Positions 1 through 64,000 of a stretch of 64,000 bases of DNA are shown piece after piece. The position numbers were made by a program, and so were the translations under genes. This stretch comes from a virus, in IMG/VR virus record IMGVR_UViG_3300025881_000008, positions 40,075 to 104,074 of that record; one strand, written 5' to 3'. The notes under the pieces were generated by a model, which saw only the letters and a list, made by a program, of their open reading frames with translations, ran no database searches and was not told the DNA's origin. Within the stretch, counting starts at the first letter, position 1. Each line of letters starts with the position of its first letter.

Positions 1-1
1 C

Positions 2-1054
2 TTTACCATACTCTACTCCAATTTTTTTATTTGTTTCAGCTAGCTTTCTGGCTAATAGTGATTCTGTAATTGCCACTGGTGATGAGGCTTTATAAAGAGG
101 CATTCTAGTAATAGTGGCCAATGTTAATAGAACTTCCATTGATCTTAATTGCTTGTCTATATAATAAACCAAACAGGAGTCAATTACGTTGTAGTAGACA
201 TATTTAGTAAAATCATTTTCATAAAGATCTTGTAATGAACCTGTGTATTTAATTTTGGTAACATCTAAAACTGCACCTGACACAAAGTCTAATGAGTTAG
301 ATTCTTTTACCGCAACTGATCTGTCATATTTGTCATATAATTGCATGTAATCTAAAATACCCATATGAAGAGGTCTACTATCATTTCTGTCAAGTGATCC
401 AGTGATCGCCACATCAGTCAGGTCGATCTGAAGTCTCTTGCAACGATTAACTATATACTGCCAGTCATAGTTGATAAAATTCCATCCAGTCATCATTGGG
501 AACTTAGGTAAAAACTTATGCAAGAATGTATATAACATATTGTACTCATTATCAAATTTATGATATGAGAATTCCCAATCTTGATCATAGTTCTTTAGGT
601 GGGCATTAGTATCTTTCTCAATTTTAGCAATCTGCTCTGATGTTAAATCTTCAAGACCTAATACAATTGCTTTACGCTCAGGCGTGATGATCGAGAAGGT
701 TAAGATACGTGACTTAGCCTCTTCTGGTTTTGGGAAACCATCAACGATTTCTGTTTCAATATCGACGAAATATGTTCGAGGCATATTGAATTCATAAATC
801 TCTTCTTTATCTGCCGCTGGCAGGCTATCCATAAAATAGAGTAGACTGAACTTATTAAATGACTTAGCGATACCTCTTTTTAGTGGGCGATTGTCCCAGT
901 TTCTAAAAGTCTTATCCTTATATTTATCTTTTTCTTCTGTAACTACCCAATTTTGGAATTGGTTTACAGTGTATCTTTTAAAGGAAACTTTACCCTCTTT
1001 GTCATAATAAGAGATGATAAGTTCCTTGTCAGTTTGTTCAATGTCTAATAGCAT
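2..1054 (-). CDS. Family B DNA polymerase (T4 gp43-like), N-terminal and 3'-5' exonuclease part; runs off the left edge of the window
   Basis: Hand translation from the ATG at 1054 (TAATG overlap with the dUTPase stop) gives MLLDIEQTDKE..., with ExoI YFVDIETE, ExoII MTGWNFINYDWQY and ExoIII YNVIDS. The frame is open to the window edge. Confidence 0.9.
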   Translation of the reverse strand, partial: MLLDIEQTDKELIISYYDKEGKVSFKRYTVNQFQNWVVTEEKDKYKDKTFRNWDNRPLKRGIAKSFNKFSLLYFMDSLPAADKEEIYEFNMPRTYFVDIETEIVDGFPKPEEAKSRILTFSIITPERKAIVLGLEDLTSEQIAKIEKDTNAHLKNYDQDWEFSYHKFDNEYNMLYTFLHKFLPKFPMMTGWNFINYDWQYIVNRCKRLQIDLTDVAITGSLDRNDSRPLHMGILDYMQLYDKYDRSVAVKESNSLDFVSGAVLDVTKIKYTGSLQDLYENDFTKYVYYNVIDSCLVYYIDKQLRSMEVLLTLATITRMPLYKASSPVAITESLLARKLAETNKKIGVEYGK

Positions 1055-1521
1055 TAGTAGCCTCTTTTTTGACGGTTCTTATTTTCTTCTGCTTTTGCGA
1101 AATAATAATTATATGCTGTCTTTGCATCGAGGCCAATTGATGCCGCATAATTAATAAAGAAGTGCAATACATCAATCCACTCCATAAAAAGTTCTTTACG
1201 ATCATCTTCTGATAGATCAGAAACTTTTATTGTCTCGTACTTTTTAAAGTCTGCTTTCCAGTATTTCCAAACTGCGTTCCCTGAGCCATCTTTAATGCCT
1301 CCTAATGCGTCTGTCATTTCGTGTAGTTCATCTATCACTGCATGTGTGTTAACATGCCAGAAGTCCATTACCTCGCGAATAGACATGTTCTCAAACTTAA
1401 TGCCATAAGTTTTTTCTTGCATCTCTTTTTGATGAGACATAATGTCTTCTAAGTGTGTCGTTGAATCATTGTAAAAATCTTTTACTTCAAGATCTTTGCA
1501 TTCGTTATCTATATTTGCCAT
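1054..1521 (-). CDS. Dimeric all-alpha dUTPase/dCTPase (T4 gp56/MazG-like superfamily)
   Basis: DELHE, WKYWK and EWIDVLHFF motifs plus a C-terminal K..EN..RQ..GY; adjacent to the DNA polymerase. Confidence 0.85.
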   Translation of the reverse strand: MANIDNECKDLEVKDFYNDSTTHLEDIMSHQKEMQEKTYGIKFENMSIREVMDFWHVNTHAVIDELHEMTDALGGIKDGSGNAVWKYWKADFKKYETIKVSDLSEDDRKELFMEWIDVLHFFINYAASIGLDAKTAYNYYFAKAEENKNRQKRGY

Positions 1522-1540
1522 ATGTAATTTGTTATATTAT

Positions 1541-1566
1541 TAGTATGCTAATTTGTGAGATAGTTT
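1541..1566 (-). promoter_or_regulatory. Putative phage promoter, AAAC-N17-TACTA variant, upstream of dUTPase and DNA polymerase
   Basis: Same 17-nt spacing as four other AAAC-N17-TATAA sites in the window. Confidence 0.45.
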
Positions 1567-1571
1567 CATTG

Positions 1572-2468
1572 TTATTTGTCCATTTCTAAAACTTCTCCCC
1601 ATTCTCTTTGAGAATTAGTTTTTTCTTTAGTTTCTTCTGATTCTGGATAGGGTTGTCCACCTACATTCCAAAACCATGCACCGGGCGTTCCGTGTTTTTT
1701 CATAAATTCCCAAGCTTTAGCATCATAGTTCATTGCAGATGGAAATGGTGGTGCGTATTTAGGATTTACATCAGCGGCAAATGCCTTAGGATGTGACCAA
1801 ACTTTTGCTTTACCTAATTCACCATCTTTAATATTCCTAGATACTGCTACTGCGTTAAATTGAGCATCTGGCCATGCAATCTGCAAAGAGCGCTGTAATA
1901 CGCCTGTTGAAATAGCAGACCAAACCTCTTCGGGGTATCCATGTTTTTCTGCAATATCATACGCTACTTTAACAGCCGCTGCTGTTACTAATTCATGTTT
2001 TAAACCCAATGGTATAAAAGTTGCATTGTTTGCTTCCGCCCATTCTTTTGCTATTTTATTTAAATTTGGCATGGCAGCAATTCTTCTGAACTTAGGTATT
2101 GCACCCCTCTCAATACAAATAGCTTGATGATCTGAAATTACTTTACCTGAAGGCATAAATAAAACCAGTTTCTTGTTATACTTATTTGCCAAATAAGCAA
2201 GAGAAATTCCCGCAAATCCAAATCTGGGCTGTACATAAACTAATGTATCTGTTGGTGCTTTTTGAACTAAAATATCTCCGAATCTACATTTGGATCCAAA
2301 CCCCATCATATCATCTCTGACTACATTGAAACCATCGTGATTCATTATAATAGGATCTTCTAGTGGATCTTTCCAGTCACCAGCTAAATCTAACCATGCT
2401 TGTCTATTTGGCATCATTAGATTTAAGTCTTGGTTCATTTTACTTGTTGTGTGAGTATCATGTGCCAT
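1572..2468 (-). CDS. PLP-dependent enzyme, fold type II (PALP), similar to phage DNA-hypermodification decarboxylases
   Basis: VVRDD...GSKCR (Schiff-base Lys), GFAGISLAYLA, phosphate loop ISTGVL, YDAKAW and FWNVG. Confidence 0.75.
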   Translation of the reverse strand: MAHDTHTTSKMNQDLNLMMPNRQAWLDLAGDWKDPLEDPIIMNHDGFNVVRDDMMGFGSKCRFGDILVQKAPTDTLVYVQPRFGFAGISLAYLANKYNKKLVLFMPSGKVISDHQAICIERGAIPKFRRIAAMPNLNKIAKEWAEANNATFIPLGLKHELVTAAAVKVAYDIAEKHGYPEEVWSAISTGVLQRSLQIAWPDAQFNAVAVSRNIKDGELGKAKVWSHPKAFAADVNPKYAPPFPSAMNYDAKAWEFMKKHGTPGAWFWNVGGQPYPESEETKEKTNSQREWGEVLEMDK

Positions 2469-2469
2469 A

Positions 2470-3141
2470 TTAAAAGTTTGTTTTAGGTCCTAAATATTCT
2501 GGACTAGTCATATATTTGTTATGGTATTCCATTACTTTGTTTCTAGCTTCATCTGCACTATCGACAATTCTAAATAGATCAAAATCCTTTTCACTCATTC
2601 TACCTGAACCCAATAATTGATCCTTCATCCAATCAATTAAACCGCCCCAGTACTTTTTACCGACTAGGACTATTGGATATGTTATATTATGGCCGGTCTG
2701 TGCAAGGGTTATGGCTTCGAACATTTCATCTAATGTACCCACTCCACCTGGAAAAATAACAAAGGCTTGTGAATATTTAAGAAACATTACTTTACGAGTA
2801 AAGAAATATCTACATTCTACTCCGAGGTCAACATATTTGTTCATGCCAGATTCAAATGGTAATTCAATTCCAATTCCAATAGATTTTCCACCTACTTCTT
2901 TAGCGCCGTGGTTTGCGGCTTGCATAATACCAGGTCCACCTCCAGTAATCACTCCAAACCCTTCACAGGCTATTAGCTTACCGAATAGTTTCGCCTCTTC
3001 ATACCATTTAGTTCCTGTCATTGTTCTAGCACTTCCAAAAACGGAAATACAGGGTCCTAATTCACTGAATGTATCAAATCCTTTGGTAAATTCACCCTGG
3101 ATTCGCATGATCTGCCATGCGTCTTCTGCTTTATTTCTCAT
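2470..3141 (-). CDS. LOG family nucleotide phosphoribohydrolase (TIGR00730 Rossmann fold)
   Basis: SVFGSAR, ITGGGPGIM, RKVMF and the signature PGGVGTLDE. Confidence 0.92.
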   Translation of the reverse strand: MRNKAEDAWQIMRIQGEFTKGFDTFSELGPCISVFGSARTMTGTKWYEEAKLFGKLIACEGFGVITGGGPGIMQAANHGAKEVGGKSIGIGIELPFESGMNKYVDLGVECRYFFTRKVMFLKYSQAFVIFPGGVGTLDEMFEAITLAQTGHNITYPIVLVGKKYWGGLIDWMKDQLLGSGRMSEKDFDLFRIVDSADEARNKVMEYHNKYMTSPEYLGPKTNF

Positions 3142-4346
3142 ATATTAGCTACCATTTTTTTATATTCTTCTACTGAAACATTAGCAGATTGTAGTATTTT
3201 ATCATCTGACGGGAATGAAGTCATGCCATTAAATGTTTCAACTAGACCTAAGTCTAACATTGCTTTTTGTCTACCATACGGATGGTCTTTGATAGAAGAC
3301 GAGTTCCATAAAGTATCCATGTTAATATGTGCATAATCAGCACCAGGTCTTAGATAGTTTTCAATCCATCTAATAAAGTCGCATGCAACATCTTCTGCAT
3401 TATATGGCAATGAACCAGTGTCTTCGTATATTTTAGTCATTACTGCATCTAGAAACGGTTCACTTCTTTTACCTTTGTAATCGACCGGATCTGCTAAATA
3501 ACCAATACATTCTACTGCATTTGTGCCGTAATAGAACATTGATTCTCTGTTGATATATTCTGGGTACCAGTCAGCCACGTCTGCAATAACAGCTGCGTAT
3601 TGGAATTTATATTGTCTCAGTCCGTTTGCAACATTCCAATCAAACATCCATTGACCAAGTTGTCTTAAGTCTTTTTTACCACCATCTCTCAAATAACCTG
3701 CCATGTCTCTAGCCAATCTTGGTGCAAATTCACACAAGAAATAATCCCCGCCTCGTTTATAGACATATTCTGGTTCTTTAAATGATGACATACCAACAAA
3801 ACTATCCTCATTTTGAGTTGGTTGTGGAGGTTTAGGAAATGCTGGAAATTGATAACCAACTGAAGTGTAGAATGGCGTTGGGTGGTATTTTACCTTTTCA
3901 CACATTTCTTCAATTGTATCGCAATCGTGTAGATCAAATAGGATTGTATTATGATAACCAGATGGTTTGGTAGCGTAGTTAATTGCTGAGCCACAAACTC
4001 GATGGAGAATAAAAACATACAACCATTCTTCTAGGCCAAAAATATCTTGTCGACTAGTCCAATTTTTTGCAACCTCTTCTCTTTGGGGGTAAATTTTACC
4101 AGCTTGCATATGTTGCCAATACGGATGTTTATCTGTCCATCCATAAAAACAATCATTTATAATTTGACTAAAACCAGCATACTTTCGTTCCACAACATCA
4201 TACAGTTGTATATGTTCCATTAAAGGATCATTCATACCACTTTCATCATGTGGCACCATGCCTAAATTACTAAGCTCTTGTTGTTTTAATGCTAAATTAA
4301 AATACCTAATAAATTCGTCATAATATTGGGTTGTCTTAATTTTCAT
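3138..4346 (-). CDS. Divergent 5-hmdU DNA kinase helical / aGPT-Pplase1-like (HhH-fold) DNA modification protein
   Basis: The motif order DPLMEHIQLYDVVER ... FQYAAVIAD ... YGTNAVECIGYL ... AEDVACDFIRW parallels DPIL..Y.F.NV.R / F.AY...D / GPGA..GL / IE..LCE..KY as recalled for aGPT-Pplase1. ATG at 4346 preferred over TTG at 4355. Confidence 0.55.
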   Translation of the reverse strand: MKIKTTQYYDEFIRYFNLALKQQELSNLGMVPHDESGMNDPLMEHIQLYDVVERKYAGFSQIINDCFYGWTDKHPYWQHMQAGKIYPQREEVAKNWTSRQDIFGLEEWLYVFILHRVCGSAINYATKPSGYHNTILFDLHDCDTIEEMCEKVKYHPTPFYTSVGYQFPAFPKPPQPTQNEDSFVGMSSFKEPEYVYKRGGDYFLCEFAPRLARDMAGYLRDGGKKDLRQLGQWMFDWNVANGLRQYKFQYAAVIADVADWYPEYINRESMFYYGTNAVECIGYLADPVDYKGKRSEPFLDAVMTKIYEDTGSLPYNAEDVACDFIRWIENYLRPGADYAHINMDTLWNSSSIKDHPYGRQKAMLDLGLVETFNGMTSFPSDDKILQSANVSVEEYKKMVANI

Positions 4347-4500
4347 TTTGCTCAATTATTTTCCATGCAAATGGATCTCTATTTCTAGCATATTCATCCA
4401 TTGACCATTCTATATCACCAGTGGTAATTTCTATACTATATGATGCATCCGTAGCATGATATGGTGTTATCTCTATCTTGTATAATTTAGTGTATTTCAT
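4336..4500 (-). CDS. Small hypothetical protein (54 aa)
   Basis: Hand translation MKYTKLYKIEITPYHATDASYSIEITTGDIEWSMDEYARNRDPFAWKIIEQNEN; fills the gap between its neighbours. Confidence 0.7.
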   Translation of the reverse strand: MKYTKLYKIEITPYHATDASYSIEITTGDIEWSMDEYARNRDPFAWKIIEQNEN

Positions 4501-4501
4501 T

Positions 4502-5572
4502 TTAAAATAATGCTGTTTGTATTTGTACTACTTTTAGTTTTTTATTTGGTTCATTATTAACAAGATCCCATCGATAAAATTCTCTAGCGATGTGAACTGA
4601 TTTAGGTTTTTCCATTACATCAAAACTTAACTCACCAATCGGATTTTTATATGCACCTGAGTGTTTCCATGTACTCCATCCATTGCGAGTACACATATCA
4701 ACAATCATTTCATTCATAAGTTTCACAAGATCAGTTCTCTCTTGCCAAGAACCAGCAAATGGGGTGTCTTTATAATAACCAGTCTTTGGTAATTGCCTAG
4801 ACTCATTCTCAATTGGCAATGCTTGTATAACTTCAATGGTTTTAATACCCGATTGTTGAAGTGTTTGTTCATATTGCACCATCATCTTAGTCAGTGCTGA
4901 TACGGGATCATCCTGTCGCATTAAATGATGTCTTATGTCGATATTACCAAGATATATCCTAAGCTCATTAGTCCATGGGTATACATAATCTAATAGACCT
5001 CTCTTTAGAGTTCCAAATAGAGTTAAACCATCATTACGATTGACCATAAAACCTGGCGTATATTGACTAAAACTATGTGAGTCTCCAAAGCAAAGCTTAT
5101 CGGTCTTTTCAATATGGTCTACTCTTTGGATTCCAGAGCAAATCTCTCTAGCCTCTTCAATTCTAGTCTCAAGTGTTTTAAATAGTTCCGAGCCAGTCTT
5201 TAATCTCTTCTCAATTAATTCTGCAATTGAAGGCATATCATGATGTAGTGAATACATCCTAGGACCTTTAGTAAAAAGTCTATTAATCTGGTGGAATAAC
5301 TCGTCGTTAGCCCCGCCGAATATATTGAACGCACCTTTATATTCCATACCATGCTCAAGAAGGACTACATCAAATTCCGACCAGTCCGTAGTCCAATCTG
5401 TAATTACAGTAGCATTCTTATAACCAGCATTTACCAATTGGTTACACAGCATAAAAGCCCAACCAGACTTATGTGAGCTTGGCTTAGGGCTTAATTTACC
5501 AACAAGTGCAGATATTGCTATCTTAATTGACTTGTCAGATTCATAATCTGTAAAGTATTTAAAGTTCTGCAT
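4502..5572 (-). CDS. Putative fusion of a T4 beta-glucosyltransferase-like N-domain and an SGNH-hydrolase-like C-domain
   Basis: N-half KIAI...FNIFGG...MYSLHHDMP resembles BGT KIAI...INFFGG...IYYLFTDIRLP. C-half has CFGDSHS, LGNID and KSVH (SGNH blocks I, III, V). Likely start is MQNFKY at 5572; the ORF is open to 5611. Confidence 0.5.
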   Translation of the reverse strand: MQNFKYFTDYESDKSIKIAISALVGKLSPKPSSHKSGWAFMLCNQLVNAGYKNATVITDWTTDWSEFDVVLLEHGMEYKGAFNIFGGANDELFHQINRLFTKGPRMYSLHHDMPSIAELIEKRLKTGSELFKTLETRIEEAREICSGIQRVDHIEKTDKLCFGDSHSFSQYTPGFMVNRNDGLTLFGTLKRGLLDYVYPWTNELRIYLGNIDIRHHLMRQDDPVSALTKMMVQYEQTLQQSGIKTIEVIQALPIENESRQLPKTGYYKDTPFAGSWQERTDLVKLMNEMIVDMCTRNGWSTWKHSGAYKNPIGELSFDVMEKPKSVHIAREFYRWDLVNNEPNKKLKVVQIQTALF

Positions 5573-5870
5573 CTTCTGTACCCATTGGTTTTTCAGTTTC
5601 ACCATAACCATACTTCTTAATATAGTTATCTAAGCCACCGATATACGCCACTGCGTCAAGTAGATTGTCTTCTTTATAATTATATGAATGTCTACTTAGT
5701 TTTAATGCAACAAGTGCTGCGTACATGTCCGCTCCGGTGAATTCTTTACCAGTCATTCCGCCACAAATCATTGCAGCTCGGCGCATGCCTTCTTCAAAAG
5801 GACCATACATGCGTTCTTTCTCTTCTGAACGATGATTAATAATTTTGTCTGCTTCGTTTAAAATATTCAT
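5559..5870 (-). CDS. DUF6378-like all-helical protein (nucleotide-modification associated)
   Basis: IL.EA..II...R...YG.F ... LKLSR.....K.DNLLD..AY pattern. Confidence 0.7.
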   Translation of the reverse strand: MNILNEADKIINHRSEEKERMYGPFEEGMRRAAMICGGMTGKEFTGADMYAALVALKLSRHSYNYKEDNLLDAVAYIGGLDNYIKKYGYGETEKPMGTEDAEL

Positions 5871-5887
5871 GTGTAATTGGTTTATTG

Positions 5888-5913
5888 TTATATGGTATAT
5901 TTTTGATTTGTTT
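5888..5913 (-). promoter_or_regulatory. Putative phage promoter AAAC-N17-TATAA driving the modification operon
   Basis: Minus strand reads TAAAC AAATCAAAAATATACCA TATAAC, ending 17 nt upstream of the ATG at 5870. Confidence 0.6.
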
Positions 5914-5936
5914 AGTTTTATTTAAGTTCTAAATTA

Positions 5937-6098
5937 TTAATCATTGTCTTTATTAGTGTTTATGTCTTTTTTCCAAGACTTGTCCTTTCTATTATATTTA
6001 GATTCGTCGCCATGGTCCTTTTGAATCATTTTACGACGTATCATGGCAGCGAGATGCCTCTCGTTATATCCATCAATATCTTTTTTCTTCTTTGCCAT
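5937..6098 (-). CDS. Small basic protein (53 aa), weakly ArfA-like
   Basis: Hand translation MAKKKKDIDGYNERHLAAMIRRKMIQKDHGDESKYNRKDKSWKKDINTNKDND. Confidence 0.65.
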   Translation of the reverse strand: MAKKKKDIDGYNERHLAAMIRRKMIQKDHGDESKYNRKDKSWKKDINTNKDND

Positions 6099-6133
6099 CT
6101 CGGTCTATCTTTTAATTACAGTGTAAATATAAT

Positions 6134-6164
6134 AAAAAAAGGCCAAACAAAAAAATGTTTGGCC
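6134..6164 (-). terminator. Intrinsic terminator, possibly overlapping a host-type (Bacteroidetes TAnnTTTG-like) promoter
   Basis: Perfect 9-bp stem GGCCAAACA/TGTTTGGCC followed on the minus strand by T7, then TATATTTAC at 6123-6131. Confidence 0.7.
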
Positions 6165-6198
6165 AATTATTTTCAAAAAGTTATTAACAACCTTAGAT

Positions 6199-7377
6199 CT
6201 AGTAAGATAATCTATCTTCTATCTGTTTTCTTTTAGTTTTTAAAGCATCAATGCGATCTTCGATTGCATTTAGTTCACCGCCATATCTGTTAGCATCTTC
6301 ATCAGACCATTCAGTACCCCTTTCGCCAGCCTCTGATTCCATATCTTTATACAATTGAGATCTTTCTGAAGTTAAATCTTTAAGTTCATTTGCAATATCC
6401 CAAAGTTGATCTTCTAATACATCCCTTTGTTTACCATAAACTCTTTTCTTTTTGTCCAGCGCTGCTTGAGCTTTTTTAGCTGCCATTGTTGATTTCATTG
6501 CTCTCATTGCCACTAGAACTGGATCATTAATATCTGTTGCCTCTTCAATAATTTCATTTGATTCGTGTACCAGAGATCTTTGTACTTCAGCGATATATTT
6601 TTGGAGTGACTTACCATAATAGCTTTCTAGTCCCTCAACTGCAGTTTTAGCACTGTTATTATAAATCTCATCAGCCGCCTTTCTACCCATTTTTGAATTA
6701 AGTACACCTAATGCCCCTGTTTCGGTTAGTTTATACTTTTTTTGAAGATCTTTTACGCCTTGATCAAAAAGAGTCTTAGCTTTCTTTTCATTAAAGCTAG
6801 TTTCTATTTGACCATAAAAACCATATGACATATTAATATCATCTTGTGAGTATGCCTCGAACGTTTTGATATATTTCATTTTTTTTCTTTTCTTTTTATA
6901 TTCTTCTTCGGCATCACCAGAACCTGCTGGAACATCACCTGATCCAACTGTACCATTACCTGGTAAAACTACTGGACCCATACCCGTTAAATTAGCAGGG
7001 GTTATGTTTTCGTCTACTGTAATTCCTCTCTTCTTTAAGATCTTTTCAATTTCTTGATAAGCTTTCTTATAATCGGATTTAGTATAGTGCATTCCTTTAG
7101 CATAATTAGCATAACCGTCTAATGCTCCGTTATACATTCCTAGTAATTCTTCATCTGACATACTATCATTAAATACAAACGGTCCAATAAATGCTTCATC
7201 TACCGTCTCTGGTAAACCAGTATGCTTTGTACTTGCAAAATCTTTCAACTGCTTAAGAGTCATATTATCTGCTAATTCTTTTATTTCAGCACTAACTTCA
7301 TCAGATTTTAACTCACCCTTTTTATAAGCGTACGCTTGTCCCATTAATCTTTGTTGTGATTTACTTGTACTTGGCAT
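6199..7377 (-). CDS. DUF3008-like N-terminal domain protein; probable head-internal protein
   Basis: MPSTSKSQQRLMGQAYAYKKGE...LKDFASTKHTGLP N-terminus, internal KMKYIKTFE motif and a C-terminal coiled coil. Confidence 0.6.
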   Translation of the reverse strand: MPSTSKSQQRLMGQAYAYKKGELKSDEVSAEIKELADNMTLKQLKDFASTKHTGLPETVDEAFIGPFVFNDSMSDEELLGMYNGALDGYANYAKGMHYTKSDYKKAYQEIEKILKKRGITVDENITPANLTGMGPVVLPGNGTVGSGDVPAGSGDAEEEYKKKRKKMKYIKTFEAYSQDDINMSYGFYGQIETSFNEKKAKTLFDQGVKDLQKKYKLTETGALGVLNSKMGRKAADEIYNNSAKTAVEGLESYYGKSLQKYIAEVQRSLVHESNEIIEEATDINDPVLVAMRAMKSTMAAKKAQAALDKKKRVYGKQRDVLEDQLWDIANELKDLTSERSQLYKDMESEAGERGTEWSDEDANRYGGELNAIEDRIDALKTKRKQIEDRLSY

Positions 7378-7434
7378 AATTACTTCCTAGCGTATTGTTT
7401 TAATAGTATGTTTCATAATTGTATTGTTTTTTTA

Positions 7435-7845
7435 TTAATAGTTTTTTGCCAGTTTTTTCCAGTTAGACAATGTTTCTAATCCTAATAATATTTCTTCCAT
7501 TCTTCCCAATGCATCATTGAAGTACGCATAACGCCTCTTTCCATCTACACCATCATGATTATTAATGACGTAGTATGATATGCTGCGCCCGTTTTTATTC
7601 AAGTAATCTAATGCGTGGTGATCTTCATATCCAAATTTCTTTGTTAGAACATCGAATGTTTCTATGAATAAGAGCTTCATGTCAGGGACCTTCATATCGT
7701 TATATTTATAGTGTTTAAATGTACCAATAAAAGATGATACTAATTTTTGTTCTACGTCTTTCCAGTCAAACTGTTCTTCTGATCCAAATCTCTTAGGAAT
7801 ACTTTGTTCGTTTAAAAATTGTTCAAATAATTGTATGTGTTTCAT
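7435..7845 (-). CDS. Hypothetical head-internal protein with capsid-targeting-like N-terminus
   Basis: Likely start MKHIQLFEQFLNE at 7845. Confidence 0.6.
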   Translation of the reverse strand: MKHIQLFEQFLNEQSIPKRFGSEEQFDWKDVEQKLVSSFIGTFKHYKYNDMKVPDMKLLFIETFDVLTKKFGYEDHHALDYLNKNGRSISYYVINNHDGVDGKRRYAYFNDALGRMEEILLGLETLSNWKKLAKNY

Positions 7846-7913
7846 AGTTTTAATTCTATAATTAAGCAGAGTACCATGGTTTAATCCAATACTCAAAGAA
7901 TACTCTTTTGAAT

Positions 7914-9479
7914 TTACCAGACATAATCAAATGATTCAATCTGATTGATTCTATCTTTAATTGACTTAGCGTAGTTCTTAGCTTCTCTTTCGTAGTAAGA
8001 CTCTCTGTCGCCATATTGTTTTTCTGACTCTTCAGCCTGCCCAATATAACTAACATATCTATTATAATCGTCTAAGATGCTTGACATATGATTAGAAGCA
8101 TCTCTTAATCTAGCTTCGCTACCATTTGCTTTACGACCAATGATAATATCTTCATAACGTCCTTTTTCACCTTTAGCTAAACCGTCTTTAATTTGAGTAG
8201 TTAGAGATTCAATAGCGTCTGCAACCATTTTGTCTAATGGTAAAGAAGCCGCTTTATTAGCTAAAATTTGGTGGTATCTGTCCATGTTCTCTTTCTTGAA
8301 GTCTTTATCTGACTTAAATGCGATTGCACCTTTTTTAGCATCAGCCCTTGAGGCTCTTTCAGCTTCAGCAGAATATTTCTGTCTTAAAAGTGCCATGTTT
8401 AAAACAATAGCTCTATCTGCAACTTCGGCAATTCTTTTTACGTTATAAAGACCTGTTCCGTCCCATCCTTTGTACTTTTTAGAAATACCAACTGAATCAG
8501 ACTCGCTACCTTTAGTTAATTTATATTGTTTATCATATTTACCCCAAGATTTAGTGTAAAATGCATTTTCACCAGAAGCAACCGCTAATAAGTAGCCTTC
8601 GCCTGGGATTGTTTTATGATCATACCATGCATCACTAGGTGCATATGGATTTTCTTTTGGTACATCAGACACATAGAAAATAATTGAATCCACTTGCTTA
8701 TTTTTATAAGCAGTCTCTGGATTAACTACTAAAATATCTTCGTCTTCAACAAGGTCCATTTTAATTTTAGCTGTACCATAAAATGCTTTCGCTAAAGTAG
8801 CGTCGAATTTAGCGCCTTTAGTTCTAAATAAACTAGCAAGCATACTAGACTTAAATGCTTCGGTAACTAATTCTTTTGATTTATTCGTGGTGTTTAGTGA
8901 ATTTACAAAGTCACCAAAACTTTCAAATACAAAGTTTGTTTTCATGTTATTATTTGTTTTATTTTCTTTTACTAATTTTGGATTCTTATTAAGAAGTTCT
9001 TCCATGTCTAATTCTGACAAGGCCATAAAACTATCTTCACCATATTTTTTAGCTAGTTTATCAGCTAACTTGATATCTATTACTCTTGCCACTTGACTGT
9101 AATCTAATGTTGCAACGCCAAACTCTCCAAAAATCTCTTCAGCTCTTGCGTTTGCAATTTTAAAGGGAGTTGCTTTTTCATTAATATCTATAGTAGTTGT
9201 TAATTCATTTAGAATTTTCTTACCCGTTTTAGAAAGTGTGATACCCTCTTCACTAACATTAAAATAAGTAGCGTTTCTTTTAATCCATCTCGTACTATCA
9301 ACTGTCATCTCTTTTAAAATAGTATCAAACTCTTCTTTAGTAAGTTTACCATCTTTAATAGCTTCTAAAACTTTATTTCTAATTCTAGCAGCCTTGCCAA
9401 CTTTAACAGCTGGGTAGTTTTCAGTATATTTTCTTTTGACAGTGATGTGTCTTTCTTCTATTGGTTGATTATTATCCAT
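7914..9479 (-). CDS. Hypothetical multidomain protein, probably head-internal
   Basis: 521-aa ORF with an internal MKTNFVFESFGDFV motif and INE/VTE sites. Confidence 0.6.
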   Translation of the reverse strand: MDNNQPIEERHITVKRKYTENYPAVKVGKAARIRNKVLEAIKDGKLTKEEFDTILKEMTVDSTRWIKRNATYFNVSEEGITLSKTGKKILNELTTTIDINEKATPFKIANARAEEIFGEFGVATLDYSQVARVIDIKLADKLAKKYGEDSFMALSELDMEELLNKNPKLVKENKTNNNMKTNFVFESFGDFVNSLNTTNKSKELVTEAFKSSMLASLFRTKGAKFDATLAKAFYGTAKIKMDLVEDEDILVVNPETAYKNKQVDSIIFYVSDVPKENPYAPSDAWYDHKTIPGEGYLLAVASGENAFYTKSWGKYDKQYKLTKGSESDSVGISKKYKGWDGTGLYNVKRIAEVADRAIVLNMALLRQKYSAEAERASRADAKKGAIAFKSDKDFKKENMDRYHQILANKAASLPLDKMVADAIESLTTQIKDGLAKGEKGRYEDIIIGRKANGSEARLRDASNHMSSILDDYNRYVSYIGQAEESEKQYGDRESYYEREAKNYAKSIKDRINQIESFDYVW

Positions 9480-9490
9480 TTTTTGATATA

Positions 9491-9901
9491 TTATTTCTTA
9501 ATCTTTGCTAAATGACCGTTTGTTTCTTCATACTGGAATGAGAACTTAGACTTTGCATAAAGAGTTCCCATTGAGAACGATACTAATACACCATCTGGTT
9601 TTTTCATAGCAGTGTTGTATGCGTCAGTTGCAGAGGCCTCGTCATCAAATACACCGATGTATTGTTTTGAGCCAGCAGAACCAATTGTATATCCTGCTTC
9701 TAATCTAATTCTTTGACCATAAAAATCTGCAGAATTATGGGCAAATACTAAGTATTTAGTCTCACCTTTTTCTGGTAGATTATCGGCATGCTCACCGAAT
9801 TCAGTTCTAGAATTATAGTGATAAGACCCAAATTGAATAGATTCATCTACTGATATGTTATTGGCTTCTGTAAAACTTTCAAATGATTTTATATTCTTCA
9901 T
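9491..9901 (-). CDS. Hypothetical head-internal protein
   Basis: N-terminus MKNIKSFESFTE. Confidence 0.6.
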   Translation of the reverse strand: MKNIKSFESFTEANNISVDESIQFGSYHYNSRTEFGEHADNLPEKGETKYLVFAHNSADFYGQRIRLEAGYTIGSAGSKQYIGVFDDEASATDAYNTAMKKPDGVLVSFSMGTLYAKSKFSFQYEETNGHLAKIKK

Positions 9902-9920
9902 TTTGGTGTATTATGTTTAT

Positions 9921-11768
9921 TTATATATTCTTAATAAATTGATCGAAGGTCATAACAGATTTTGACTCTGCCAAAACACCCATACTGTCTTCTAATTTAG
10001 ACTTTAATTCACCATACATGTTGTGTATCTCTTTAGGTGTTAGTTTCTTAAATAGCTTCTCATCACCATCTAGCATTGCATTTCTAACTTGCGTAGCTGA
10101 AATATTTTTACCAGTTCTTGGAATTTCAAAAAGACCAAAATCAGTCCTTACACCCAAGTCTTCTCTATATTCTGGTTTATCAACTTGATATGAATACGTT
10201 TTAAGTCTATCACTTCCAGTGCCCCATAATACGGGTTCATAACCATCGGCTCTCATTGTATTAAACATTAGGTCAATTGCTCCCCTGTCAATAATATAAA
10301 CCTTCTCAATTGGATATTTACCTTTTAGTTGGTTTAACATTTGAAGTTGAGTTTCTTCGTCGTATGGTCTAGAAAAAGCATCCTCTTTCTTTTTAGTTTT
10401 TGATTTAACTAGAAAAACAACTACCGGATAACCGTTTTGTTTATTAATAGTCTCAACTACTTTAGCATGGCCCAGCGTAAATGGTTGGAATCTACCAACG
10501 AACATGTTGACTGGTGTTTTACCTTGTTCTGGGTATTTAACTGTAAGCCCCTCTAAAACTGGACTAACTTCATGTTGAAGTTTTTGGTTAACTAAATATG
10601 TTTTAAATGTCATAACGTCATTTTCATTTGTTTTTGCCATTACAATGCCTTCTATAGTTTCAACTATTTCATTGATTTGGTTCATTAAGTCAGTGTTAAT
10701 AATGTCTGTTTCTCTAGTTCTCTTCTTTCTAAAACTACCTAACGCAATTTTAAATAACTCTGCCAAAACTTTATTTTGAATTAATGATATTGTTTTTTCA
10801 TCTTTAATAAATGTACGATTAAGATCAAATCCTTTGTTGTCTGAGAAATCAGCTGAATCAAAATTAGCTCCAATATATTTAGAGGCATTCTTTTCAATGT
10901 ATGCATTAAATATATTTGAGATTAATTCAATATATCTAAGGTCTGACTCTTCTTCTGATATTTCAATAGCTAATAAATCATAGTTAGTAATAAATTCTAC
11001 TAGATCTAAAATTGAAATCTGATACATGTCAGATGGACTTCTTTCCTCTTGTGGTTTTCTATCAAATCTCTCTAGCTTAAAACTCTTAATGTTTTTACCT
11101 TCGTAGAAATTGATTATTAACCCATCAATATCTTTATCTAGTGTAAAGTTTAACGCAGGAGTATTAAGGCCATTATTAAATATATTGTATATTGTTCTAG
11201 TAAATGATTGTGATTCAAACTTAGTTATGAAGTCTTGATCAGATGTGTTTAGAAGCGATATAAGGTCGTCCTTTTGATTAGATTGTAGTTTACCTTCAAA
11301 TACAATTGGCGGTCTCTGAACTCCTAATTTATCCGCCCATTTGTTTAGAACCTGTGGATCTCTAATTACTTTTTTAATTTGAGTAGGATCATTTGGGTTT
11401 AATACTTGTATATGTGTTAGGATTAAGTGGTTTTTAGGTAGTACATCATATTCAATGCTTACCGTTTTATTATCCAACATGTAGTCAAAGCCGAATTTCC
11501 AATCTAATGGCATCTCTTCGGTAACTTCTTTTAATATTGTTGAAAAATATTTAATACCATTTTCATAGTATTTAACCATGGTTCTATCTACTCTATCCAT
11601 CTGGTATTTAGAACCGCTTTTATAATAGTTAAAGCCTGTATCGGTTCTTTTAACATGAAATGAAGATGCTTGAATCTTTTCAGATACAACGCATGTCAGG
11701 TCCAACATAGCCAAAAAGTCATTGGTATTAGTTGATTCAAAATATGTTCTTAAGTTTTGTAAAGCCAT
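9921..11768 (-). CDS. Degenerate ligase-like N-domain fused to an HxGH-type nucleotidyltransferase (cytidyltransferase/NMNAT-like)
   Basis: C-domain FVGRFQPFTLGH, GTGSDR and ISATQVR. N-domain SEKIQASS ... DGLII ... FKL. Confidence 0.75.
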   Translation of the reverse strand: MALQNLRTYFESTNTNDFLAMLDLTCVVSEKIQASSFHVKRTDTGFNYYKSGSKYQMDRVDRTMVKYYENGIKYFSTILKEVTEEMPLDWKFGFDYMLDNKTVSIEYDVLPKNHLILTHIQVLNPNDPTQIKKVIRDPQVLNKWADKLGVQRPPIVFEGKLQSNQKDDLISLLNTSDQDFITKFESQSFTRTIYNIFNNGLNTPALNFTLDKDIDGLIINFYEGKNIKSFKLERFDRKPQEERSPSDMYQISILDLVEFITNYDLLAIEISEEESDLRYIELISNIFNAYIEKNASKYIGANFDSADFSDNKGFDLNRTFIKDEKTISLIQNKVLAELFKIALGSFRKKRTRETDIINTDLMNQINEIVETIEGIVMAKTNENDVMTFKTYLVNQKLQHEVSPVLEGLTVKYPEQGKTPVNMFVGRFQPFTLGHAKVVETINKQNGYPVVVFLVKSKTKKKEDAFSRPYDEETQLQMLNQLKGKYPIEKVYIIDRGAIDLMFNTMRADGYEPVLWGTGSDRLKTYSYQVDKPEYREDLGVRTDFGLFEIPRTGKNISATQVRNAMLDGDEKLFKKLTPKEIHNMYGELKSKLEDSMGVLAESKSVMTFDQFIKNI

Positions 11769-11778
11769 GTTGTGTTGT

Positions 11779-13065
11779 TTATCTTCCGTACTTAATAATA
11801 CCCATAAGCTGGTTAATTGCAGCGAATGTTCCTGTTAACTTAAATGTCTTGCCTTTATAAACAAAGACAATCCCTTCAGTTGGCATAATTGAATCAATTC
11901 CACCTATTCTTTCTAATCTAGCTAATTCAGCTTCAACTTTTTGTATCTGTTCGATTGATCCACCTTTTTTAATTTTATCAGCTTCGGTTCTAATTTGATT
12001 ATGTAATCTTTGCATTTCAGCATCTGGTGACGCAGCAACAAAATTAGAAGCGTTTTTTAGAATAATAGAACCTAGTTCTAAGAATAGATCTTCAAACGGT
12101 CTAATATTCTCTTTGTATTTCTTAGCAACATCTTCTTTGTCAAATTTCTTAATAATAGCTGCCTTGTCTTTTCCAAGTTCTTTGTCTAAAGATCTTAAAT
12201 TAAGGGTCTTTTTATCTCCATATGCCCATCTTAATAATAAACCTTCTTTAAAGTCTTGTGTTAAATCTGGGAAATTTGAATCTATAGTTTCCCTCCACCA
12301 CATTTCATGATAGCGGCTAACTTCATCAGCGTCTGTCAAATTATATTTGTCGCGGAGCGCTTCAACCTTCTTAATAAATTTATTTTTATTTTCTTCAAAA
12401 TTAAGGTCCTTACCTAATTTAATTATTTGAGGTGGAATTATAGTAAATGTTTTACCGACATTTGCTTTAACAGACTCTAAGGCTTTTGCTATTACTGATG
12501 CAGGTTTATTATCTTCACCAATTATATTACCATTACCATCTGTCTTTTTTATACCATGAAATTGAATAATATCTCTATCATAATAGATTACATTTGGATT
12601 TTTAGAATAGATCAATTCCATGTTCATCCAATTGAGTCCATTTTCAAATACTTCTTGTTGAACTTTAGCTGGTAATTTAATCAACGCATTGGCTAAATCT
12701 TCTGCAGCAAACTTAAAAGTTTCTTCAACCATTGCAGATGCATGTCCATCAAATTTTTGCTTAAACGTTTGAAGATCCATTGGTGTTATAAGTTCACCCT
12801 TGTTACGAGCAAATTTAACCTCACCATCTTGAATAGTTGCAAATACATTTTGTCCATCTGTTTTTTCAGTAGCGTCCTCTTCAAAATTAAGTTCACCACT
12901 TAAACCAGCTTCTATAAGAGCTTTGAAATCTGTAAATGTTAATGACTTATCATCAAATGGATGTGCCATATGACCGGCAGCCCCGCCTTCTAAAATTAAA
13001 GCTTCTTTTATATTTGAATGTAATTTTTCAGTTACAAACTGTTCAAAATTATGGTAGATCTTCAT
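11779..13065 (-). CDS. ATP-dependent RNA-ligase-fold protein (DUF6267-like)
   Basis: GHMAHPFD, motif I TEKTDGQN, FARNKG, MELIY, motif IV EGIVF and motif V FKLTG; N-terminal MKIYHNFEQFVTE. Confidence 0.65.
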   Translation of the reverse strand: MKIYHNFEQFVTEKLHSNIKEALILEGGAAGHMAHPFDDKSLTFTDFKALIEAGLSGELNFEEDATEKTDGQNVFATIQDGEVKFARNKGELITPMDLQTFKQKFDGHASAMVEETFKFAAEDLANALIKLPAKVQQEVFENGLNWMNMELIYSKNPNVIYYDRDIIQFHGIKKTDGNGNIIGEDNKPASVIAKALESVKANVGKTFTIIPPQIIKLGKDLNFEENKNKFIKKVEALRDKYNLTDADEVSRYHEMWWRETIDSNFPDLTQDFKEGLLLRWAYGDKKTLNLRSLDKELGKDKAAIIKKFDKEDVAKKYKENIRPFEDLFLELGSIILKNASNFVAASPDAEMQRLHNQIRTEADKIKKGGSIEQIQKVEAELARLERIGGIDSIMPTEGIVFVYKGKTFKLTGTFAAINQLMGIIKYGR

Positions 13066-13089
13066 AATGTATATATTGTAATTTAATTA

Positions 13090-14817
13090 TTAGCCTAATG
13101 AGCTAGTCAGCATACCGACTGCTACGCCATAATCACCCTTAGATTTAGCTAAGATGCCATCAATTACTTTTTTTGCTTTAGCCTCATCAAATTCTTCACC
13201 AAATGCTTTTTGTAAAACCGTGGTTGCATATTCGTTAAATTCTTCATCAGATTTAACTTCAGCTTCGTTTACTTTAGATTCAACAATTGCTTTAACATCT
13301 TTTAGTTTGATGCTTTCGCTGTCAATGTAATCCATTGCCATACCTACTAAATCATCTGAATCTAGATCGTACTTGTCTTCTGCATAATATTCATCGTCCA
13401 TTAATAAATCATCACAAATATCTCTTAAAGTATCTGCATCTTGGTCATAAAGAAAATCTTCAATTTTGTTTAATTCAGACTTAGATAGTTTTTCGTTAAC
13501 TACTGATTCTTCGATATATTCAGCTAGATCTGCATCAGCCCATCCTAATTCTTCATCAGCTAATACTGCTTCAAGATCTTTTCTCTTACCTTGCATTGTG
13601 ATAACTGGAGTTCCGCCACCTGGACCGTCCATCTTTTTATCAATAATAGTAACCTTGTGTTTCTTTAAGAATTTTAAAAAGTCTTTATCATCTGGATCCA
13701 TTGCATCCATTTCAACAGTTGCTTCACATAAAATATCAGCGTTTTCAATAACAATACTTTCGTTAAAGAATCCATTAAATGCGTTCAATAAAGATTGACC
13801 CGCTGCCTCTTGTTTAATTTGCTCTAAGTAAAGTGCAGTACCTTCAACGATACCGATACCTGACCATCCTGCTGCGTTAGCAATATCAGAATAGTATTTG
13901 TCTAGTACTCTCTTAACTGTAGTTGCACCGATCTTAATAAAGTGATTACCTAAACCTGGCATTTTAACTTCAAAGGTACTAATAGAACCTTTAATATTTT
14001 TAGAGATTGCAAATCCTTCTCTTGAGAAGTTAGCATCTTCCATTGCCATTTCAAATAAGTACTTAATACATCCTAATACTGATTCATTTGACATTGCACC
14101 CAAGTCAGTTAGTTTTTTTGCAAACAAGTTATTGTAAACTGTAACAACTTTCTTAGCATCTCTCTTGTATTTTACCTGAATCGCCTCATTTACTGAAACA
14201 GAAACAGATTCAAATGCTGGATATAAGTCATCATAGCCATTGCCATAAATATCAGCCATTAACCATTGCTTGTTAGCTTCGTCCCAAAGGTAAACGAATT
14301 CTGCGCTGCTATTGGTAGCTACATCTCTCAAATATTTAGAAACGTTAGCGATTGAACCCTTTGAAGGTGTCATTGCATTTTTATCTCCGTAAAAATTCAT
14401 CTTATCAATACTATCTTCTAAACCTGAACAATCTCCCTTTGCAATAACAGCATCAACTGCTTTTGGGTTTTTAAAAGATTTCTTAATAATAGGTAACATG
14501 TTTTCTGGATAAGAATCGTAATGTGTATAAATTGAAGTGATATTACCTTTCTTATCTATTTTACCAAATTGACCTCTTGTGCCCTCTTCGATAAGTGTAA
14601 CTGCTTCGTTAATTTCAGCACCTCTTAATCTATTAAAAAATTCTGATCTTTGCTCTTCTGTCAATTCTTTGATTGAAGCTACTTTAAATTCAGATAAGAG
14701 TGCTTTAAAAGCCTCTGCTTCATTAGTTCTTTTTACGATCTTTTCTTCTTCTAAGTGTCTAGTTTGAGAAATCTTTGCTTCGGTAGCAAATTGATCAAAT
14801 GATTTTAACTTTTGCAT
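13090..14817 (-). CDS. Acidic multidomain probable head-internal protein
   Basis: MQKLKSFDQF start; TR..FG...IYTHYDSYP phage domain; domains separated by xNE sites. Confidence 0.6.
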   Translation of the reverse strand: MQKLKSFDQFATEAKISQTRHLEEEKIVKRTNEAEAFKALLSEFKVASIKELTEEQRSEFFNRLRGAEINEAVTLIEEGTRGQFGKIDKKGNITSIYTHYDSYPENMLPIIKKSFKNPKAVDAVIAKGDCSGLEDSIDKMNFYGDKNAMTPSKGSIANVSKYLRDVATNSSAEFVYLWDEANKQWLMADIYGNGYDDLYPAFESVSVSVNEAIQVKYKRDAKKVVTVYNNLFAKKLTDLGAMSNESVLGCIKYLFEMAMEDANFSREGFAISKNIKGSISTFEVKMPGLGNHFIKIGATTVKRVLDKYYSDIANAAGWSGIGIVEGTALYLEQIKQEAAGQSLLNAFNGFFNESIVIENADILCEATVEMDAMDPDDKDFLKFLKKHKVTIIDKKMDGPGGGTPVITMQGKRKDLEAVLADEELGWADADLAEYIEESVVNEKLSKSELNKIEDFLYDQDADTLRDICDDLLMDDEYYAEDKYDLDSDDLVGMAMDYIDSESIKLKDVKAIVESKVNEAEVKSDEEFNEYATTVLQKAFGEEFDEAKAKKVIDGILAKSKGDYGVAVGMLTSSLG

Positions 14818-14850
14818 ATTATTGTTTTATTTTTATATGTTATTATTTTA

Positions 14851-16359
14851 TTATATATCTCCTTCAAAATCGACATTTTTAATATCGTATTTGAATTTCT
14901 GTTCTCTATAGATGCGTTGACGCTCCTTTGCATGTCGCATTAAATAATTATCCCAGTCCTGAGAAGATAAATCATCTACAAAATCAATAATATTAACAGA
15001 GTCCTTTGAGCTATGTTGTCTCAGACCTCTACCAATTGATTGTCTAATAATTACCTCTGATTTAAATGATTCTGTAAAGAAGATGTTATGTATTTTCTTA
15101 ATCGAGATACCCGTAGAGAAGGTACCGTATGAAGCGACTATGACGACATCTTCACCTGCCTCCATTTTTTTCTTATGTTCTTCGCGAATATCTTGATCAA
15201 TACCTCCATCAACATAGTAAACTGTTTTATCACTTTCTCTGCGAAGTTTTTCATATATTTTTTTACCATGCTCAATGCGATGGAAAAGGACGAGACTATT
15301 ACCGCGTACTCTGGAAATAATACTAGTAATAAAGTTAAGGCGGCCTGGTGAATTGATAACATAATTCTGCTCAAACTTAAAAACATCTTTGCTTTCATAT
15401 CTGTTTTGGGACATTTCTCTAAACGCATCTTTAGTAGATTGCGGAGCATAGTCCATTTTTATAATTTTTACTTTACATCCTGCGATATGCCCCTCATTTT
15501 GTAGATAGTTTGCACTAATCTCTGTAATTAATGGACCTGTATATGCCATAAGTGTTAGCCTATCTAATGTACCTTCTTTTGGTATAGTACCAGATAAACC
15601 ATACTTGTATTCTGCGTTAACACATTTTTGTAAGATGGTTTTAATAGAAGCTGATTTTGCTTTGTGGGTTTCATCGACAATAACTGCGTCGAATTGTTCA
15701 AAATATGCCTTTTCTTTTTTAACAAGAGACTGATATGTACCGATAATAACATTTCTACCTGGCCTAATTTTTTGGCCGCTATAAATCTGCTGTACTTTAA
15801 TATCTATTGCATTCCTGTAATTATAATCTAGGAAATCTTCGCTAGCCTGTACAACCAAAGAAACATTGGGCACGATGAATAGTATTTTTCCTGCCTTTTG
15901 CTTTTCTAGTAGATATGCAACTGTTAAAAAAGAGATGAGTGTTTTACCAGCAGAAGTTGCCAATTCACTTAAACATCTTTTAAATTTTAGAATATTGAAT
16001 GCAGCCTCTATTTGATAGTCTCTCGGGGTAATTTCTGATTTTTCAAAGAAATCAATTGCCCATTGGGTAAACTTTTCTTGATTAATATTGGTATCGAATA
16101 TTTCTGTAATACCTTCGAGTTTAAACTCAAATTTATAGTCCTTGCATATACCCATGACTTCTCTCCATAGACCGGAAGGAATCCACTTATCATCTTTAAT
16201 ATAGGAAACATAACCGTCCCACAACCCTTTTTTAACTAAGGGGTTGAAACGCCATGACTCAATCCTCTTATTAAGAGAAATATTGAGTTGTTCTAATTCT
16301 AATTCAGTTGCTACATCAATACGAAGCAACTGTTTGTTTTCAGTTAAACTAAGCTCCAC
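14851..16359 (-). CDS. uvsW: UvsW-like SF2 DNA helicase
   Basis: PRDYQ, ATSAGKT, VDETH, GLSGT, ASYGTFSTGISIK and QSIGRGLR. Confidence 0.93.
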   Translation of the reverse strand: MELSLTENKQLLRIDVATELELEQLNISLNKRIESWRFNPLVKKGLWDGYVSYIKDDKWIPSGLWREVMGICKDYKFEFKLEGITEIFDTNINQEKFTQWAIDFFEKSEITPRDYQIEAAFNILKFKRCLSELATSAGKTLISFLTVAYLLEKQKAGKILFIVPNVSLVVQASEDFLDYNYRNAIDIKVQQIYSGQKIRPGRNVIIGTYQSLVKKEKAYFEQFDAVIVDETHKAKSASIKTILQKCVNAEYKYGLSGTIPKEGTLDRLTLMAYTGPLITEISANYLQNEGHIAGCKVKIIKMDYAPQSTKDAFREMSQNRYESKDVFKFEQNYVINSPGRLNFITSIISRVRGNSLVLFHRIEHGKKIYEKLRRESDKTVYYVDGGIDQDIREEHKKKMEAGEDVVIVASYGTFSTGISIKKIHNIFFTESFKSEVIIRQSIGRGLRQHSSKDSVNIIDFVDDLSSQDWDNYLMRHAKERQRIYREQKFKYDIKNVDFEGDI

Positions 16360-16384
16360 ATTGTTAGAGCATTTTTATTTTTCG

Positions 16385-16807
16385 TTATAGATCTTTTAAT
16401 GCAAGTCTATTACGAATGGCAAAGCCCATATTATCTAGGGTCTTAACCGAGTCTCTAAAGAATTCCACTTGGTTTTCTAAATGAGATAGTATCATATTTT
16501 CGTCGGCGAGGTCGGTTTCAATAAACTTCTCTTTTTGTTTTTCGCCTAATTTGTAATCGTATTCATAATATCTAATATACGCTTCTCGGTACCTGACATT
16601 AACTTTATTCTTTTGTTCCTTAACTTTCATATTTAAGTATGATATCTGCTCAACTAATGATTGGCGAGAAGAAAGAACTTCAGCAATAGTTTCCTCCATG
16701 GTATTTAAGTTTCTTAAACTCTGAGATAGCCCTTTAATAATATTGGTCCACTCTGTTCTTTGACTACTTAATTTCCTATCTAATGCTAATATATTCTCTT
16801 TGCTCAT
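16385..16807 (-). CDS. uvsY: UvsY recombination mediator
   Basis: 140-aa helical protein next to uvsW; Y..YY region and C-terminal MGFAIRN, like T4 RGFAIKH. Confidence 0.75.
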   Translation of the reverse strand: MSKENILALDRKLSSQRTEWTNIIKGLSQSLRNLNTMEETIAEVLSSRQSLVEQISYLNMKVKEQKNKVNVRYREAYIRYYEYDYKLGEKQKEKFIETDLADENMILSHLENQVEFFRDSVKTLDNMGFAIRNRLALKDL

Positions 16808-16808
16808 A

Positions 16809-17030
16809 CTAAAATAATGATTTCTTGCTAGGATCTGGTTTGATAAACTTAGAGATTATTTGTCTCTTTTTAAATTTGGGTTTTGGAAACTCTATATCTG
16901 GTGAATTAACTGTAAGATCTAATGGTTGAAAATCAATTAAGAGTTTCATACCTTTAAATCTATCACTGTCTCTTTGAAAATCGTCTAAGTTGTCTTCAAC
17001 CATATTACTAATATCTTCTATACGTACCAT
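16809..17030 (-). CDS. Hypothetical protein
   Basis: ORF tightly packed between primase and uvsY. Confidence 0.55.
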   Translation of the reverse strand: MVRIEDISNMVEDNLDDFQRDSDRFKGMKLLIDFQPLDLTVNSPDIEFPKPKFKKRQIISKFIKPDPSKKSLF

Positions 17031-18094
17031 AGATCCAATTGACTTGATGTGAAATATTGATCGATCTTTTTGTGAGCGTTGATTTTAAGCTCAAAACATT
17101 TCAATATTAAGTCATTTAGATCTTTAATATTATATGTATCTAGCTTATTTTCCTTAAGAAATTTAGACCACATAAATACTGGTCGTCCTTTCTTAAGCTT
17201 CTCAGCCATCTTCTTTTTACCTGTTACATCATTATCAAACATGTACCTGACTGTTGGTATCTCATCAAAATCATCTGTTGATCTACCAGCGGTAGCTAGC
17301 GCCAGTGAGTTGGTCATAAACTTAGCATCTAATGGCCCCTCGAACATTGTAATGGGTCTTTGAAAGTTTAATTGCATAATACCAAATAGTGTAGATATCT
17401 TGGTCAAGTTATTTAACTCATCATTTGTCATATCTAGTGGTTTACCCATTTCTTCATATATTTTAGGTAAATCATATGTTAGATATCTTTGACCATAACC
17501 TTTCATTCTACGTGTTTGTGCTCCTATAATTTTGTTATCAGTACTAAAGTTTAATATCCATAAACGATGTTCTTTTTCTGAATAAAGAAAATCATCTACT
17601 CTATTGTGGAGTAATCTTGCCTTTAATTGAAACCATATCCAGTCACCGGGTACTATCGGTTTTGCCTTAAAATGTTTTTTAAAGTCATCGATATCAATTG
17701 CTAAATTATGGATCTCTTCAAGACCTTGATGTTTTAAAACTGACTCGGGATTTACCTGTATCTTATTTTGTTGAATGTAGTCAATGACCAAAAAAGAGTC
17801 ATCGCTATTCGACATTTTAATATCATGATCCTTTAAAAAAGTATAAAGATTTGTGTGGTGGTTGCAGTTATAACAATGGTACTGTAATGTATCCCAGAAT
17901 ATGTTACCACGCTTGGCGGTATCATCTTTGTAGGAGTCGCCACAATAGGGACATGCAAGGGTTATTCGCCCATGCATGTCCTTTAGTAGCTTCTTGTTAG
18001 GTTCAGGATGTTTTTGAGATACTACTTCTTTAAGTGCATACCTTATTTTATCCTTTAACTCTTCAGTAAGTTGTATATTAGATGTCGAGGTCAT
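17018..18094 (-). CDS. DNA primase (T4 gp61-like)
   Basis: Zn finger CPYCGDS...HCYNC; TOPRIM FEGPLD, FDND and KDLND. Confidence 0.9.
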   Translation of the reverse strand: MTSTSNIQLTEELKDKIRYALKEVVSQKHPEPNKKLLKDMHGRITLACPYCGDSYKDDTAKRGNIFWDTLQYHCYNCNHHTNLYTFLKDHDIKMSNSDDSFLVIDYIQQNKIQVNPESVLKHQGLEEIHNLAIDIDDFKKHFKAKPIVPGDWIWFQLKARLLHNRVDDFLYSEKEHRLWILNFSTDNKIIGAQTRRMKGYGQRYLTYDLPKIYEEMGKPLDMTNDELNNLTKISTLFGIMQLNFQRPITMFEGPLDAKFMTNSLALATAGRSTDDFDEIPTVRYMFDNDVTGKKKMAEKLKKGRPVFMWSKFLKENKLDTYNIKDLNDLILKCFELKINAHKKIDQYFTSSQLDLWYV

Positions 18095-18992
18095 TCAAAA
18101 AAGAATCTAGATCGTCATCAGATGAAACGCTTGAAGTTGATTCTGTTTTTGCTGGAGCTTCCACTGGCTTTTCTGCTACCGCAGTTGCCGACTGTGTTGC
18201 TTTTTTAGGAGCACTCGATGTCATCTCAGCGATAGAGCTGCCTGGATTGATGTACATTCTCAATACGTCATTAACGAAAGATCTTGTATCTTCATCCCAT
18301 GCTTGGTAATCATAACCCTTTAAGGAAGGAGCAGCTTCTAGCTCAGCCTTAATTGTTGTCATGGTCTCTTTGTTACGCTCTGCTGGTGCATCACCCATAA
18401 TAATAGCTGATTTACTTGCTGAGAATTTAGACTTGTCATAGTTGTTGTAGTCACCTTGGCGAGTAATGATTAACTCAAAGTTCTTACCTTCAAAAAGGTC
18501 AAATACTTGTGTTGGTTCACCAAAGTCTGGTTTCAATTCTGCATCAATCTTCTCTTTGATCTTATAACCAAATTTAAATACTTTGTAAGTACCTTCTAGA
18601 TCTGGGTTCTGTGGATCTTTAATGATCTTGATTAGTGCATAATATTGCTGACGTCTTTTCAATTTCTCTGAAGACTTGCGGTCAACAGCTGAATCTGATT
18701 TACGTAGCTTCCAAAATACATCTGCAATAGGACATTTCTCACCAACAGTAGATGGACTATCAACTAGTTTACCATCACCGCTTGAGTTAGTTAGCCAGTG
18801 TACGTATTTTTGGATTAGGGAATTGCGAGGGTTTTCTGGATTAGGAACAAAACGAATTAATGCTTTGTAAGTTCCGTCTTTACCGTCGTCTGCGGTTGGT
18901 TTGTAGATCTCGTTAGTAGAACTACTTGCTTGTACTTGGTGGGTTTCTACGTCTTCCACACCTAAGTTAAAAATGTCAAATGAATCACTCAT
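18078..18992 (-). CDS. Single-stranded DNA-binding protein (T4 gp32-like)
   Basis: ALIRFVP, KCPI, IIKDPQNPDLEG, FKFGYKI, GKNFEL, NYDKSKF and the acidic tail DDDLDSFLNDL. Confidence 0.92.
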   Translation of the reverse strand: MSDSFDIFNLGVEDVETHQVQASSSTNEIYKPTADDGKDGTYKALIRFVPNPENPRNSLIQKYVHWLTNSSGDGKLVDSPSTVGEKCPIADVFWKLRKSDSAVDRKSSEKLKRRQQYYALIKIIKDPQNPDLEGTYKVFKFGYKIKEKIDAELKPDFGEPTQVFDLFEGKNFELIITRQGDYNNYDKSKFSASKSAIIMGDAPAERNKETMTTIKAELEAAPSLKGYDYQAWDEDTRSFVNDVLRMYINPGSSIAEMTSSAPKKATQSATAVAEKPVEAPAKTESTSSVSSDDDLDSFLNDLDI

Positions 18993-19046
18993 ACCTTTTA
19001 GTTGTTTAAATTTTTAAATTGTTTACCTTGAAATTACTTTCAGTTC

Positions 19047-19072
19047 TTATAATCGCGTACTAAAAAAAGTTT
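19047..19072 (-). promoter_or_regulatory. Putative phage promoter AAAC-N17-TATAA upstream of gp32
   Basis: GAAAC TTTTTTTAGTACGCGAT TATAAG on the minus strand. Confidence 0.6.
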
Positions 19073-19248
19073 CAACTATTAGTCAATGTTAAAATACTAT
19101 TACCGTTCTCTTTCCATCTACCGTCCTCGAGCTTAAGCAGCCCTGCTTTGTGGAGTAGTTCTTCACGCTCAGTTGTTGTGATCCTATTTTCTCGCACCAT
19201 CGTTATGAGGGCTTTATTGAGATGGATGAGTTCAGTTGTAGCTAACAT
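19072..19248 (-). CDS. Small hypothetical protein (58 aa)
   Basis: Hand translation MLATTELIHLNKALITMVRENRITTTEREELLHKAGLLKLEDGRWKENGNSILTLTNS; preceded by its own promoter-like motif. Confidence 0.6.
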   Translation of the reverse strand: MLATTELIHLNKALITMVRENRITTTEREELLHKAGLLKLEDGRWKENGNSILTLTNS

Positions 19249-19281
19249 TTTAAATAATTGTTACTGTTTATTAGTATACAT

Positions 19282-19374
19282 ATTATATATCTGAATTGCT
19301 TTTTGTTTCATCTAGAGCTTATTTTTATTTTTTTTTAAATAAATTGAAACAATTCTGAGCAACTAGCATATAAT
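19282..19374. promoter_or_regulatory. Divergent promoter pair around an AT-rich spacer
   Basis: Minus strand TGAAAC-N17-TATAAT (19282-19310); plus strand TGAAAC-N18-TATAAT (19345-19374). Confidence 0.55.
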
Positions 19375-19399
19375 AAATGTTCTTTAAGTCAGAGACAGA

Positions 19400-20050
19400 T
19401 TAGGCTGGAGGGTTGGCCATAAAGGCAACTAGGAAATAAGCGTCGACTAGATCGTCTAACGGCTTTGGGATCTTCTTCCCGACTTCAAGGTCTTTCACAA
19501 TTTTCCACAAAGGGCTTTTAGCTAAGACCGGGTCTTCATTCACATTTCTTTGAAAAGCCTCAAACAACTGGAGCTTGTTCATGTTACCTTTACCAGCAAA
19601 CTTCTTAATAGTAGTCGGGGCCACCGTCATGATGTCTTCGGGATTTAAGGTCTTTAAGAGTTTAAGTTTTAAGATTGCAGCGCCGGCTGCCATGTCAATC
19701 ATATTATTAGTCCCACCGTTAGAACCATATGAAGTGCCTTCGAATCCAATAGTAAACCCATCACCTTCAAAACTGTTTTGTAAGACCAGGTTTATTATGT
19801 CATCTGCCATTCTATCATAGCGCTTAACCTTGAGGAGTTCAGCACTTGAAAACGTTTCGTTATTTGTAAAGTCAGGTTGATCAACTAAAGTGACATCACT
19901 TAATAATGATATCTCTTCTTGAAGCCTTTGTTCTGCCTTTGTACCTGTTTTTGGTTTTATATAACTAATGAAATGGTATTTCTTACCTTTATCATTATAT
20001 AAGCAAATTCCTGGGGAATTAAGAGAAAAGTCTACTGCTAAAAAATTCAT
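19400..20050 (-). CDS. RuvC-like Holliday junction resolvase
   Basis: LAVDFSLNSPG, FEG, PTTIKKFAGKGNMNK and DDLVDAY acidic catalytic residues. Confidence 0.8.
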   Translation of the reverse strand: MNFLAVDFSLNSPGICLYNDKGKKYHFISYIKPKTGTKAEQRLQEEISLLSDVTLVDQPDFTNNETFSSAELLKVKRYDRMADDIINLVLQNSFEGDGFTIGFEGTSYGSNGGTNNMIDMAAGAAILKLKLLKTLNPEDIMTVAPTTIKKFAGKGNMNKLQLFEAFQRNVNEDPVLAKSPLWKIVKDLEVGKKIPKPLDDLVDAYFLVAFMANPPA

Positions 20051-20419
20051 TTAGATTCTTTTACCAAGACTAGCACCTAGTGCAGCGCCAACAAGTCTTG
20101 AGGTTAATAAATCATAGAAAATACCTTTTTCAATACCTAATACTTTAGCAATCATCTTACCAACTGATTTACCTAAAGCGAAACCAGTAAGACCACCAAT
20201 AATTGAACCAAAGAAACCTTCATTTGTAATTTCTTCATTAAGCCTTTCAATATCAAAGGTACCATCTTCATTTTTATATTCTAATGCGAATGATTCTAGG
20301 GCGGCATCAATCTTAGTCTCTAACTCAGGTGTCCATTCTTCTTGTAGACCCTCGTTAATAAGTTTGATATCCTGTTCTGTGACAGCATTTTCAACTAAGT
20401 ATGTATTAAATGTTTTCAT
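20051..20419 (-). CDS. Small virion protein with an acidic pro-region and a glycine-zipper C-terminal half
   Basis: MKTFNTYLVE start; ITNE followed by GFFGSIIGGLTGFALG...LVGAALGASLG. Confidence 0.6.
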   Translation of the reverse strand: MKTFNTYLVENAVTEQDIKLINEGLQEEWTPELETKIDAALESFALEYKNEDGTFDIERLNEEITNEGFFGSIIGGLTGFALGKSVGKMIAKVLGIEKGIFYDLLTSRLVGAALGASLGKRI

Positions 20420-20435
20420 ATTTTATATATCGTTT

Positions 20436-20987
20436 TTATTCTACTTCTAATCTTAGATTTAATCTATTGTAAAAGAAGGTAACATCAAATGTATTAAATG
20501 ACGCCACATTCTCTGCAAAATTCAAATTGAGTTCATTAATAGAATTCATAATTGAATCTGTAAATTCCATATAAGCTACCGATGCGCCTTCAGAATCTAA
20601 GATTCTTAAAGTCAACGGTTCTATATGTGTTTGTTTAGTTGTTCTTGCGTAATAATACAGTAATGTATCCATCATAATCCAATAATTAATAAAACCATCT
20701 AGTAACTGCATAGTCACCGTAAATTCTCTATTAATTACATTTTGAATCGGTAAAGCACCTCTGTGATATCTTTTAGTACCATCATTATCTTCTTGTGATA
20801 GTGGATCAAATGAAACACCTGGGATATTAATACCTTGAATACTATAGTTAACAAAATCAATAGGTTCAGATAATAGTCCACCTGGTACTTTATTTAAATA
20901 CTTCTTATACTTCTGTGCCACTTCCTCAGGAATAAATTTTCTGGGGAATTTAAAATCAAATGCATTATTTCTACTATTAAGAACCAT
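20436..20987 (-). CDS. Tail tube/terminator-like protein (gp19/gp3 fold)
   Basis: IQGINIPGVSF ... LTLRILD ... INELNLNF ... FDVTFFY pattern; 183 aa. Confidence 0.55.
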   Translation of the reverse strand: MVLNSRNNAFDFKFPRKFIPEEVAQKYKKYLNKVPGGLLSEPIDFVNYSIQGINIPGVSFDPLSQEDNDGTKRYHRGALPIQNVINREFTVTMQLLDGFINYWIMMDTLLYYYARTTKQTHIEPLTLRILDSEGASVAYMEFTDSIMNSINELNLNFAENVASFNTFDVTFFYNRLNLRLEVE

Positions 20988-20989
20988 AC

Positions 20990-23056
20990 TTAGTTAATAT
21001 TAAATTTACCAGATAAAATCATTGTTTCATCCACTCCATTATTAACGCTAATATAAAATGTAGAATTCTTCATACCTCTAATAGTGTTTGCGTTAGCTTC
21101 ACTAATTTTAAAAAGTACTTCACCTTCACCCATGTTTATATCTTTATTAGAAACGTGATTAAATTTTAATTTTTGTTTACCATCACCAAATGTCATAACT
21201 AAGTGTTCAGCATTTTCAAATGAAACGAACTCAACGTCGTCCTCTTTTTTCTTAGCAATTACAAATTTATAGTAAGATGTAAATGGTGGAATATTAATAA
21301 CTAGGTCGCCTTCTGATTTAAAAGATGATGTGTCTACCTCAGTAATACTTTGAGTCATAATGTTTTCATTAGAGCTATCAAATTGAATTTTAGCACTTGA
21401 AGCAATAACGTTATGTCTTTCAACAAATGCAGGTACATATTTTACAGTTCTAGGTAAATTGTCTGTGAATATTCCAGCTATAATTTTATTAGACGCTAAT
21501 TGTGGTAGTACGTTATAAACCTCTGTCAACTGATTAGGAGAATCAATTTTAAGTTTACTTAATTTTTTACCATATTTGGCAGCTTGATTAACTGATAGAC
21601 TAGCCCTCTTTACAATCTGTGTATTATCGGTTTGATTCCATATTTTCATAGTTACATCAATAGAAAAGCTAGATGCTATATTACTATTAACAATAACTGG
21701 TCTAAAAACAATAGGAGTATTAAAGTCCTCGTATTGTGTGTATGTTGTTTGAAAAGTTTTAACTTCAGTAGTACCTATGTTTTCGAACACATCAACATCG
21801 AATAAAACTGTTATATCATCTGATGTTGAAGTAATTTGATTTAAAATATATGCTTCAAAATTACCAATAGAGTTATCTTTCTCTCCGTATATTTTAAAAT
21901 AATCTCCATCTGCAGCATCCTCTATAACAACCGTGAAATCTTGAAATTCATCTTCTCTTGAAATAGTAAATTTATTCTCTTCACCAGTAATAAAATAATC
22001 ATAACCGTTTAGAGTTTCTAATCTATCTATTAATTTAAAAGTAACATTATAATTTGAAGTTGGATCTAAGTCGCTTGAACCGATACTGCCATCACCATAA
22101 AAAAGGTCTTCGAATTCAGCATTCTGATCTATTAAGGTTGGAACTTTAACTTCAATAAATTTACTATATAAAGTCTCACCTAAAATAAAAGGTTTAGGAT
22201 TTGCATATTCATAATTACTAGTATTTAAATAAACCAACTGTGTTAGGTAATTACTTATACCACTATTTCTTTTAGCCCCGATTTGAAATAAGAAACCTTC
22301 ATAACCCCTGGCAGCAAAACTATAACCACTTCTCAGGTGTAGTCTAATACTATCATACTTAATATAATTAATATTAGCAGTTGCATTAGTTTGTGAATTT
22401 AAAAGGTCTGTTTCATTTCCACCGGCCCAATTAACATTGTTGTTGATATAATTAAACATATCATAATCGCCGGTTGAATCATAACCTATTAATGCATACT
22501 TTGTGCCTGTGTTATCTGACTGCACAGCATGATATCTACCGATAGTCTGGTTAATATCATTGCCTGTATTTTCATCAGGACTTGCAAACAGAGGATTGGC
22601 TCTAGTATCAACGATTACTTTACCACCCTTCAGTCCTTCATATGTATATGAAACCGTACCATTTTGAGTTGGTGTAAATTGTCCGATTTGAGTTACGCTT
22701 GAATAAGAGTAAATTCCTAAAGATCCACCGATGTTGAATAATTCGGGATTGGGCAAAGCACTTAGATTAAACTTATAAGTTTTACCATTTTGCAATAAGA
22801 GAGTTCTCGCTGCAAAATTTTCAACAGCTAAATAGCCACTTACCGAAGTTACATCAAAATTTACTACCGCGCTACCTAATTCATTAATTAAGTGTCGCTG
22901 TTGTGAAGCATCACCTTTAACTGTATCTAAGAATTTAACCTCACTACCGTTGTCATCAACTTCTATTTGATACTTAGAAGGATTGCCTTGGTCGTGGTAT
23001 ATAAATTCAAGTAAGATGTCTGAATCTAAATAAAAATATCTTGATGATTGTGCCAT
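20990..23056 (-). CDS. Virion structural protein
   Basis: 688 aa, beta-rich, located in the tail module. Confidence 0.55.
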   Translation of the reverse strand: MAQSSRYFYLDSDILLEFIYHDQGNPSKYQIEVDDNGSEVKFLDTVKGDASQQRHLINELGSAVVNFDVTSVSGYLAVENFAARTLLLQNGKTYKFNLSALPNPELFNIGGSLGIYSYSSVTQIGQFTPTQNGTVSYTYEGLKGGKVIVDTRANPLFASPDENTGNDINQTIGRYHAVQSDNTGTKYALIGYDSTGDYDMFNYINNNVNWAGGNETDLLNSQTNATANINYIKYDSIRLHLRSGYSFAARGYEGFLFQIGAKRNSGISNYLTQLVYLNTSNYEYANPKPFILGETLYSKFIEVKVPTLIDQNAEFEDLFYGDGSIGSSDLDPTSNYNVTFKLIDRLETLNGYDYFITGEENKFTISREDEFQDFTVVIEDAADGDYFKIYGEKDNSIGNFEAYILNQITSTSDDITVLFDVDVFENIGTTEVKTFQTTYTQYEDFNTPIVFRPVIVNSNIASSFSIDVTMKIWNQTDNTQIVKRASLSVNQAAKYGKKLSKLKIDSPNQLTEVYNVLPQLASNKIIAGIFTDNLPRTVKYVPAFVERHNVIASSAKIQFDSSNENIMTQSITEVDTSSFKSEGDLVINIPPFTSYYKFVIAKKKEDDVEFVSFENAEHLVMTFGDGKQKLKFNHVSNKDINMGEGEVLFKISEANANTIRGMKNSTFYISVNNGVDETMILSGKFNIN

Positions 23057-23070
23057 TATTTATATTAATT

Positions 23071-23874
23071 TTAAAATCTTAACCATTTAGGAGAATAATA
23101 TAATCCTAATCCGATTGATGGACCAGTACTTATTACTTGATTGTTGTTTAGATTGATTCCATAACCGATACCAATCCCTATTGCCCAACCACCTTTTTTG
23201 GTAGGCTTTTGATTAAGTCTAGTATTAATTAAATTAATATTTTCTATATTACTAAAAGTTAATCCTGGATATGATGTAGAAATTTTTAATTGATCTGCTC
23301 CGTTTATTCTTTCTATGGCTGCTAATAGACTAATCGTATGTTCTATATCAAAAGAAGCATTTCCATAATTTAATCCAGTATCATGTCTTGTTATCAACAT
23401 ATTACCCATTAAATTTCTAGAATTACCATTACCAAAATCATCGAACTTAGAAAATGTTAATTTAGTTGTCGTTGAATCCACTTCAGATGATGTTACGTTA
23501 GCCAATAAACTATCTTTGATATCTATATCAGCTGATAAAAGAGTATTAACTTTGTTTAAATCCTTATTTAAATTAAGAGCCTTTCTGTATTTTAAAACTA
23601 ATTCATTTTGATCATCCTTTAAATCGTTAATATCAAATTCATAAGATCTTATTTTCGATATTAAATTACCATTTTCTGCTACCAATTGATTAACAGAATC
23701 CTTTGAAGCTAAATAATTATTTAAATTTCTATCTGCTGTTTGTTGAACTACCTCTAAACCATGTTTAAGATTTTCAGTTTGATTACACTGTCTTAGAAAC
23801 AATAAAACAAAAAGAGCACCCAATACAAATGTAAGGGTGTTCCTATTGCTGATTATTTTTTTAATTATATTCAT
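23071..23874 (-). CDS. Membrane-anchored coiled-coil protein with C-terminal beta-hairpin (spanin-like)
   Basis: N-terminal TM TLTFVLGALFVLLFL, coiled coil, and C-terminal WAIGIGIGYG...IGLGLYY..WLRF. Confidence 0.5.
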   Translation of the reverse strand: MNIIKKIISNRNTLTFVLGALFVLLFLRQCNQTENLKHGLEVVQQTADRNLNNYLASKDSVNQLVAENGNLISKIRSYEFDINDLKDDQNELVLKYRKALNLNKDLNKVNTLLSADIDIKDSLLANVTSSEVDSTTTKLTFSKFDDFGNGNSRNLMGNMLITRHDTGLNYGNASFDIEHTISLLAAIERINGADQLKISTSYPGLTFSNIENINLINTRLNQKPTKKGGWAIGIGIGYGINLNNNQVISTGPSIGLGLYYSPKWLRF

Positions 23875-23880
23875 TTTTAT

Positions 23881-25137
23881 TTATTCTTGAATTCCGTTAA
23901 AACCATCGTCTTTACCAAGTACGTCCTCATCCATTACGTTATGTACTAGGATTCCGCTTGCAAAATATACATCTTTATTTTCAACATTAAATGCATAAGT
24001 CGTAAAAGGCGCTTCTGTCTGAACCAATACGTTAGAGTTTACTAATACCCATTCATTGTTTTGATTTAACATACTATCACCAACTAAGACATCTTTAATT
24101 ACTTTAAATACAACTATGTCGTCAGATGTTTTAACTAAAACTGGGTGTTCTAACGTAAGTTGTAGTTCTCCATTGTTTATGTCATAATATGAAGAATAAG
24201 TATCTACATATATGTCATTTACCACAGCACTTGTATATTCATCAGAATAGTCAGCGGCTGAAATATTAAACTCTCTGTATATTGTTTCTACATCGCTTAA
24301 GCCGTTAATAGCCAACGATAACAGTGCATCTCCTAATACAATATCCTCTACTTTTTTAGTTTCTCCATTCGCTAAAGTAAGTAAATCACCAGCTAAGTGA
24401 CATCCACCACCACCGGTACCGCCACCGCCGGTGTCCACATAAGTTGTTGCTGTCGGGAATGGTGTTGGTGTTGGGTTTATAATTTCTTCAGAAGTTGGGC
24501 CCATAATTTCTCCAGAATCAGATTCGAGTACACAGTACCATGTGTCGCTTGTGCCATAGGGTGCAATTACAGTACAGTCAACATTCGTATTATTTATAGG
24601 TGAAAAAGTTTTAGTAAACCTATAAGTTCCATTAAATACATTAGGGTCTATTGTTACATTTGGACCAAATACGTTTGTTCCATCAACGCCCTCAGTATTA
24701 AAATCACTAGGTGCCACTGGACTAGTCTCACCATCAGCTACAATTGTATACGCTACATCAGTACTAAATGTCTGAGGTGTAAATACAAATCTATTACCAG
24801 ACGTTGTATTAGTTGCGAACGTGAACGCTGGGGTCGGTACAACCGGAGTTGCAGTCGGTACAACCGGAGTTGCAGTCGGTGAAGCCGGAGTTGCAGTCGG
24901 TGTTATTACCGTACCACCCGCTTGAGAAACTGATATAGTATCAGTAGTAGTTGTATTACTGTGCCTAACCGTTAACGTGGCAGATCTGGATGTACCAGAA
25001 TTAGCCGCCACAGTAATAATCCAATCATTACTAGTACCTACTTGATTTATGGTAATCCAGCTAGGCGGAGTATCCCACGAATAGGATGTGCCTAAAGGTG
25101 TGATATTTACCGTTCTTGTATAATCGTTTGCTGCCAT
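23881..25137 (-). CDS. BACON-domain fibre/decoration protein with a Pro/Thr linker and a C-terminal Hint domain
   Basis: PSWIT...VAANSGTSRSATLTV (BACON); PTATP repeats; GGGG-CHLAGD...LTLEHP...YFASGILVHN. Confidence 0.8.
   Translation of the reverse strand: MAANDYTRTVNITPLGTSYSWDTPPSWITINQVGTSNDWIITVAANSGTSRSATLTVRHSNTTTTDTISVSQAGGTVITPTATPASPTATPVVPTATPVVPTPAFTFATNTTSGNRFVFTPQTFSTDVAYTIVADGETSPVAPSDFNTEGVDGTNVFGPNVTIDPNVFNGTYRFTKTFSPINNTNVDCTVIAPYGTSDTWYCVLESDSGEIMGPTSEEIINPTPTPFPTATTYVDTGGGGTGGGGCHLAGDLLTLANGETKKVEDIVLGDALLSLAINGLSDVETIYREFNISAADYSDEYTSAVVNDIYVDTYSSYYDINNGELQLTLEHPVLVKTSDDIVVFKVIKDVLVGDSMLNQNNEWVLVNSNVLVQTEAPFTTYAFNVENKDVYFASGILVHNVMDEDVLGKDDGFNGIQE
23938..24402 (-). other. 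Hint (intein-like, endonuclease-free) autoprocessing domain, 155 aa
   Basis: Cys1, block B TxxH (TLEH) and terminal His-Asn; the +1 residue is Val. Confidence 0.85.
24833..24901. repeat. Short tandem repeat encoding a PTATP(VV/AS) linker
   Basis: ccggagttgcagtcggt occurs three times at 21-nt spacing. Confidence 0.85.
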
Positions 25138-25176
25138 GTTATTATTTATGTTTTTATATTTATCTTGTTTTTTATA

Positions 25177-26853
25177 TTAGCTTAAACCGCCACCTCCGCC
25201 ACATGCATCAAACGTGAATGTATAAACATTTGATATAACGTCTGGTAAGCCTGACCTAAGTTGTATTATTCTAAAATATTTAGTAGTATCACATGAGTTT
25301 GCAAAAATTAATCTCCTAGGTGAAGTACAATCGCCGGTATTACTACCCCACGGGCCTGTCGGTGATAATGAGTTTTGCACGGTAACTCCTGTACAATTTT
25401 CGATATCGCTCAATGTCCAATCGACATCAACTTCATCAGGATATGATAAAGATCCAAGGTCAGACAATACCCTATTTAATACTGCTGTTGCTGGAATTGG
25501 CGTTGGAGTCGGTGGAACCGAAGTTGGAGTAGGTGTTGGAGTTGGGCCTGCACCTGAGCCACTAGTTGGCGTTGGAGTTGGAGCAACATTAATCAACGTT
25601 ATCGTCCACACTACTTTAACATTAGAATCATTAGGGTGTGTTACAGTTACGTTGTATACCTTTCCAAGCGTTGATGCACTTGTAACCACTCTTATTCTAT
25701 TCAGACTTGGTTCCATTGTAATCGTTAAACCAGCCTGATCAACAGACACGTTACTAGAACTTGGATCTACACCGGCAGGTGTAATTCCGTAATTTAAGTA
25801 TAATGTTGTTGGTGTGTTATATGGTGCAGTTAGAACATTAGATCCATTTATTGTTAATTCTGCTGAACTAAATGGACTACCATCTGCTTTTGCATCAATA
25901 TCACCACCAGAAATACTAATAGTATCTGAAGCAGGTGAACCGTCGGCATTTGCTACAATATCACCACCAACAATACCAATACTATCACCAACTGGAGTGC
26001 CACAATCAGTACATAGTTCTCTCCACTCAGGAGTACCGCTGTTATTATAATAAGCTTCTACAATATCTAAATCAGTATTAAATCTAATCATACCAATCTG
26101 AGGCACAATAGGTCTTTGACCGGTTGTCCCTGCCGGCAATCTTAGATATCCTTTAAATTCTGCATTAATATCAACATCTAAGATACCAGATCCTAATGTT
26201 GACAATTTTATATTTGTATCAGCTAAAGAATTTATATTTACGAAATTTCCACTTAAGTTAAATGAAGAACTATTAGCAACTAAAGTTATCTTATCAGTAT
26301 TGACACCGTATTCTATTAAAGTATTGCCAAATGCATTTTGCCAATTAAATCTGGTATACCCATCTAAAACAGTACTAGTTAATACTAAATTTTTACTAAT
26401 ACCGCCTAGATCGTGATGACGTAATTTTATATAATTTTCAAAAATAACATCTCTACCGATATTTAGTCTAGCATTAGTTTCTATATCACCGTCTGTTAAG
26501 CCTTCTTCAAAATCAGAATCACCTAACCATATAATTGGCATATTTAGATCAGTCCCAACTTTAGGTTTTAGAATGCTAACTTCATTATTACCATCATTAT
26601 TTGTATCTACTTCAACAGTATACCATGGGCTATCAGTAGATCCTGCTACACCCTTTTCACCAATTGGTCCAACTTCACCCTTTTGACCTTTTTGTCCGGT
26701 CGAACCGACCTGGCCCTGATCACCCTTTTGGCCTTTAGGTCCAGCAGGCCCGCCGCCATTTGCTAAGATTTGATCAAAATTATAATTAATCTTTTCAAAC
26801 TTTATAGAGTCCGAATCGCTTGGGTGTAATATCTCTTGAATGTTAATTGCCAT
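25177..26853 (-). CDS. Tail fibre protein with collagen-like repeat
   Basis: KINYNFDQ N-terminus, (Gly-X-Y)n GPAGPKGQKGDQG..., LPAGTTGQRP..GMIRFNTD fibre motif and a PT linker. Confidence 0.75.
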   Translation of the reverse strand: MAINIQEILHPSDSDSIKFEKINYNFDQILANGGGPAGPKGQKGDQGQVGSTGQKGQKGEVGPIGEKGVAGSTDSPWYTVEVDTNNDGNNEVSILKPKVGTDLNMPIIWLGDSDFEEGLTDGDIETNARLNIGRDVIFENYIKLRHHDLGGISKNLVLTSTVLDGYTRFNWQNAFGNTLIEYGVNTDKITLVANSSSFNLSGNFVNINSLADTNIKLSTLGSGILDVDINAEFKGYLRLPAGTTGQRPIVPQIGMIRFNTDLDIVEAYYNNSGTPEWRELCTDCGTPVGDSIGIVGGDIVANADGSPASDTISISGGDIDAKADGSPFSSAELTINGSNVLTAPYNTPTTLYLNYGITPAGVDPSSSNVSVDQAGLTITMEPSLNRIRVVTSASTLGKVYNVTVTHPNDSNVKVVWTITLINVAPTPTPTSGSGAGPTPTPTPTSVPPTPTPIPATAVLNRVLSDLGSLSYPDEVDVDWTLSDIENCTGVTVQNSLSPTGPWGSNTGDCTSPRRLIFANSCDTTKYFRIIQLRSGLPDVISNVYTFTFDACGGGGGLS

Positions 26854-26854
26854 T

Positions 26855-29800
26855 TTATGACTTTATTTTTATCATAGGTTTGATGTCGTAAGAATATCCT
26901 AATCTTTTATTATATATCAACCTAAAATTCATAGGCTTTTGTTTATGTGATTTATAAGTAAAATTATTGTCAGGGGAAAATCCTCCGTCACCAATTAAAT
27001 TAATATCTACAGTGTTTACAATACTCGAAGCACTACCCTTAAAACGTTTAGTGTATAATTGAATAGAATCAACAACAAACTGTGATATAACATTTTTATT
27101 AATATAGAAATCAGCGTCGTCATTTAGCGTAGTCTTATCTCCGGCAGAATTTTGTGCGCTTACATAATTTCTAATGGCATTTAATACACCATCAGTCCTT
27201 AGAATTCTAGTAGCAACGTCTGTGATATAGAAATCAGCAATAATTTCATTTTCGTCTTCAAACATTAATACTTCTGTATCATTGATAGAGTTTTTTAAGA
27301 TCTCATCCAATTCTTCTTTACTTTCAATAACTTGATAGTTAAACGAATAAAGATTATATTCATTCTTAACTTTCATAGCAGTTGATGCTAAGTAAGATCT
27401 TTCTTCTGTATTGTCTACGGTTCCTGGAACATCTTCGCTTTTTCCACCTGAAAGAGATCTAGTGTAGTAACCAAAATCCCATGAAGATCTAAATACATTA
27501 ACATCTTTTTTAGAAATTGCAATCTCATCAATTAATGGATATAGTGGTAATTTATCAGAAGACTCTGACAATTTAGTAATACCAGTAGGATTAGTTTCAT
27601 TTATTTTATGATAGAAATGATTTTTAATTAATCCCCAGCTACCGTCATGTACGCCACCGTCTTGTATAAACCCAATATTAAATGTAGTACCACATCGATT
27701 GTATCTTTCATAATAAGCTTTAGCCGTAGTTAATTCGTAACTATTTGTAAGAGAGTGTTTGTACATTATTGATTCAAAACCAACTTCTCTTTGATCTGCA
27801 CTTGCTTGAATTCTATTAGATTTAAAATGAGTATACATGTCTGTGAATGTAACAACTGGTCTAAAATCTACCGTATATGCTCCAGCGTGTCTAATCAAGA
27901 ATGGATAATATAAAGCATCATCCTCTCTAGTCAAATTATATCCAATAATACCTTTAAACAGTTTATAACTTTTAGGTTTATCATTATCTTCTTCCACAGA
28001 AAGAGTTGCATATTTAACTATTTCAGTACCATCCTCGAAATTAATAGTAAATCTATTATTATTAATTGTACCATCTTCCTCGACCGTAGTATATGTAACA
28101 CTATCATCGTTTAAGTTAATCATGTTGGCTACACTGTTTATAGAAATCTTATTTAAAATAGTTTCATGTATATTAGTACCTCCATCGACATATGAATATT
28201 TTATTCTTCTTTGGATGTTATTAGGTAAATATGCTACGTCTAAAACATCGTCTGGATCGTTTACATTAACTGGAGGTCCAACAACTTTAATGGTACTTGA
28301 GTTTTCAACAGAGTACACTTTAAACTTATAGATAGTATTACCAGGCGTAGTTGGATATAAATCCATTAACACATCACCGTATAATCCATTTTCACCTAAA
28401 ACAATTTGATTTTCAAAATCAGGGATACTTCCGTCAAAATGATTTATACCTTCAATCGTATATGGTGAACCTTCAGAGAAATTTGCAGTATTCCAACTTA
28501 ATGCACCGTCAAATGGTGTATTCGCATAAGTATAATCTTCTATTGTGTGATCGTATACGATTTTGTGTTTTAATTCATATAACATTTTTCTGTTCATATT
28601 ACCTTTAATCCAGTAATCACCAAGATTTAAAGTAATGAAGAATATTACAAACTTAAACTTTTTATTTTGTATTATTTCAAATTCAACATCGTTATTAGTA
28701 ACATCATTATTAGTTTTTAATAGAATACTAAACTTATATCCATTAAACTCACTGCTTTTCACAAAGTCTAGCGCGGTTTTATTGGTAAATTCTTTTCTAT
28801 TTTTTAAGACAACTTTTAAACCTTTAAATATAGTACTCGCAAAGGCACCAGTATCTCCGCCGTCAATTAAAGTATATTTCTTTTTAAGGTCAGTCTTAAA
28901 AAACGTGTTATTAATATCATCTGGGTTTAAATAACCCCTAGTATACCCGCCGAATGTATCATATATGCCCTGAACATCATCACTGTTTAGATTCTTTTCA
29001 AATCCTTCAGTAATCATAAATTTATCAAAATAATTATTCTTAGTACTCTTAAATAAATTTGGAGTTAATTCAAAATCCTCTATAAAATTAATATATGAGA
29101 ATGTGTTGTTTAATTCATCATATCTTAAATAACTAGGTTTCTTCTCCATATAGAACCACTCATGTGTCATATCATCTTTACTACGTTCAGTAGCACTTAA
29201 ATCAGGTGAAAAGTTTGTTCTACCAAATGCTTCGTTAGTATTTAGATAATAAGGTTGATCTCTAACTGTTAAAGAATCTTTTAAAACCCATTTGTTTATA
29301 TTTGGAACCACTCTCGAATTAGTGGCAAACTCTTTTAATTGATTCTCTTTTAGTCTATCAAATTCACTAGTTATAATTTCAGCAGAAATATCATCAACAG
29401 ATTCTTCTGATAAAATACCAGATAAATTAGAGAAATAATTAATAGGTTTTAGTGGATAATTATCGCTAAAAATATCATTAGCAGATAATGTTGTATTGTA
29501 TTCTCCCGTAATTGGATCAATATTAAGTATGGCATTTTCATATGGTTCATATGCAATATTTGCCGTAGTTTCATAATCTAGTTCTTTTAGATCTGAGTTA
29601 GTAGTATCATAAAAGTCAAAGTTCATATCGTATATGTTATATGCTGAAAATAAACCAATTTTTACAATATTCTCACTAAATACTCTAGCCTCCCCGTCTT
29701 TAATATCGGATTTTAAGCTTAATATTAATTTTGATCTAGTAGAATTAGGTATACTTATATCCTCTACAATATCTATTACTTCGTTAAATATACCAGCATA

Positions 29801-32800
29801 TTTAGTTTCTAAATAATCTCCTACTGAAATTTCGCTTAATGTTGTATTGTTTATGTAAACTGATTTACTAGTAGAATTACCTCCGTTTAAATAATGAGCA
29901 TCCCACTTAGAAAGAATGTAACCCGCACCTTTTCTTAATTTTAAAATATTATTAAAATCAATATTGTCAACATCTATAAAATCAATTACATTTTCTTTGT
30001 TAACTAAAACAGCATGTTGTAATAACCTATATCCAGGAACCCTAGCTTTAACCCAAAGATCAGACCCGATATTATAAGCATCTAAAGGACTATCATCTGC
30101 ATGAATAACTCCTGCTAATGCAGAGGCAATATCACTTAATGTACCTTGGTTAGAGAAGAATTTTCCACTATAAGTTCCTTTCGGTAAAGTATAATTAGCA
30201 GAATATGTTCTGTTTTGAATATTAATATTGGTTTGAATTTGATCAACTCTTATTATAGAACTTATAGCTCCGGTTACCGCCATGTTTAGATCACCTAGGT
30301 TTGTTTCAATCTCAGTTAAAACAATAGACTGTGATTGATAATCAAAACTAATGTGGTAATTACCAACAGCACTAGTCTTTCTGTAGATTGTTATTTTATC
30401 TGGATCACTTATCGCCGACTCAATATTACCAGCAGTCTCCTGAAGAGTAGACCCTAACAATAAAGAATTATCAAATAAATTGTGAGTTCCCTGTGAATCT
30501 TCTAATCGAATATTAATACCCTCTCCCGGTGTTTGTTTAATAAAAGTAAATTTATAAGACTCCTCTCTTGATGCTACCACAGCAATTTTATCATTACTGT
30601 CTGGCACATCTACAATAGACATTTTAACAAAATCGTAGCCTCTTTCGTCATTTTTTATTAGATCGACAGATTTGCCAGTATGTGATATACCTATAGTGCT
30701 AGGAATATCTCCAGTAGAATCATCAATTCTAACTTCTAGATTTAGAGAATCATAAAGACCTGAATTAGATATCTTATAGTATACACCATTAATTAATACA
30801 TAACCAAGTGTTGGCGTAGTACTCATTTGTTTATGTGTTGGAATTGCAGTTGTTGGTTTACTTGGATTTACCAAAGACGAAACCCCTGCGAATTTAATAA
30901 CATTATTAGATATTGAACTTATTTCACCAAAGCCCGAATCTATATCATCTACGTAAAGACCGAAATACCTATTAATGCTATAATCGCTAGAATCATTATC
31001 ATCAAATAAAAATTCTAAGTTTAAAAGATTGGCACATAAAATATTGTTTCTTCTAAAACCGTCTGTGATAAAGTCATTAGCTTCAATTAAAGCTTTATCA
31101 GTCTCTACGAAGTCTTTGTAGATATATTCACCCTTACTAGTTAATTCACCAGAAGACAAATCAATACCATTATAGTTAGTAACTTCATTTTTGCCAAGCG
31201 AAACAGTAATAGGTGATTTAGGGAATGTTTCCTGTTGTACATGTGCCCTGATGTATTTACCCAGGTTTGATTTTTTAGATAAATCAAAAGTTTTGATAAT
31301 CTCAGCGTTCCTTAATATCTCTTGAATCCTCCTAGCATTGTCTAAAGTAACACCAGATGCATCAACACCCCCTGGGTTTTTAACTTTAAATATAACAAAA
31401 TTGTTTGGCATGTTATTATCAGCCCAAATAGGTGCCAACATCCTATAACTCTCATCGTAGTTTTTAGAATAATTATATGTAGTACCATATTGATACTCTT
31501 CCTCTATTTGTTTATTATAAGAATCTAATACTGTCAAGTCCGACTCAGATCTTTTAGTTAAATAAACAAGATCAGATGTGGTGCCGTTTTTCTTAAAGAA
31601 ATTAGCAACATCGGTTGAATAATTACCATTAGGATTTATTGGACTCTTCTTGTATTTTATACCAGCTAAATCTTTACTAGCACTGATACTTTCCATATAA
31701 ACTGAACCATCTGAACTTGTAACTAGTTTAACGTTACCTGATAATTTGGGGTTAGTTCTTAATAGTGGTTTAGCTACATTGTCTAATTTATAGTTAGTTT
31801 CTGTTTTAAAGTTTGGTCCAGCAGAAACAGTTTCATAACCCTCAACAAACGGGAAAGTATATGTAGTTGTAACGCTTGAATTATCACCTATAACACAGAA
31901 ACTAGATGCTATACTTTCATATACATCAACTTTAACTTCACTACTTAAACCTATTTCAACGCCAGCTGAAACAACTGGCCTTTGTTGAGATGTGATACCT
32001 GAATCCTTAAGCAGGGCAATGGCATCGTCAATATCTTCTGCGGTTATTTTAACACTATACTCTAAACAACTATCAAAGCCGCTGGTCTTGATTACATTAC
32101 CAAATGATAAAGTATCAATAAATGTTTTTATATAGCTACCAGCATCACTAGAAACGTCCGTGTGTAGTCCATTAATAACATATATTGGCCAGAATAAAGT
32201 TTCTGTATTATTACCAGCCTCAGGCCCTTCTATTTCCGGATTTAATGAATAAAAACCATAAAATACATTTATATCATTTACACCAGGTTCCGGTCTAGAT
32301 ATGGTATTATTAGTTATGTTGGGCTTTATATAAGTCGAACACTGACCACTCGATACTATACTTGATCCGGAAACAGTAAGTCCGTCTGAGTCATAACCAT
32401 ACCATTTTAAATTAGCGCCATCGCCTGGATTTTCCCAAATTAAATAGCCAGAAAGATCATTAAACACATTTGATTCAAATAAATCTATTTGATCTTCGCT
32501 AGTTGCACCTAATTCAGTTTTATAAACAGGTGTGTTAGATTTAGCTAATCCTAAAAGATCAGTAAAAGGCGCAGTACCCTCTGGTCTAACATACCACAAA
32601 GTGGTGTTCGTAACAACGCCGTTACAAAATTCATTTATACTAGGATCTGATAAATTTGATTTGTTAGCTACTAAACTATATGTAACGTTAACAATATCCT
32701 CTTCACAATACCATTCAAATGTTCCGATAGAAGTTAATCCCCAATCATTAACCAAAGATCTTTTATAATATGTGCCAGCAGGAGCTTCGCTGTAAATACC

Positions 32801-34363
32801 ACTATCAATTAAACCTATCGTACTAGCGCCTCCGGTACTTGTATATAAATCTGAATAATATTCACTAATAAACAGAGGTGTGTTGTCAGCTACTAATTGA
32901 GAAAGTGTTTTTTGAGACGCGCCGTCATACCATACTGTTATTTCTTGATAATCTTCAGCACAATGTGTTATTGTGTTAGTTGCATATAAAACCGCAGTAG
33001 AACTAGAGTTTACCGAAACAGTACATGGAATAATACCATTAGTTACAATTTGACCGCTGCTGTTAATTTTTAATACACTTGTGGCACTATTATCTGAGAC
33101 AGTAATATACACATCTGTCGCGTTTGGTGGTGTAAATTTATTTAATAAAGATTGATCATAAAAAATAGAATCACCGCCAGATAATTGAGCAACATTATTT
33201 GCCTGCACGGTACTTCCGTAGCCAGTCGCCAGTGTTGGAGCGATACACATTGTATTAGGATCACTACCGAACGAGCTTATCTGAAAACTAAATACAGGAG
33301 AATATTCAACCTCAATATTGATAGTTGTTGGTGCAGATTCAGCGCCTTTGGAATCAATTGCTTTAATTACCCAACTATCATTACCAAAATAACCTGCATT
33401 AGGGGTATATGTAGCCCTTATAGAAGTGTTATCGTTTTGAACAAATGATATAGTTCCATTAGGGGTTGCTGTTATTTGTATAAACGATACTGGATCACCA
33501 TCAGCATCTGTCGCATTTACAATAAACATACTAGTGGTATTTTGTAAAACACTCGTACTGGTTGTGGTTATAACTGGTGCAGAATTCTCTGGATTAATAG
33601 TTATGATAGCAGGTGCAGATGTTTGATTTGCAGAATCTGTTACGGTAAACGTAAACGAATCAGAACCTGCCAGTGTTGAGGTATGTGTATAAGTTACTAT
33701 ATTACCTACAATAGTATATGTTCCTTTGGTAGGCGCCGCTACTATATTGTACGTTAAATTATTAGTATCAAAATCATCAGAACCAGATAGTGTAATAGTA
33801 ACTATATCATTCCATGCCACATCGTATGTTGCACTAATAGCAACTGGTGGATTATCTGATGTTGCAGTTGGTGTGGGCGTTGCAGTCGCTGTAGGTTCAG
33901 GTGTTGCAGTCGCTGTAAGTTCCGGCGTTGGTGTCGGAGTTGGAGTTACTACTTCAGTTTCAGTTGGCGTAGGCTCAATTTCAGTTTCAGTTGGCGTAGG
34001 TGTAGGCTCAACTTCTGTCGCTGTCGGCGTAGGTGTAGGCTCAACTTCTGTCGCTGTCGGCGTAGGTGTAGGCTCAACTTCTGTCGCAGTTGGTGTCGGA
34101 GTTACTACCGCACACTCCTCAATTTCAATGACCTCACCAACGGAACTGATAAGTAATACAACAGTATCATCACTTAATCGCCACCAAAGATCTTGTCCAT
34201 CAAATTGTGTCCCAAGTTCTAATCCAGGAGTCGTAAATAGTAGTGTACCTGCCCCTAGCGCGCCTTCATGAAATAATTCAGATAATTCAGTTGTTCCGGT
34301 TGCGCCACATGCTGTTATAGCACTTGAATAACCTAGATCAGTTTTTAATATGATTGATGCCAT
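26855..34363 (-). CDS. Giant (2502 aa) baseplate/adhesin structural protein
   Basis: N-terminal Cys-bounded repeats, PT-rich linker and two cadherin/Ig-like repeats (GSDSFTFTVTD; GNDSWVIKAID), then a long globular region. Confidence 0.7.
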   Translation of the reverse strand: MASIILKTDLGYSSAITACGATGTTELSELFHEGALGAGTLLFTTPGLELGTQFDGQDLWWRLSDDTVVLLISSVGEVIEIEECAVVTPTPTATEVEPTPTPTATEVEPTPTPTATEVEPTPTPTETEIEPTPTETEVVTPTPTPTPELTATATPEPTATATPTPTATSDNPPVAISATYDVAWNDIVTITLSGSDDFDTNNLTYNIVAAPTKGTYTIVGNIVTYTHTSTLAGSDSFTFTVTDSANQTSAPAIITINPENSAPVITTTSTSVLQNTTSMFIVNATDADGDPVSFIQITATPNGTISFVQNDNTSIRATYTPNAGYFGNDSWVIKAIDSKGAESAPTTINIEVEYSPVFSFQISSFGSDPNTMCIAPTLATGYGSTVQANNVAQLSGGDSIFYDQSLLNKFTPPNATDVYITVSDNSATSVLKINSSGQIVTNGIIPCTVSVNSSSTAVLYATNTITHCAEDYQEITVWYDGASQKTLSQLVADNTPLFISEYYSDLYTSTGGASTIGLIDSGIYSEAPAGTYYKRSLVNDWGLTSIGTFEWYCEEDIVNVTYSLVANKSNLSDPSINEFCNGVVTNTTLWYVRPEGTAPFTDLLGLAKSNTPVYKTELGATSEDQIDLFESNVFNDLSGYLIWENPGDGANLKWYGYDSDGLTVSGSSIVSSGQCSTYIKPNITNNTISRPEPGVNDINVFYGFYSLNPEIEGPEAGNNTETLFWPIYVINGLHTDVSSDAGSYIKTFIDTLSFGNVIKTSGFDSCLEYSVKITAEDIDDAIALLKDSGITSQQRPVVSAGVEIGLSSEVKVDVYESIASSFCVIGDNSSVTTTYTFPFVEGYETVSAGPNFKTETNYKLDNVAKPLLRTNPKLSGNVKLVTSSDGSVYMESISASKDLAGIKYKKSPINPNGNYSTDVANFFKKNGTTSDLVYLTKRSESDLTVLDSYNKQIEEEYQYGTTYNYSKNYDESYRMLAPIWADNNMPNNFVIFKVKNPGGVDASGVTLDNARRIQEILRNAEIIKTFDLSKKSNLGKYIRAHVQQETFPKSPITVSLGKNEVTNYNGIDLSSGELTSKGEYIYKDFVETDKALIEANDFITDGFRRNNILCANLLNLEFLFDDNDSSDYSINRYFGLYVDDIDSGFGEISSISNNVIKFAGVSSLVNPSKPTTAIPTHKQMSTTPTLGYVLINGVYYKISNSGLYDSLNLEVRIDDSTGDIPSTIGISHTGKSVDLIKNDERGYDFVKMSIVDVPDSNDKIAVVASREESYKFTFIKQTPGEGINIRLEDSQGTHNLFDNSLLLGSTLQETAGNIESAISDPDKITIYRKTSAVGNYHISFDYQSQSIVLTEIETNLGDLNMAVTGAISSIIRVDQIQTNINIQNRTYSANYTLPKGTYSGKFFSNQGTLSDIASALAGVIHADDSPLDAYNIGSDLWVKARVPGYRLLQHAVLVNKENVIDFIDVDNIDFNNILKLRKGAGYILSKWDAHYLNGGNSTSKSVYINNTTLSEISVGDYLETKYAGIFNEVIDIVEDISIPNSTRSKLILSLKSDIKDGEARVFSENIVKIGLFSAYNIYDMNFDFYDTTNSDLKELDYETTANIAYEPYENAILNIDPITGEYNTTLSANDIFSDNYPLKPINYFSNLSGILSEESVDDISAEIITSEFDRLKENQLKEFATNSRVVPNINKWVLKDSLTVRDQPYYLNTNEAFGRTNFSPDLSATERSKDDMTHEWFYMEKKPSYLRYDELNNTFSYINFIEDFELTPNLFKSTKNNYFDKFMITEGFEKNLNSDDVQGIYDTFGGYTRGYLNPDDINNTFFKTDLKKKYTLIDGGDTGAFASTIFKGLKVVLKNRKEFTNKTALDFVKSSEFNGYKFSILLKTNNDVTNNDVEFEIIQNKKFKFVIFFITLNLGDYWIKGNMNRKMLYELKHKIVYDHTIEDYTYANTPFDGALSWNTANFSEGSPYTIEGINHFDGSIPDFENQIVLGENGLYGDVLMDLYPTTPGNTIYKFKVYSVENSSTIKVVGPPVNVNDPDDVLDVAYLPNNIQRRIKYSYVDGGTNIHETILNKISINSVANMINLNDDSVTYTTVEEDGTINNNRFTINFEDGTEIVKYATLSVEEDNDKPKSYKLFKGIIGYNLTREDDALYYPFLIRHAGAYTVDFRPVVTFTDMYTHFKSNRIQASADQREVGFESIMYKHSLTNSYELTTAKAYYERYNRCGTTFNIGFIQDGGVHDGSWGLIKNHFYHKINETNPTGITKLSESSDKLPLYPLIDEIAISKKDVNVFRSSWDFGYYTRSLSGGKSEDVPGTVDNTEERSYLASTAMKVKNEYNLYSFNYQVIESKEELDEILKNSINDTEVLMFEDENEIIADFYITDVATRILRTDGVLNAIRNYVSAQNSAGDKTTLNDDADFYINKNVISQFVVDSIQLYTKRFKGSASSIVNTVDINLIGDGGFSPDNNFTYKSHKQKPMNFRLIYNKRLGYSYDIKPMIKIKS
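33860..34106. repeat. Tandem 33-nt repeats encoding a (PTPTPTATEVE)n linker
   Basis: ggcgtaggtgtaggctcaacttctgtcgc occurs three times, with degenerate flanking copies. Confidence 0.9.
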
Positions 34364-34418
34364 TTAGTTAAATCTTTTTATACACAGTCCACCTGTCTGT
34401 ATTATATATCCAGATTTA

Positions 34419-37400
34419 TTATGTGGCGAATCTCGTCAACTTTGCGGCTCTAATAGAATTTAAGTTTTTACCCTTAGGACTGTATTTAGCGAATACTTCT
34501 AGATCAAATGAGAACTGTTGATCATATTTATCAAATATATCTAAACCAATCTTTTTGGTATATGTTAAGTTAGGGAATTTTAGTTTAGCCTGTCCACCGA
34601 TTCTACCAATATCACTTGAAGCATCGTTACCGTAATAATCAGTCATTCTATATTGGAATATGATATCAACAGACAATGCATTGGAATTATCTAATGTGGC
34701 TACTCTACCCTTAATTTCTTTTCTACTCTGCTTGCTGTCACCGCCAACACTTAATGTATTTAAGTTAATCGGTGATAAGAATAAGAAAGCTCCACAAGAA
34801 CGACCACCTAAAAGATATTGATCATTAGCGCCAAACGACATTTTAAAAGTCCTATCGCCTTCTGTTATTAAATTAGAAGTTTTTTGGAATGCTAATTGTT
34901 TAGTAGCTTTAATTGAATTAACAGCAGATGGTGAAAAAGAATTTCCAATTAATGGACTACTATATACAAACGAAGTTCCACTCGCATACGTTGCACTTAT
35001 AGGCATCGTATATATTGCATTGTTAACCATTGATTGTATATTAGCCCTTTGCTCAGTATCACTAACATTATTTTCGTTTACTGCAGTTTCCTGTGCATCA
35101 GCGTATAGGTTTTCTAAATCCGGGTGGTCTTTATGAATAAACAAACCGTTGTTGTAATTTGCAGAACCTATTAATGCAGACGATGAAATACTACACACAT
35201 CAACTTTTGCTGCTGAAAATTCTCCGCTTAAGTTAGTTACTCCGCCATTATTGTATCTGCCAAAAGTTCCTGTCCATATAAAATCAACAGATGTACCATT
35301 ACCAGTTGGAGTAATTAAATCTACATTTGACGTCAATGGTTGGAATTCCGCGTAATTTAGTGAGTATTCATAATTATTTAATGAAGATCCCGTAGTAGAT
35401 AATAGAGACTCTGTTATGTATAGTGGGTTTTGATTAGAAACATCCATAAATCTAGAGTATACAAATTGTCCACGTCTTTGTGCCGATTGATATGGTGCTT
35501 CAGCCAACAAATCATAAGATTGAATCGACTTAGAATCTATATTTTGATATTGAATAGGAACCAAATCATATTTACCTTCTGATGTATAATAGTTGTCTGA
35601 GCTTATTTTATTATCTGTGTCATTTGCTCCATTATCATTTAAGGTAACACCAAACCCGTTATCTGCAATAGCAGAACCTGCTGCAGAAGATCTGTATGCC
35701 GGTAGATTTCTATCACCAACCAATCTAGAAACTAATTCTAATTTAGTGGCCTTGGTGTTTTCTAATAAAAGTTTAAATGTTTTAGTAACAATATGTCCTT
35801 TCTTAACTGTTAAACTTGCAACCTCATCTGCGTAATATCCAGCGAAGATTTGATTTTTAGTACCGTTATTAATAACAGTAACCGTACCATCCTCGTCCAT
35901 GATTTTAACAACCAATTCACCGATTTCAACTTCAACAGTACCTTTAAGTGCTGCTATTTGTGCTTCTAATTCGGCAATCTTATCATATACTGAAATTGGT
36001 TTTTGTTCAGCTGAAAGAAAACCAGACGCAATACTTGTAGCGTTGTGCGCATAATATTTTTCATTAGCACTAAAACTATCATCGATATGTGTAAATACGC
36101 CTTTAGATGTTAATTCTTCTGAAATTTTAACAGCCGCGGTTTCAGCAGCATTTGATAATAATAAAGATTCAACATTAGTTGTATCGATTTCTGTAATAGG
36201 GAAATCAATAGTGATTGCTTCTGACCAATCAGAATAAATCGGGTTAGCAGGATAACCAGCTTCAGAAACGGATTTAACTCTAATCTCTACTAATTCACCT
36301 TCGTTAATTGCAATATCTAATTGGTTAAAGTTAACCTCTTGCGCATCTTCAACCAAACTATTTTGCCACTCAAATTTATTTGTAAATGAGTTTCTATATC
36401 TGTCCCTAGCTTTAGTTTTAATTTCATTCCAATTTGAGAATACAGCTGTTTTCTCTCTAGTACCTTCGGTAAATGGAAGTTGAGTAACTTCACCTGCTTT
36501 TCCACTAGTAGACAAGTATCTATATTGTATAACAAATTGGACAATATTTTGATCTACTGTATCTGCAACTTTTTTTGCACTTGGTACAGACCAGAAACCT
36601 CTAACTCTGTATTTAGGCGTAACATTAGTTGCATTAGTACCTGATGCTAAAGATTGAATTTGATTAACAATACTGTTATAAAGATTAGTTTCACTAGTCC
36701 TCTCAGTAATAAGAGAGCTTAATTCATTTTTGTCTTTATCTTTTTGAATATTAGATTCATATTTCTTAGTAGAAATCTCAGATCTCTTTTTAACAATAGT
36801 TTCATCTAACTTCTTAATCTTTTCTTCAACGTTAACCTTATCAGCTGAAAGTTTCTTAATCTTGTCAGCCGCATCATTCGCTGTTAGGTGCGAGTTAATT
36901 TGTACTACCTTAAAGTTGTTAAGATTTAAGGTTGGAGAGTCTGGGGTAATACCCTGTGCTGCCGGTGGGATAGCATCCTCTTTAAGAGCGCTGATGTATC
37001 TACCAAAGTCAGCAACTTCAGTTTTGTAATAGTCATCAAGTCTAATTTCTGAGCCATCAGCCTGAATCAGCGTTAATTCATTTGTATATAAGCCAATACC
37101 AGGTGACCAGTTTTCAGCTAATATTTTTGAATCCGGATCTATTGCCTTAACAAAAACTATCATCCTCTCGTTAAATCCTACATTAAGGTCGATGTTTAAA
37201 TTAGCAACATCGTTTTTATAGATACCTAATTGATTCGCTCCGATTTTAATAGACTCATAACCCTCAACCGTTAATAACTCAACTTGATTAGTTGAACCAT
37301 CAACTCTTGTAATTTTATATCTAGTGTTCTTAGTGCCGCTCTGAACCATAAGTTCATCACCTGCTTTTAATACCTCAGTATCTTTAAGATCCTTAGTGGC

Positions 37401-38141
37401 ATCAGTATATGTTATTTTATCTAGTGTGTATAACTTTATAGCTTTTTTGGTAGTAACACCATCAACCACAATTTCCCTTTTAGAGTTGTTAATTTTTAAA
37501 ACATCAAACTTACCGGTAAATTGCGCATTTCTATATGGCATATCACGAGTGTCCTCATCTAGTGTGTATGAAATATTGTTATTACTAATTTCTTTAATTA
37601 TATTTGAGTAATTTAAACCCTCTTTGTTTTTATAATTAGCATTGAAAAATTCAACCGATACGGCACTGGCAGAATCAATTAAGATTCTTTTAACCAAGAC
37701 TCTTTCTGTATTATTAGGAATTTGACCACTAACATTAATACTAGTAGTTAACAACGGATTTAAGAAATCCTCAAAGAAATAGTTTGCTTTAGTTGCAAAG
37801 TTTACAGGTCTAGTGAAACTAGTAATATCATTAGCTGGTGTTTTAAGTGTAGAAGTAATAATATTTTGATAAGTACCGTCTGGTAACTTAATCCTAGTAT
37901 TACCTTTACCTAATCCAGATAATGATTTTAAATTCGTGTCCAATCTCTCCAATTCTCTCTTCATGTAACCGAACGATGGCACATAAACAGTTTTAGTCCC
38001 ATCAGTAGTTAGTATCTCAAGGGGTACATCTTTCTGATCAGTTGTAATCGCCTCATTAATTCTCTCAAATGTTTTTAAGGAATTTGTATTGATTTCAAGT
38101 AGTTTCTTGAGCGAATTAGAAATAGAGTTGTTAGTATTCAT
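34419..38141 (-). CDS. Large virion structural protein (baseplate-associated)
   Basis: 1240 aa with coiled coils and an FN3-like EIRVKSVSEAG..SDWSE segment; in the tail module. Confidence 0.55.
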   Translation of the reverse strand: MNTNNSISNSLKKLLEINTNSLKTFERINEAITTDQKDVPLEILTTDGTKTVYVPSFGYMKRELERLDTNLKSLSGLGKGNTRIKLPDGTYQNIITSTLKTPANDITSFTRPVNFATKANYFFEDFLNPLLTTSINVSGQIPNNTERVLVKRILIDSASAVSVEFFNANYKNKEGLNYSNIIKEISNNNISYTLDEDTRDMPYRNAQFTGKFDVLKINNSKREIVVDGVTTKKAIKLYTLDKITYTDATKDLKDTEVLKAGDELMVQSGTKNTRYKITRVDGSTNQVELLTVEGYESIKIGANQLGIYKNDVANLNIDLNVGFNERMIVFVKAIDPDSKILAENWSPGIGLYTNELTLIQADGSEIRLDDYYKTEVADFGRYISALKEDAIPPAAQGITPDSPTLNLNNFKVVQINSHLTANDAADKIKKLSADKVNVEEKIKKLDETIVKKRSEISTKKYESNIQKDKDKNELSSLITERTSETNLYNSIVNQIQSLASGTNATNVTPKYRVRGFWSVPSAKKVADTVDQNIVQFVIQYRYLSTSGKAGEVTQLPFTEGTREKTAVFSNWNEIKTKARDRYRNSFTNKFEWQNSLVEDAQEVNFNQLDIAINEGELVEIRVKSVSEAGYPANPIYSDWSEAITIDFPITEIDTTNVESLLLSNAAETAAVKISEELTSKGVFTHIDDSFSANEKYYAHNATSIASGFLSAEQKPISVYDKIAELEAQIAALKGTVEVEIGELVVKIMDEDGTVTVINNGTKNQIFAGYYADEVASLTVKKGHIVTKTFKLLLENTKATKLELVSRLVGDRNLPAYRSSAAGSAIADNGFGVTLNDNGANDTDNKISSDNYYTSEGKYDLVPIQYQNIDSKSIQSYDLLAEAPYQSAQRRGQFVYSRFMDVSNQNPLYITESLLSTTGSSLNNYEYSLNYAEFQPLTSNVDLITPTGNGTSVDFIWTGTFGRYNNGGVTNLSGEFSAAKVDVCSISSSALIGSANYNNGLFIHKDHPDLENLYADAQETAVNENNVSDTEQRANIQSMVNNAIYTMPISATYASGTSFVYSSPLIGNSFSPSAVNSIKATKQLAFQKTSNLITEGDRTFKMSFGANDQYLLGGRSCGAFLFLSPINLNTLSVGGDSKQSRKEIKGRVATLDNSNALSVDIIFQYRMTDYYGNDASSDIGRIGGQAKLKFPNLTYTKKIGLDIFDKYDQQFSFDLEVFAKYSPKGKNLNSIRAAKLTRFAT

Positions 38142-38142
38142 A

Positions 38143-40098
38143 TTATCTTAAAATATCGGCTTCAAATTGATAGTTTGCAGGATCAATGCATACTAGTTCA
38201 ATATATGGTTTATTTGTTATTAATTGTGTTGCATCTATATCAGCTATCAATTGATCATATCCAGTAGTTCCACCAGTCCAGATTTTAATATTATTGCCTG
38301 ACATGTTTATTGCATCAAATGTAATTTTAAAAGTTTGTCCACCTTTCCAAGCGACTAAACTATCATCAATGTATATATTAAGATTACTTTCAGGATCAGA
38401 AATTGTTCCATCTGGTTTTCTAATTAAACCCTTAAGACTTAATCTATTTGTAAACAGATCCAGTCTAGTCCAAATAGCAAATTTAACTGAACCGTTACCA
38501 GCATCACCTGCGTCAAACCACACGTTATCTGATAATTGAGTTGCTACCGCTTTACCTGCTATATTCCATAAGTAAACATTATTTAACGTATAGCCATCTA
38601 CAGTGCTATTAATTTTAATTTTATTAGGAATAGTCTTATCAACTTCTGTACCCTTGCCGGCAAACAAAACATCAGTGTTATATTGTAATTCTACTGGAAT
38701 AGTTCCGTCAATTAAAGAGTTAATTTTATTATGCGCTTTAGTAATTAGATCTAAAAGCGAATTTGAGTCCGCTAGTTGAATTGAACTATCTTGAAATTCC
38801 TGTTCCAATGACGCAACCCTATTTAATAAAGATGCACTTTGCTCGGATGCCGTAACCAGATTTTCAATACTGTCAAGCCTCTCGCCTATTTTAGCATATC
38901 TATTGTTTGCTTGTAATAAAAGTTCTGTTGCATTTTCTAATGCAGTTGTAGTATCCATGAATAAATCCATAGAAAACGTCGTAAAGTCATTTACGCTAGT
39001 TTCTACACCAACATTATCAAGTGATGAATTAAATTTTAGATTTAACTTTAACGAGAATGCGTTACCATTAAGACCAGTAACTTCATTTGGTTTATATTTA
39101 ATCTGTTCGTTAATTTTAGAACCGGGTCCATAAGAATCTTGAATATCATCAAGAATTAAGATACCGTATAAGTTTGTAGCTCTATTGGCTGGCACTGACT
39201 GGCTATAGATGTCATAGTATACAAGAATGGCATTAAAAGTAAACTGTTGACCCTTTTTAGCAAAGTCAAGTAATGATTTAATTTCAGGATTTGTATTAAT
39301 CTCCTCATATGCATTAGCATCAAACTGAATACCTACACTATTAGTAGCATTAGTTTGGATGTCATAATAAGCCCCGCTACTTAACGTATAGCTATCAACA
39401 ATTGCATTAATATTAATATTAGGATCAGGGTGTGTTTGACCCTCTCTGCCCTCGATATAATCAGATGTATATAATTTAGTAGCTGTAGTATTGTAGTTTG
39501 TTGGTTTAAATAAAACAGTAGGTGTATAACCAACTGAAGTAGGAACATTAATATAAACCTCGTGATATGTATTGCCTTGATATGCAACATCATTCTCAAC
39601 ATCAATAGTTCCTAAATATTTAACAACTTTATCATAGTTCTCACTAGCAAGTACACCATTAACCTTTTCGGTATAATTACCTAATAGAGTTTGATTAGAA
39701 TCTGCCGTAATAAAATCAATAGCGCCTAACGAAGATAGCCATTTAAAGAAAATCTTTTCAGAATCAGATTGTAAAAGAATTGGATCATAATCGTCATCTT
39801 TTAACAAAAGTTCTTCCATGTTTAACGCATAGTTCTGGAATGTTTGTGCGAAATCAACGTTAGGCATGCCAGCAACATAAGCTTGACCAGAGGGTTGCTT
39901 AAGATTTAATTCAAAGTCTATTGTGTTAGAACCATTAACCGAATCAGTAAAATCTGGAAGATCTAACAAAGCATATTTGCTAAACTCAAAATTTAAGTCT
40001 GAACTATTAAAGGCCCTAGTCATATCCCTCGCAGAAGACGCAAAAGCATACATTGTGCCACCCATGGGCTGTGGTATTCTAACTAGTGGAGTTGCCAT
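38143..40098 (-). CDS. Virion structural protein
   Basis: 651 aa; FNAILVYYD / NLYGILILD motifs and a coiled coil; in the tail module. Confidence 0.55.
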   Translation of the reverse strand: MATPLVRIPQPMGGTMYAFASSARDMTRAFNSSDLNFEFSKYALLDLPDFTDSVNGSNTIDFELNLKQPSGQAYVAGMPNVDFAQTFQNYALNMEELLLKDDDYDPILLQSDSEKIFFKWLSSLGAIDFITADSNQTLLGNYTEKVNGVLASENYDKVVKYLGTIDVENDVAYQGNTYHEVYINVPTSVGYTPTVLFKPTNYNTTATKLYTSDYIEGREGQTHPDPNININAIVDSYTLSSGAYYDIQTNATNSVGIQFDANAYEEINTNPEIKSLLDFAKKGQQFTFNAILVYYDIYSQSVPANRATNLYGILILDDIQDSYGPGSKINEQIKYKPNEVTGLNGNAFSLKLNLKFNSSLDNVGVETSVNDFTTFSMDLFMDTTTALENATELLLQANNRYAKIGERLDSIENLVTASEQSASLLNRVASLEQEFQDSSIQLADSNSLLDLITKAHNKINSLIDGTIPVELQYNTDVLFAGKGTEVDKTIPNKIKINSTVDGYTLNNVYLWNIAGKAVATQLSDNVWFDAGDAGNGSVKFAIWTRLDLFTNRLSLKGLIRKPDGTISDPESNLNIYIDDSLVAWKGGQTFKITFDAINMSGNNIKIWTGGTTGYDQLIADIDATQLITNKPYIELVCIDPANYQFEADILR

Positions 40099-40117
40099 TT
40101 ATTAATTAAATTTTGTT

Positions 40118-40684
40118 TTATACTATGTCAGTATTGTATGCTGAAATAACATACCATACATTATTAAAGCATCTTAGTGTTACTGTTGAGTTTTTACCTA
40201 CAAGCGAGATAGTAGTTGCTCCAAGTGATTCTTGACTTAGGCCTGAAACAGATTTAGAAGTATCCGATGTATTGATAATCGTAACCTCTTGGCCATCTAC
40301 AGCTTCAGGTAATGTAAAGTTAGCTTCAACAAAATATGTAATCGCAGTGATTGCAGTTGGTGTAACTTGTGTAGTCGGTACAGCTGCTGTACCCAATACC
40401 CCACTTTTAACTAATGTTCCGTTAAGTTTAGCAACATTGCTAATAGTAACTGGTGTATTAAACGCAGCTCCTAAACTATTAACGGACAATAGACTTGTGC
40501 CGTTTAATAAAACTAACAACTCAGCGGTCGTTACTTTAGATACTCCGCTCAAAGCCGAAGTCGTTGGGTTTAATAGAGCCGTAACAGAAGCTAACTCATC
40601 ATTTAGCAACTCAAAATTGCTATTGATGATCGGTCTCGATGAAGATACTGAATCAGTACCTAAAATTTCAGTGATGTTTGCCAT
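40118..40684 (-). CDS. Short fibre-like structural protein
   Basis: DSVSSSRPIINSNF N-terminus resembles that of the collagen fibre; C-terminal FTLP...GQEVTIIN...W domain. Confidence 0.55.
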   Translation of the reverse strand: MANITEILGTDSVSSSRPIINSNFELLNDELASVTALLNPTTSALSGVSKVTTAELLVLLNGTSLLSVNSLGAAFNTPVTISNVAKLNGTLVKSGVLGTAAVPTTQVTPTAITAITYFVEANFTLPEAVDGQEVTIINTSDTSKSVSGLSQESLGATTISLVGKNSTVTLRCFNNVWYVISAYNTDIV

Positions 40685-40697
40685 TTTATTGTTTTTA

Positions 40698-43433
40698 TTA
40701 TTTTACTTTTAACATGTTTCGTTTTACAACATTTTTATTGCCGTGAGTGTCTTCCGCCTCTAATTGAATTGAATAGTATCCAGGTTCTTTAAAGATGTAA
40801 GTCAGCCACATATTATTATAGTATATATCAGTGATTTCTGGGTTAGTTATATTTGTGATAGTCCATTTGGCATTTTTTCTACCAGGGAACTTTGAAATAT
40901 CAGTTGAAATCGTAATATGTGTTGATCTTTCAACTTCAGCATAGTCTGTAAACACTCGAGTATCATCCCATGTTGGGTTAAAATGTTCAACATGAGTCTC
41001 ACCGGATACATTTGAATCAGAATTATCTCTAAAAAAAACAGTTTCAAAATCATATGTTTTTGAATATTCACGACCTACTGCTAAAATAAATCTAAATACG
41101 TCGCTAATATCATTGTCATCTAAATCCTCAAAGACCGCATTGTAGTTAAACTTACTAATAACGGGATCAATACTAGCATTTAATTCATCCATTATTTGTT
41201 TCCATCCATTTACGTCATTAACAGTAGTAGGTGTTGCATTTGTTATAGTATGCTGTCCAGTAGAAATTACGCCTGTTTTAGGATTTTTGTGTGTTATCAC
41301 TAATGTATCGTATTGCTGGACATCATTAATTTTAAAACTAGAAGTTAAATCCGGGCCAACTCTCATAAAATTCCAAGCTAGATGTTTACTATCGCTATAT
41401 GTAAATGTAGATTCGTCCCATGTGTAAGGTCCCGTAGTTTCACTAAAACCTGAATTAGAATAAATATCCATATATCTTCTAACAGTAGAGAATCTTATAC
41501 CTTGATCTTCTTCAAAATGAATATAGTTTGCCCTGTCTAGCGTTAGATATAACGTAGCGATGTCTTCGTCAATCGTAGTAAGATTGTCCTGTGGTGAATT
41601 CCAATAACCACCTGATTTTGACCATGGCAGTTTTTTAGCATCCCATGATTGATCTTCTAACCACTTATAGATTCCGTAAAGTTCTAAATTCTTTAATTTA
41701 ATATCGATAACATCATTCATCCTATAGTGAGATCTATGTCCAAATAGGTCATACGTCCTCATTTCCACGCTATAGGTGTCAGCATATGGTAATATCAATG
41801 GAAGTATTAAGTAGTCATCAATGGCTCCCCTGTATGTCTGGTTATAGCCCCTGTCTTTACTTGTAATAACCCATTCAATTTCATAAACCCATGCCTTCCA
41901 CCAGTTATCCCAAGTTACCTTAAGATTTGAATTGGCATCCACTGCATCTTCCCATGTAAAAAGAGCTTCGTCCCAAATATCATCAAAAGACTCTGTCCCA
42001 TCTAAAAGAACTGGACATCCAATTGGAATATTAGGGTTATAGGAATAAAGTTCTCTATCGTGATATGTTTCATAAAAAGTACTAATTATACTTTTTAATT
42101 CAGTTCTATTTGCAGTAGTTAAATCATCTTCATTACCAATCCCTAAATTTAAGAATAAGTTATAATTATTAGTATCATTATTTTGGTCCAAACTAGGTTT
42201 AAGGACCATTGACATATCTTCAATAAATAATTGTCTATCGTTGGGAAAAACATTAAATTTAATATCGTGACCTTCACTAAAGAAACTAATTGGGTTTTGA
42301 TTGTTCCAAACGTTTAAATTTCTTTGATCAAAATAATCACCTTCAGCGGTAATATCTATAATCCTAGCCTGTAATGGTAAATACTCTTTTTGTAATTTGT
42401 TCTTTAAACCATATAGTTTAATTAGGATTTCTTCTGGCGTGTAATCAAACGTTTCAGTTACATTAGGAATATCCCATTGATCAAAAGTACCATTAGGTTC
42501 ATTTAATCTATAGACAAGACTAAACTTGCTAGTCTTCTTCATTGTATTAGATGGTAACTTAAATGCTAATCTTTTTCTAGTAGCTTCACCTCTAACTGAA
42601 GAATGTGGAACTGGCACCGCAAATAATTTACCAAAATTCTTAACAGAATTATCTATATTTAACCAGTATTCTTTTAACGTGATTTTATCATAACCGAAAA
42701 AGTCGATTGCATTTAAAACAGCTTTATATGTACCAACAAATGGCTTAATGTTATGTAACTCTAAAAGTAACTCTTTTCTTTTTCTGTTTAAAAGAATATA
42801 ATCAGGCGACATTTCGCTAATGTCATGATCTTTAAATAACATAAAATCAGCTTCGCCTAATGTTGCACCGAAATTAGAAAGTAAAACTTTAAGCCTCTCA
42901 TCTTCAGCAACCACTTCACCATAAAATTCAATTACGGCAATAAGAGTTTTAACACCGCCAGATAATTCATATAAGTTTAAGTTTCTAAGATGAGGTCCCT
43001 CTTTAGTGGAATTTAGCGCTATATTAAGTTGAATAGCTACATTGCTCTGTGTGTTTAAATGTTTAACACCATCTGTAATTTGATCAACGTTTGAGTTATC
43101 AATTAAATCAGTAACATATGTTTTTAATTCTTTAACAACAGGAATATTACCAGTGTGATCTATATCATATAGGGTAATATCTTTGCTATCTCTGCTATTA
43201 AATTCTTCCCACTCAAACACAAACTTAGTTGCATTAGCAGTCTCCGCGACTGGGAAATTTATGTTTGGATCACCATTAAAGATACACTCTTCTAGAATAA
43301 ACAGATTGACTGTCTCGTATAAACCAGTGGAAACTTCTGCTAAGTGGATCGTGCCCTGATATACCCCGAGGTTATCTTTCTCGAAGTTTAAATCATATTC
43401 TAATCCCTTAAAAAATCTTAAATTATTATACAT
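40698..43433 (-). CDS. Baseplate wedge-like protein with C-terminal PKD-like domain
   Basis: GTYKAVLNAIDFFGY..LKEYW (tail protein I / gp7-like); YIFKEPGYYSIQL. Confidence 0.55.
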   Translation of the reverse strand: MYNNLRFFKGLEYDLNFEKDNLGVYQGTIHLAEVSTGLYETVNLFILEECIFNGDPNINFPVAETANATKFVFEWEEFNSRDSKDITLYDIDHTGNIPVVKELKTYVTDLIDNSNVDQITDGVKHLNTQSNVAIQLNIALNSTKEGPHLRNLNLYELSGGVKTLIAVIEFYGEVVAEDERLKVLLSNFGATLGEADFMLFKDHDISEMSPDYILLNRKRKELLLELHNIKPFVGTYKAVLNAIDFFGYDKITLKEYWLNIDNSVKNFGKLFAVPVPHSSVRGEATRKRLAFKLPSNTMKKTSKFSLVYRLNEPNGTFDQWDIPNVTETFDYTPEEILIKLYGLKNKLQKEYLPLQARIIDITAEGDYFDQRNLNVWNNQNPISFFSEGHDIKFNVFPNDRQLFIEDMSMVLKPSLDQNNDTNNYNLFLNLGIGNEDDLTTANRTELKSIISTFYETYHDRELYSYNPNIPIGCPVLLDGTESFDDIWDEALFTWEDAVDANSNLKVTWDNWWKAWVYEIEWVITSKDRGYNQTYRGAIDDYLILPLILPYADTYSVEMRTYDLFGHRSHYRMNDVIDIKLKNLELYGIYKWLEDQSWDAKKLPWSKSGGYWNSPQDNLTTIDEDIATLYLTLDRANYIHFEEDQGIRFSTVRRYMDIYSNSGFSETTGPYTWDESTFTYSDSKHLAWNFMRVGPDLTSSFKINDVQQYDTLVITHKNPKTGVISTGQHTITNATPTTVNDVNGWKQIMDELNASIDPVISKFNYNAVFEDLDDNDISDVFRFILAVGREYSKTYDFETVFFRDNSDSNVSGETHVEHFNPTWDDTRVFTDYAEVERSTHITISTDISKFPGRKNAKWTITNITNPEITDIYYNNMWLTYIFKEPGYYSIQLEAEDTHGNKNVVKRNMLKVK

Positions 43434-43714
43434 TATCTAGTTTGATTGTCGTCTTTTTTAACGGTATAATTTTTGTAATTCTTTAAATACCTAGTTCCCT
43501 TTAAAAGGTTCTTGATCGCATCTTCTAAAAAGATTAGAAAATGTTGCATTGTTTGATTTCTTTGAATGTGACCAGAAAGTGATCTACCTATAAATTCACT
43601 AGGTGGCAAAGCATCATAGTTGTAACCAACATGAAGTCTTTCGTCCTTTCTAGCCTTAGTAGTGTCATATCTTTTAACACGTTTATATCCAAGTAAATTA
43701 TCAAATAAACCCAT
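43433..43714 (-). CDS. Small baseplate-associated hypothetical protein
   Basis: TAATG overlaps on both sides. Confidence 0.6.
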   Translation of the reverse strand: MGLFDNLLGYKRVKRYDTTKARKDERLHVGYNYDALPPSEFIGRSLSGHIQRNQTMQHFLIFLEDAIKNLLKGTRYLKNYKNYTVKKDDNQTR

Positions 43715-45543
43715 TATTTAAGTGCTTTTCTATTTCCAGCCTGCATTCTAGTGTATATCGTTCTAGGAACTGGTTCTGCTTCGAAGTTTATACTAACAGC
43801 AGCCTCGGAATTAATCAAAACATCATCAACGATTTCATCACCGTCTCTGTCTTGCCAGCCACCTCTAAATACTGCAACTTCTTCTTTTTCCATTATAATG
43901 TCACCCCATTGATCAAGGCCCTTAACAGTATAAGGTATTTCAGTGGTGTCCGTAACAGGTACTACTTTAACATCTTCAATTCTTTTAAAGTAAACATACT
44001 TTTGTTTACCATTACCAACAGTTTCTAACGTCACGGGCTCTTGTGGAGCAATTGTAACATTAACTGATTCATAATAACCTAATCTTCTAGCAGTCTCTTC
44101 AGTTTCTGAAATAAATTTAACGTTAACCGCATCAATACCTTCAATCTCTTCTAAGATATAGATGATATCAGATTTTGGTAGTTTATCTCTTCTTGTAATA
44201 TTCAGTAAATATTCAGACACTTTAGCTCTAACTGCATTATAGATTTCATCTTTAGTGTAACCTTCGAAATATCTAATATTAATATCAATACTATAATATC
44301 TTACTTGTGGCTTAACAAAAACAACTTCAGTAGTTACCATTTGTTGGCCACTATCTTCAAGAACTTTATGCATTGCATCATACTCGCCCTGATCTAAAAA
44401 CATCTCTTCTTGTGGTATTGTAAAATAGTCTTGATTTTTAGCCAATTTCTTTTTAATATCTGGTACTGCAAAAATATAGATAACATTATCGTCATCTAAA
44501 TATTGATCATCGGTTGTGTTATATGCATCTATATAAGAGAACATGTTATACCTTGATAAGAAATATTCATAATTGTCTGGCGTTGCCAGTACAAAAGACT
44601 TACTTGCCATCGGAGTCATAATCTTAGTGAATTGTGTATTCTCTCTATCACTGCCCATTTTTGGTGATGAAGTAATAGTTACGTCTAAGAATTCATTTAA
44701 GTCATGTTCAGTTCCATTTGAATCAGTACCCGTTGCATCCCATTTAATAGTTAAATCCGGCGAATCATCAAGATTACCAGCTAAACCTCCGTGTTTTACA
44801 TATTCTACTTCAATAATTGCACCAACCGGTGGCACCATACCAAAACTACCATTACCAAAATAAAGGTCTAGACCTCCACTAATTCCTGTTTTAATTAAGT
44901 ATGCCTTTTCATTTGAACCTAAGTCATATAATGAATTGTGTTTGGTCCAAAGTTCACCATTAACACTAACCGCAACTTTGCTGTGATCAGTAATACCACC
45001 AGTATTAATACTAAATGACTGCAATTTATTACCATCACTGGTTACTGTTTGTTTTTCAAATTTACCTTGAATAATAGCAGTCTTAAATGAATTGTAATTT
45101 GTTTTCTCTAATTTAAACTTATCTTTAGAATTTAAAAGCGTGTATGTTAGGCCATTAATATCAAATTTAAGTTGAGCTCTTGCATCTATGTTTAACGAAT
45201 TCCCGGCTACTTTACTTAAATCAGCTCCCGGTTTCCATCTAAATTCAATTTCACCAGTTGCTGCAAAACCCCTGGTTGCATCATGACCAGTTAATCTAGC
45301 CATTCCATAAATAGACTCCGGCTGTTGTGCAGTGTATATGTTCTGCTCTACTACAGAATCTTCAATATAGAACATGATTAATTCTACCATTTCTGATAGA
45401 ACACTGATTATTTGTGCGAATGGAGATGCCACGGTAAATAGAGTATTAGCTCTATTGTACACTCTAGAAATATAGGTTCTCGCATCGCTAGTAATATTAT
45501 CAGCGCTGGTTCTAATTGTACTTAAAAATTTTAATTCGGCCAT
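43714..45543 (-). CDS. Baseplate wedge subunit (T4 gp6 / baseplate J-like)
   Basis: EQNIYTAQQPESIYGMARLTG, LYFGNGSFGMVPP and VEYVKHGGLAGN; follows the gp25-like gene. Confidence 0.85.
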   Translation of the reverse strand: MAELKFLSTIRTSADNITSDARTYISRVYNRANTLFTVASPFAQIISVLSEMVELIMFYIEDSVVEQNIYTAQQPESIYGMARLTGHDATRGFAATGEIEFRWKPGADLSKVAGNSLNIDARAQLKFDINGLTYTLLNSKDKFKLEKTNYNSFKTAIIQGKFEKQTVTSDGNKLQSFSINTGGITDHSKVAVSVNGELWTKHNSLYDLGSNEKAYLIKTGISGGLDLYFGNGSFGMVPPVGAIIEVEYVKHGGLAGNLDDSPDLTIKWDATGTDSNGTEHDLNEFLDVTITSSPKMGSDRENTQFTKIMTPMASKSFVLATPDNYEYFLSRYNMFSYIDAYNTTDDQYLDDDNVIYIFAVPDIKKKLAKNQDYFTIPQEEMFLDQGEYDAMHKVLEDSGQQMVTTEVVFVKPQVRYYSIDINIRYFEGYTKDEIYNAVRAKVSEYLLNITRRDKLPKSDIIYILEEIEGIDAVNVKFISETEETARRLGYYESVNVTIAPQEPVTLETVGNGKQKYVYFKRIEDVKVVPVTDTTEIPYTVKGLDQWGDIIMEKEEVAVFRGGWQDRDGDEIVDDVLINSEAAVSINFEAEPVPRTIYTRMQAGNRKALK

Positions 45544-45560
45544 TATTTGTCTTTACTTTT

Positions 45561-45917
45561 TTATAGCATACTTACTTTAATAGCATATCTACTATCTATC
45601 GTAATATCTATATATGCAATATCTCTAACTTCACCTTTCATAAAATTCACCTCAGTTTTAATGTTATATTTTGTCGCAAGCGGACAATAGTGATTTATTT
45701 GATCAGTTATTCTAGATCTTATGTTGTGTTCATTTGATCCAAAGTCATATATAAGTTCCTCTAAACCGCAACCAAAATTAGGAGTACCCATTACCTCTCG
45801 CTTATTAGTGAATAGCAACGTTTGTATCTGCGTGATCAACATTTCTATCTCACTATTAGTCTGAACCTGTGTTTCATCGTAATTCGGGTCGCTCGGATAT
45901 TTTATATATAGTTCCAT
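45561..45917 (-). CDS. Baseplate gp25-like sheath initiator
   Basis: LLFTNKREVMGTPNFGCGLEELIY. Confidence 0.85.
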   Translation of the reverse strand: MELYIKYPSDPNYDETQVQTNSEIEMLITQIQTLLFTNKREVMGTPNFGCGLEELIYDFGSNEHNIRSRITDQINHYCPLATKYNIKTEVNFMKGEVRDIAYIDITIDSRYAIKVSML

Positions 45918-45938
45918 TTATCTATGTATCTTATTTAT

Positions 45939-46781
45939 TTAAGAGTGCATCATCCAATCAACACCTTCATCTCCTTTGATCTCTTCGTCAATGGCTGCTA
46001 ACTCATCATCTCCCATGGATTTAATAGCATCGTAATCAAAATCAACATTTCCGGGTAAAGCAAATTTAAAAATACCTAATTTAGTACCGATTGATTGTTT
46101 AATTTTAGCACTAACATATCTAAAGAAAATTTCATCGCTATATAGCGCACAATCTGGTATCGTCTCATACACCTCAAGAATAACATCTCCTTTAGGTGTA
46201 TCACCTAAGAATTTTAATTCACCGGTTAAACTTGAATAATTATATGATATGGGATTCTCTAGAATCTGTCTAGATAAGTCTGCCATCGAAGCATTCAATA
46301 CATAATATTGTAATTCTTCTGCAGCCTCAGCCATTCCAGAACCTTCATACATACCTCTAAATAGCATTCTTTCCATAGAAAAGTCAGAACCAGATTGGAA
46401 TCTTAAATCCATTCCACCACCGCCGCCATTCCATCCAGAAGCTAAGTCATATAAACCATAAACCGAGTATACTCCACCGCCACCATCTAAACCAGGGCCT
46501 GGTAAATTAAGTGCTCGGTGTGATTTAAAGTAATCAGTACTAAATACATTACTTGGTATATGATAGAAATTCTCTTTTACAGAGTACTCATATTTTTTAT
46601 AGAACCATTTTTTAGCTCTCTTAATAATATTAATGATTTCTTTTTGTGGTAGATTGATAGGAACCATACAGGCTCCAGTAATATCATCTGCTACTTCGTC
46701 TAAGAATAGATTTAAACAGTTAGGATCAAAATACCTTCCGGTAGTTAAATCATTATTTGAGCCGCTTATAATTTCACCCAT
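45939..46781 (-). CDS. Neck protein (T4 gp13-like)
   Basis: IIKRAKKWFY...; YVSAKIKQSIG..LGIF...LPGNVDFD C-terminus. Confidence 0.7.
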   Translation of the reverse strand: MGEIISGSNNDLTTGRYFDPNCLNLFLDEVADDITGACMVPINLPQKEIINIIKRAKKWFYKKYEYSVKENFYHIPSNVFSTDYFKSHRALNLPGPGLDGGGGVYSVYGLYDLASGWNGGGGGMDLRFQSGSDFSMERMLFRGMYEGSGMAEAAEELQYYVLNASMADLSRQILENPISYNYSSLTGELKFLGDTPKGDVILEVYETIPDCALYSDEIFFRYVSAKIKQSIGTKLGIFKFALPGNVDFDYDAIKSMGDDELAAIDEEIKGDEGVDWMMHS

Positions 46782-46788
46782 TTTTTAT

Positions 46789-48096
46789 TTATTTTATTTT
46801 TTTACTTACAACAATTTCTGTTTCTTCAAACCTAGCATCTTTGCTAGTGAAGCCCTCTCTAAATATACCACCTATCATTTTACCCCTAAACATAGTGTCT
46901 CTGCCGGCAACATAACAGTTGGTTAATTCACAACTACCATGCGTATAACTAGATTCAACTTTAGAGTCTTTCACTTTAGTAGCTCTATATAAACTACCCC
47001 ACATAACAGCAGAACTCGTGATATTGCAGTTATAAAAACTACAATTAGTTAAATTACCTGCAAGTTCACAATCAATAAATTCAAAATTTTCTAAAAGATA
47101 AACAGTTGGAAATTTACCATCTTTAACCTGTACCGCGCCATAATCTGAATCGTAGTTTATAACACCAGCGGTCATTGATCCATTTACAATAAGATCCATA
47201 ACTCTATTTTTAAACCTTTCCCATTGTACTCGTATAATAGTTGGATTATCTTGTAGATCGACTAATATTTGTATATCTGGCCAGTGCTCAGATACTTTAG
47301 AGTAATCTTTGAGCATATCCATTATGGGTTTATTCTTATTTATAATTCTCTGTAATTCAATTTTATTTTCAGCAGTAAAACGAGGATCGTTACAAGAGTT
47401 CCACATTTGCATTAGGAACCTTTCAATTAGGTATAAAATATTATCCGTTTTTTCCTCATAATCTGCACCACCCAAATATCTAAACTCAAGATAGTTCTTT
47501 TCTTTTTTAGAAAAGTTTATACCATAATATTTCGTATCGGCAAATTTAAAATTATTTGATGCTACTTGATTTGCATCAAAGTGAAATGCTTCCCATTTTG
47601 GCATTACCCATTTAATACTTTTAGCGTATGCTGATTTTTCTCTGTTTGGAAAAAACTTATAGATTTGTTGCTCATCAAAGTCTAAGATAAATTTAAGAAC
47701 ATTCATCTTAGAAATAAGTGCAGGATCCTCTAAATATTTTTTATCGAAAGATAAATTAATGTGGATTGACGCCCTATCATTGGTATATCCATTTTCAGAT
47801 ATCCAATTAAGCATTTTAATTACCATAATCCTAGCGTTTCTATACGGAATAGGACCAGTAACTAACTCGATTAGGCCTTTACCACCAGACATGTCTGGTT
47901 CCATTTTAAACTCTTCAGCTGAAGGTTGAAAATCAGAATGTGCCTTATCTTCTAACCTAATTTTTCGATCTAGAAGCTTTGCCAATGATTTTTGGGTAGC
48001 TTCTAGATCGAAATTAGAATAGAATTCAAACTCAACACCCATAAGTGCCGCGTTCAAAATTGATTCTCTTGAGGAATCTATAGTTAATTTTTGCAT
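46789..48096 (-). CDS. Putative amidoligase (COOH-NH2 ligase) with C-terminal beta-helix-like region
   Basis: GVEFEF, IELVT, SIHINLS, KYYGIN and YLEFR motifs. Confidence 0.75.
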   Translation of the reverse strand: MQKLTIDSSRESILNAALMGVEFEFYSNFDLEATQKSLAKLLDRKIRLEDKAHSDFQPSAEEFKMEPDMSGGKGLIELVTGPIPYRNARIMVIKMLNWISENGYTNDRASIHINLSFDKKYLEDPALISKMNVLKFILDFDEQQIYKFFPNREKSAYAKSIKWVMPKWEAFHFDANQVASNNFKFADTKYYGINFSKKEKNYLEFRYLGGADYEEKTDNILYLIERFLMQMWNSCNDPRFTAENKIELQRIINKNKPIMDMLKDYSKVSEHWPDIQILVDLQDNPTIIRVQWERFKNRVMDLIVNGSMTAGVINYDSDYGAVQVKDGKFPTVYLLENFEFIDCELAGNLTNCSFYNCNITSSAVMWGSLYRATKVKDSKVESSYTHGSCELTNCYVAGRDTMFRGKMIGGIFREGFTSKDARFEETEIVVSKKIK

Positions 48097-48152
48097 ATTA
48101 AGATTATGATATTATCGTTTGAATATATATCACGCTCTCGATGCGATAGTTA

Positions 48153-49448
48153 TTAAGGCATTTTCAAAAATACTTTCATTGACTCAACGTCAATTCTGGT
48201 AATTTGTACCGTGATTGGATCTCCGTTCTTAAATACGCTCATAACTTCTTCACCAACTTCGCTTACATGTAGTAGTCCAGTCACTCCTTCTTCAATACTA
48301 ATAAATAAACCGTAGTCTTTTTTAGTTTTGACAGTAGCTTCAACTACTGAAGGAATTTGATATCTAGATTGAATATCACTCCATGGATTAACAGTAGCAT
48401 TAGCCTTTTGAGTAAGTGTGATCTTAGTATCACTGATAATATCCTTAACGATAAATGTGATTTCATCACCAGGCTGAATCTGTCTAGCTTTGAATTTAAT
48501 AAGAGTTTCCTCATCTAAGTCGTTATTATGGATCATACCAGTCAAACAACCATTAAATTCAACAAATATACCATATTTAGCAGTACCTGTTACATTACCT
48601 GTAATTTCAGCACCTTGATTTGCTTTTATGTTTTCAATCTCGTTTGGAATTAAAGCCTGTAGATATTTTCTGTGAGAAACTACCAATGTACCTCTATCTG
48701 GTGAGAAACTTACAGGAACAACATAGATTTCAGTACCAATAATAGAACTAAAGTCATGTAGTTTATTAATACCTGCTAATGAACCTGGCATAAAACAATC
48801 AATTCCCTGAATATTTACCATATAACCACCATTCTCAATCATATGTGTAACTTTACCAACCCATGCGGTTCCACCAACTTCAACGGCTTCTCTAAGATCC
48901 ATAAAGACTCTGTGTTTTATACCACCGTTAATTGATCCGACTACATGTGAGTTGTTATCAGTTGAGGTAATTAAAACTGATGTTTCTTCACCCGGTTTTA
49001 AGGCTTGAATCGCAGCAGGTTCCTTATCATATTTAACATATATTAGTTCTCTGTAACCAATATCGACACTAATAAACTCTGAGCTAATACCATAAACCGT
49101 TCCAGTATGAATTTCTCCAACACCTACAATAGTTACCATATTACCCAAAGCAGCATCATGTGCGGTAAGCATGTCGTACATTTCTTGAGCATATGATTCT
49201 CTAGAAAAGACCTTATCGCCATTCATGGTTTTAATATGTGGATTTGGTTTTTTGGTTTTTGATGGGCAACTAGCTTCATAAGCATCCCACATGAAGTTTC
49301 CCTCTTCATCGTAATAATCATCCGATATATCACCACCATCTGATTTAAGATCTTTTAAGTTTTCGACCGTGATGTCTAGTTCTTCAACTTCTACAGTATT
49401 GACTTTAGTTTCGCCAATTCTGATCCTTTTGTTTTTTTCGTTGTTCAT
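48153..49448 (-). CDS. Ribosomal protein bS1 homolog (four S1 domains)
   Basis: Four OB/S1 repeats (e.g. GNVTGTAKYGIFVEF..LTGMIH; VKTKKDYGLFISI.EGVTGLLHVSE), FMPGS and VVSHR; N-terminal FMWDAYE. Confidence 0.88.
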   Translation of the reverse strand: MNNEKNKRIRIGETKVNTVEVEELDITVENLKDLKSDGGDISDDYYDEEGNFMWDAYEASCPSKTKKPNPHIKTMNGDKVFSRESYAQEMYDMLTAHDAALGNMVTIVGVGEIHTGTVYGISSEFISVDIGYRELIYVKYDKEPAAIQALKPGEETSVLITSTDNNSHVVGSINGGIKHRVFMDLREAVEVGGTAWVGKVTHMIENGGYMVNIQGIDCFMPGSLAGINKLHDFSSIIGTEIYVVPVSFSPDRGTLVVSHRKYLQALIPNEIENIKANQGAEITGNVTGTAKYGIFVEFNGCLTGMIHNNDLDEETLIKFKARQIQPGDEITFIVKDIISDTKITLTQKANATVNPWSDIQSRYQIPSVVEATVKTKKDYGLFISIEEGVTGLLHVSEVGEEVMSVFKNGDPITVQITRIDVESMKVFLKMP

Positions 49449-49493
49449 TTATTTTTATATTAAAGGTGTAACATATTATATATCTATTTATTT

Positions 49494-51218
49494 TTAGAAG
49501 ACTACCGGTACAAAACCTACCATCGGCACGGGACCTACTGGTGTTGGTATACCTCCTAAATAGAGTAATTTAAATTCTAACAAGTGTAGAGCATATACCG
49601 CGGCAACTGCTGTAGAAACCGCAAGTGCTGGTGGTTGAGGTGCTGGCAATACACTAAATGTTTTACCAGTATTCCAAGCTCTTCTAAGATTTTTAGCTAG
49701 TCTCTTTTTACCACCATAATAAATCGGTATATAAATACCAGTTAATGGTGGGGGAATTAAAGCTGGCAAAGCAGATGGTGATGGAGCAAATGGTTTAACT
49801 AAACATGCATACCAATACGCAATAGTTATTTCAGCCATTTCTTCATATGGATCTCCACCTGGCCAACTAAAATTTATATCAACATCCTCCTCTGCCGTGT
49901 CACATTCGTCAGCTGCTTTTTTAGCATCAATAACCTGTTGTCTTTGAAACTTAAAAATAGTACCGCCGGCGTTTGGGCTTATATTAATAATATCATCAGC
50001 TGACTTAACATTTTTAATGGCTCCGGGAATTTTTGCCCAATGTATATCGTACTCTAATTTTTCATATTGTGCCGTTACATATGTGTTGTCTTTTTTCCAC
50101 CAAATCACTTTAGTATCGTCGGATACACCGTATTTAAAACTCATTTCAGATCCGTTGTCATATGAAAAAAGAGCAACTACATGGTCCGTTAAAATTTTAG
50201 GTCTTTTGCTTGGATAATCTGGCAAATTATGTTCCCTGTCAAAAGAAACCTGTATTTTGTATTCAGAGAGTGGACAGTCTGACATTTTAAAATTGTCTAA
50301 ACCGGCTTCAAACGCCGAACTTACACCATCAACCAGGGCTTGCCAATCATATCCTGCGCCCTCTATATCTGTTCTAGCTTTTTCACTCACATTAACGTAT
50401 GGAAATCTACCGACAAAATAAGTACCTCCAACCGCTCGCTGTATTTCAGTAAGATTATTGTACTTTGATTTACCTAAACTGGTGGCCCATAATTTATATT
50501 TGTCTTTTGCTTCTTGACTGGACAAATTGTGATATTGCTGTAATAATCTATTTGCAAATGACTTGGCCAAATCTGATACAGTTTCTGAACCGTCTAAACA
50601 TTCAAACTCAAAAAATCTAAACTTATATAAGTTTAAACTCTGTTTGTAATCTTCAACAAATTTATTAAATTTCTTTTGTTGTTTCTTTTCTTCTTCGATT
50701 GGATCTGGCTCTTCAATGGGTTCTGGACAAAAATCGGCATATGCTGGATGAGACTCTTTGCCCATTTCAATTATATTACCGTCTTTATCTTTCTGGTCTA
50801 ATAAAGGAATATCGCCCTCTCTTAATATTCTTTCAAACACCAAGCCATAACCCTGTTTTAAAAGAAACTCTGCCGCTGGATTATTAGTATGTGTTGCACC
50901 AAATGGTGTCATTGCTAATCCCTTTATTGCCTCTAGATATCTTTCTGCTACTCTTACACCAAAATCATATCGACCACTTAATGGGTTTAAATTAATAGCA
51001 TTAATCATCGATGTCGGATCAGTCGTCAAGTTAGCATTAACTGGATTTCCGGGTTTAATAGATTCTATTAATTCTGAAGATGGGGGGAAAATAGGCACTT
51101 GATCCTTGCCAACTTTTGGCAGATCATAAGATACCATACCGCCACCCGGTTTAGTAAACGACTGCCCCGATATATCGGACGCTAATGCTGGTATAAATGA
51201 TGGCCAAAGTGCGGGCAT
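49494..51218 (-). CDS. Hypothetical virion protein next to the spike gene
   Basis: 574 aa with a Pro-rich, hydrophobic C-terminus. Confidence 0.5.
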   Translation of the reverse strand: MPALWPSFIPALASDISGQSFTKPGGGMVSYDLPKVGKDQVPIFPPSSELIESIKPGNPVNANLTTDPTSMINAINLNPLSGRYDFGVRVAERYLEAIKGLAMTPFGATHTNNPAAEFLLKQGYGLVFERILREGDIPLLDQKDKDGNIIEMGKESHPAYADFCPEPIEEPDPIEEEKKQQKKFNKFVEDYKQSLNLYKFRFFEFECLDGSETVSDLAKSFANRLLQQYHNLSSQEAKDKYKLWATSLGKSKYNNLTEIQRAVGGTYFVGRFPYVNVSEKARTDIEGAGYDWQALVDGVSSAFEAGLDNFKMSDCPLSEYKIQVSFDREHNLPDYPSKRPKILTDHVVALFSYDNGSEMSFKYGVSDDTKVIWWKKDNTYVTAQYEKLEYDIHWAKIPGAIKNVKSADDIINISPNAGGTIFKFQRQQVIDAKKAADECDTAEEDVDINFSWPGGDPYEEMAEITIAYWYACLVKPFAPSPSALPALIPPPLTGIYIPIYYGGKKRLAKNLRRAWNTGKTFSVLPAPQPPALAVSTAVAAVYALHLLEFKLLYLGGIPTPVGPVPMVGFVPVVF

Positions 51219-51220
51219 AA

Positions 51221-51934
51221 TTATTTACCTTTTTGTTGATAGTTAATATGAGTGCTCGATAATTTTCCTACTGTTATTGGAGTTGGTGGCATTGGGGGTC
51301 CAGAAGGACCCACGCCAGTTGGATGTATATGTGCATTATAATCGTCTAACCACATTTGTAACCAATCCTGTAGAGATTGACCCCTCACTGCTGGTTCTGT
51401 TTCATCTGCTCCCGGCTCGCCCGTATTTGAAACGAATATATCACCACAGTCTAAGAACATTTTAGCATCTGTACTGATTTTTATAAATCCCTCTTCGTCC
51501 ATTTGAATGATTGGGCGCTCTTTGGCACCGCTACCTCTTGTGATAACTAAACCATCTTCAGGAGAATGATAGATCCTTACGTTGCGCACAGCATCATATA
51601 CTAGCGATATAACATCATGTGGTGCATCAGAAGTTTCTAAAATATCTGACTTAAGATCTGTATTTTGATCTATTTGAAACCAGTATTCAGGGTGGTAGAT
51701 GTTACCGTTGTCAAAACGAACTGCAACAATATCACCAACTCTAGGTACTGCATGTGCACCAACTTGATCCCTATTCATAGGGGTTGCCCACGGAATTGCA
51801 TCATCAGTTAGTTTATCAAATTTACCATAAACTTTAACCCTACATCTTCCGTTTAAAAGAGGATCTTCGTTAACTACAACTTCCCCAAGCCAGTGTTGAT
51901 CCCTTAAATTATCTTTAAAAAGTTCATCAGCCAT
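51221..51934 (-). CDS. Baseplate central spike (gp5/gpV OB-fold)
   Basis: GEVVVNEDPL..GRCRVKV.G, IPWA, VPRVGD.V.V.F.NG and an HxH tip motif (AHIHPTG); no lysozyme domain. Confidence 0.88.
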   Translation of the reverse strand: MADELFKDNLRDQHWLGEVVVNEDPLLNGRCRVKVYGKFDKLTDDAIPWATPMNRDQVGAHAVPRVGDIVAVRFDNGNIYHPEYWFQIDQNTDLKSDILETSDAPHDVISLVYDAVRNVRIYHSPEDGLVITRGSGAKERPIIQMDEEGFIKISTDAKMFLDCGDIFVSNTGEPGADETEPAVRGQSLQDWLQMWLDDYNAHIHPTGVGPSGPPMPPTPITVGKLSSTHINYQQKGK

Positions 51935-53310
51935 TATTCGTATACATTTTCGTTAAGTGAATTATCTGCACTACTGTCAACACCTGGTGTATAAACTCTT
52001 TCGCCTAAGTTTCCGTCTGGGCTACTATCAACAGCAGGACTGTCGTACATGTTATTAGGAGTAATATTACCCTTTTTAGGTTTATTAGATTTACTTTGTG
52101 TAAACTGTCTAGCTAAATTTATAACACCATTAATACTACCAGCTTCAAGTGCGGTATTAATATCACTGAGTGTTCCTAATGCACCACTAGCGCCATGTAC
52201 ATTATCTAAAATTAGCGCCTTTACTTTATCCATACCAGCATTCGCCAAACTAGCTGCCGCCCCCGTTAATCTTTCAGGATAAACAGCACCCATTGGATTT
52301 TTACCAAAACCAGGCAAACTATTTTTTAAATTATTAAATCTATTTACCAGCGAACCGGCGATACCATTTACCTTATCACTAATTGCATTCTGTGCATTTG
52401 CCAGTGGATTAAATGGAGACTCTGGATATAAACCATCTCCGGGTTTTGCCCCGGGTATAAGATCTTTATCATCAACTAACGATATATTTTCTCCGAATTT
52501 TTGATTAGTTAATAATGCAGTTTCCCATGTAAAACTTAATTTAGGTCTCTTTAATTCAGGCATCTTAGATGCATCTGCAAACATGTCTGCAATTGAATCT
52601 TGTTGCCATTCACAATGACCTAATTCAAACATTAAATAAGGTCTGGCATCTGCAGTAAATTGACTAACTAATCCAACATCAAATTTTCTACCATTTTTAT
52701 CAATATTAGTTTCAGAACCTTTAGCTCTAGGAATTATATTTACAGATTTACCTTCGTTGTTTTTTGCCATTGGGGATCCATATAAATCTAAGTCCCTGGC
52801 ACCAGTATCTTGTTGAAATGTTCTAACTTCTGACATTACTATCCAAACCCTAAAACGTCTTAGGTTTTTAGGTAGTACTTCAATATATCTTTCATAATCA
52901 TAACATGCCTTTTTATATAAAGACATTAGGCCAATTGCAGTTAATTCAATATTCTCTTCTAAACACTCAATATCGATTTTAGGTTTTTCAGAACCTCTCC
53001 AAGGCTCATCCATTTTACCGTATGTTTGTGTTAATTCTAGACCGCTAACCTTTTGCCAAAACCAGGGCATTTCAGTATTAATCTTCATCAAAACCTTTTT
53101 AAAGTTTTCAAGATATGCAGCGTAGTTAGTTCCCATTGGACCATCGACAAACTTTTCTAAATACTCTTTTGCAGGACCTGACATCAAAGGAGAGTGCTCC
53201 TTATCTACAGTATCAAACATGAGAAAAAAACTAAGATAAGTCGGATCCTCATTGATCTTTCTTAAAATAGAACCTTTTCTAAATTCATTAATATGTTTAA
53301 AATCTGCCAT
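51934..53310 (-). CDS. Tail/baseplate structural protein (possibly tube-initiator-like)
   Basis: Position between hub and spike; WFWQKVSGL...IDIECLE tube-like segment. Confidence 0.4.
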   Translation of the reverse strand: MADFKHINEFRKGSILRKINEDPTYLSFFLMFDTVDKEHSPLMSGPAKEYLEKFVDGPMGTNYAAYLENFKKVLMKINTEMPWFWQKVSGLELTQTYGKMDEPWRGSEKPKIDIECLEENIELTAIGLMSLYKKACYDYERYIEVLPKNLRRFRVWIVMSEVRTFQQDTGARDLDLYGSPMAKNNEGKSVNIIPRAKGSETNIDKNGRKFDVGLVSQFTADARPYLMFELGHCEWQQDSIADMFADASKMPELKRPKLSFTWETALLTNQKFGENISLVDDKDLIPGAKPGDGLYPESPFNPLANAQNAISDKVNGIAGSLVNRFNNLKNSLPGFGKNPMGAVYPERLTGAAASLANAGMDKVKALILDNVHGASGALGTLSDINTALEAGSINGVINLARQFTQSKSNKPKKGNITPNNMYDSPAVDSSPDGNLGERVYTPGVDSSADNSLNENVYE

Positions 53311-53337
53311 ATATTATGTATCCTTATTTTATTATCC

Positions 53338-55317
53338 TTATTTATTAGTAATGGTAACCGATGTTGTATTAGTAAACGTTTTACCTTCTGCTTGTATTGT
53401 AATAGCAAGATCGTATGTTTGGGGGTCAAACTCTCCTGTTTGTGAGAGATCCAACACCCACGTTCCATTCTTTTTAACTCGCATTCCGTAAGACGGACCG
53501 ATTAATGTATCATCTATCTCTGCTTCCCAAAAATCAAATGCTGCAACTTCTTTATTTGCAGTCCAAGTACCTTCAAATACACCATATGTGCTATTACCAA
53601 ATGTAGCCTGAATATCTTGTTCAGATGTGGTTTTAGTAAATCCTATTTCTAACTCTAATTCAACACTAGGCGTTGGCTCTGGTGTCGGTTCAGGTGTTGT
53701 TGCTGGAGTCGGCTCTGGAGCAGGTTCTGCAGCTGGACTATTCTCTTTAATATTTTCAGCCTTTTCTTCATCAGTAGCATCTTCTAAACCAGGTGGATTA
53801 ATTAGGTTTTCAGTTCTAGTTGGCCATTCTCTCCTTAATAAAGTTACAACTTGTCTAGTACCTTCATTATTATAAGTATAAACTATATCTTCTATTATGT
53901 AATATCCAGATAAAAAAGTATCTAATGCTTGTTTAGGTAATCTATCTGGATCCATATCCGGATCCGCTCCTAAATCAAATGGCTCATCTTTGTCCATGCC
54001 GAGTTCCTTTTTATCTCCTTTGATTCTCTCGTTTTGATAAATAGATTTCTCATCAACGTGATACATTAATACCGGTATTTTTTGATATTTATACAACGAT
54101 GGATTAAATGAGTTCAATGTAACCTCTAGTTTCATTTTCTGAACCTCCATCTCATTTTGTTTATTATGCAATTGCGCAAACGCTGCATTAGGGTGAACAT
54201 TACCTAAACCATCGTCACCAGCTTCTTGCCTACCAATGTATTTATATTTAACTTGATCAACATGTCTAGCATCATTTCTGTTACCTCTTAATGGCTCTTC
54301 TAACTCTTTTAAATCATTACCCCCGAGCGGCTCGATTCTAAATTCTTGTTTCTTATTATCACCATTATTATCATAAATAGTAACTTCTCTAGCATATCCC
54401 GCAATTGTGCTAATTGTACTTGCATTGTTTATAATCTTATTAGATTCGATAAACGCGTTATTACCCATAAATGCAATATGGTTTGTTAATAATAAAGGAA
54501 CCTCTATGTCATTACCAGTACCGCCTTCCTCGGCTTCTTTAGCTGACTTAGCATCAGGTGTCATAGACTCCGCTGCAGATGCCAATGATTCAGCAAACTC
54601 TGAAATCGGGGGATTTGGAGAATTAAATAAAGCATTAACATCGACATAATTAAGATAATAATATGAATCAATCCACCACTTTTGAAATGATTCCTCGCCA
54701 ACGTAACTGTTTTTAATAATAGAGTGTATGAAATCTATATAAGGAGTATATGCCATTATTCTAGATTGAGAATCATCTGCGGCATCGATGTTTGTTGCCA
54801 TTCCAATTTCTAAATCCCTAGCAACCTGTTCTATATGGTCCAATGAAGTACCATTTTCGAAATTAACACAATCTTCAGCAAATAGCCTAGGAATTTTACA
54901 GTGGCCTTCTATTGTAAATGTAGCAGCCTGAACATTACCCTGTTTCGGTGCGCTGCATTCAGTTATGTCAAAATCCATATGAATAGATTTAAACGTCTCT
55001 TGATTTTTGGAATTAATTAATACAGTAAAAAAATCACCATCTCTAGGATAACTGGCAACACCAAATTTTCCAGCGCTGTCTTGTAATACTAATCTACAAG
55101 TAGGCACTACTTCAGTTAAGTTTAGCTCAAATAAAGTAACATCAGCCGGCTTAAACTGATATCCATTAATAAGAATCATTGGCTGAAGTGTCGCTATAAC
55201 CGAAGTTTGCTTGTAATCGGCCTCATCTGGTTTCTCTTCAGCTAACGCATCAATTTTTATTTCTGTCGGTCTAATAGCCGGTTCGACTACTGCTAATATA
55301 TTGTTTGCTAATTCCAT
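53338..55317 (-). CDS. Baseplate hub protein (gp27-like)
   Basis: PTCRLVLQD, WIDSYYYLNYVD and LSGYYIIEDIVYTY...LLRREW; PT linker plus an extra C-terminal domain. Confidence 0.6.
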   Translation of the reverse strand: MELANNILAVVEPAIRPTEIKIDALAEEKPDEADYKQTSVIATLQPMILINGYQFKPADVTLFELNLTEVVPTCRLVLQDSAGKFGVASYPRDGDFFTVLINSKNQETFKSIHMDFDITECSAPKQGNVQAATFTIEGHCKIPRLFAEDCVNFENGTSLDHIEQVARDLEIGMATNIDAADDSQSRIMAYTPYIDFIHSIIKNSYVGEESFQKWWIDSYYYLNYVDVNALFNSPNPPISEFAESLASAAESMTPDAKSAKEAEEGGTGNDIEVPLLLTNHIAFMGNNAFIESNKIINNASTISTIAGYAREVTIYDNNGDNKKQEFRIEPLGGNDLKELEEPLRGNRNDARHVDQVKYKYIGRQEAGDDGLGNVHPNAAFAQLHNKQNEMEVQKMKLEVTLNSFNPSLYKYQKIPVLMYHVDEKSIYQNERIKGDKKELGMDKDEPFDLGADPDMDPDRLPKQALDTFLSGYYIIEDIVYTYNNEGTRQVVTLLRREWPTRTENLINPPGLEDATDEEKAENIKENSPAAEPAPEPTPATTPEPTPEPTPSVELELEIGFTKTTSEQDIQATFGNSTYGVFEGTWTANKEVAAFDFWEAEIDDTLIGPSYGMRVKKNGTWVLDLSQTGEFDPQTYDLAITIQAEGKTFTNTTSVTITNK

Positions 55318-55322
55318 ATTTA

Positions 55323-56159
55323 TTATTTAGCGCAAGGTGAATCCGGTGAATCTGCCGGGTTATTATTTGTAGAAGCAGGCCCTGTGCCATCTGGTTTAGT
55401 ACCGCCCTTTGTATCGGCAACATCTGTTTTAGCACCACCTGTACCAGAACCTGTACCAGAACCTGTACCAGAACCTGATCTTAAACCACTTCCAGCTACT
55501 AACAATTCTTCATATAATTTATCTTCATTAACAATTACAGGCCCATTCTCAACCTGCGAGGTATCTAATGCATTGATAATAATGTCGTCTTCAGTGGTCT
55601 TAATCACTTTAACATCGTCCTTAGCCATGTCGCTTAAAATAGAATTTACAACGGGGTCGGTTTGTGTATGCATACCCAATCTAACATTAGTACCATCAAA
55701 TTCATAATTCTTTTTACCAACAGGTATCACGTTAGGTGGTAATAAAGTTTCCTTATTGTATTTCTTTTTAAGTGCTTCTAATCTTCTTTGATCAGTTTTA
55801 CTTAATCTTTTGGTCTGTATAAACTGGTTTTTAATTGGATTGTCCTCATACATCGCAGGAGTCTCTAACTTAAAATATGGAATTGTATCCATTGGAATAT
55901 AAAGAGTCTCACCTGGCATAATAGAGAAGGGATCTGAGATACCATTAAACTTCATAATTATATCTAAACCAGAAGCAGAGTTATAGTATTCTACTGCAAT
56001 TAAATCAGGTCTAACTATTTCATCTTCTTTAACAATATGTACTGCAGCTAACTGATACTCATTAGGATCTAAAGTTCTAAAGAGCATAGTAGGTTGTGCT
56101 AACAATAACTTAGTCTTGTCAGTATTTAACTTCTTATTTTTAAATATCTTAAAGTTCAT
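55323..56159 (-). CDS. Baseplate wedge gp53-like (LysM-like) protein
   Basis: RPDLIAVEYY...IMKFNGISDPF..MPGETLYIP; GTGS repeat near the C-terminus. Confidence 0.7.
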   Translation of the reverse strand: MNFKIFKNKKLNTDKTKLLLAQPTMLFRTLDPNEYQLAAVHIVKEDEIVRPDLIAVEYYNSASGLDIIMKFNGISDPFSIMPGETLYIPMDTIPYFKLETPAMYEDNPIKNQFIQTKRLSKTDQRRLEALKKKYNKETLLPPNVIPVGKKNYEFDGTNVRLGMHTQTDPVVNSILSDMAKDDVKVIKTTEDDIIINALDTSQVENGPVIVNEDKLYEELLVAGSGLRSGSGTGSGTGSGTGGAKTDVADTKGGTKPDGTGPASTNNNPADSPDSPCAK

Positions 56160-56173
56160 GTTTAATTATTATT

Positions 56174-58012
56174 TTATCCAGCAGACATATCAGATAGTCT
56201 ACTAACGTAAGGCGCATTTCCAATATTAGTGCCTGATTTTCCGCCATATGCATCTACATTAACCATTGCATCGATGTCTAGACCTTCGCCTTCTCCCCAT
56301 TCAGGTTGTAAATACATTCTGCCTCGACCTGCATTAAACATTGATTCAATTTCAGTTTTATCTCTTGGTCTACCTGGCTTTAGTGTGATTTCAACTTTCA
56401 TTTTAGTTGGAAATCCTTCAAAACCTAAAGGACCTTCAAAACTAATATCGGTGTCCTGTAACGCTAAGTTACCACAAACCATAATAGGATTCATTGGATT
56501 ACCAATAGTTACATGCCATTGGCCAGTCGGATCACCAGTTAAGAATGCTTTAATAACATCACCACCAGAAGGTCCACCTAATAGTTTCATTAGACCGCCA
56601 CCGACGATGTTTTCTAATATACTTGAATCACCTAAGATTTTGTTAAGCCCTGCACCACTTTTTAAATTACCGGCAGTTTTCTTAAGTTGATCCATAAAGT
56701 TTCCACCCATACCAGCCAAGGTATCTGCGATAGAACCTAGATAACCAGCATAGTCACCTGATGCTAATTTACTCATATCACCGAATGGTTTACCAGTTGA
56801 ACCAGAACCACTAAATCTAGTAGCTCCACCCCAGAAAGGTGCGTTATTATATGTTAAAGCTAATATGTTGGCTAATGTATCCATAAATGCTACCTTTGGA
56901 CTGGTACCTGGATAAGACTTAAGATCATAGTGAAAAGTTAACTTAAACTCTTGTTCAAATTTAAGCCCCTTTCCTCTAGCTAATACATTATCTATAATAT
57001 TAAGAGGTCCAAATACTTTATTAGGATACGTGTCTTTAGCATGATCTACATTGCCCTGTGTTCTAAGATTTTTAGCCTGAACAGACGTGAATCCATTTAA
57101 ACCCGACTCTATCGCAGATCCAACAGAGCTTCCGCCAATCGCTGCACCTGCTGCACCCCTATCAGTTTCTCTTGATGAAGCATCTTGTATTTCAGATTTA
57201 GCCTCTTCCCATTTAAAACCAGTTTTAAATTTAAGTATTTCTTTTAGGTCATTACCTAACGCAGGCGACAACCAAGTTACAGCTCTTGCCAAGTCTGGAG
57301 AACTTACATCAATAGGTTCTTTTCCGTCCGAACCCTGTTGTTTAGGACTTAATAAGTCATCACTAACTGGATAAGCAAACCTCCTAAGAGTAATTAAATA
57401 ATCATTAGATATTTGACCATAGTGTTCCATTTGAATAAAATCACTATAACTGTATGAGAAAGATTCACCGCCGGTGTGTTTTGAATATTCAACTATGTTA
57501 TTGGCTGTAGGTGCTTGGTATATACCACCTGCGCTGTATTTCACCACAGGCCTATTGTAATCAATACTATCGGTTGGGCTTTTATCAAAGTTTACCATTC
57601 CAGCGCGATTAGCATATCTATGCAAAGTCCAGTTATTAAATAAACTTCTAGGTGCTTTTCCAAGATTAACTGTGTCTCCTTGATCCTCTATTTTAGAACC
57701 ACTTTCACCTGAAACAACTTTGTTTACGGCATATGATCTAGAATCCCTACCATTCTGATATAAAGATTTTTTATCTTGTGCTACGCCGAATACATTTTCA
57801 GAATTTAACGTGGTTTTACCCGTACCCTTTAAATCTTCCGGTGGAGGAGGAGTTTCGCCTAATGCACCTGCTTTAGGTGTTTTAGTTTTAACCTCTTTGC
57901 CAGCCTTGACATCGTCATAAACGTACTCAACAGTATCAAGACCAGTGGTCTTATCAATAACGTTTAGTACTTTTTTAAATATAAAATTAGCGTCGTCTCC
58001 TATTCCTGACAT
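56174..58012 (-). CDS. Tail-tube initiator / gp48-like structural protein
   Basis: C-terminal VTIGNP..PI..CGNL.L...I.F...L...GFP..MKV.ITLK pattern; upstream of the gp53-like gene. Confidence 0.45.
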   Translation of the reverse strand: MSGIGDDANFIFKKVLNVIDKTTGLDTVEYVYDDVKAGKEVKTKTPKAGALGETPPPPEDLKGTGKTTLNSENVFGVAQDKKSLYQNGRDSRSYAVNKVVSGESGSKIEDQGDTVNLGKAPRSLFNNWTLHRYANRAGMVNFDKSPTDSIDYNRPVVKYSAGGIYQAPTANNIVEYSKHTGGESFSYSYSDFIQMEHYGQISNDYLITLRRFAYPVSDDLLSPKQQGSDGKEPIDVSSPDLARAVTWLSPALGNDLKEILKFKTGFKWEEAKSEIQDASSRETDRGAAGAAIGGSSVGSAIESGLNGFTSVQAKNLRTQGNVDHAKDTYPNKVFGPLNIIDNVLARGKGLKFEQEFKLTFHYDLKSYPGTSPKVAFMDTLANILALTYNNAPFWGGATRFSGSGSTGKPFGDMSKLASGDYAGYLGSIADTLAGMGGNFMDQLKKTAGNLKSGAGLNKILGDSSILENIVGGGLMKLLGGPSGGDVIKAFLTGDPTGQWHVTIGNPMNPIMVCGNLALQDTDISFEGPLGFEGFPTKMKVEITLKPGRPRDKTEIESMFNAGRGRMYLQPEWGEGEGLDIDAMVNVDAYGGKSGTNIGNAPYVSRLSDMSAG

Positions 58013-58066
58013 ATCTGTGAATATTCTTTTTTATATATATCCACCTAATATGGTAGGATAATATAT

Positions 58067-58666
58067 CTAGACCCACTCTGCACCGTCCATTTCGTCAGTT
58101 TCAGGTCTATATAGTAGATTATCAGACCATTTAGGATCTTTAGGGTATTTATCCCCTAAAAATTTTTGGAGGGATTTGACATATTCACCTTTAGTGTGCC
58201 AGTAGAATTCACCATCTCTATAGACAGATCTATTAACAAGTTCATATAGCTCTTTAAGTTTAAGCTCTACGTGGAATGTTTGTATTTTATTAAATAGTAT
58301 TTCTTGCTCAGCCCTAGTTCTTGTACAGAAGACTGAATCAACTATTATAAGATATTGTTTCCACTTAGCACCATTAAAGATATTATTTTCAATATCATTA
58401 ACTGTTGGATACAATGCTCTTTTGAGATTAATTTTAGTATCTCTACCATCAAAGTCTTTTATAAATCTACCGCCAAAAAGATTTTTCTTTAGGAAGTATA
58501 CATTATCATAAAATCTTTTAATTCTAATCTGGTATTGTGGATTAACGTCATCAAATTTAACGTCATAAATAGTTGCTCTAACAGGAATTAGAACATTAGG
58601 CTGTTGTGTAGTTGAAACAAGGGCATGTATTTGATCGCCCTTTGCAAAGAGCTGGTGTTTAATCAT
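58067..58666 (-). CDS. Hypothetical protein
   Basis: 199-aa ORF in a tightly packed operon. Confidence 0.6.
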   Translation of the reverse strand: MIKHQLFAKGDQIHALVSTTQQPNVLIPVRATIYDVKFDDVNPQYQIRIKRFYDNVYFLKKNLFGGRFIKDFDGRDTKINLKRALYPTVNDIENNIFNGAKWKQYLIIVDSVFCTRTRAEQEILFNKIQTFHVELKLKELYELVNRSVYRDGEFYWHTKGEYVKSLQKFLGDKYPKDPKWSDNLLYRPETDEMDGAEWV

Positions 58667-59060
58667 TGTCTATAAATCTAACATTATCAAATTTGCTTAA
58701 AACACCACTTTTGGGATAATCGCATCTGTTAATAACGAGTAGATCTAATTCACACGGATCAACTATCATATCATTGATAAAATCCCTAAAATTGTTTACA
58801 GTCTCTGCATTCAAAGTTTTAAACATATAGAGGATCTTGACATTTTCTCTATCATCAAGATCCTCTAATACTTTTTCTATACTCTTTCTAATGTAAATAG
58901 AAATGATTATATTAGAAGGTTCAGCACTGCTAGGATCACTTTTAACCAGTCTGTTAAAAATATCATAGTAAGAAACAGAGAGATCATAGTTACCTGCTTT
59001 AGATAACTTATCAAACTCTGTTCTTGTCTTGCACCAAACTCCTTCTATTTTCAAATTCAT
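58659..59060 (-). CDS. Hypothetical protein
   Basis: 133-aa ORF overlapping its neighbours. Confidence 0.6.
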   Translation of the reverse strand: MNLKIEGVWCKTRTEFDKLSKAGNYDLSVSYYDIFNRLVKSDPSSAEPSNIIISIYIRKSIEKVLEDLDDRENVKILYMFKTLNAETVNNFRDFINDMIVDPCELDLLVINRCDYPKSGVLSKFDNVRFIDND

Positions 59061-59380
59061 CCGTTTAACATGGACTCTAATCTTTTGATCTCTTTTTGTA
59101 AGACTAGGATCTTATTTTTAACTTCGTTTTCAGAACCCCTATACTGTGCACCCCATCCCATTGTAATTCTAACAAGATCCGGATCCAAATCAGTTCCTAC
59201 ATCCATGCCTAGATCAAATATTAAATCTTTTAAAAATTTAACTTGATTAGATCTCTTCATCGGCCCTTCAAATTCATAGACATGTCTAGATTCAAACTCT
59301 TCTCCACCCCCATTTACATTATCATCAACAAGAGTCTTGATGACACCATTATCTGCTGGTTCAATACCGATACTTAGCAT
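59057..59380 (-). CDS. Hypothetical protein
   Basis: 107-aa ORF with an ATGA overlap. Confidence 0.6.
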   Translation of the reverse strand: MLSIGIEPADNGVIKTLVDDNVNGGGEEFESRHVYEFEGPMKRSNQVKFLKDLIFDLGMDVGTDLDPDLVRITMGWGAQYRGSENEVKNKILVLQKEIKRLESMLNG

Positions 59381-59390
59381 AGTTTGTGTT

Positions 59391-59813
59391 TTATTTTCTA
59401 GAAGCTAAACTAGCTTTAGCTTTTTTCATTAATTCCTTTGCCTCGTTTTTATCTTCACGATAAGTGGCTTTGTTTTTGGTAAAAAAGATTGCAGCTGCTT
59501 CCTCTAACATATTGATCTCATCTGCATTATAACCCATATCATACCATGTTTCTTTCATGTTGGCTAATTTAGCCTCAAACACTTCTTCCCACTGCTTTTC
59601 AATTTTAGCACGTCTGATGTCCTGGATTCGTTGTCCAGTTTTAATATTCTCTGCACGAAAATTAGCCCTAGTTGGATTAAAGAATGATAACTTACTGAGG
59701 TATCTTAATACACCTTGTTGTTTTAACCTGCGTCTACGTTCTCTGCGATTAGGAATTTCCTGATTCTGTTGAGTCTGTGTTGCTTCTGGTTGTTGTGTTG
59801 CTTGTTCTTCCAT
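59391..59813 (-). CDS. Hypothetical protein
   Basis: 140 aa with an NRRERRR basic motif. Confidence 0.6.
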   Translation of the reverse strand: MEEQATQQPEATQTQQNQEIPNRRERRRRLKQQGVLRYLSKLSFFNPTRANFRAENIKTGQRIQDIRRAKIEKQWEEVFEAKLANMKETWYDMGYNADEINMLEEAAAIFFTKNKATYREDKNEAKELMKKAKASLASRK

Positions 59814-60375
59814 TATTGTAATAATTAGTAATAAATGTTTCGATTTGTTCTTTTAGTTCGTCTCTTAAATTATCTATCTGATTTTCTACGAGCGCTGCAA
59901 TTTGTGAATTTAGATCCTTTTTAGTAATATCCATTTGATCTTTAAGAAGAGCATAAACTTCTTTAGAAGGCAAGTTTACTTTAATAGGTAAATCTGCACG
60001 ATTCTTAGTGCTCATCTTCTTAAGCAATTCCATCATTACATTTATTTCTTGTAATGGTTCTGGATCTCTTCGGGGTCTAACTGGTGTTGCGTCAGTAGGT
60101 TCCACATCTCTTCGTGGTCTAACTGGTGTTGCACTAGTAGGATCGACATAAGTTGTAATTCCACCAAAATCTTTAGCAATCATATCAGCCTGATCGGCCG
60201 TGCTTGCAGGTAATAAAAACTCATTAATCAATGATCTATTACACTGAGTACCATCTGTAAAAATAACCCATTTTGGATCATTCTTATCTGGGTCAACCTT
60301 TACTACCTGACCAACCCTTTCGGATTTAATCCAAACGTAAAATTGACCTTTTTCCATTTCTTGTTGTTTAGCCAT
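59749..60375 (-). CDS. Hypothetical protein with duplicated ATPVRPRRD motif
   Basis: Likely start MAKQQE at 60375; internal duplication. Confidence 0.6.
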   Translation of the reverse strand: MAKQQEMEKGQFYVWIKSERVGQVVKVDPDKNDPKWVIFTDGTQCNRSLINEFLLPASTADQADMIAKDFGGITTYVDPTSATPVRPRRDVEPTDATPVRPRRDPEPLQEINVMMELLKKMSTKNRADLPIKVNLPSKEVYALLKDQMDITKKDLNSQIAALVENQIDNLRDELKEQIETFITNYYNNGRTSNTTTRSNTDSTESGNS

Positions 60376-60379
60376 GAAT

Positions 60380-60610
60380 TTATTTTTTAATATCTGCAAT
60401 AGCCTCATTTTTTACAAATATTGGTTTACTATTATTATATGCAACATCTGTAAAAGGTTTAATAAAAGCATCTGACTCAGTAGATCCTATAATGGCATCA
60501 GACTTTTGTAATCGCCTTAACCAGTATTCACCAAATTCCGCATCGCCAATTTCATTTAATTGTTTTTGTAGTTGTTTAACTTCAGGTAAAAATAATTTGT
60601 TAAATCCCAT
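60380..60610 (-). CDS. Hypothetical protein
   Basis: 76-aa ORF with an A-rich start context. Confidence 0.55.
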   Translation of the reverse strand: MGFNKLFLPEVKQLQKQLNEIGDAEFGEYWLRRLQKSDAIIGSTESDAFIKPFTDVAYNNSKPIFVKNEAIADIKK

Positions 60611-60616
60611 GTTTTT

Positions 60617-61468
60617 TTATTTTAAATTGTCTTTCTTTACATTTGTTGGTTTAGATCTTCTAGGCTGAGTAGTCGTCCTATTATTTGTTCTAACAGGTCT
60701 AATATTATTAGGTACATTATTGATCGGTGGTGTGACGGTTCTCATAGGTGGTCTTACATCAGATCTTCTGATAGGCGTTCTAATAGTTCTTACATTATTT
60801 GGAATTGGTGTCCTAGTTGGTCTAATATTATTCGGCAGTGTTTGAGTTCTTGTGGGTCTAGTTCTAATAACTCCAGTCGGTGTGTTGGTTCTAGTTGATC
60901 GCACTCTAGGTGAAACATTACCTCTTCTACCATTTATATTAGATCTTCTCCAATTGTATGGCACATATGTATTGTTCCATCCATAATAGTTATTCCATCC
61001 ATAATAGTTATTCCATCCATTGCCATAATAAACATTGCCCATCCAATTATTATATCCCCATATTTGATTATTCCAATAATTGTAACCTCCCCAGTTCCAG
61101 TTATATAAAGACGCTCTCATAAAACCATCACTAGGCCTACACCAATATGGATTATAAGTAAAATCAGACCAATTGTTTAAATCATGAAATCCATGAGTTC
61201 TGCAATGAATCCAATTTCCACCAAATGAAAGTCCTAAATCTTGAGGATCTAAATTTTTAAATGTGTCAAAGTTGCTTGTGAACGTTTTTACCTCAATTGG
61301 ACTGGATACATTCAACGACTGTCTTTGTGCAGCGTAATTTAATGTAGCAATTCTAAAATCTAAAGACGCACAACTACTCATAAGTAAAGCTAGTGCACCT
61401 ACAGCTAAAATCTTTAGCATTATAGTTACCTTATCCGCATTACTGAGTCTATTTAAAAATCCTTTCAT
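60617..61468 (-). CDS. Putative lipoprotein with W/N/Y-rich repeats and an R/T/P-rich tail
   Basis: Hydrophobic stretch plus lipobox LMSSC; GWNNYY 18-nt repeats at about 60974-61020. Confidence 0.65.
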   Translation of the reverse strand: MKGFLNRLSNADKVTIMLKILAVGALALLMSSCASLDFRIATLNYAAQRQSLNVSSPIEVKTFTSNFDTFKNLDPQDLGLSFGGNWIHCRTHGFHDLNNWSDFTYNPYWCRPSDGFMRASLYNWNWGGYNYWNNQIWGYNNWMGNVYYGNGWNNYYGWNNYYGWNNTYVPYNWRRSNINGRRGNVSPRVRSTRTNTPTGVIRTRPTRTQTLPNNIRPTRTPIPNNVRTIRTPIRRSDVRPPMRTVTPPINNVPNNIRPVRTNNRTTTQPRRSKPTNVKKDNLK

Positions 61469-61480
61469 AATAGTGTGGTT

Positions 61481-63211
61481 TTATTTTATAGTTTTGACCC
61501 GGTCCATAAAACTAGGAGGGAAAAATCCCTGTTTATTTATCAGACTTCTAAAACAAGCATCCAGTACGTATGTCACTGCCCAGTCATCTTTACTCCTAAC
61601 TGATCGCCCAACACCCTGCATTATAGAAATACCAGTTTTCCAATCATACCACTCATTAGACGTCTGCATTTTAGCTTTGATCAATGGATCGCCCAGTGAT
61701 GGATAGGGTACTTTAAAAAAGATTTGAAAACGACTAGTATCATCTTTTAAATCTAGTCCTTCTAATAATGAAGGTCCCATTAAGACTGCGTCCTCTTTCT
61801 TTTTAAATAATTCTAACATGTCAGCCTTTTGTTTAGAGTTCTCATAGTCCATCAATCTAAAAGTGTGTTTGCTATTAGATTTGATGTAGTTCATAAACTC
61901 ATATGATCCGCAGTGAACAATACCCCGCTGACCTTTGTGCTTACTGATAATTTGATCCATGATCTCTACCACTTTAGGCAGACTCTCTTCGCGCTCTCTG
62001 AATGAGAGCTTGTGACGATTAACAAAAACCACTGGTGATTTGTCATAGTTAAACGCATTGTCCATTCTAATAAACTTGGCGTTCTTAATACCCATGATTT
62101 TGACGAATGATATAGGATTGCCAATAGTTGCACTCATAAAGACTTTAAAATTAGCCTTTTCATGTAAGTATTTATTAATCATCAAACTCTCTTCAACACA
62201 CATAAATTTAGACTCATGTTCGTTTTGATCTAAAACCATCTTACTAACACCAACCTCTTTAATTAGGTTAATATAATCTTCAAGCTTACATTGCACGTCT
62301 TTAAGTCTATCAAAGTGACCGAATGCTGTTTGCCAATCTTTAGGCACTCCGGTATTACCGTAACGCTGTTTAGCTACTTTATTAGCAACCCTCCTAACTG
62401 TACCAAAGCTGCGCAATATTTTTTCAAATTCACTCATTGCACTAAAAACCTCATTTCTGTCACCAGTCATCATATGATTAACTAAGGATTGAATCTTATT
62501 TTTGGTATATGTTGCTTCTTGAAAACCCTGTTTACTAGCGAAACGATTAACTGTCATCATTCTATCAACTATACCAGGTTCAATGCGAGGACTAAAATGG
62601 CTTTGTACAATATCATCTATGCGGTGTGCTTCATCAAAAAAGACAAAGTCTCTTTGCTCGAATGGCACCGTTCGTTCTTCTTGTAACATTTTAGCCTCAA
62701 CATAATTTCTTTGAATTAACCAAAATGAATAATTAAGTAATGATATGGGCTGATCGATAGCCCTGCGCCTGTTTTGTAAATACTCACATGAATTATAACA
62801 AGACAATTTTTCAGCCTGTTCATATCCCATACCCTTTAACTTACAATCACCCAATGAAAATGGCAAACCATTTACCGAGCATTCATAATTATCAACACCT
62901 TTGATTGACGGCCAACGTAAGCCATACTTATAAAAGTCAGATTCATATTGATCCTGAAGGCTCAGGTCGCTAGTAATCATATAACCCCTATTACCCATCT
63001 CTTTTAAAATATGTGCGGACCACATCGCTATAAGTGACTTACCAGCACCTGTTGGTGCATCTATTACTAGAGTAGATTCCGGATCCTCTAAATATGTTTC
63101 GCAAATTTTAGTTATGATCTCTCTTTGGCCCTTTCTAAATTTAAAATCCTTTCCGAATGTATTCTTTTCTAATGCGCTATCGATAATTTGATCTAATCCG
63201 CGTTCCAACAT
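61481..63211 (-). CDS. DinG/Rad3-like SF2 helicase
   Basis: FRKGQ Q motif, APTGAGKS, a Cys cluster (possible Fe-S), DEAH, MSAT, EGLDL and QGVGRSVR..DDWA..YVLD. Confidence 0.88.
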   Translation of the reverse strand: MLERGLDQIIDSALEKNTFGKDFKFRKGQREIITKICETYLEDPESTLVIDAPTGAGKSLIAMWSAHILKEMGNRGYMITSDLSLQDQYESDFYKYGLRWPSIKGVDNYECSVNGLPFSLGDCKLKGMGYEQAEKLSCYNSCEYLQNRRRAIDQPISLLNYSFWLIQRNYVEAKMLQEERTVPFEQRDFVFFDEAHRIDDIVQSHFSPRIEPGIVDRMMTVNRFASKQGFQEATYTKNKIQSLVNHMMTGDRNEVFSAMSEFEKILRSFGTVRRVANKVAKQRYGNTGVPKDWQTAFGHFDRLKDVQCKLEDYINLIKEVGVSKMVLDQNEHESKFMCVEESLMINKYLHEKANFKVFMSATIGNPISFVKIMGIKNAKFIRMDNAFNYDKSPVVFVNRHKLSFREREESLPKVVEIMDQIISKHKGQRGIVHCGSYEFMNYIKSNSKHTFRLMDYENSKQKADMLELFKKKEDAVLMGPSLLEGLDLKDDTSRFQIFFKVPYPSLGDPLIKAKMQTSNEWYDWKTGISIMQGVGRSVRSKDDWAVTYVLDACFRSLINKQGFFPPSFMDRVKTIK

Positions 63212-63705
63212 ATAACTTGTTTTGTGATGATTCCTGCCTTTTCTAATAATTCAACGCCACTCATATCTCTATAATCTTCCGAATAATATACTTGTTTAAT
63301 GCCAGCTTGTATAATTAATTTGGCACAATCAAAGCAAGGTGCGGTTGTGGTATATAGATCTGCATCGTTTGAAGTCATTGTCGATTTTGCCAATTTAGTA
63401 ATGGCATTTGATTCGGCATGTAACACTTCGCGTTTTGTAATAGCATTTGGTTTATGACAACATCCATTGTCACATGTAAAACCCTGTTCTATTAAATCTA
63501 AAGCATGGTCTGGATTTTCATAAAATCTAGTGTCGTCTTCTTCACATGAATTATCAAACCCATGCGGTGTTCCATTGTAACCAAATGAAACTATCTGTTC
63601 GTCTTTAACAATGATACAACCCACGCGCCTGCGTTCTGCATAACTAAGCTTTGCCGTTTGATAAGCAATTTGCATATAAATTATTTCTACTGGTATTCTT
63701 GGCAT
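63193..63705 (-). CDS. dCMP deaminase
   Basis: VG..IVK, GYNGTP, HAESNAI and PCFDC. Confidence 0.93.
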   Translation of the reverse strand: MPRIPVEIIYMQIAYQTAKLSYAERRRVGCIIVKDEQIVSFGYNGTPHGFDNSCEEDDTRFYENPDHALDLIEQGFTCDNGCCHKPNAITKREVLHAESNAITKLAKSTMTSNDADLYTTTAPCFDCAKLIIQAGIKQVYYSEDYRDMSGVELLEKAGIITKQVICWNAD

Positions 63706-63716
63706 ATGTTACTTTA

Positions 63717-63761
63717 AATAAAAAAGGTCCATGTATTATACATGAACCTTTCAAAAAGTTT
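63717..63761 (-). terminator. Intrinsic terminator hairpin overlapping an AAAC-N17-TATAAT promoter
   Basis: Minus strand AAAGGTTCATGTA-TAA-TACATGGACCTTT followed by Ts; the TATAAT spans the loop. Confidence 0.65.
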
Positions 63762-63779
63762 AATTCGATGATACTTGAA

Positions 63780-63887
63780 TTATCCGTGTTTCTTAACAAT
63801 TTTTACTAATTCGTCAGTAAAAGGATTTCTAATCTCAACACCCTCATAGTCAAATGAAAATGCTTCGTAAGTTTTTAAATGTTTCAT
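63780..63887 (-). CDS. Very small protein (35 aa) with capsid-targeting-like N-terminus
   Basis: Hand translation MKHLKTYEAFSFDYEGVEIRNPFTDELVKIVKKHG. Confidence 0.5.
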   Translation of the reverse strand: MKHLKTYEAFSFDYEGVEIRNPFTDELVKIVKKHG

Positions 63888-63899
63888 TATTTAATATGT

Positions 63900-64000
63900 T
63901 TATTTAGAAGTCCAAGCCTCTTTTAATTCGTCTATTTTCTTGTTGTAAGATTCTTTCATATTATTAAGACAAGCCTCATACATTTCAACTGTAAGTTCTT
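63900..64000 (-). CDS. 3' end of a CDS entering from the right edge
   Basis: ...EMYEACLNNMKESYNKKIDELKEAWTSK followed by a stop. Confidence 0.55.
   Translation of the reverse strand, partial: ELTVEMYEACLNNMKESYNKKIDELKEAWTSK

What the first reader, a model, noticed from the sequence alone, without database searches (positions are those of the whole stretch)
1054..5913. Candidate new DNA base-hypermodification operon coupled to the DNA polymerase
Seen: one promoter-like motif precedes a tightly overlapped series (DUF6378, BGT-N/SGNH fusion, 54-aa ORF, HhH 5-hmdU-kinase-like protein, LOG, fold-II PLP enzyme), directly followed by dUTPase/dCTPase and polB. Known: thymidine hypermodification in phages ViI, M6 and PhiW-14 uses a 5-hmdU DNA kinase (aGPT-Pplase1) and an amino acid/amine:DNA transferase (aGPT-Pplase2); ViI and M6 add a PLP decarboxylase. 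Inference: the kinase-like and PLP components are present, but the canonical transferase is not recognisable. An SGNH fusion and LOG sit in its place, which suggests different chemistry (e.g. acylation or aminoacylation of a 5-hydroxymethylpyrimidine followed by PLP tailoring). No dNMP hydroxymethylase is visible in this window.
Basis: partly seen in the sequence, partly recalled or inferred. Interest (0 to 1): 0.9.

Follow-up and report, generated by a model that had tools for sequence, protein, structure and literature searches.

The report
Kinase-less phage cytosine hypermodification operon
Just upstream of its DNA polymerase gene, an uncultured marine jumbo phage carries distant relatives of the enzymes that attach and trim amino acids on thymine in other phages' DNA. 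Its relatives link the set to hydroxymethylcytosine, and an esterase-fold protein sits where the usual DNA kinase would be, so its DNA probably carries a decorated cytosine that has not been described.

Summary
The gene series is real and tightly packed on the minus strand. It lies behind a terminator and a promoter-like box that is conserved in relatives.

This looks like a DNA base-hypermodification module, but three points change:
- **The 402/405-aa protein is the transferase-like part, not a kinase.** Its model (pLDDT 91.8) matches the solved 5-PmdU glycinyltransferase PUGT best (Z 9.8). Its family keeps an invariant Glu-x3-Cys in the position of PUGT's catalytic Glu243/Cys247. What is missing is the P-loop 5-hmdU kinase, which is also absent from a complete 256-kb relative.
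- **LOG is an accessory gene.** It occurs in 14 of 80 related loci. In 51 of 80 loci, a second transferase-like paralogue sits in that position.
- **The target is probably cytosine.** Relatives carry a gp42-like enzyme with Asp at the T4 D179 position, and the 155-aa gene resembles the gp56 dCTPase.

The conserved core is the SGNH-fold protein, the transferase-like protein and a PLP enzyme homologous to M6 gp52. The first two are fused in some relatives.

All of this is inferred from sequence and predicted structure; no chemistry has been shown. I found no paper describing this module. The scan has already reported it on other DNA (at least 16 genomes).

The parts
6141..6164 (-). Intrinsic terminator (9-bp GC-rich stem plus T-run) ending the upstream transcription unit
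   Evidence: sequence read
5888..5913 (-). Promoter-like box AAACAAA-N14-TATAA, 18 nt before the DUF6378 start codon
   Evidence: Conserved upstream of DUF6378 in divergent relatives. A slightly relaxed form recurs at 4 intergenic sites 18-35 nt before gene starts in this record. The count in the window alone is not above chance.
5559..5870 (-). DUF6378 protein (103 aa); function unknown; first gene of the unit in about 70 of 80 relatives
   Evidence: Pfam PF19905 E 1.3e-9; synteny; no PDB sequence match
4502..5611 (-). Two-domain protein (369 aa; homologues 352-376 aa). The N-terminal Rossmann-like domain is possibly like the T4 beta-glucosyltransferase N-half. The C-terminal SGNH/GDSL domain has intact Ser178 (GDS), Asn223 (GNID) and His340.
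   Evidence: Model pLDDT 89.5; Foldseek SGNH E 1.6e-4; VIA Z 14 over residues 167-356; invariant motifs and fusions to the next domain; phrog_13881 and phrog_17781
4336..4500 (-). 54-aa ORF, conserved at 44-89% identity in most but not all relatives; no family match
3138..4355 (-). Amino acid:DNA transferase-like HhH protein (402 aa from the ATG at 4346) with invariant Glu321-x3-Cys325
   Evidence: Model pLDDT 91.8; best VIA match PUGT 8z2m, Z 9.8; invariant residues; hhalign places the motif on ADDT E243/C247; fused behind the SGNH protein in P0275, P0284, P0315, P0317, P0347, P0348 and P0355
2470..3141 (-). LOG-family nucleotide phosphoribohydrolase (223 aa; PGGxGTxxE intact); accessory, present in 14 of 80 related loci
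   Evidence: PF03641 E 6.7e-32; sequence; synteny
1572..2468 (-). Fold-type-II PLP enzyme (298 aa) with invariant Lys60 in S-K-x-R; homologue of the M6 gp52 DNA-base decarboxylase
   Evidence: phrog_7093 E 8e-38, and M6 gp52 is in the same PHROG at 2e-159; hhalign to gp52 E 2.7e-5 over 215 columns; hhalign to Erythrobacter phage R6L gp1 residues 373-631 E 2e-35; R6L gp1 also carries a DNA methylase domain
1054..1521 (-). All-alpha NTP pyrophosphatase (155 aa), gp56-like dCTPase/dUTPase
   Evidence: phrog_173 and phrog_18650, the same PHROGs as Aeromonas phage 31 gp56; 35% identity to gp56 by tblastn
2..1054 (-). N-terminal gene of a split family-B DNA polymerase (467 aa in all; it runs off the window start)
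   Evidence: PF03104; PF00136 positions 22-137 lie here and positions 152-413 lie in a separate 402-aa gene 3.7 kb downstream

Best explanation
This is a post-replicative DNA hypermodification module that acts on a 5-hydroxymethylpyrimidine, most likely 5-hydroxymethylcytosine.

**Proposed route:**
1. The gp56-like pyrophosphatase lowers the dCTP pool. A gp42-like dCMP hydroxymethylase, seen only in relatives, supplies hm-dCMP, so the split polB incorporates 5-hmC.
2. The two-domain SGNH protein binds the modified DNA. Through its Ser-His centre it puts an acyl (ester) leaving group on the 5-CH2OH, doing the job that the P-loop 5-hmdU kinase does in M6, ViI and PaMx11.
3. The transferase-like HhH protein flips the base out. 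Cys325 attacks C6, the leaving group departs with help from Glu321, and an amino-acid nucleophile adds to the exocyclic methylene.
4. The PLP enzyme, a relative of M6 gp52, decarboxylates or otherwise trims the appended amino acid. The product is a cationic side chain that shields the DNA from host nucleases.

**Shown here:** folds, motifs, fusions, synteny and homologies.

**Inferred:** the substrate base, every chemical step, and the role of the SGNH domain.

LOG, the 54-aa ORF and DUF6378 have no assigned step. LOG is an optional add-on.
For: **Transferase-like protein.** Its best structural match among 48,161 chains is PUGT/PaMx11 gp46 (Z 9.8, rmsd 4.0 over 208 residues). Glu321 and Cys325 are invariant in 42 diverse homologues. 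PUGT uses Glu243 and Cys247 (PMC11472151), and M6 gp51 loses activity when either is mutated (PMC8989533). The single top hhalign segment between the two family profiles puts E-D-V-A-C on E-T-V-L-C. The structural alignment ends 11 residues after the Cys in both proteins.

**Link to the SGNH protein.** The two are adjacent in all 80 viral loci and fused in 7 cluster representatives. The catalytic SGNH blocks are invariant.

**PLP enzyme.** It falls in the same PHROG as M6 gp52. It aligns to gp52 along its full length, including the PLP lysine. In Erythrobacter phage R6L this domain is fused to a DNA N6/N4 methylase.

**No kinase.** PF18748, PF18724 and PF18723 are not found in this record, in the complete 256-kb relative G001, or in G003.

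**Cytosine route.** G001, G003 and G010 each carry a divergent thymidylate-synthase-family gene that hits T4-type gp42 best. Each has Asp where T4 gp42 has D179 and thymidylate synthases have Asn. G001 and G003 also keep a canonical thymidylate synthase. The 155-aa gene is gp56-like.

**SGNH homologues elsewhere.** They occur in T4-like Aeromonas phages 31, 44RR2.8t and 25. In phage 31 I confirmed genes 42 and 56, and the part of its genome I read (two regions) shows no glucosyltransferase gene.
Against: - No Pfam, PDB-sequence or significant profile-profile match ties the 405-aa protein to ADDT or HMUDK_hel. The link rests on a predicted structure with a middling Z for a helical protein, plus one short motif.
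- No hydroxymethylase is present in this 104-kb record, which CheckV rates 34% complete. The cytosine assignment is borrowed from relatives that are 74-77% identical in the transferase-like protein.
- Asp at that position would also fit a dCMP methylase.
- No acyl donor or acyl-CoA-binding part is evident. SGNH proteins are more often hydrolases than transferases.
- Aeromonas phage 25 has the SGNH protein without a detectable transferase-like neighbour. So the SGNH step may be an end in itself.
- No chemistry has been measured.
Confidence: 0.55

Rival explanations
1. Same pathway, but the roles are divided differently. The transferase-like protein works directly on 5-hmC with water as the leaving group, so no activation is needed. 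The SGNH protein is a tailoring enzyme: it acylates or de-esterifies the appended group, or it simply O-acylates 5-hmC as a final product.
For: - Lee et al. describe the key step as dehydration of the hydroxymethyl group, only 'possibly assisted' by phosphate (PMC8989533).
- PaMx11 uses an acetyltransferase as a late tailoring step.
- Aeromonas phage 25 carries the SGNH protein without a detectable transferase-like partner.
Against: - All characterised AADTs need the phosphorylated substrate.
- The fusion places the SGNH domain ahead of the HhH domain and the adjacency is strict. This fits two consecutive steps on one flipped base.
Confidence: 0.2
2. One reading: a thymidine (5-hmdU) hypermodification operon in which the 402-aa protein is the kinase-associated aGPT-Pplase1 part, and SGNH and LOG replace the transferase.
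For: - The closest characterised systems all act on 5-hmdU.
- There are sub-threshold HMUDK_hel hits in the C-half of Aeromonas phage 31 ORF233c (E 0.0036 and 4e-4) and in one of 42 family members (E 0.01).
Against: - Relatives keep a canonical thymidylate synthase, and their second enzyme of that family has the cytosine-type Asp.
- The pyrophosphatase is gp56-like.
- There is no P-loop kinase for an aGPT-Pplase1 to partner with.
- The Glu-x3-Cys motif is the transferase signature.
- LOG is present in only 14 of 80 loci.
Confidence: 0.08
3. The enzymes act on free nucleotides before replication, not on DNA. They would form a nucleotide-pool remodelling operon made of pyrophosphatases, a LOG nucleosidase and PLP/esterase steps on a dNMP derivative.
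For: - The genes lie among nucleotide-metabolism genes: the gp56-like gene, LOG here, and nrdB and nrdA just downstream.
- They sit in one apparent transcription unit with the polymerase.
Against: - The HhH fold and its closest solved relative bind duplex DNA and flip a base.
- The PLP domain is fused to a DNA methyltransferase in phage R6L.
- M6 gp52 acts on DNA.
- LOG is dispensable in most relatives.
Confidence: 0.08
4. There is no joint pathway. Unrelated early genes are packed together: an esterase aimed at host envelope or metabolites, an HhH repair or anti-restriction protein, and an amino-acid-metabolism PLP enzyme.
For: - No component reaches a curated family threshold for a DNA-modifying family.
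- Phage early regions are mosaics, and this one takes up varied inserts: homing endonuclease, thioredoxin, CitG-like, GT2 plus Glf.
Against: - The trio stays together through rearrangements of gene order and down to 34-54% identity (L071, L075-L081).
- Two of its members are fused in several lineages.
- The third is homologous to a proven DNA-base-tailoring enzyme.
Confidence: 0.07

Closest known systems
Thymidine hypermodification pathways of phages M6, ViI, PaMx11, PhiW-14 and SH-Ab 15599: dUMP hydroxymethylase, P-loop 5-HMUDK, amino acid:DNA transferase (aGPT-Pplase2 / ADDT / PUGT) and PLP decarboxylase (PMC5889632, PMC8989533, PMC11472151, PMC13458397)
   Same: - HhH glycosylase-like transferase fold with the catalytic Glu-x3-Cys.
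- A PLP enzyme of the M6 gp52 family (phrog_7093).
- Often a paralogous pair of transferase-like genes (51 of 80 relatives, though not this window).
- Placement among replication and nucleotide genes, next to a dNTP pyrophosphatase.
   Different: - No P-loop DNA kinase; an N-domain plus SGNH protein is linked or fused instead.
- Relatives have a dCMP-type rather than a dUMP-type hydroxymethylase.
- No rSAM, FAD or GNAT tailoring genes.
- The transferase-like protein is about 110 residues longer and is invisible to the Pfam ADDT and HMUDK_hel models.
T-even phage 5-hmC pathway: gp56 dCTPase, gp42 dCMP hydroxymethylase, alpha/beta-glucosyltransferases beside gene 43
   Same: - A gp56-like pyrophosphatase.
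- A gp42-like enzyme with the D179-type Asp in relatives.
- The modification genes sit next to the polymerase gene and uvsX, as beta-gt and gene 42 do in T4.
- The N-domain possibly resembles the DNA-binding half of beta-glucosyltransferase.
   Different: - There is no sugar-nucleotide-binding C-domain; an SGNH domain takes its place.
- A transferase-like protein and a PLP enzyme are added.
- The likeness to beta-glucosyltransferase is not statistically supported here.
Aeromonas phage 31 / 44RR2.8t ORF233c (795 aa, phrog_17781) and Aeromonas phage 25 ORF225c, Tenacibaculum phage PTm1 homologue (phrog_13881)
   Same: The whole N-domain plus SGNH architecture is shared: 28-35% identity and Foldseek BFVD E 1e-20 to 3e-26 with TM 0.73-0.80. 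Phage 31 carries genes 42 and 56, and no glucosyltransferase gene lies in the two regions of its genome that I read.
   Different: The C-half of the Aeromonas fusion gives only a sub-threshold HMUDK_hel hit and shows no detectable similarity to the 405-aa family. A Na+/solute symporter is its neighbour. No PLP partner was seen there.

Membership tests
Amino acid:DNA transferase (Pfam ADDT PF18724, former aGPT-Pplase clade 2) | Match to the family profile above the curated cut-off | tested here: not met
   No hit even at E <= 10. None in 42 family members at E <= 1. None in the genome. Profile-profile probability is under 1%.
Amino acid:DNA transferase (Pfam ADDT PF18724, former aGPT-Pplase clade 2) | Two-lobed helical HhH, DNA-glycosylase-like fold of PUGT | tested here: met
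   8z2m_A is the top match of 48,161 chains: Z 9.8, rmsd 4.0, 208 residues aligned. HhH glycosylases follow below it. Z is middling for a helical protein.
Amino acid:DNA transferase (Pfam ADDT PF18724, former aGPT-Pplase clade 2) | Essential Cys with a Glu four residues upstream (PUGT E243/C247; M6 gp51 E243/C247) | tested here: met
   E321 and C325 are invariant. hhalign aligns them to E243/C247 of the ADDT alignment A4. The offset to the end of the structural alignment is the same in both proteins. The paralogue in relatives keeps the motif too.
Amino acid:DNA transferase (Pfam ADDT PF18724, former aGPT-Pplase clade 2) | Works with a P-loop 5-hmdU DNA kinase (PF18748) on 5-PmdU | tested here: not met
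   PF18748 is absent from G000, the complete relative G001, G003 and Aeromonas phage 31.
5-hmdU DNA kinase helical domain (Pfam HMUDK_hel PF18723, former aGPT-Pplase clade 1) | Match to the family profile | tested here: not met
   No hit for the window protein. One of 42 relatives hits at E 0.01. hhalign to M6 gp55 gives E 0.015, probability 3%, over the HhH region only.
SGNH/GDSL hydrolase superfamily | Flavodoxin-like SGNH fold | tested here: met
   Foldseek finds 17 PDB matches at E <= 1e-3, mostly SGNH/GDSL esterases with probability 1.00. VIA Z is 14.1-13.3 over residues 167-356.
SGNH/GDSL hydrolase superfamily | Block I GDS Ser, block III GxND Asn, block V His | tested here: met
   G176-D177-S178, G222-N223-I224-D225 and H340 are invariant in 26 sequences. 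The acid may be E334 rather than the usual Asp at His-3.
T4 beta-glucosyltransferase N-terminal (DNA-binding) domain | Sequence or fold match of residues about 20-165 to the beta-glucosyltransferase N-half | tested here: inconclusive
   Pfam T4-Gluco-transf hits at E 0.078 in the fused relative P0348 only. hhalign against T4 beta-glucosyltransferase gives E 0.016, probability 3%, on the D..YD/NxFGG segment. The domain was not folded alone, and the fold-search rows are filled by the SGNH domain. The Atlas gave no usable hit.
M6 gp52-type PLP-dependent DNA-base decarboxylase (phrog_7093; fold type II PLP) | Homology to M6 gp52 and a conserved PLP lysine | tested here: met
   phrog_7093 at E 8e-38, against 2e-159 for gp52. 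hhalign E 2.7e-5 over 215 columns, with S-K-x-R aligned. K60 is invariant in 49 sequences. Pfam PALP scores only 22.9 bits, below the cut-off of 35.
LOG / TIGR00730 nucleotide phosphoribohydrolase | PF03641 match and the PGGxGTxxE motif | tested here: met
   E 6.7e-32. The motif is read in the translation.
T4 gp56-type dCTPase/dUTPase (all-alpha NTP pyrophosphatase) | Homology to gp56 | tested here: met
   phrog_173 at 1.9e-13 and phrog_18650 at 1e-8; these are the same two PHROGs as Aeromonas phage 31 gp56. Identity to that gp56 is 35%. Substrate specificity was not tested.
T4 gp42-type dCMP hydroxymethylase (needed upstream of the module) | Present in the genome, with Asp at the T4 D179 position | tested here: inconclusive
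   It is absent from this 104-kb fragment. It is present with Asp in relatives G001 (complete), G003 and G010. In G001 it lies about 87 kb from the module, farther than this record reaches in either direction.

The most novel reading that the evidence does not exclude
A widespread clade of marine jumbo phages makes a DNA base that has not been described: an amino-acid-derived 5-substituted cytosine, for example an aminoethoxymethyl-type side chain. They make it by a route that activates 5-hmC in DNA as an ester with an SGNH acyl-enzyme instead of phosphorylating it. This would be the first enzymatic O-acylation of a DNA base, and the first amino acid:DNA transferase chemistry on cytosine.
Probability: 0.3. 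Interest if true: 0.9.

Novelty: new variant of a known kind. Interest (0 to 1): 0.8.

Why it matters
Amino acid:DNA transferase chemistry is known only for thymine, and there it always follows a dedicated DNA kinase. A kinase-less, cytosine-directed version would do three things:
- add a new class of natural DNA bases;
- reveal a new way of activating a DNA base;
- supply new enzymes for site-selective labelling of 5-hmC.

It would also explain what T4-like and jumbo phages that carry genes 42 and 56 but no glucosyltransferases do with their hmC. That bears on how they escape restriction, CRISPR and type IV systems.

The family is abundant. The transferase-like protein has 946 homologous 90%-identity clusters, and at least 585 viral contig stretches encode it. 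The prediction can be tested directly with cultured Aeromonas phages or by reconstitution on hmC DNA.

Tried and rejected
**Searches that found nothing**
- Megablast of 8 kb, and tblastn of the 405-aa protein, against 50,697 phage records.
- phmmer or a profile of the 405-aa, 369-aa, DUF6378 and 155-aa proteins against PDB sequences.
- Foldseek of the 405-aa model against the PDB gave only E of about 1, to OGG1/AGOG. The exhaustive VIA search was needed to find PUGT.

**Profile comparisons that were not significant**
- Family A1 against M6 gp51 alone, M6 gp55 alone, the ADDT alignment A4, Aeromonas phage 31 ORF233c and the two neighbours in Aeromonas phage 25. Only the position of the best segment is informative.
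- DUF6378 against the 155-aa pyrophosphatase. I therefore do not call DUF6378 a pyrophosphatase.

**N-domain of the 369-aa protein**
- The ESM Atlas returned nothing usable.

**Idea dropped**
- I first took the 326-aa ORF after polB-N for the second half of the polymerase. It is nrdB.

**Literature**
- I found no paper on SGNH together with hypermodification, on cytosine hypermodification, on AADT together with cytosine, on 44RR2.8t DNA modification, or on this module in the jumbo-phage survey.
- Iyer et al. 2013 is not held in the library.

Full report
**Where the window lies.** The window is bases 40075-104074 of a 104,074-bp IMG/VR virus record that CheckV rates 34% complete. GC content is about 33% and nearly all genes are on the minus strand. 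The polymerase resembles those of uncultured huge phages, Chryseobacterium phages MA9V and Sphingomonas phage PAU. One relative with terminal repeats is 256 kb long (G001). The source is therefore a marine jumbo phage with T4-like replication genes.

In the direction of transcription the genes are:
- DUF6378 (5559-5870)
- a 369-aa protein (4502-5611)
- a 54-aa ORF (4336-4500)
- a 405-aa ORF, 402 aa from its ATG (3138-4355)
- LOG (2470-3141)
- a 298-aa PLP-type protein (1572-2468)
- a 155-aa all-alpha NTP pyrophosphatase (1054-1521)
- the start of polB (2-1054)

They overlap or sit 1-50 nt apart. A strong terminator at 6141-6164 closes the upstream unit. At 5888-5913, 18 nt before the first start codon, lies the box AAACAAA-N14-TATAA. 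The same box stands before DUF6378 in divergent relatives. A slightly relaxed form (A or T at the seventh base) stands 18-35 nt before three other genes in this record. The count in the window alone is not above chance. The next such box downstream is behind the second polymerase gene, so the module and the polymerase may share one transcript.

**The 402/405-aa protein.** No Pfam, PHROG or PDB-sequence match was found. It is nevertheless very common and well conserved, with 946 homologous clusters and the top 120 at 67% identity or more. A search of 1.8 billion representatives found 140 relatives.
- An AlphaFold model built on 42 diverse homologues is confident (pLDDT 91.8, pTM 0.91).
- Foldseek gave only weak HhH-glycosylase hits. 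The exhaustive VIA search ranked the 5-PmdU glycinyltransferase PUGT of phage PaMx11 first (8z2m, Z 9.8, rmsd 4.0, 208 residues). Queuine-salvage DUF2419 and AGOG/AlkA/EndoIII glycosylases came next.
- PUGT is a clade-2 aGPT-Pplase, now Pfam ADDT. Its Cys247 attacks C6 of the base, and Glu243 binds the metal (PMC11472151). Mutating the equivalent Cys or Glu kills M6 gp51 and ViI gp247 (PMC8989533).
- In the 405-aa family, E321 and C325 are invariant.
- I built an ADDT alignment in which E243, T244 and C247 are invariant. The single best hhalign segment between the two profiles, though not significant on its own, lays E-D-V-A-C on E-T-V-L-C. The structural alignment ends 11 residues after the Cys in both proteins.

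I read this protein as a far-diverged amino acid:DNA transferase-like enzyme. It fails the profile test for both ADDT and HMUDK_hel (the former aGPT-Pplase1), so I do not file it in either Pfam family.

**The 369-aa protein.** The model has pLDDT 89.5. Residues 167-356 are an SGNH/GDSL domain (Foldseek E 1.6e-4, probability 1.0; VIA Z 14). Its GDS serine, GNID asparagine and block-V histidine are invariant, so it should be catalytically active. Matches include esterases and the peptidoglycan O-acetyltransferases OatA and PatB. Residues 20-165 form a Rossmann-like domain. Its resemblance to the DNA-binding half of T4 beta-glucosyltransferase stays suggestive only.

**The SGNH protein and the transferase-like protein are fused in relatives.** In seven cluster representatives of 639-790 aa, this whole protein is fused in front of the 405-aa domain. 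Homologues of the 369-aa protein also occur in T4-like Aeromonas phages, Tenacibaculum phage PTm1 and Stenotrophomonas phages. In Aeromonas phage 31 it forms the N-half of the 795-aa ORF233c. The C-half of that ORF gives a sub-threshold HMUDK_hel hit, and its neighbour is a Na+/solute symporter.

**The PLP enzyme.** Pfam PALP is below its cut-off, but phrog_7093 matches at 8e-38. That PHROG holds M6 gp52 (2e-159), the decarboxylase shown to act on glycinyl-thymine in DNA. hhalign covers both proteins almost end to end (E 2.7e-5). The S-K-x-R lysine is aligned, and a PFP...YD.KAW...FWN.G tail is shared. K60 is invariant in 49 sequences. In Erythrobacter phage R6L this domain (E 2e-35) is fused behind a DNA N6/N4 methylase domain, which points to DNA as the substrate.

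**What is conserved.** I examined 80 viral-contig loci by tblastn.
- The SGNH protein and the transferase-like protein are adjacent, or separated only by small inserts, in all 80.
- The PLP gene follows in 66 of them. The other 14 loci end within 1.4 kb of the transferase gene.
- The trio persists where the order is rearranged and identity falls to 34-54% (L071, L075-L081).
- DUF6378 precedes it in about 70 loci. The pyrophosphatase and polB follow in most.
- LOG is present in only 14.
- In 51 loci a 325-388-aa gene sits between the transferase-like and PLP genes. It is a distant paralogue of the 405-aa family (hhalign E 3.4e-5, probability 72%) and keeps the E-x3-C motif. This record has no copy of it.
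- Other inserts in relatives are a thioredoxin, a CitG-like protein, a homing endonuclease and, in G001, a GT2 glycosyltransferase with a UDP-galactopyranose mutase.

**Which base.** The record has no thymidylate-synthase-family gene.
- The complete relative G001 and the fragment G003 each have a canonical thymidylate synthase plus a divergent second copy. G010 has the divergent copy.
- The divergent copy hits T4-type gp42 in 923 phage records.
- It has Asp where T4 gp42 has D179. The canonical synthase and the M6 dUMP hydroxymethylase have Asn there. The catalytic Cys is kept.
- In G001 this gene lies about 87 kb from the module, beyond the reach of this fragment.
- The 155-aa pyrophosphatase falls in the same PHROGs as Aeromonas phage 31 gp56 and is 35% identical to it.
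- The P-loop 5-hmdU kinase, ADDT and HMUDK_hel profiles find nothing in this record, G001 or G003.

The most economical reading is a 5-hmC genome that is decorated after replication without a kinase. An Asp at that site would also fit a dCMP methylase, so the assignment remains an inference.

**Mechanism I commit to.**
1. The SGNH protein esterifies the 5-CH2OH of the flipped base, giving it a leaving group.
2. Cys325 of the transferase-like protein adds to C6 and the ester leaves. An amino-acid nucleophile then adds to the exocyclic methylene.
3. The PLP enzyme decarboxylates the adduct.

With no rSAM isomerase present, the closest analogy is the ViI serine route (O-linked serine, then aminoethoxymethyl). 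I put about 0.55 on [quoted passage not shown] and about 0.3 on this exact order of steps. The main alternative is that the SGNH domain is a tailoring or terminal acylating enzyme.

**Comparison with what is known.** The module works like the thymidine hypermodification clusters but differs in the base, in the activating enzyme and in being invisible to the family profiles. Searches of the held library found nothing describing it.

**Earlier findings of this scan.** The scan's own notes show the same module already reported on other DNA, in at least 16 genomes, with follow-up readings that agree with mine. I reached my reading before opening those notes, and they are not independent evidence. 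Features specific to this window are the lack of the second transferase-like paralogue and the presence of LOG in its place.

Noticed in passing
window 2-1054 and L096:1834-8129 (genome 34833-41128): The family-B DNA polymerase is split into two genes 3.7 kb apart. polB-N is 467 aa (exonuclease domain plus Pfam DNA_pol_B positions 22-137). polB-C is 402 aa (positions 152-413). Between the halves lie nrdB (326 aa), nrdA (569 aa) and an unassigned 247-aa ORF. A RecA/UvsX-like gene follows behind the next promoter box.
   Followed up: partly
window 5888-5913 and 19283-19308; genome 34467-34492 and 25528-25553: A recurrent box AAACAA[AT]-N13-14-TATAA sits 18-35 nt before gene starts on the coding strand. 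It is conserved upstream of DUF6378 in relatives. It may be a phage-specific (middle-type) promoter class.
   Followed up: partly
L064:13143-15423 and L064:9666-10001 (complete 256-kb relative G001); L038:9191-9988: Relatives insert other genes into the module. G001 has a GT2 glycosyltransferase plus a UDP-galactopyranose mutase between the PLP gene and the pyrophosphatase, and a thioredoxin between the SGNH and transferase-like genes. The relative behind L038 has a CitG-like triphosphoribosyl-dephospho-CoA synthase. This hints that some relatives add a furanose sugar or use a CoA-derived cofactor.
   Followed up: no
L094:4885-7314 (Erythrobacter phage vB_EliS_R6L gp1): An 810+-aa protein fuses a DNA N6/N4 methylase domain to a domain 36% identical to the window's PLP enzyme. 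About 180 further residues are unassigned. Microcystis phage Mae-JY30 has a similar gene annotated as a methylase.
   Followed up: partly
L001:7438-8961 (Aeromonas phage 31 ORF234c): A phage-encoded Na+/solute symporter (SSF family, E 7e-53) lies directly upstream of the SGNH-HhH fusion gene ORF233c. It may import the small molecule used for DNA modification.
   Followed up: no
window 5937-6098: A 53-aa, very lysine-rich ORF lies between the terminator and the conserved promoter box. It may be a small basic protein or may not be a gene.
   Followed up: no

Follow-up and report, generated by a model that had tools for sequence, protein, structure and literature searches.

In the 64,000-nucleotide stretch of viral DNA analysed here (the window), a gene on the minus strand encodes a protein that joins a domain related to the N-terminal domain of phage T4 beta-glucosyltransferase (BGT) to a domain with an SGNH fold. 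This two-domain architecture is close to certain. We consider it a nearly even proposition, falling slightly short of that mark, that the protein is a soluble phage DNA hypermodification enzyme that performs acyl transfer on 5-hydroxymethylcytosine (hmC) in DNA. The gene and the parts of its product are:

4502..5572, minus strand: gene of the two-domain protein (BGT N-domain-like and SGNH), an open reading frame of 356 amino acids (P0001)
5123..5572, minus strand: N-terminal domain, residues 1–150, related by a profile-profile match to the N-terminal domain of T4 BGT
4505..5122, minus strand: C-terminal SGNH-fold domain, residues 151–356, with Ser165 (codon 5078–5080), Asn210, and His327 (codon 4592–4594)
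4505..4516, minus strand: disordered tail ending in TALF, a possible sliding-clamp-binding motif, the last residues of which have a pLDDT of about 60

An alternative upstream ATG at position 5611 would give a product of 369 residues. The initial annotation quoted a set of motifs from this reading frame, and all of them were located in the translation: KIAI (residues 17–20), FNIFGG (82–87), YSLHHDMP (107–114), GDSH (163–166), GNID (209–212), and SVH (325–327).

The protein belongs to a large viral family. An exhaustive HMMER search identified homologs in 400 representative clusters at 50% identity (E <= 1e-3), 185 of them with E <= 1e-30, and nearly all of the 400 cover both halves of the query. 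Restricting the search to homologs of near-identical length gave 633 clusters at 90% identity. Family members are present in at least 592 IMG/VR stretches, and the neighbours of the protein in the ESM Atlas are 100% viral. Cultured phages account for 43 matching records, which are from T4-like Aeromonas phages of the 44RR, 31, and 25 groups, Stenotrophomonas phage IME13 (two records), and three Tenacibaculum PTm phages, which share only the C-terminal half of the protein. The protein is assigned to two PHROGs of unknown function. It matches no Pfam family, even at an E-value of 10; searches of PDB sequences, whether started from the protein or from the family profile, returned noise only; and megablast of the gene region against phage genomes gave no match. 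When the 122 members used for the alignment described below were scanned individually against Pfam, the only recurrent families were Lipase_GDSL_2 (ten members), Lipase_GDSL (ten), the AT3-associated SGNH family (six), and T4-Gluco-transf (four).

Conservation was counted in an alignment of 122 members with identities of 28–62%. The quoted motifs, with the exception of Asp112, are kept across these homologs and are thus not chance resemblances. Asp164, His166, Asp212, Arg259, Arg279, and Glu321 are invariant, Ser165 is present in 121 of the 122 sequences, Gly163 and His327 in 120 each, and Asn210 in 109, with serine in another ten. Arg214, His216, and Arg219 are kept in 109–121 sequences. The conserved residues of the N-terminal half are Ser33, His34, the YD68 motif, Asn83 (113 sequences), Gly86, Gly87 (112), Pro114, and Arg123.

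The structure predicted by AlphaFold2 from the 122-member alignment has a pLDDT of 96.6 and a pTM of 0.93, and consists in this model of two packed domains with a defined mutual orientation. The modelled boundaries, residues 1–150 for the N-terminal domain and approximately 154–343 for the SGNH domain, agree with the earlier division into about 150 and 190 residues. Residues 154–343 form an SGNH fold, for which Foldseek found 53 PDB matches at E <= 1e-3. The top matches are sialate O-acetylesterases, GDSL lipases, and PAF acetylhydrolase, and the others include a tail protein of phage N4 (PDB: 9lc0) and the OSK domain of Oskar. These matches bear out the initial assignment of the C-terminal half to the SGNH fold, and the alignment shows its Ser, His, and Asn to be conserved.

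In the model, the GDS(H) motif follows the strand formed by residues 159–163, and GNID follows that of residues 203–207, which are the sites of blocks I and III of the SGNH fold. The candidate nucleophile Ser165 is positioned directly after strand 1 and aligns with the GDS of TesA. Asn210 of GNID is the candidate block III asparagine, with a spacing unlike that of GxND, and the candidate block II glycines are Gly182 (84 of 122 sequences) and Gly187 (104 of 122). The block V histidine is His327, and the position three residues before it is occupied by Gln, Arg, or Lys instead of Asp. Comparison with Escherichia coli TesA using hhalign, both alone and as an alignment, aligned only the GDS block; the TesA alignment contained only sequences of 78–98% identity and added no sensitivity. 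A metallophosphoesterase fold, considered from the DxH...GNxD...HH pattern, was rejected, since the model is confidently SGNH. The protein may use a metal-dependent variant of the chemistry.

The protein differs in several respects from the SGNH O-acetyltransferases and esterases OatA, PatB, sialate O-acetylesterase, PAF-AH, and TesA. It lacks the Asp of their DxxH motif, it contains the additional invariant or nearly invariant residues His166, Asp212, Arg214, His215/His216, Arg259, Arg279, and Glu321, and it has no Pfam match, and so no sequence-level membership among them. Furthermore, it is cytoplasmic and fused to a domain from a DNA enzyme, and its presumed acceptor is a DNA base, for which we know of no precedent in the SGNH fold. 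With Asp164, His166, Asp212, and Glu321 invariant and the DxxH aspartate missing, the chemistry of the domain might differ from that of the canonical enzymes.

The N-terminal domain is homologous to that of BGT. Comparison of the family profile with a 30-member BGT family profile using hhalign gave a probability of 97.2% and an E-value of 4.6e-11, with residues 14–123 aligned to BGT residues 1–118. An independent alignment of the N-terminal domain gave 96.3% and 1.9e-9 against BGT, compared with 0.05% for an unrelated control, and VIA-align ranked the BGT N-terminal domain second of 48,161 entries. The N-terminal domain could be folded alone from an independent alignment of IMG/VR loci with a pLDDT of 93.1. 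Foldseek searches with the domain produced only weak CheY and flavodoxin matches in the PDB (E >= 6e-3), with no BGT, and only its own family in BFVD; because of this, the link to BGT rests on the profile-profile comparison and VIA-align. The MKIAI start, the YD motif, and the N-x-F-G-G loop align in the two families, with the loop residues Asn70, Gly73, and Gly74 of BGT and Asn83, Gly86, and Gly87 here invariant in both, so that the register proposed in the initial annotation from the MKIAI start and the NxFGG loop is upheld.

The similarity to BGT ends at its residue 118, and residues 154–343 fold as SGNH instead; the UDP-glucose domain is thus absent, as had been proposed. The protein shares a two-lobed architecture with T4 BGT (PF09198, PDB: 1c3j) but lacks its UDP-glucose-binding C-terminal domain with Arg191, Arg195, Arg269, and Glu272, of which Arg191, Arg269, and Glu272 are invariant in the BGT family. 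The T99-D100 dyad of BGT is not kept across the family, and the protein is not a glycosyltransferase. Asp100, within the invariant T99-D100 pair of BGT, is the proposed catalytic base of that enzyme. The initial annotation held that the base-recognising half had been retained together with this aspartate, and named the conservation of the Asp, Ser, and His as a check. The serine and histidine are conserved, as counted above, but the aspartate is kept only in the close subfamily. Position 112 is most often occupied by Pro (43 of 122), followed by Asp (19), Glu (18), and Lys (13); Asp112 aligns with Asp100 of BGT in the close-subfamily profile and is gapped in the broad profile. The genomic location is comparable to that of the BGT gene, with a gp42-type hydroxymethylase gene on one side and the DNA polymerase gene on the other: in T4, b-gt is located beside gene 42 and near gene 43.

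The gene is part of a minus-strand block that begins after a terminator-like hairpin and continues through the following features:

6141..6164, minus strand: intrinsic-terminator-like hairpin (9-bp stem with five GC pairs, T-run), which parts the preceding gene from the cassette
5559..5870, minus strand: DUF6378 protein, the conserved upstream neighbour (Pfam PF19905, 38.6 bits)
3138..4355, minus strand: u405, the downstream partner of 405 amino acids with no Pfam match, directly after the two-domain gene in all close loci
2470..3141, minus strand: LOG/SLOG-family protein, accessory (PF03641, 110.9 bits)
1572..2468, minus strand: fold-type-II PLP enzyme, PALP-like (PF00291, E 6e-5, below the cut-off; phrog_7093, E 8e-38)
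1054..1521, minus strand: all-alpha NTP pyrophosphohydrolase, MazG/dUTPase-like, syntenic (phrog_173, E 2e-13)
2..1054, minus strand: N-terminal part of a split family-B DNA polymerase (PolB), the end of the cassette (PF03104, phrog_2062)

The gene for the C-subunit of PolB is located upstream of the window, in G000. The MazG/dUTPase-like enzyme probably clears the dNTP pool. The order DUF6378, two-domain gene, u405, PLP enzyme, MazG, and PolB is kept in close relatives among 80 IMG/VR loci. DUF6378 precedes the two-domain gene in nearly all 80, including those with only 40% identity, the PLP gene is syntenic in the close loci, and the LOG gene is present in only about nine of the 80. Loci at approximately 40% identity contain a thymidylate synthase (TS)-like gene, DUF6378, a dUTPase/DCD-like gene, the two-domain gene, myo-inositol-1-phosphate synthase (MIPS; PF01658, 78 bits), a small ORF, a protein of 480–520 amino acids that matches HMUDK_hel, the helical domain of the 5-hmdU DNA kinase (in locus L060, PF18723, 36.8 bits, above the cut-off), and PolB. 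The cluster of the complete 293-kb genome G006 additionally includes an FkbM methyltransferase, a C5-DNA-methylase-like protein, and an NAD-dependent sugar epimerase.

Several homologs are fused to the products of these neighbours. The protein P0135 combines FkbM, HMUDK_hel (PF18723, 43.1 bits), and the two-domain protein, and in locus L077 the two-domain protein and a u405-like protein form a single ORF of 786 amino acids. The fusion of the Aeromonas phages, which is 795–807 residues long (ORF233c in 44RR), has a C-terminal half that weakly matches PF18723 and shares the motif VPYFHPNRS with HMUDK_hel-like proteins. On the basis of an embedding search, u405 probably belongs to the superfamily of amino-acid:DNA transferases (AADT) and HMUDK_hel: of the 30 ESM Atlas clusters closest to it, 22 carry PF18723 (in 11–14% of the members of the three clusters listed), and further nearby clusters carry PF18724 (ADDT). 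The comparison of u405 with HMUDK_hel-like partners by hhalign was negative, a Pfam scan of 17 u405 members gave nothing consistent, and PDB profile searches with the u405 and HMUDK_hel-like partner families were negative. The HMUDK_hel-like partners contain no genuine Walker A motif, and no P-loop DNA kinase is annotated in the cassettes, although a kinase might be encoded elsewhere in the genomes. Synteny and fusions place the two-domain protein in hypermodification cassettes, in line with the link to hydroxymethylated bases in DNA that the initial annotation had drawn, and we have good confidence from this gene context that it belongs to a pathway of hydroxymethyl-pyrimidine DNA modification.

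The same context makes it very improbable that the protein is an ordinary SGNH esterase with which the phage attacks glycans or peptidoglycan of the host envelope, or that its SGNH-like domain is a non-catalytic nucleic-acid-binding module such as Oskar OSK; in either case the link to DNA modification would be a coincidence. SGNH domains do exist in phage tail proteins, as in that of N4, but the gene studied here is located in a replication and nucleotide operon rather than in a structural module, and is fused to HMUDK_hel and FkbM. The structural matches include OSK, but its catalytic residues are not known to be conserved, whereas those of the present family are nearly invariant.

The base modified in this pathway is probably hmC rather than 5-hydroxymethyluracil (hmU). 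The TS-like genes located beside the two-domain gene (loci L060, L062, L069, L070, and L073), as well as the divergent TS-like gene of G002, the genome of a close relative, encode the motif RSNDxxFGxxxD. These proteins carry Asp where T4 gp42 has Asp179, and the canonical ThyA of the same or related genomes has Asn. The residue at this position discriminates between cytosine and uracil in thymidylate synthase and dCMP hydroxymethylase. The base 5-hmdU, which was considered first because of the HMUDK_hel context, was lowered because the associated TS-like genes are of the dCMP (Asp) type. A divergent TS-like gene of this kind was found in all five further genomes checked (44RR, PTm1, G006, G007, and G008); that of 44RR is annotated as gene 42 and adjoins the split polymerase. 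The 104-kb contig from which the window derives is 34% complete, and contains no match to Thymidylat_synt, HMUDK_hel, ADDT, Tet_JBP, or Thy1, and no hydroxymethylase or ThyX gene. At this completeness, such absences are uninformative, and the presence of hmC in the phage itself is suggested by its relatives.

The cultured Aeromonas phages 44RR, 31, and 25, which carry the fused form of the protein, are listed by Petrov et al. 2010 (PMC2993671) as having genes 42 and 56 and lacking a glucosyltransferase; whether phages of this kind modify Hm-dCMP by some other means is left as a question in that paper. The protein is a candidate answer to this question of 2010, how hmC is treated in gene-42-positive, glucosyltransferase-negative phages, and the availability of 44RR, 31, and 25 in culture makes the question directly testable. 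A comparable case is RB69 with its arabinosyl-hmC, which, like these Aeromonas phages, is a gene-42-positive T4-like phage without alpha- and beta-glucosyltransferases (PMC6024577). RB69, however, uses glycosyl transfer, whereas the present family has no glycosyltransferase catalytic domain.

In the mechanism that we propose, the N-terminal domain, descended from the acceptor-side domain of BGT, would position the enzyme at a 5-hydroxymethyl-pyrimidine of the DNA, most likely hmC. The replacement of the UDP-glucose domain by an SGNH domain with intact Ser165, His327, and Asn210 points to acyl transfer through an acyl-serine intermediate, in which acyl-Ser165 would pass the acyl group to the 5-CH2OH group of the base. 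The resulting ester would serve as a leaving group and would be displaced with a nucleophile by the adjacent or fused AADT/HMUDK_hel-like partner. Given this role of the acyl group, the esterase-fold enzyme would take the place that the 5-hmdU DNA kinase has in the known thymidine pathways. The tailoring genes would then shape the adduct, with the PLP and LOG proteins acting in the phage of the window, and MIPS and FkbM in its relatives. O-acyl activation of the 5-hydroxymethyl group, taken as a specific step, is a tentative proposal. Characterised AADTs proceed through an exocyclic methylene intermediate, which is formed after the attack of a cysteine at C6 (PMC8989533). No acyl donor is evident in the cassette, in which no acyl-CoA or carrier-protein gene was seen.

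Instead of adding an acyl group, the SGNH domain could be a hydrolase, a tailoring esterase on DNA that strips an ester, such as a protecting acetyl or aminoacyl group, from an AADT-attached intermediate. We regard this as unlikely, even though esterases make up most of the characterised SGNH proteins that were matched by structure, the catalytic residues are conserved, and the DNA-pathway context would be the same as for acyl transfer. The two-domain protein and the AADT/HMUDK_hel-like protein form an invariant and often fused core, around which the tailoring genes vary, and this fits a core step better. Moreover, no kinase was seen nearby, so the activation step would lack an assigned enzyme. 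A further reading shares the architecture and conservation that underlie the proposed mechanism but takes the ester itself as the final mark, a 5-acyloxymethyl-cytosine such as the acetoxymethyl or aminoacyl-oxymethyl form, with the partner doing something else. 5-Acyloxymethyl pyrimidines are reactive and labile, and a labile ester is ill-suited as a stable mark in virions. The obligatory AADT-like partner also points to substitution chemistry, which leaves an acylated final base improbable despite the precedent of a DNA-base acetyltransferase, gp48 of PaMx11 (PMC8989533).

Post-replicative hypermodification of pyrimidines is known to proceed either by glycosyl transfer, as in the T-even phages and RB69, or by a DNA kinase followed by an AADT, as in M6, ViI, and PaMx11. 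The family described here hints at a third entry route, in which the sugar-donor domain was swapped for an acyl-transfer domain, and which has a transferase-like partner and no visible kinase. The cassettes follow a logic similar to that of the thymidine pathways of M6, ViI, PaMx11, and phiW-14 (PMC8989533), in that they combine a hydroxymethylase, dNTP-pool enzymes, an HMUDK_hel/AADT-like protein, and variable tailoring genes, including PLP enzymes. The location near the polymerase and multi-domain fusions are also shared. In contrast, the thymidine pathways use the 5-HMUDK kinase, whereas the invariant partner position is here occupied by the BGT-SGNH protein, with no P-loop kinase seen. The hydroxymethylase of the cassettes is of the dCMP (Asp) type, which makes hmC rather than hmU the probable base, and the tailoring set of MIPS, FkbM, fold-II PLP enzyme, and LOG has not been described.

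No publication was found to connect an SGNH/GDSL domain, a BGT-like domain, or an inositol-phosphate synthase with hypermodification cassettes, nor to describe the two-domain architecture, which the initial annotation likewise did not know to be characterised. Lee et al. 2021 took kinase homologs as the starting point of their metagenome survey, in which proteins of this type go unmentioned. If the proposed reaction is correct, the protein would be the first enzyme with an SGNH fold that targets a nucleobase in DNA. New base chemistries bear on the resistance of phages to restriction and CRISPR, and on tools for the labelling of 5hmC.

The C-terminus of the protein resembles that of the polymerase. 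Among 215 homologs of 330–380 residues, 131 end in LF, which is also the commonest C-terminal dipeptide in the contig of the window (seven of 97 ORFs). The PolB C-subunit encoded in the contig, which is homologous to the C-terminal part of gp43 (E 4e-21 against T4 gp43, 9e-26 against 44RR gp43B), ends in SALF, and a 423-residue ORF ends in KKLF. The similarity of these sequences suggests that the sliding clamp may hold the enzyme by its ALF tail. [quoted passage not shown]

The tail also bears on whether the protein could act on a small molecule, such as a nucleotide, sugar, or inositol phosphate, and thus prepare the donor or nucleophile for the DNA transferase partner; the BGT-like domain would then bind this molecule, and the SGNH domain would form or trim its ester. 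Against this, the tail resembles that of the polymerase, the profile-profile match of the N-terminal domain is specific to the DNA glucosyltransferase family (E 5e-11), and the neighbours that handle small molecules change between lineages while the two-domain protein stays; a small-molecule substrate is therefore rather doubtful. For the proposed enzyme acting on DNA at the clamp, the tails of the T4-like phages offer a further comparison: the fused homolog of 44RR ends in SLDGLFAI, and T4 gp43 ends in SLDFLFG, which we take to be its clamp-binding tail.

In relatives in which the target, the 356-aa protein with a BGT-N-like and an SGNH domain, is about 40% identical, the first gene past it encodes myo-inositol-1-phosphate synthase (PF01658), as in three of the related IMG/VR loci:
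L060:9175-10368, myo-inositol-1-phosphate synthase, directly after the target
L073:9053-10255, myo-inositol-1-phosphate synthase, directly after the target
L081:9080-10273, myo-inositol-1-phosphate synthase, directly after the target
The synthase is usually accompanied by an FkbM-type methyltransferase, and the presence of both enzymes in the cassette hints that the DNA adduct of these relatives is derived from inositol or methyl-inositol. We found no precedent for such an adduct in the literature. The cassette in G006, the complete 293-kb phage genome containing L073, includes a gene for a C5 cytosine DNA methylase-like protein (L073:12837-14015; PF00145, 70 bits), and the same genome encodes a dCMP-hydroxymethylase-type enzyme. 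The two would be an odd pair if every cytosine were replaced. In Aeromonas phage 44RR2.8t, the gene immediately upstream of the fused homolog of the target is ORF234c (L001:5438-6961). It encodes a sodium:solute symporter (SSF family) whose annotation notes similarity to a sodium/glucose cotransporter, and it may import the small molecule used in the DNA modification.

The ORFs around the target in the window include:
5559-5870 (-), DUF6378
4336-4500 (-), 54-aa ORF within the 146 nt that separate the target from the gene for its 405-aa partner
2470-3141 (-), LOG/SLOG-family gene
DUF6378 is the neighbor that stays with the target most constantly, also in relatives with 40% identity. Families related to it carry the PHROGs label "phosphofructokinase", which looks like a mis-annotation; our impression from the sequence pattern is of a resemblance to small all-alpha NTP pyrophosphohydrolases. 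The LOG/SLOG-family gene is found in only about nine of the 80 related cassettes and is therefore accessory rather than core; one possibility for its product is a nucleotide N-glycosidase whose substrate is a canonical dNMP. The 54-aa ORF had no BLAST matches in the 80 related loci, in which a gap of similar size is kept, and may be spurious.

The family-B DNA polymerase is encoded by separate N (window 2-1054 (-)) and C (contig 34833-36041) genes with several kilobases between them, and is split like genes 43A and 43B of phage 44RR. The dipeptide LF is the most common C-terminal ending among the 97 ORFs of the 104-kb contig (7/97), and occurs in:
contig 34833-36041 (outside the window), polymerase C-subunit, ending SALF
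contig 13688-14959 (outside the window), 423-aa ORF, ending KKLF
contig 30704-31138 (outside the window), 144-aa ORF
window 16809-17030 (-), small ORF
window 53262-53468 (-), small ORF
The C-terminal LF may be a clamp-binding signature specific to this lineage. The DDLF tail of the NrdB-like protein probably has a different role from the other LF tails.

What the first reader, a model, noticed from the sequence alone, without database searches (positions are those of the whole stretch)
48153..49484. Phage-encoded ribosomal protein bS1 with a Bacteroidetes-type anchor, placed among late genes
Seen: four S1 domains (host bS1 typically has six) and an N-terminal NFMWDAYE, which resembles the FNWDAYE N-terminus I recall for Bacteroides bS1; a late-promoter motif lies upstream; the phage genes lack SD sequences. 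Known: S1 homologs have been reported in some huge phages, and Bacteroidota initiate translation largely without SD pairing. Inference: it replaces host bS1 to favour A-rich phage late mRNAs. It is also the best host clue in the window.
Basis: partly seen in the sequence, partly recalled or inferred. Interest (0 to 1): 0.7.

Follow-up and report, generated by a model that had tools for sequence, protein, structure and literature searches.

The report
Phage four-domain ribosomal protein S1 copy
A large uncultured marine phage carries, among its baseplate genes, a shortened copy of bacterial ribosomal protein S1 that keeps the two short helices Bacteroidia bacteria use to dock S1 on the ribosome; phage S1 genes have been reported since 2020, so this is a well-supported member of a known, still untested kind.

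Summary
A 431-aa gene lies on the minus strand at 48153-49448. It has four S1/OB domains colinear with D1-D4 of cellular bS1. In front of them are a disordered 41-residue extension and a helix-loop-helix.

Helix 1 (NFMWDAYE) matches the F[DN]W helix of Bacteroidia bS1. Phocaeicola vulgatus has exactly FNWDAYE, and in Flavobacterium johnsoniae this helix contacts uS8. Helix 2 (SYAQEMYDML) matches the uS2-binding helix.

GATATATAA lies 27 nt upstream of the start. All 21 copies in the contig are on the coding strand, and those with annotated genes precede virion genes. Only 5 of 89 ORFs have an SD-like core.

The gene sits between the baseplate hub and wedge genes in all 80 related viral contigs examined, and in a 462-kb huge phage. 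dN/dS is about 0.07.

On a D1-D4 tree all four-domain phage proteins, including those of Lak and huge phages, form one clade outside cellular bS1. The donor is unresolved.

Most likely the protein docks on host 30S subunits late in infection and helps SD-less phage mRNAs. That step is inferred; the complex prediction gave weak support only.

Al-Shayeb et al. 2020 reported phage rpS1 and its link with missing SD sequences. This scan has also found the same gene in at least 64 other genomes. It is a new member of a known kind.

The parts
48153..49448 (-). Phage four-domain bS1 homologue, 431 aa
   Evidence: ORF. Best NCBIfam hit NF004952 (bS1), 161.9 bits, E 1.9e-47, below the 524-bit cut-off. 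E. coli bS1 D1-D4, E 9e-42. Foldseek top hit bS1 on the 30S subunit, 9gut_B, E 1e-27. dN/dS 0.07 against the nearest relatives.
49476..49484 (-). Late-type promoter-like motif GATATATAA, 27 nt before the ATG
   Evidence: All 21 copies in the contig are on the coding strand. They precede tail tube, sheath, major head protein, prohead protease, portal and baseplate genes. The motif is conserved upstream of S1 in the relatives examined.
49449..49475 (-). A/U-rich, SD-less leader (TATGTTACACCTTTAATATAAAAATAA), nearly invariant among relatives
   Evidence: Upstream regions of 20 related loci, whose S1 proteins are 63-96% identical to the window's, keep this sequence almost unchanged.
49326..49448 (-). 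Residues 1-41: disordered extension with a conserved basic tip (MNxEKNKRxRIGE) and a variable acidic linker
   Evidence: pLDDT below 50. M1, K7, R8 and R10 are invariant in 16 family members.
49275..49298 (-). Residues 51-58, NFMWDAYE: helix 1, the counterpart of the Bacteroidia bS1 helix that contacts uS8
   Evidence: AF2 helix 54-60. Bacteroidota bS1 motifs FNWDAYE, FDWDAYE and FNWHNF. hhalign P 7.9e-5. F. johnsoniae bS1 residues 11-20, FLANFNWHNF, contact uS8 (PMC13000457).
49197..49274 (-). Residues 59-84: phage-specific conserved loop between the two helices (C61, K67, N69, P70, H71, T74, G77, D78 invariant)
   Evidence: It appears as a 23-residue insertion relative to Bacteroidales bS1 in BLASTP. 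Invariant columns. Lak-A1 has a loop of the same length with the same IKT and KVFS spacing.
49146..49196 (-). Residues 85-101, SYAQEMYDMLTAHDAAL: helix 2, the counterpart of the uS2-binding N-terminal helix of bS1
   Evidence: AF2 helix 87-101. It lies just N-terminal to D1, like SENFAELFEQS in a gammaproteobacterial-type bS1 (P0269) and the (E/K)xYDxxL helix in Bacteroidia. Complex prediction with F. johnsoniae uS2 and uS8: weak support, 0.47 against a best control of 0.00.
48933..49118 (-). Domain D1 (residues 111-172), a degenerate OB domain
   Evidence: Pfam S1 does not recognise it.
48675..48863 (-). Domain D2 (residues 196-258), a degenerate OB domain with the invariant CFMPGSLAGINKL
48408..48614 (-). 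Domain D3 (residues 279-347), a canonical S1 RNA-binding domain
   Evidence: Pfam PF00575.
48156..48356 (-). Domain D4 (residues 365-431), a canonical S1 RNA-binding domain; the protein ends here, with no D5 or D6
   Evidence: Best Pfam PF00575 stretch, 367-428.
48123..48131 (-). Next late-type motif, GATATATAT, serving the downstream 435-aa gene; S1 therefore looks like a transcription unit of its own or the head of one
43714..48096 (-). Downstream neighbours: 435-aa gene, 280-aa gene, gp25-like gene and baseplate wedge (J-like) gene
   Evidence: Pfam and PHROGs. The order is kept in 80 of 80 related loci and in LR756500.
49494..51934 (-). Upstream neighbours: variable 574-aa gene and baseplate hub (VgrG/gp27-type OB domain)

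Best explanation
This gene is a phage descendant of ribosomal protein bS1. It keeps the ribosome-docking half: the Bacteroidia-type N-terminal helix-loop-helix plus D1-D2. It also keeps two RNA-binding domains (D3-D4) and has lost D5-D6.

The phage is a large marine myovirus, probably with a Bacteroidia host, whose own mRNAs have A-rich leaders without SD sequences. The gene is transcribed from its own late-type promoter together with the virion genes.

The protein most likely docks on host 30S subunits at the bS1 site, with helix 1 against uS8 and helix 2 plus D1 against uS2. From there D3-D4 would capture unstructured A/U-rich leaders. This would sustain or bias SD-less initiation during the burst of late protein synthesis.

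Shown: homology, domain order, anchor motifs, promoter motif, absence of SD sequences, conserved position in the baseplate gene order, purifying selection.

Inferred: binding to the 30S subunit, competition with host bS1, and any preference for phage mRNAs.
For: - Colinear with D1-D4 of E. coli bS1, E 9e-42, and with residues 12-366 of a Bacteroidales bS1, anchor motif included.
- The 12 best NCBIfam hits are all bS1 models, E from 1.9e-47 to 2.9e-18 (one is the fused IspH/bS1). Non-ribosomal S1 proteins match one domain only, best E 4.1e-18.
- The AF2 model shows a helix-loop-helix followed by four OB domains. The Foldseek top hits are bS1 bound to the 30S subunit.
- Helix 1 motif is F-x-W-D-A-Y-E. 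It equals FNWDAYE of Phocaeicola vulgatus and resembles FNWHNF of the F. johnsoniae type. hhalign on the N-terminal segments alone gives P 7.9e-5. In F. johnsoniae this helix contacts uS8, and the bS1 N-terminus binds uS2 and uS8 (PMC13000457).
- The motif was absent from the N-termini of 51 long bacterial bS1 representatives.
- Complex prediction with F. johnsoniae uS2 and uS8, partner residues 45-175: weak support. Median score 0.47, best of 3 controls 0.00. The runs agree in at least 77% of contacts and the partner pLDDT is at least 71. In the tool's calibration the mark was reached by 58 of 80 solved complexes and 2 of 110 mismatched pairs, but only 7 of those 80 scored 0.60 or under. bS1-uS2 complexes are solved, so the pass may reflect likeness.
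- SD cores occur in 5 of 89 ORFs, and leaders are A-rich.
- Late-type motif.
- Strong constraint: dN/dS 0.07. 452 IMG/VR stretches confirmed by tblastn (80 distinct loci kept) and more than 1700 proteins encode relatives.
- Host lineage: the wedge protein's relatives are phages of Bacteroidota.
Against: - There is no experimental evidence for any phage S1.
- The score against every bS1 equivalog model is far below its cut-off: 161.9 bits against 524.
- D5-D6 are missing.
- The loop between the two anchor helices carries a 23-residue insertion, which could alter docking.
- The D1-D4 tree puts the protein in a long-branched, phage-only clade outside all cellular bS1.
- Only 17 of 60 representatives of that clade keep the FxW motif.
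- Late expression is odd for a take-over factor.
- The complex prediction is weak, uses a stand-in host, and may be driven by solved bS1-uS2 structures.
Confidence: 0.55

Rival explanations
1. Off-ribosome RNA-binding factor. The protein would use D3-D4 to chaperone or protect late phage mRNAs. Alternatively it would act as a cofactor of a phage enzyme, as host bS1 does for T4 RegB and for Qbeta replicase. In that case D1-D2 and the N-terminal helices would bind a phage partner instead of uS2 and uS8.
For: - D1-D2 of E. coli bS1 are also the surface that binds Qbeta replicase; PDB 4q7j and 4r71 are among the hits.
- The protein belongs to a long-branched, phage-only clade.
- It carries a phage-specific conserved loop and a basic N-terminal tip.
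- Many clade members lack the FxW helix.
Against: The two helices that Bacteroidia bS1 uses for uS8 and uS2 are kept in order and in position. In the complex prediction, replacing uS2 dropped the score to 0.00 (weak support only).
Confidence: 0.2
2. Dominant-negative occupant of the bS1 site. The protein would dock on 30S subunits, but without D5-D6 it could not support host mRNAs. That would shut off host translation, while phage leaders would need only D3-D4.
For: It has the same docking evidence as the best explanation. D5-D6 are absent in every member of the clade examined; lengths are about 370-450 aa.
Against: Late timing is poor for host shut-off. From memory, not tested here: four-domain bS1 proteins work as normal ribosomal proteins in several bacterial lineages, and in E. 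coli the first domains were reported to carry the main activities.
Confidence: 0.12
3. Virion-associated cargo. The protein would be made with the baseplate and neck proteins, packaged, and delivered with the DNA, so that it acts on ribosomes at the very start of the next infection.
For: - Its place between the baseplate hub and wedge genes is fixed in 80 of 80 related loci. It is the same in the 462-kb phage LR756500, where S1 is only 37% identical.
- It has its own late-type promoter.
- It has a conserved basic N-terminal tip ahead of a disordered linker, of unknown role.
Against: - Gene order in structural modules is conserved anyway, so the position may be passive.
- In Lak-A1 and LR756501 the S1 gene lies more than 100 kb from the wedge gene.
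- No virion proteome is available.
- There is no similarity to any virion protein; the gene has no PHROG hit.
Confidence: 0.07

Closest known systems
Putative rpS1 genes of huge phages (Al-Shayeb et al. 2020, PMC7162821), including LR756500, LR745206, LR756501-4 and the Lak phages of Prevotella
   Same: They fall in the same clade on the D1-D4 tree (100* support). They share the four-domain size. LR756500 has the same gene order: hub, S1, 435-aa gene, gp25-like, wedge. Lak-A1 has FNWTPYE, a loop and KVFSHESYAQELYD. The genomes lack SD sequences, as that paper reported.
   Different: Identity is only 29-37%. This lineage is marine, about 300 kb by CheckV's estimate (the contig is 34% of a genome). 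It adds a 41-residue extension. The paper did not describe the anchor helices or the baseplate position.
bS1 (RpsA) of class Bacteroidia, for example Flavobacterium johnsoniae (PDB 9zcd chain A; PMC13000457) and Phocaeicola vulgatus
   Same: An N-terminal helix-loop-helix with the F[DN]W helix (which contacts uS8) and a second helix before D1. D1-D4 are colinear.
   Different: The cellular proteins have six domains and about 590-600 aa. Identity is only 23%. The phage protein has a 23-residue loop insertion and a 50-residue N-terminal extension, lacks D5-D6, and lies outside the Bacteroidota clade on the tree.
Escherichia coli bS1 (for example PDB 6h4n chain y and 9gut chain B)
   Same: D1-D4 are colinear, E 9e-42. 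It is the best structural match. D1 and D2 are degenerate in both, so Pfam sees only the later domains.
   Different: E. coli bS1 has no FxW helix, has six domains, and works in an SD-using host.
bS1 of the jumbo cyanophage PhiMa05 (PMC13157829)
   Same: It is a phage-encoded bS1 homologue that is proposed to replace the host protein.
   Different: It was acquired recently from a Vampirovibrio-like host, sits next to other ribosomal protein genes, and is not in a baseplate module. The family studied here is old and found only in phages.

Membership tests
Ribosomal protein bS1 (RpsA) | Tandem S1/OB domains in the bS1 order: degenerate D1-D2, then canonical RNA-binding domains | tested here: met
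   Residues 111-428 align colinearly with E. coli bS1 21-344. Four OB domains in the model. Pfam S1 matches D3-D4 only.
Ribosomal protein bS1 (RpsA) | Score above the curated cut-off of a bS1 equivalog model | tested here: not met
   The best hit is NF004952 at 161.9 bits against a cut-off of 524. All the bS1 models are missed. A true Bacteroidales bS1 scores 969.6 bits against 720.
Ribosomal protein bS1 (RpsA) | N-terminal helix that binds uS2 | tested here: inconclusive
   A helix at 87-101 (SYAQEMYDML...) is present at the right place. The complex prediction with uS2 and uS8 gave weak support only: 0.47, best control 0.00.
Ribosomal protein bS1 (RpsA) | Placement within cellular bS1 on a tree | tested here: not met
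   The protein is in a phage-only clade separated from 78 cellular bS1 by a long branch with 100* support.
Ribosomal protein bS1 (RpsA) | Physical component of the 30S subunit | not testable with these tools
   This needs sedimentation, mass spectrometry or cryo-EM of ribosomes from infected cells.
Bacteroidia-type bS1 anchor (N-terminal helix-loop-helix contacting uS8 and uS2) | An F-[DN]-W aromatic helix a short distance upstream of the second helix and D1 | tested here: met
   Phage FMWDAYE at 52-58. The motif is in 22 of 32 Bacteroidota bS1 and in 0 of 51 other long bS1 N-termini. hhalign P 7.9e-5. Structural role taken from PMC13000457.
Bacteroidia-type bS1 anchor (N-terminal helix-loop-helix contacting uS8 and uS2) | Short loop of about 10-14 residues between the helices | tested here: not met
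   The phage loop is about 26 residues, a conserved 23-residue insertion.
Phage four-domain S1 (huge-phage rpS1 of Al-Shayeb et al. 2020) | Monophyly with the Lak and LR7565xx S1 homologues; size about 370-450 aa | tested here: met
   One clade of 57 rows with 100* support, and again under the mixture model.
Phage four-domain S1 (huge-phage rpS1 of Al-Shayeb et al. 2020) | Genome largely without SD sequences | tested here: met
   5 of 89 ORFs; compare PMC7162821.

The most novel reading that the evidence does not exclude
The S1 copy is a virion cargo. It would be made with the baseplate proteins, packaged, and delivered with the DNA. Host ribosomes would then receive a phage-type S1 before any phage gene is expressed. 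This would explain its ancient, fixed place between the hub and wedge genes, its late promoter, and the conserved basic N-terminal tip.
Probability: 0.07. Interest if true: 0.8.

Novelty: new member of a known kind. Interest (0 to 1): 0.38.

Why it matters
How ribosomes of Bacteroidia choose start codons without SD pairing is still being worked out, and bS1 is a prime suspect. This is a large, old and abundant phage family: 452 tblastn-confirmed stretches in IMG/VR contigs, strongly constrained. It has kept exactly the lineage-specific docking helices plus two RNA-binding domains. That gives a natural minimal S1 for testing what is needed for SD-less initiation, and whether phages retune it.

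The general idea is published, and this scan has met the same gene many times. The value here is a precise, testable docking hypothesis: helix 1 against uS8, and helix 2 plus D1 against uS2. It is not a new kind of system.

Tried and rejected
- PHROGs gave no family for the protein.
- A search of PDB sequences with the N-terminal 91 residues alone found nothing meaningful.
- A mixed phage and bacterial alignment was too diverse for a genome-contig scan.
- The listing of cluster members gave no names or taxa.
- The D1-D4 phylogeny could not locate a donor. The quick LG+G4 tree and the mixture-model tree attach the phage clade to poorly supported deep nodes. A constrained phage-plus-Bacteroidota tree was not rejected and even had the higher likelihood (p-AU 0.885). 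The tree therefore neither supports nor excludes a Bacteroidota origin. The 'careful' search did not finish in the time given.
- I asked whether the motif is only a general promoter. Wherever a function could be assigned, it precedes virion genes: tube, sheath, head closure, major head protein, protease, portal. 'Late-type' therefore stands as an inference.
- I asked whether the conserved S1 leader is special. The leader of the next gene is conserved too, though less so. It is a trait of these promoters rather than clear evidence of S1 autoregulation.
- No bS21 gene was found in this 104-kb piece, but the piece is only about 34% of a genome.
- No tRNA genes were found.
- Sharon et al. 2011, cited by Mizuno et al. 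for early virome bS1 reports, is not held in the library.

Full report
**The gene**

The finding's coordinates hold one minus-strand ORF. The ATG is at 49448, the stop is at 48153-48155, and the protein has 431 aa. The stated end, 49484, is the 5' end of an upstream motif.

The window is bases 40075-104074 of a 104-kb IMG/VR virus record that CheckV rates 34% complete. Nearly all genes are on the minus strand, and G+C is about 33%.

**Is it bS1?**

- Pfam sees S1 domains only in the C-terminal half.
- The 12 best NCBIfam matches are all bS1 models (one is the fused IspH/bS1). The best is NF004952: 161.9 bits, E 1.9e-47, protein residues 79-430 on profile positions 22-373 of 580. All are far below their cut-offs.
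- Non-ribosomal S1 proteins match a single domain only.
- Against PDB sequences, residues 111-428 align colinearly with residues 21-344 of E. coli bS1, which are D1-D4, at E 9e-42.
- An AlphaFold2 model built on 81 sequences has mean pLDDT 81.4 and pTM 0.61. Residues 1-41 are disordered. Helices lie at 54-60 (plus 62-65) and at 87-101. Four OB domains lie at 113-172, 196-258, 281-346 and 367-429.
- The Foldseek top hits are E. coli bS1 on the 30S subunit, with 9gut_B at E 1e-27.

The protein is therefore a derivative of bS1 that keeps D1-D4 and lacks D5-D6.

**The anchor**

One record in the phage collection, MT835643.1, turned out to be a bacterial fragment. It carries a genuine six-domain bS1 of 597 aa (969.6 bits against a cut-off of 720), next to genes for RNase Z and PurT. 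A scan of species genomes showed that this protein is Bacteroidales bS1, 80-89% identical to Parabacteroides, Muribaculaceae, Prevotellaceae, Bacteroides and Phocaeicola.

I then sampled 81 genomes of the phylum and read the N-termini of 32 bS1 loci.

- 22 of the 32 carry F[DN]W. Variants include FDWDAYE, FDWDAFE, FDWDSFE, FNWHNF and DFDWSIDK.
- The motif is followed about 20 residues later by a second helix of the type (E/K)xYDxxL, and then by D1.
- Ten deep-branching members lack the motif.
- None of 51 long bacterial bS1 representatives from an all-database search has it at the N-terminus.

BLASTP aligns phage residues 51-428 with residues 12-366 of the Bacteroidales protein, at 23% identity. 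NFMWDAYE falls on NFDWDAFE, and the phage carries a 23-residue insertion before helix 2. A profile-profile comparison of the N-terminal segments alone pairs EGNFMWDAYEAS with VEDFNWDAYENG at P 7.9e-5.

The function of this segment is known from a 2026 cryo-EM study of F. johnsoniae (PMC13000457). Residues 1-42 of bS1 form a helix-loop-helix, the aromatic helix FLANFNWHNF contacts uS8, and the N-terminus is held by uS2 and uS8. PDB 9zcd chain A is that type of protein. The phage protein therefore keeps both docking helices of its presumed host lineage.

I sent residues 45-175 with F. johnsoniae uS2 and uS8 to the complex predictor. The verdict was weak support.

- Median score 0.47; best of three controls 0.00.
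- The runs agree in at least 77% of contacts, and the partner's pLDDT is at least 71.
- In the tool's calibration the mark was reached by 58 of 80 solved complexes and 2 of 110 mismatched pairs, but only 7 of those 80 scored 0.60 or under.
- bS1-uS2 complexes are solved, so a pass may reflect likeness to them.

**Surroundings**

The neighbours are baseplate genes: a wedge (J-like) gene at 43714-45543, a gp25-like gene at 45561-45917, and a hub with a VgrG-type OB domain at 51221-51934.

GATATATAW occurs 21 times in the 104-kb contig. All copies are on the coding strand and none on the other, against about 4 per strand expected. Each lies 3-64 nt upstream of a start codon. Where the genes behind it could be named, they are tail tube, tail sheath, head closure, major head protein, prohead protease and portal. 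In the window they are baseplate-cluster genes, S1 among them.

S1 has its own copy 27 nt before the ATG, and the next gene has another. 'Late-type promoter' is thus a fair inference.

Only 5 of 89 ORFs have a 4-mer SD core. Upstream regions are 45-73% A and 4-13% G, with a peak of A at -14. This is the pattern described for Bacteroidia.

**Host**

The wedge protein's best relatives are as follows:

- the huge phage LR756500 (41% identity) and LR756501-4;
- the Lak phages of Prevotella;
- Tenacibaculum phages pT24 and PTm1;
- Chryseobacterium and Flavobacterium phages.

Al-Shayeb et al. predicted Bacteroidetes hosts for the largest of these. A Bacteroidota host is therefore likely on evidence other than S1. 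Given the Tara and other marine sources, it is probably a marine member of the Flavobacteriia.

**The family**

- More than 1700 proteins match. The best 120 are mostly 412-447 aa (a few are fragments of 314-366 aa) and 62-99% identical.
- 452 candidate stretches in IMG/VR contigs were confirmed by tblastn; the 80 best loci were kept.
- In all 80 loci fetched, the order is hub, 574-aa gene, S1, 435-aa gene, 280-aa gene, gp25-like, wedge.
- The same order holds in LR756500, where S1 is only 37% identical.
- In Lak-A1 and LR756501 the S1 gene lies far from the wedge gene.
- dN/dS against the nearest relatives is 0.07.
- The promoter and leader, GATATATAWTATGTTACACYTTTAATATAAAAATAAATG, are almost invariant among relatives whose S1 proteins are 63-96% identical. 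The next gene's leader is conserved too, but less so.

**Tree**

I used the D1-D4 columns only, leaving the anchor out. All 57 four-domain proteins form one clade with 100* support. They include the window, its marine relatives, unnamed representatives, Lak-A1 and four LR records. A long branch separates them from 78 cellular bS1. The mixture model gives the same picture on a reduced set of 76 rows, with 23 four-domain proteins against 53 cellular bS1.

Where the clade attaches is not resolved. A constrained phage-plus-Bacteroidota tree is not rejected (p-AU 0.885).

17 of 60 clade representatives keep the FxW motif. Lak-A1 has FNWTPYE, a loop of the same length and KVFSHESYAQELYD.

The picture is of an old S1 lineage found only in phages. 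Its only specific link to Bacteroidia is the anchor.

**Mechanism**

The most likely reading (0.55) is that the protein docks at the bS1 site of host 30S subunits late in infection, and that D3-D4 capture A/U-rich leaders without SD sequences. F. johnsoniae bS1 is reported to stimulate initiation on SD-less mRNA.

The rivals are an off-ribosome RNA-binding or cofactor role (0.2), a dominant-negative occupant of the bS1 site (0.12) and virion cargo (0.07). Nothing beyond homology, motifs and a weak complex prediction bears on binding.

**What is already known**

- Al-Shayeb et al. 2020 reported possible rpS1 in huge phages. They noted that such phages rarely have SD sequences, and proposed substitution for host proteins.
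- Mizuno et al. 2019 mention earlier virome reports of bS1 but set S1-domain proteins aside as ambiguous.
- PhiMa05 carries a recently acquired bS1.
- This scan has noted the same gene in at least 64 other genomes, and earlier follow-ups reached the same reading. I reached mine before reading them.

**Verdict**

This is a new member of a known kind, of moderate interest.

Noticed in passing
window 48097-48152 and 49449-49484 (minus strand); loci L117-L196: Both the S1 leader and the next gene's leader look bipartite. GATATATAW is followed about 10-12 nt later by TAATAT(A/C)A, and both parts are conserved among relatives. The S1 leader is nearly invariant. This could be a second promoter element or a translational signal.
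   Followed up: partly
L003 (MT835643.1, listed as 'Bacteriophage sp.' in the phage collection): This record is a Bacteroidales chromosomal fragment, not a phage. It carries a full six-domain rpsA, RNase Z, purT and a glycoside hydrolase.
   Followed up: yes
window 49326-49448 and 49197-49274 (minus strand): Two phage-specific conserved pieces have no known role. One is the basic tip MNxEKNKRxRIGE at the very N-terminus. The other is the loop C-x5-K-x-NPH-IKT-x2-GDKV-x-SRE between the anchor helices, with an invariant Cys and His.
   Followed up: no
window 49494-51218 (minus strand): The 574-aa gene between the baseplate hub and S1 is the most variable gene of the block, at 38-90% identity among relatives. 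Some relatives hold about 1.6 kb of extra DNA between it and S1 (L173-L178, L182-L186). It may determine host range.
   Followed up: no
G000 contig bases 1-40074 (L197, L198): The part of the contig before the window holds the tail tube, tail sheath (948 aa), major head protein, prohead protease and portal genes. Each is behind the same GATATATAW motif.
   Followed up: partly
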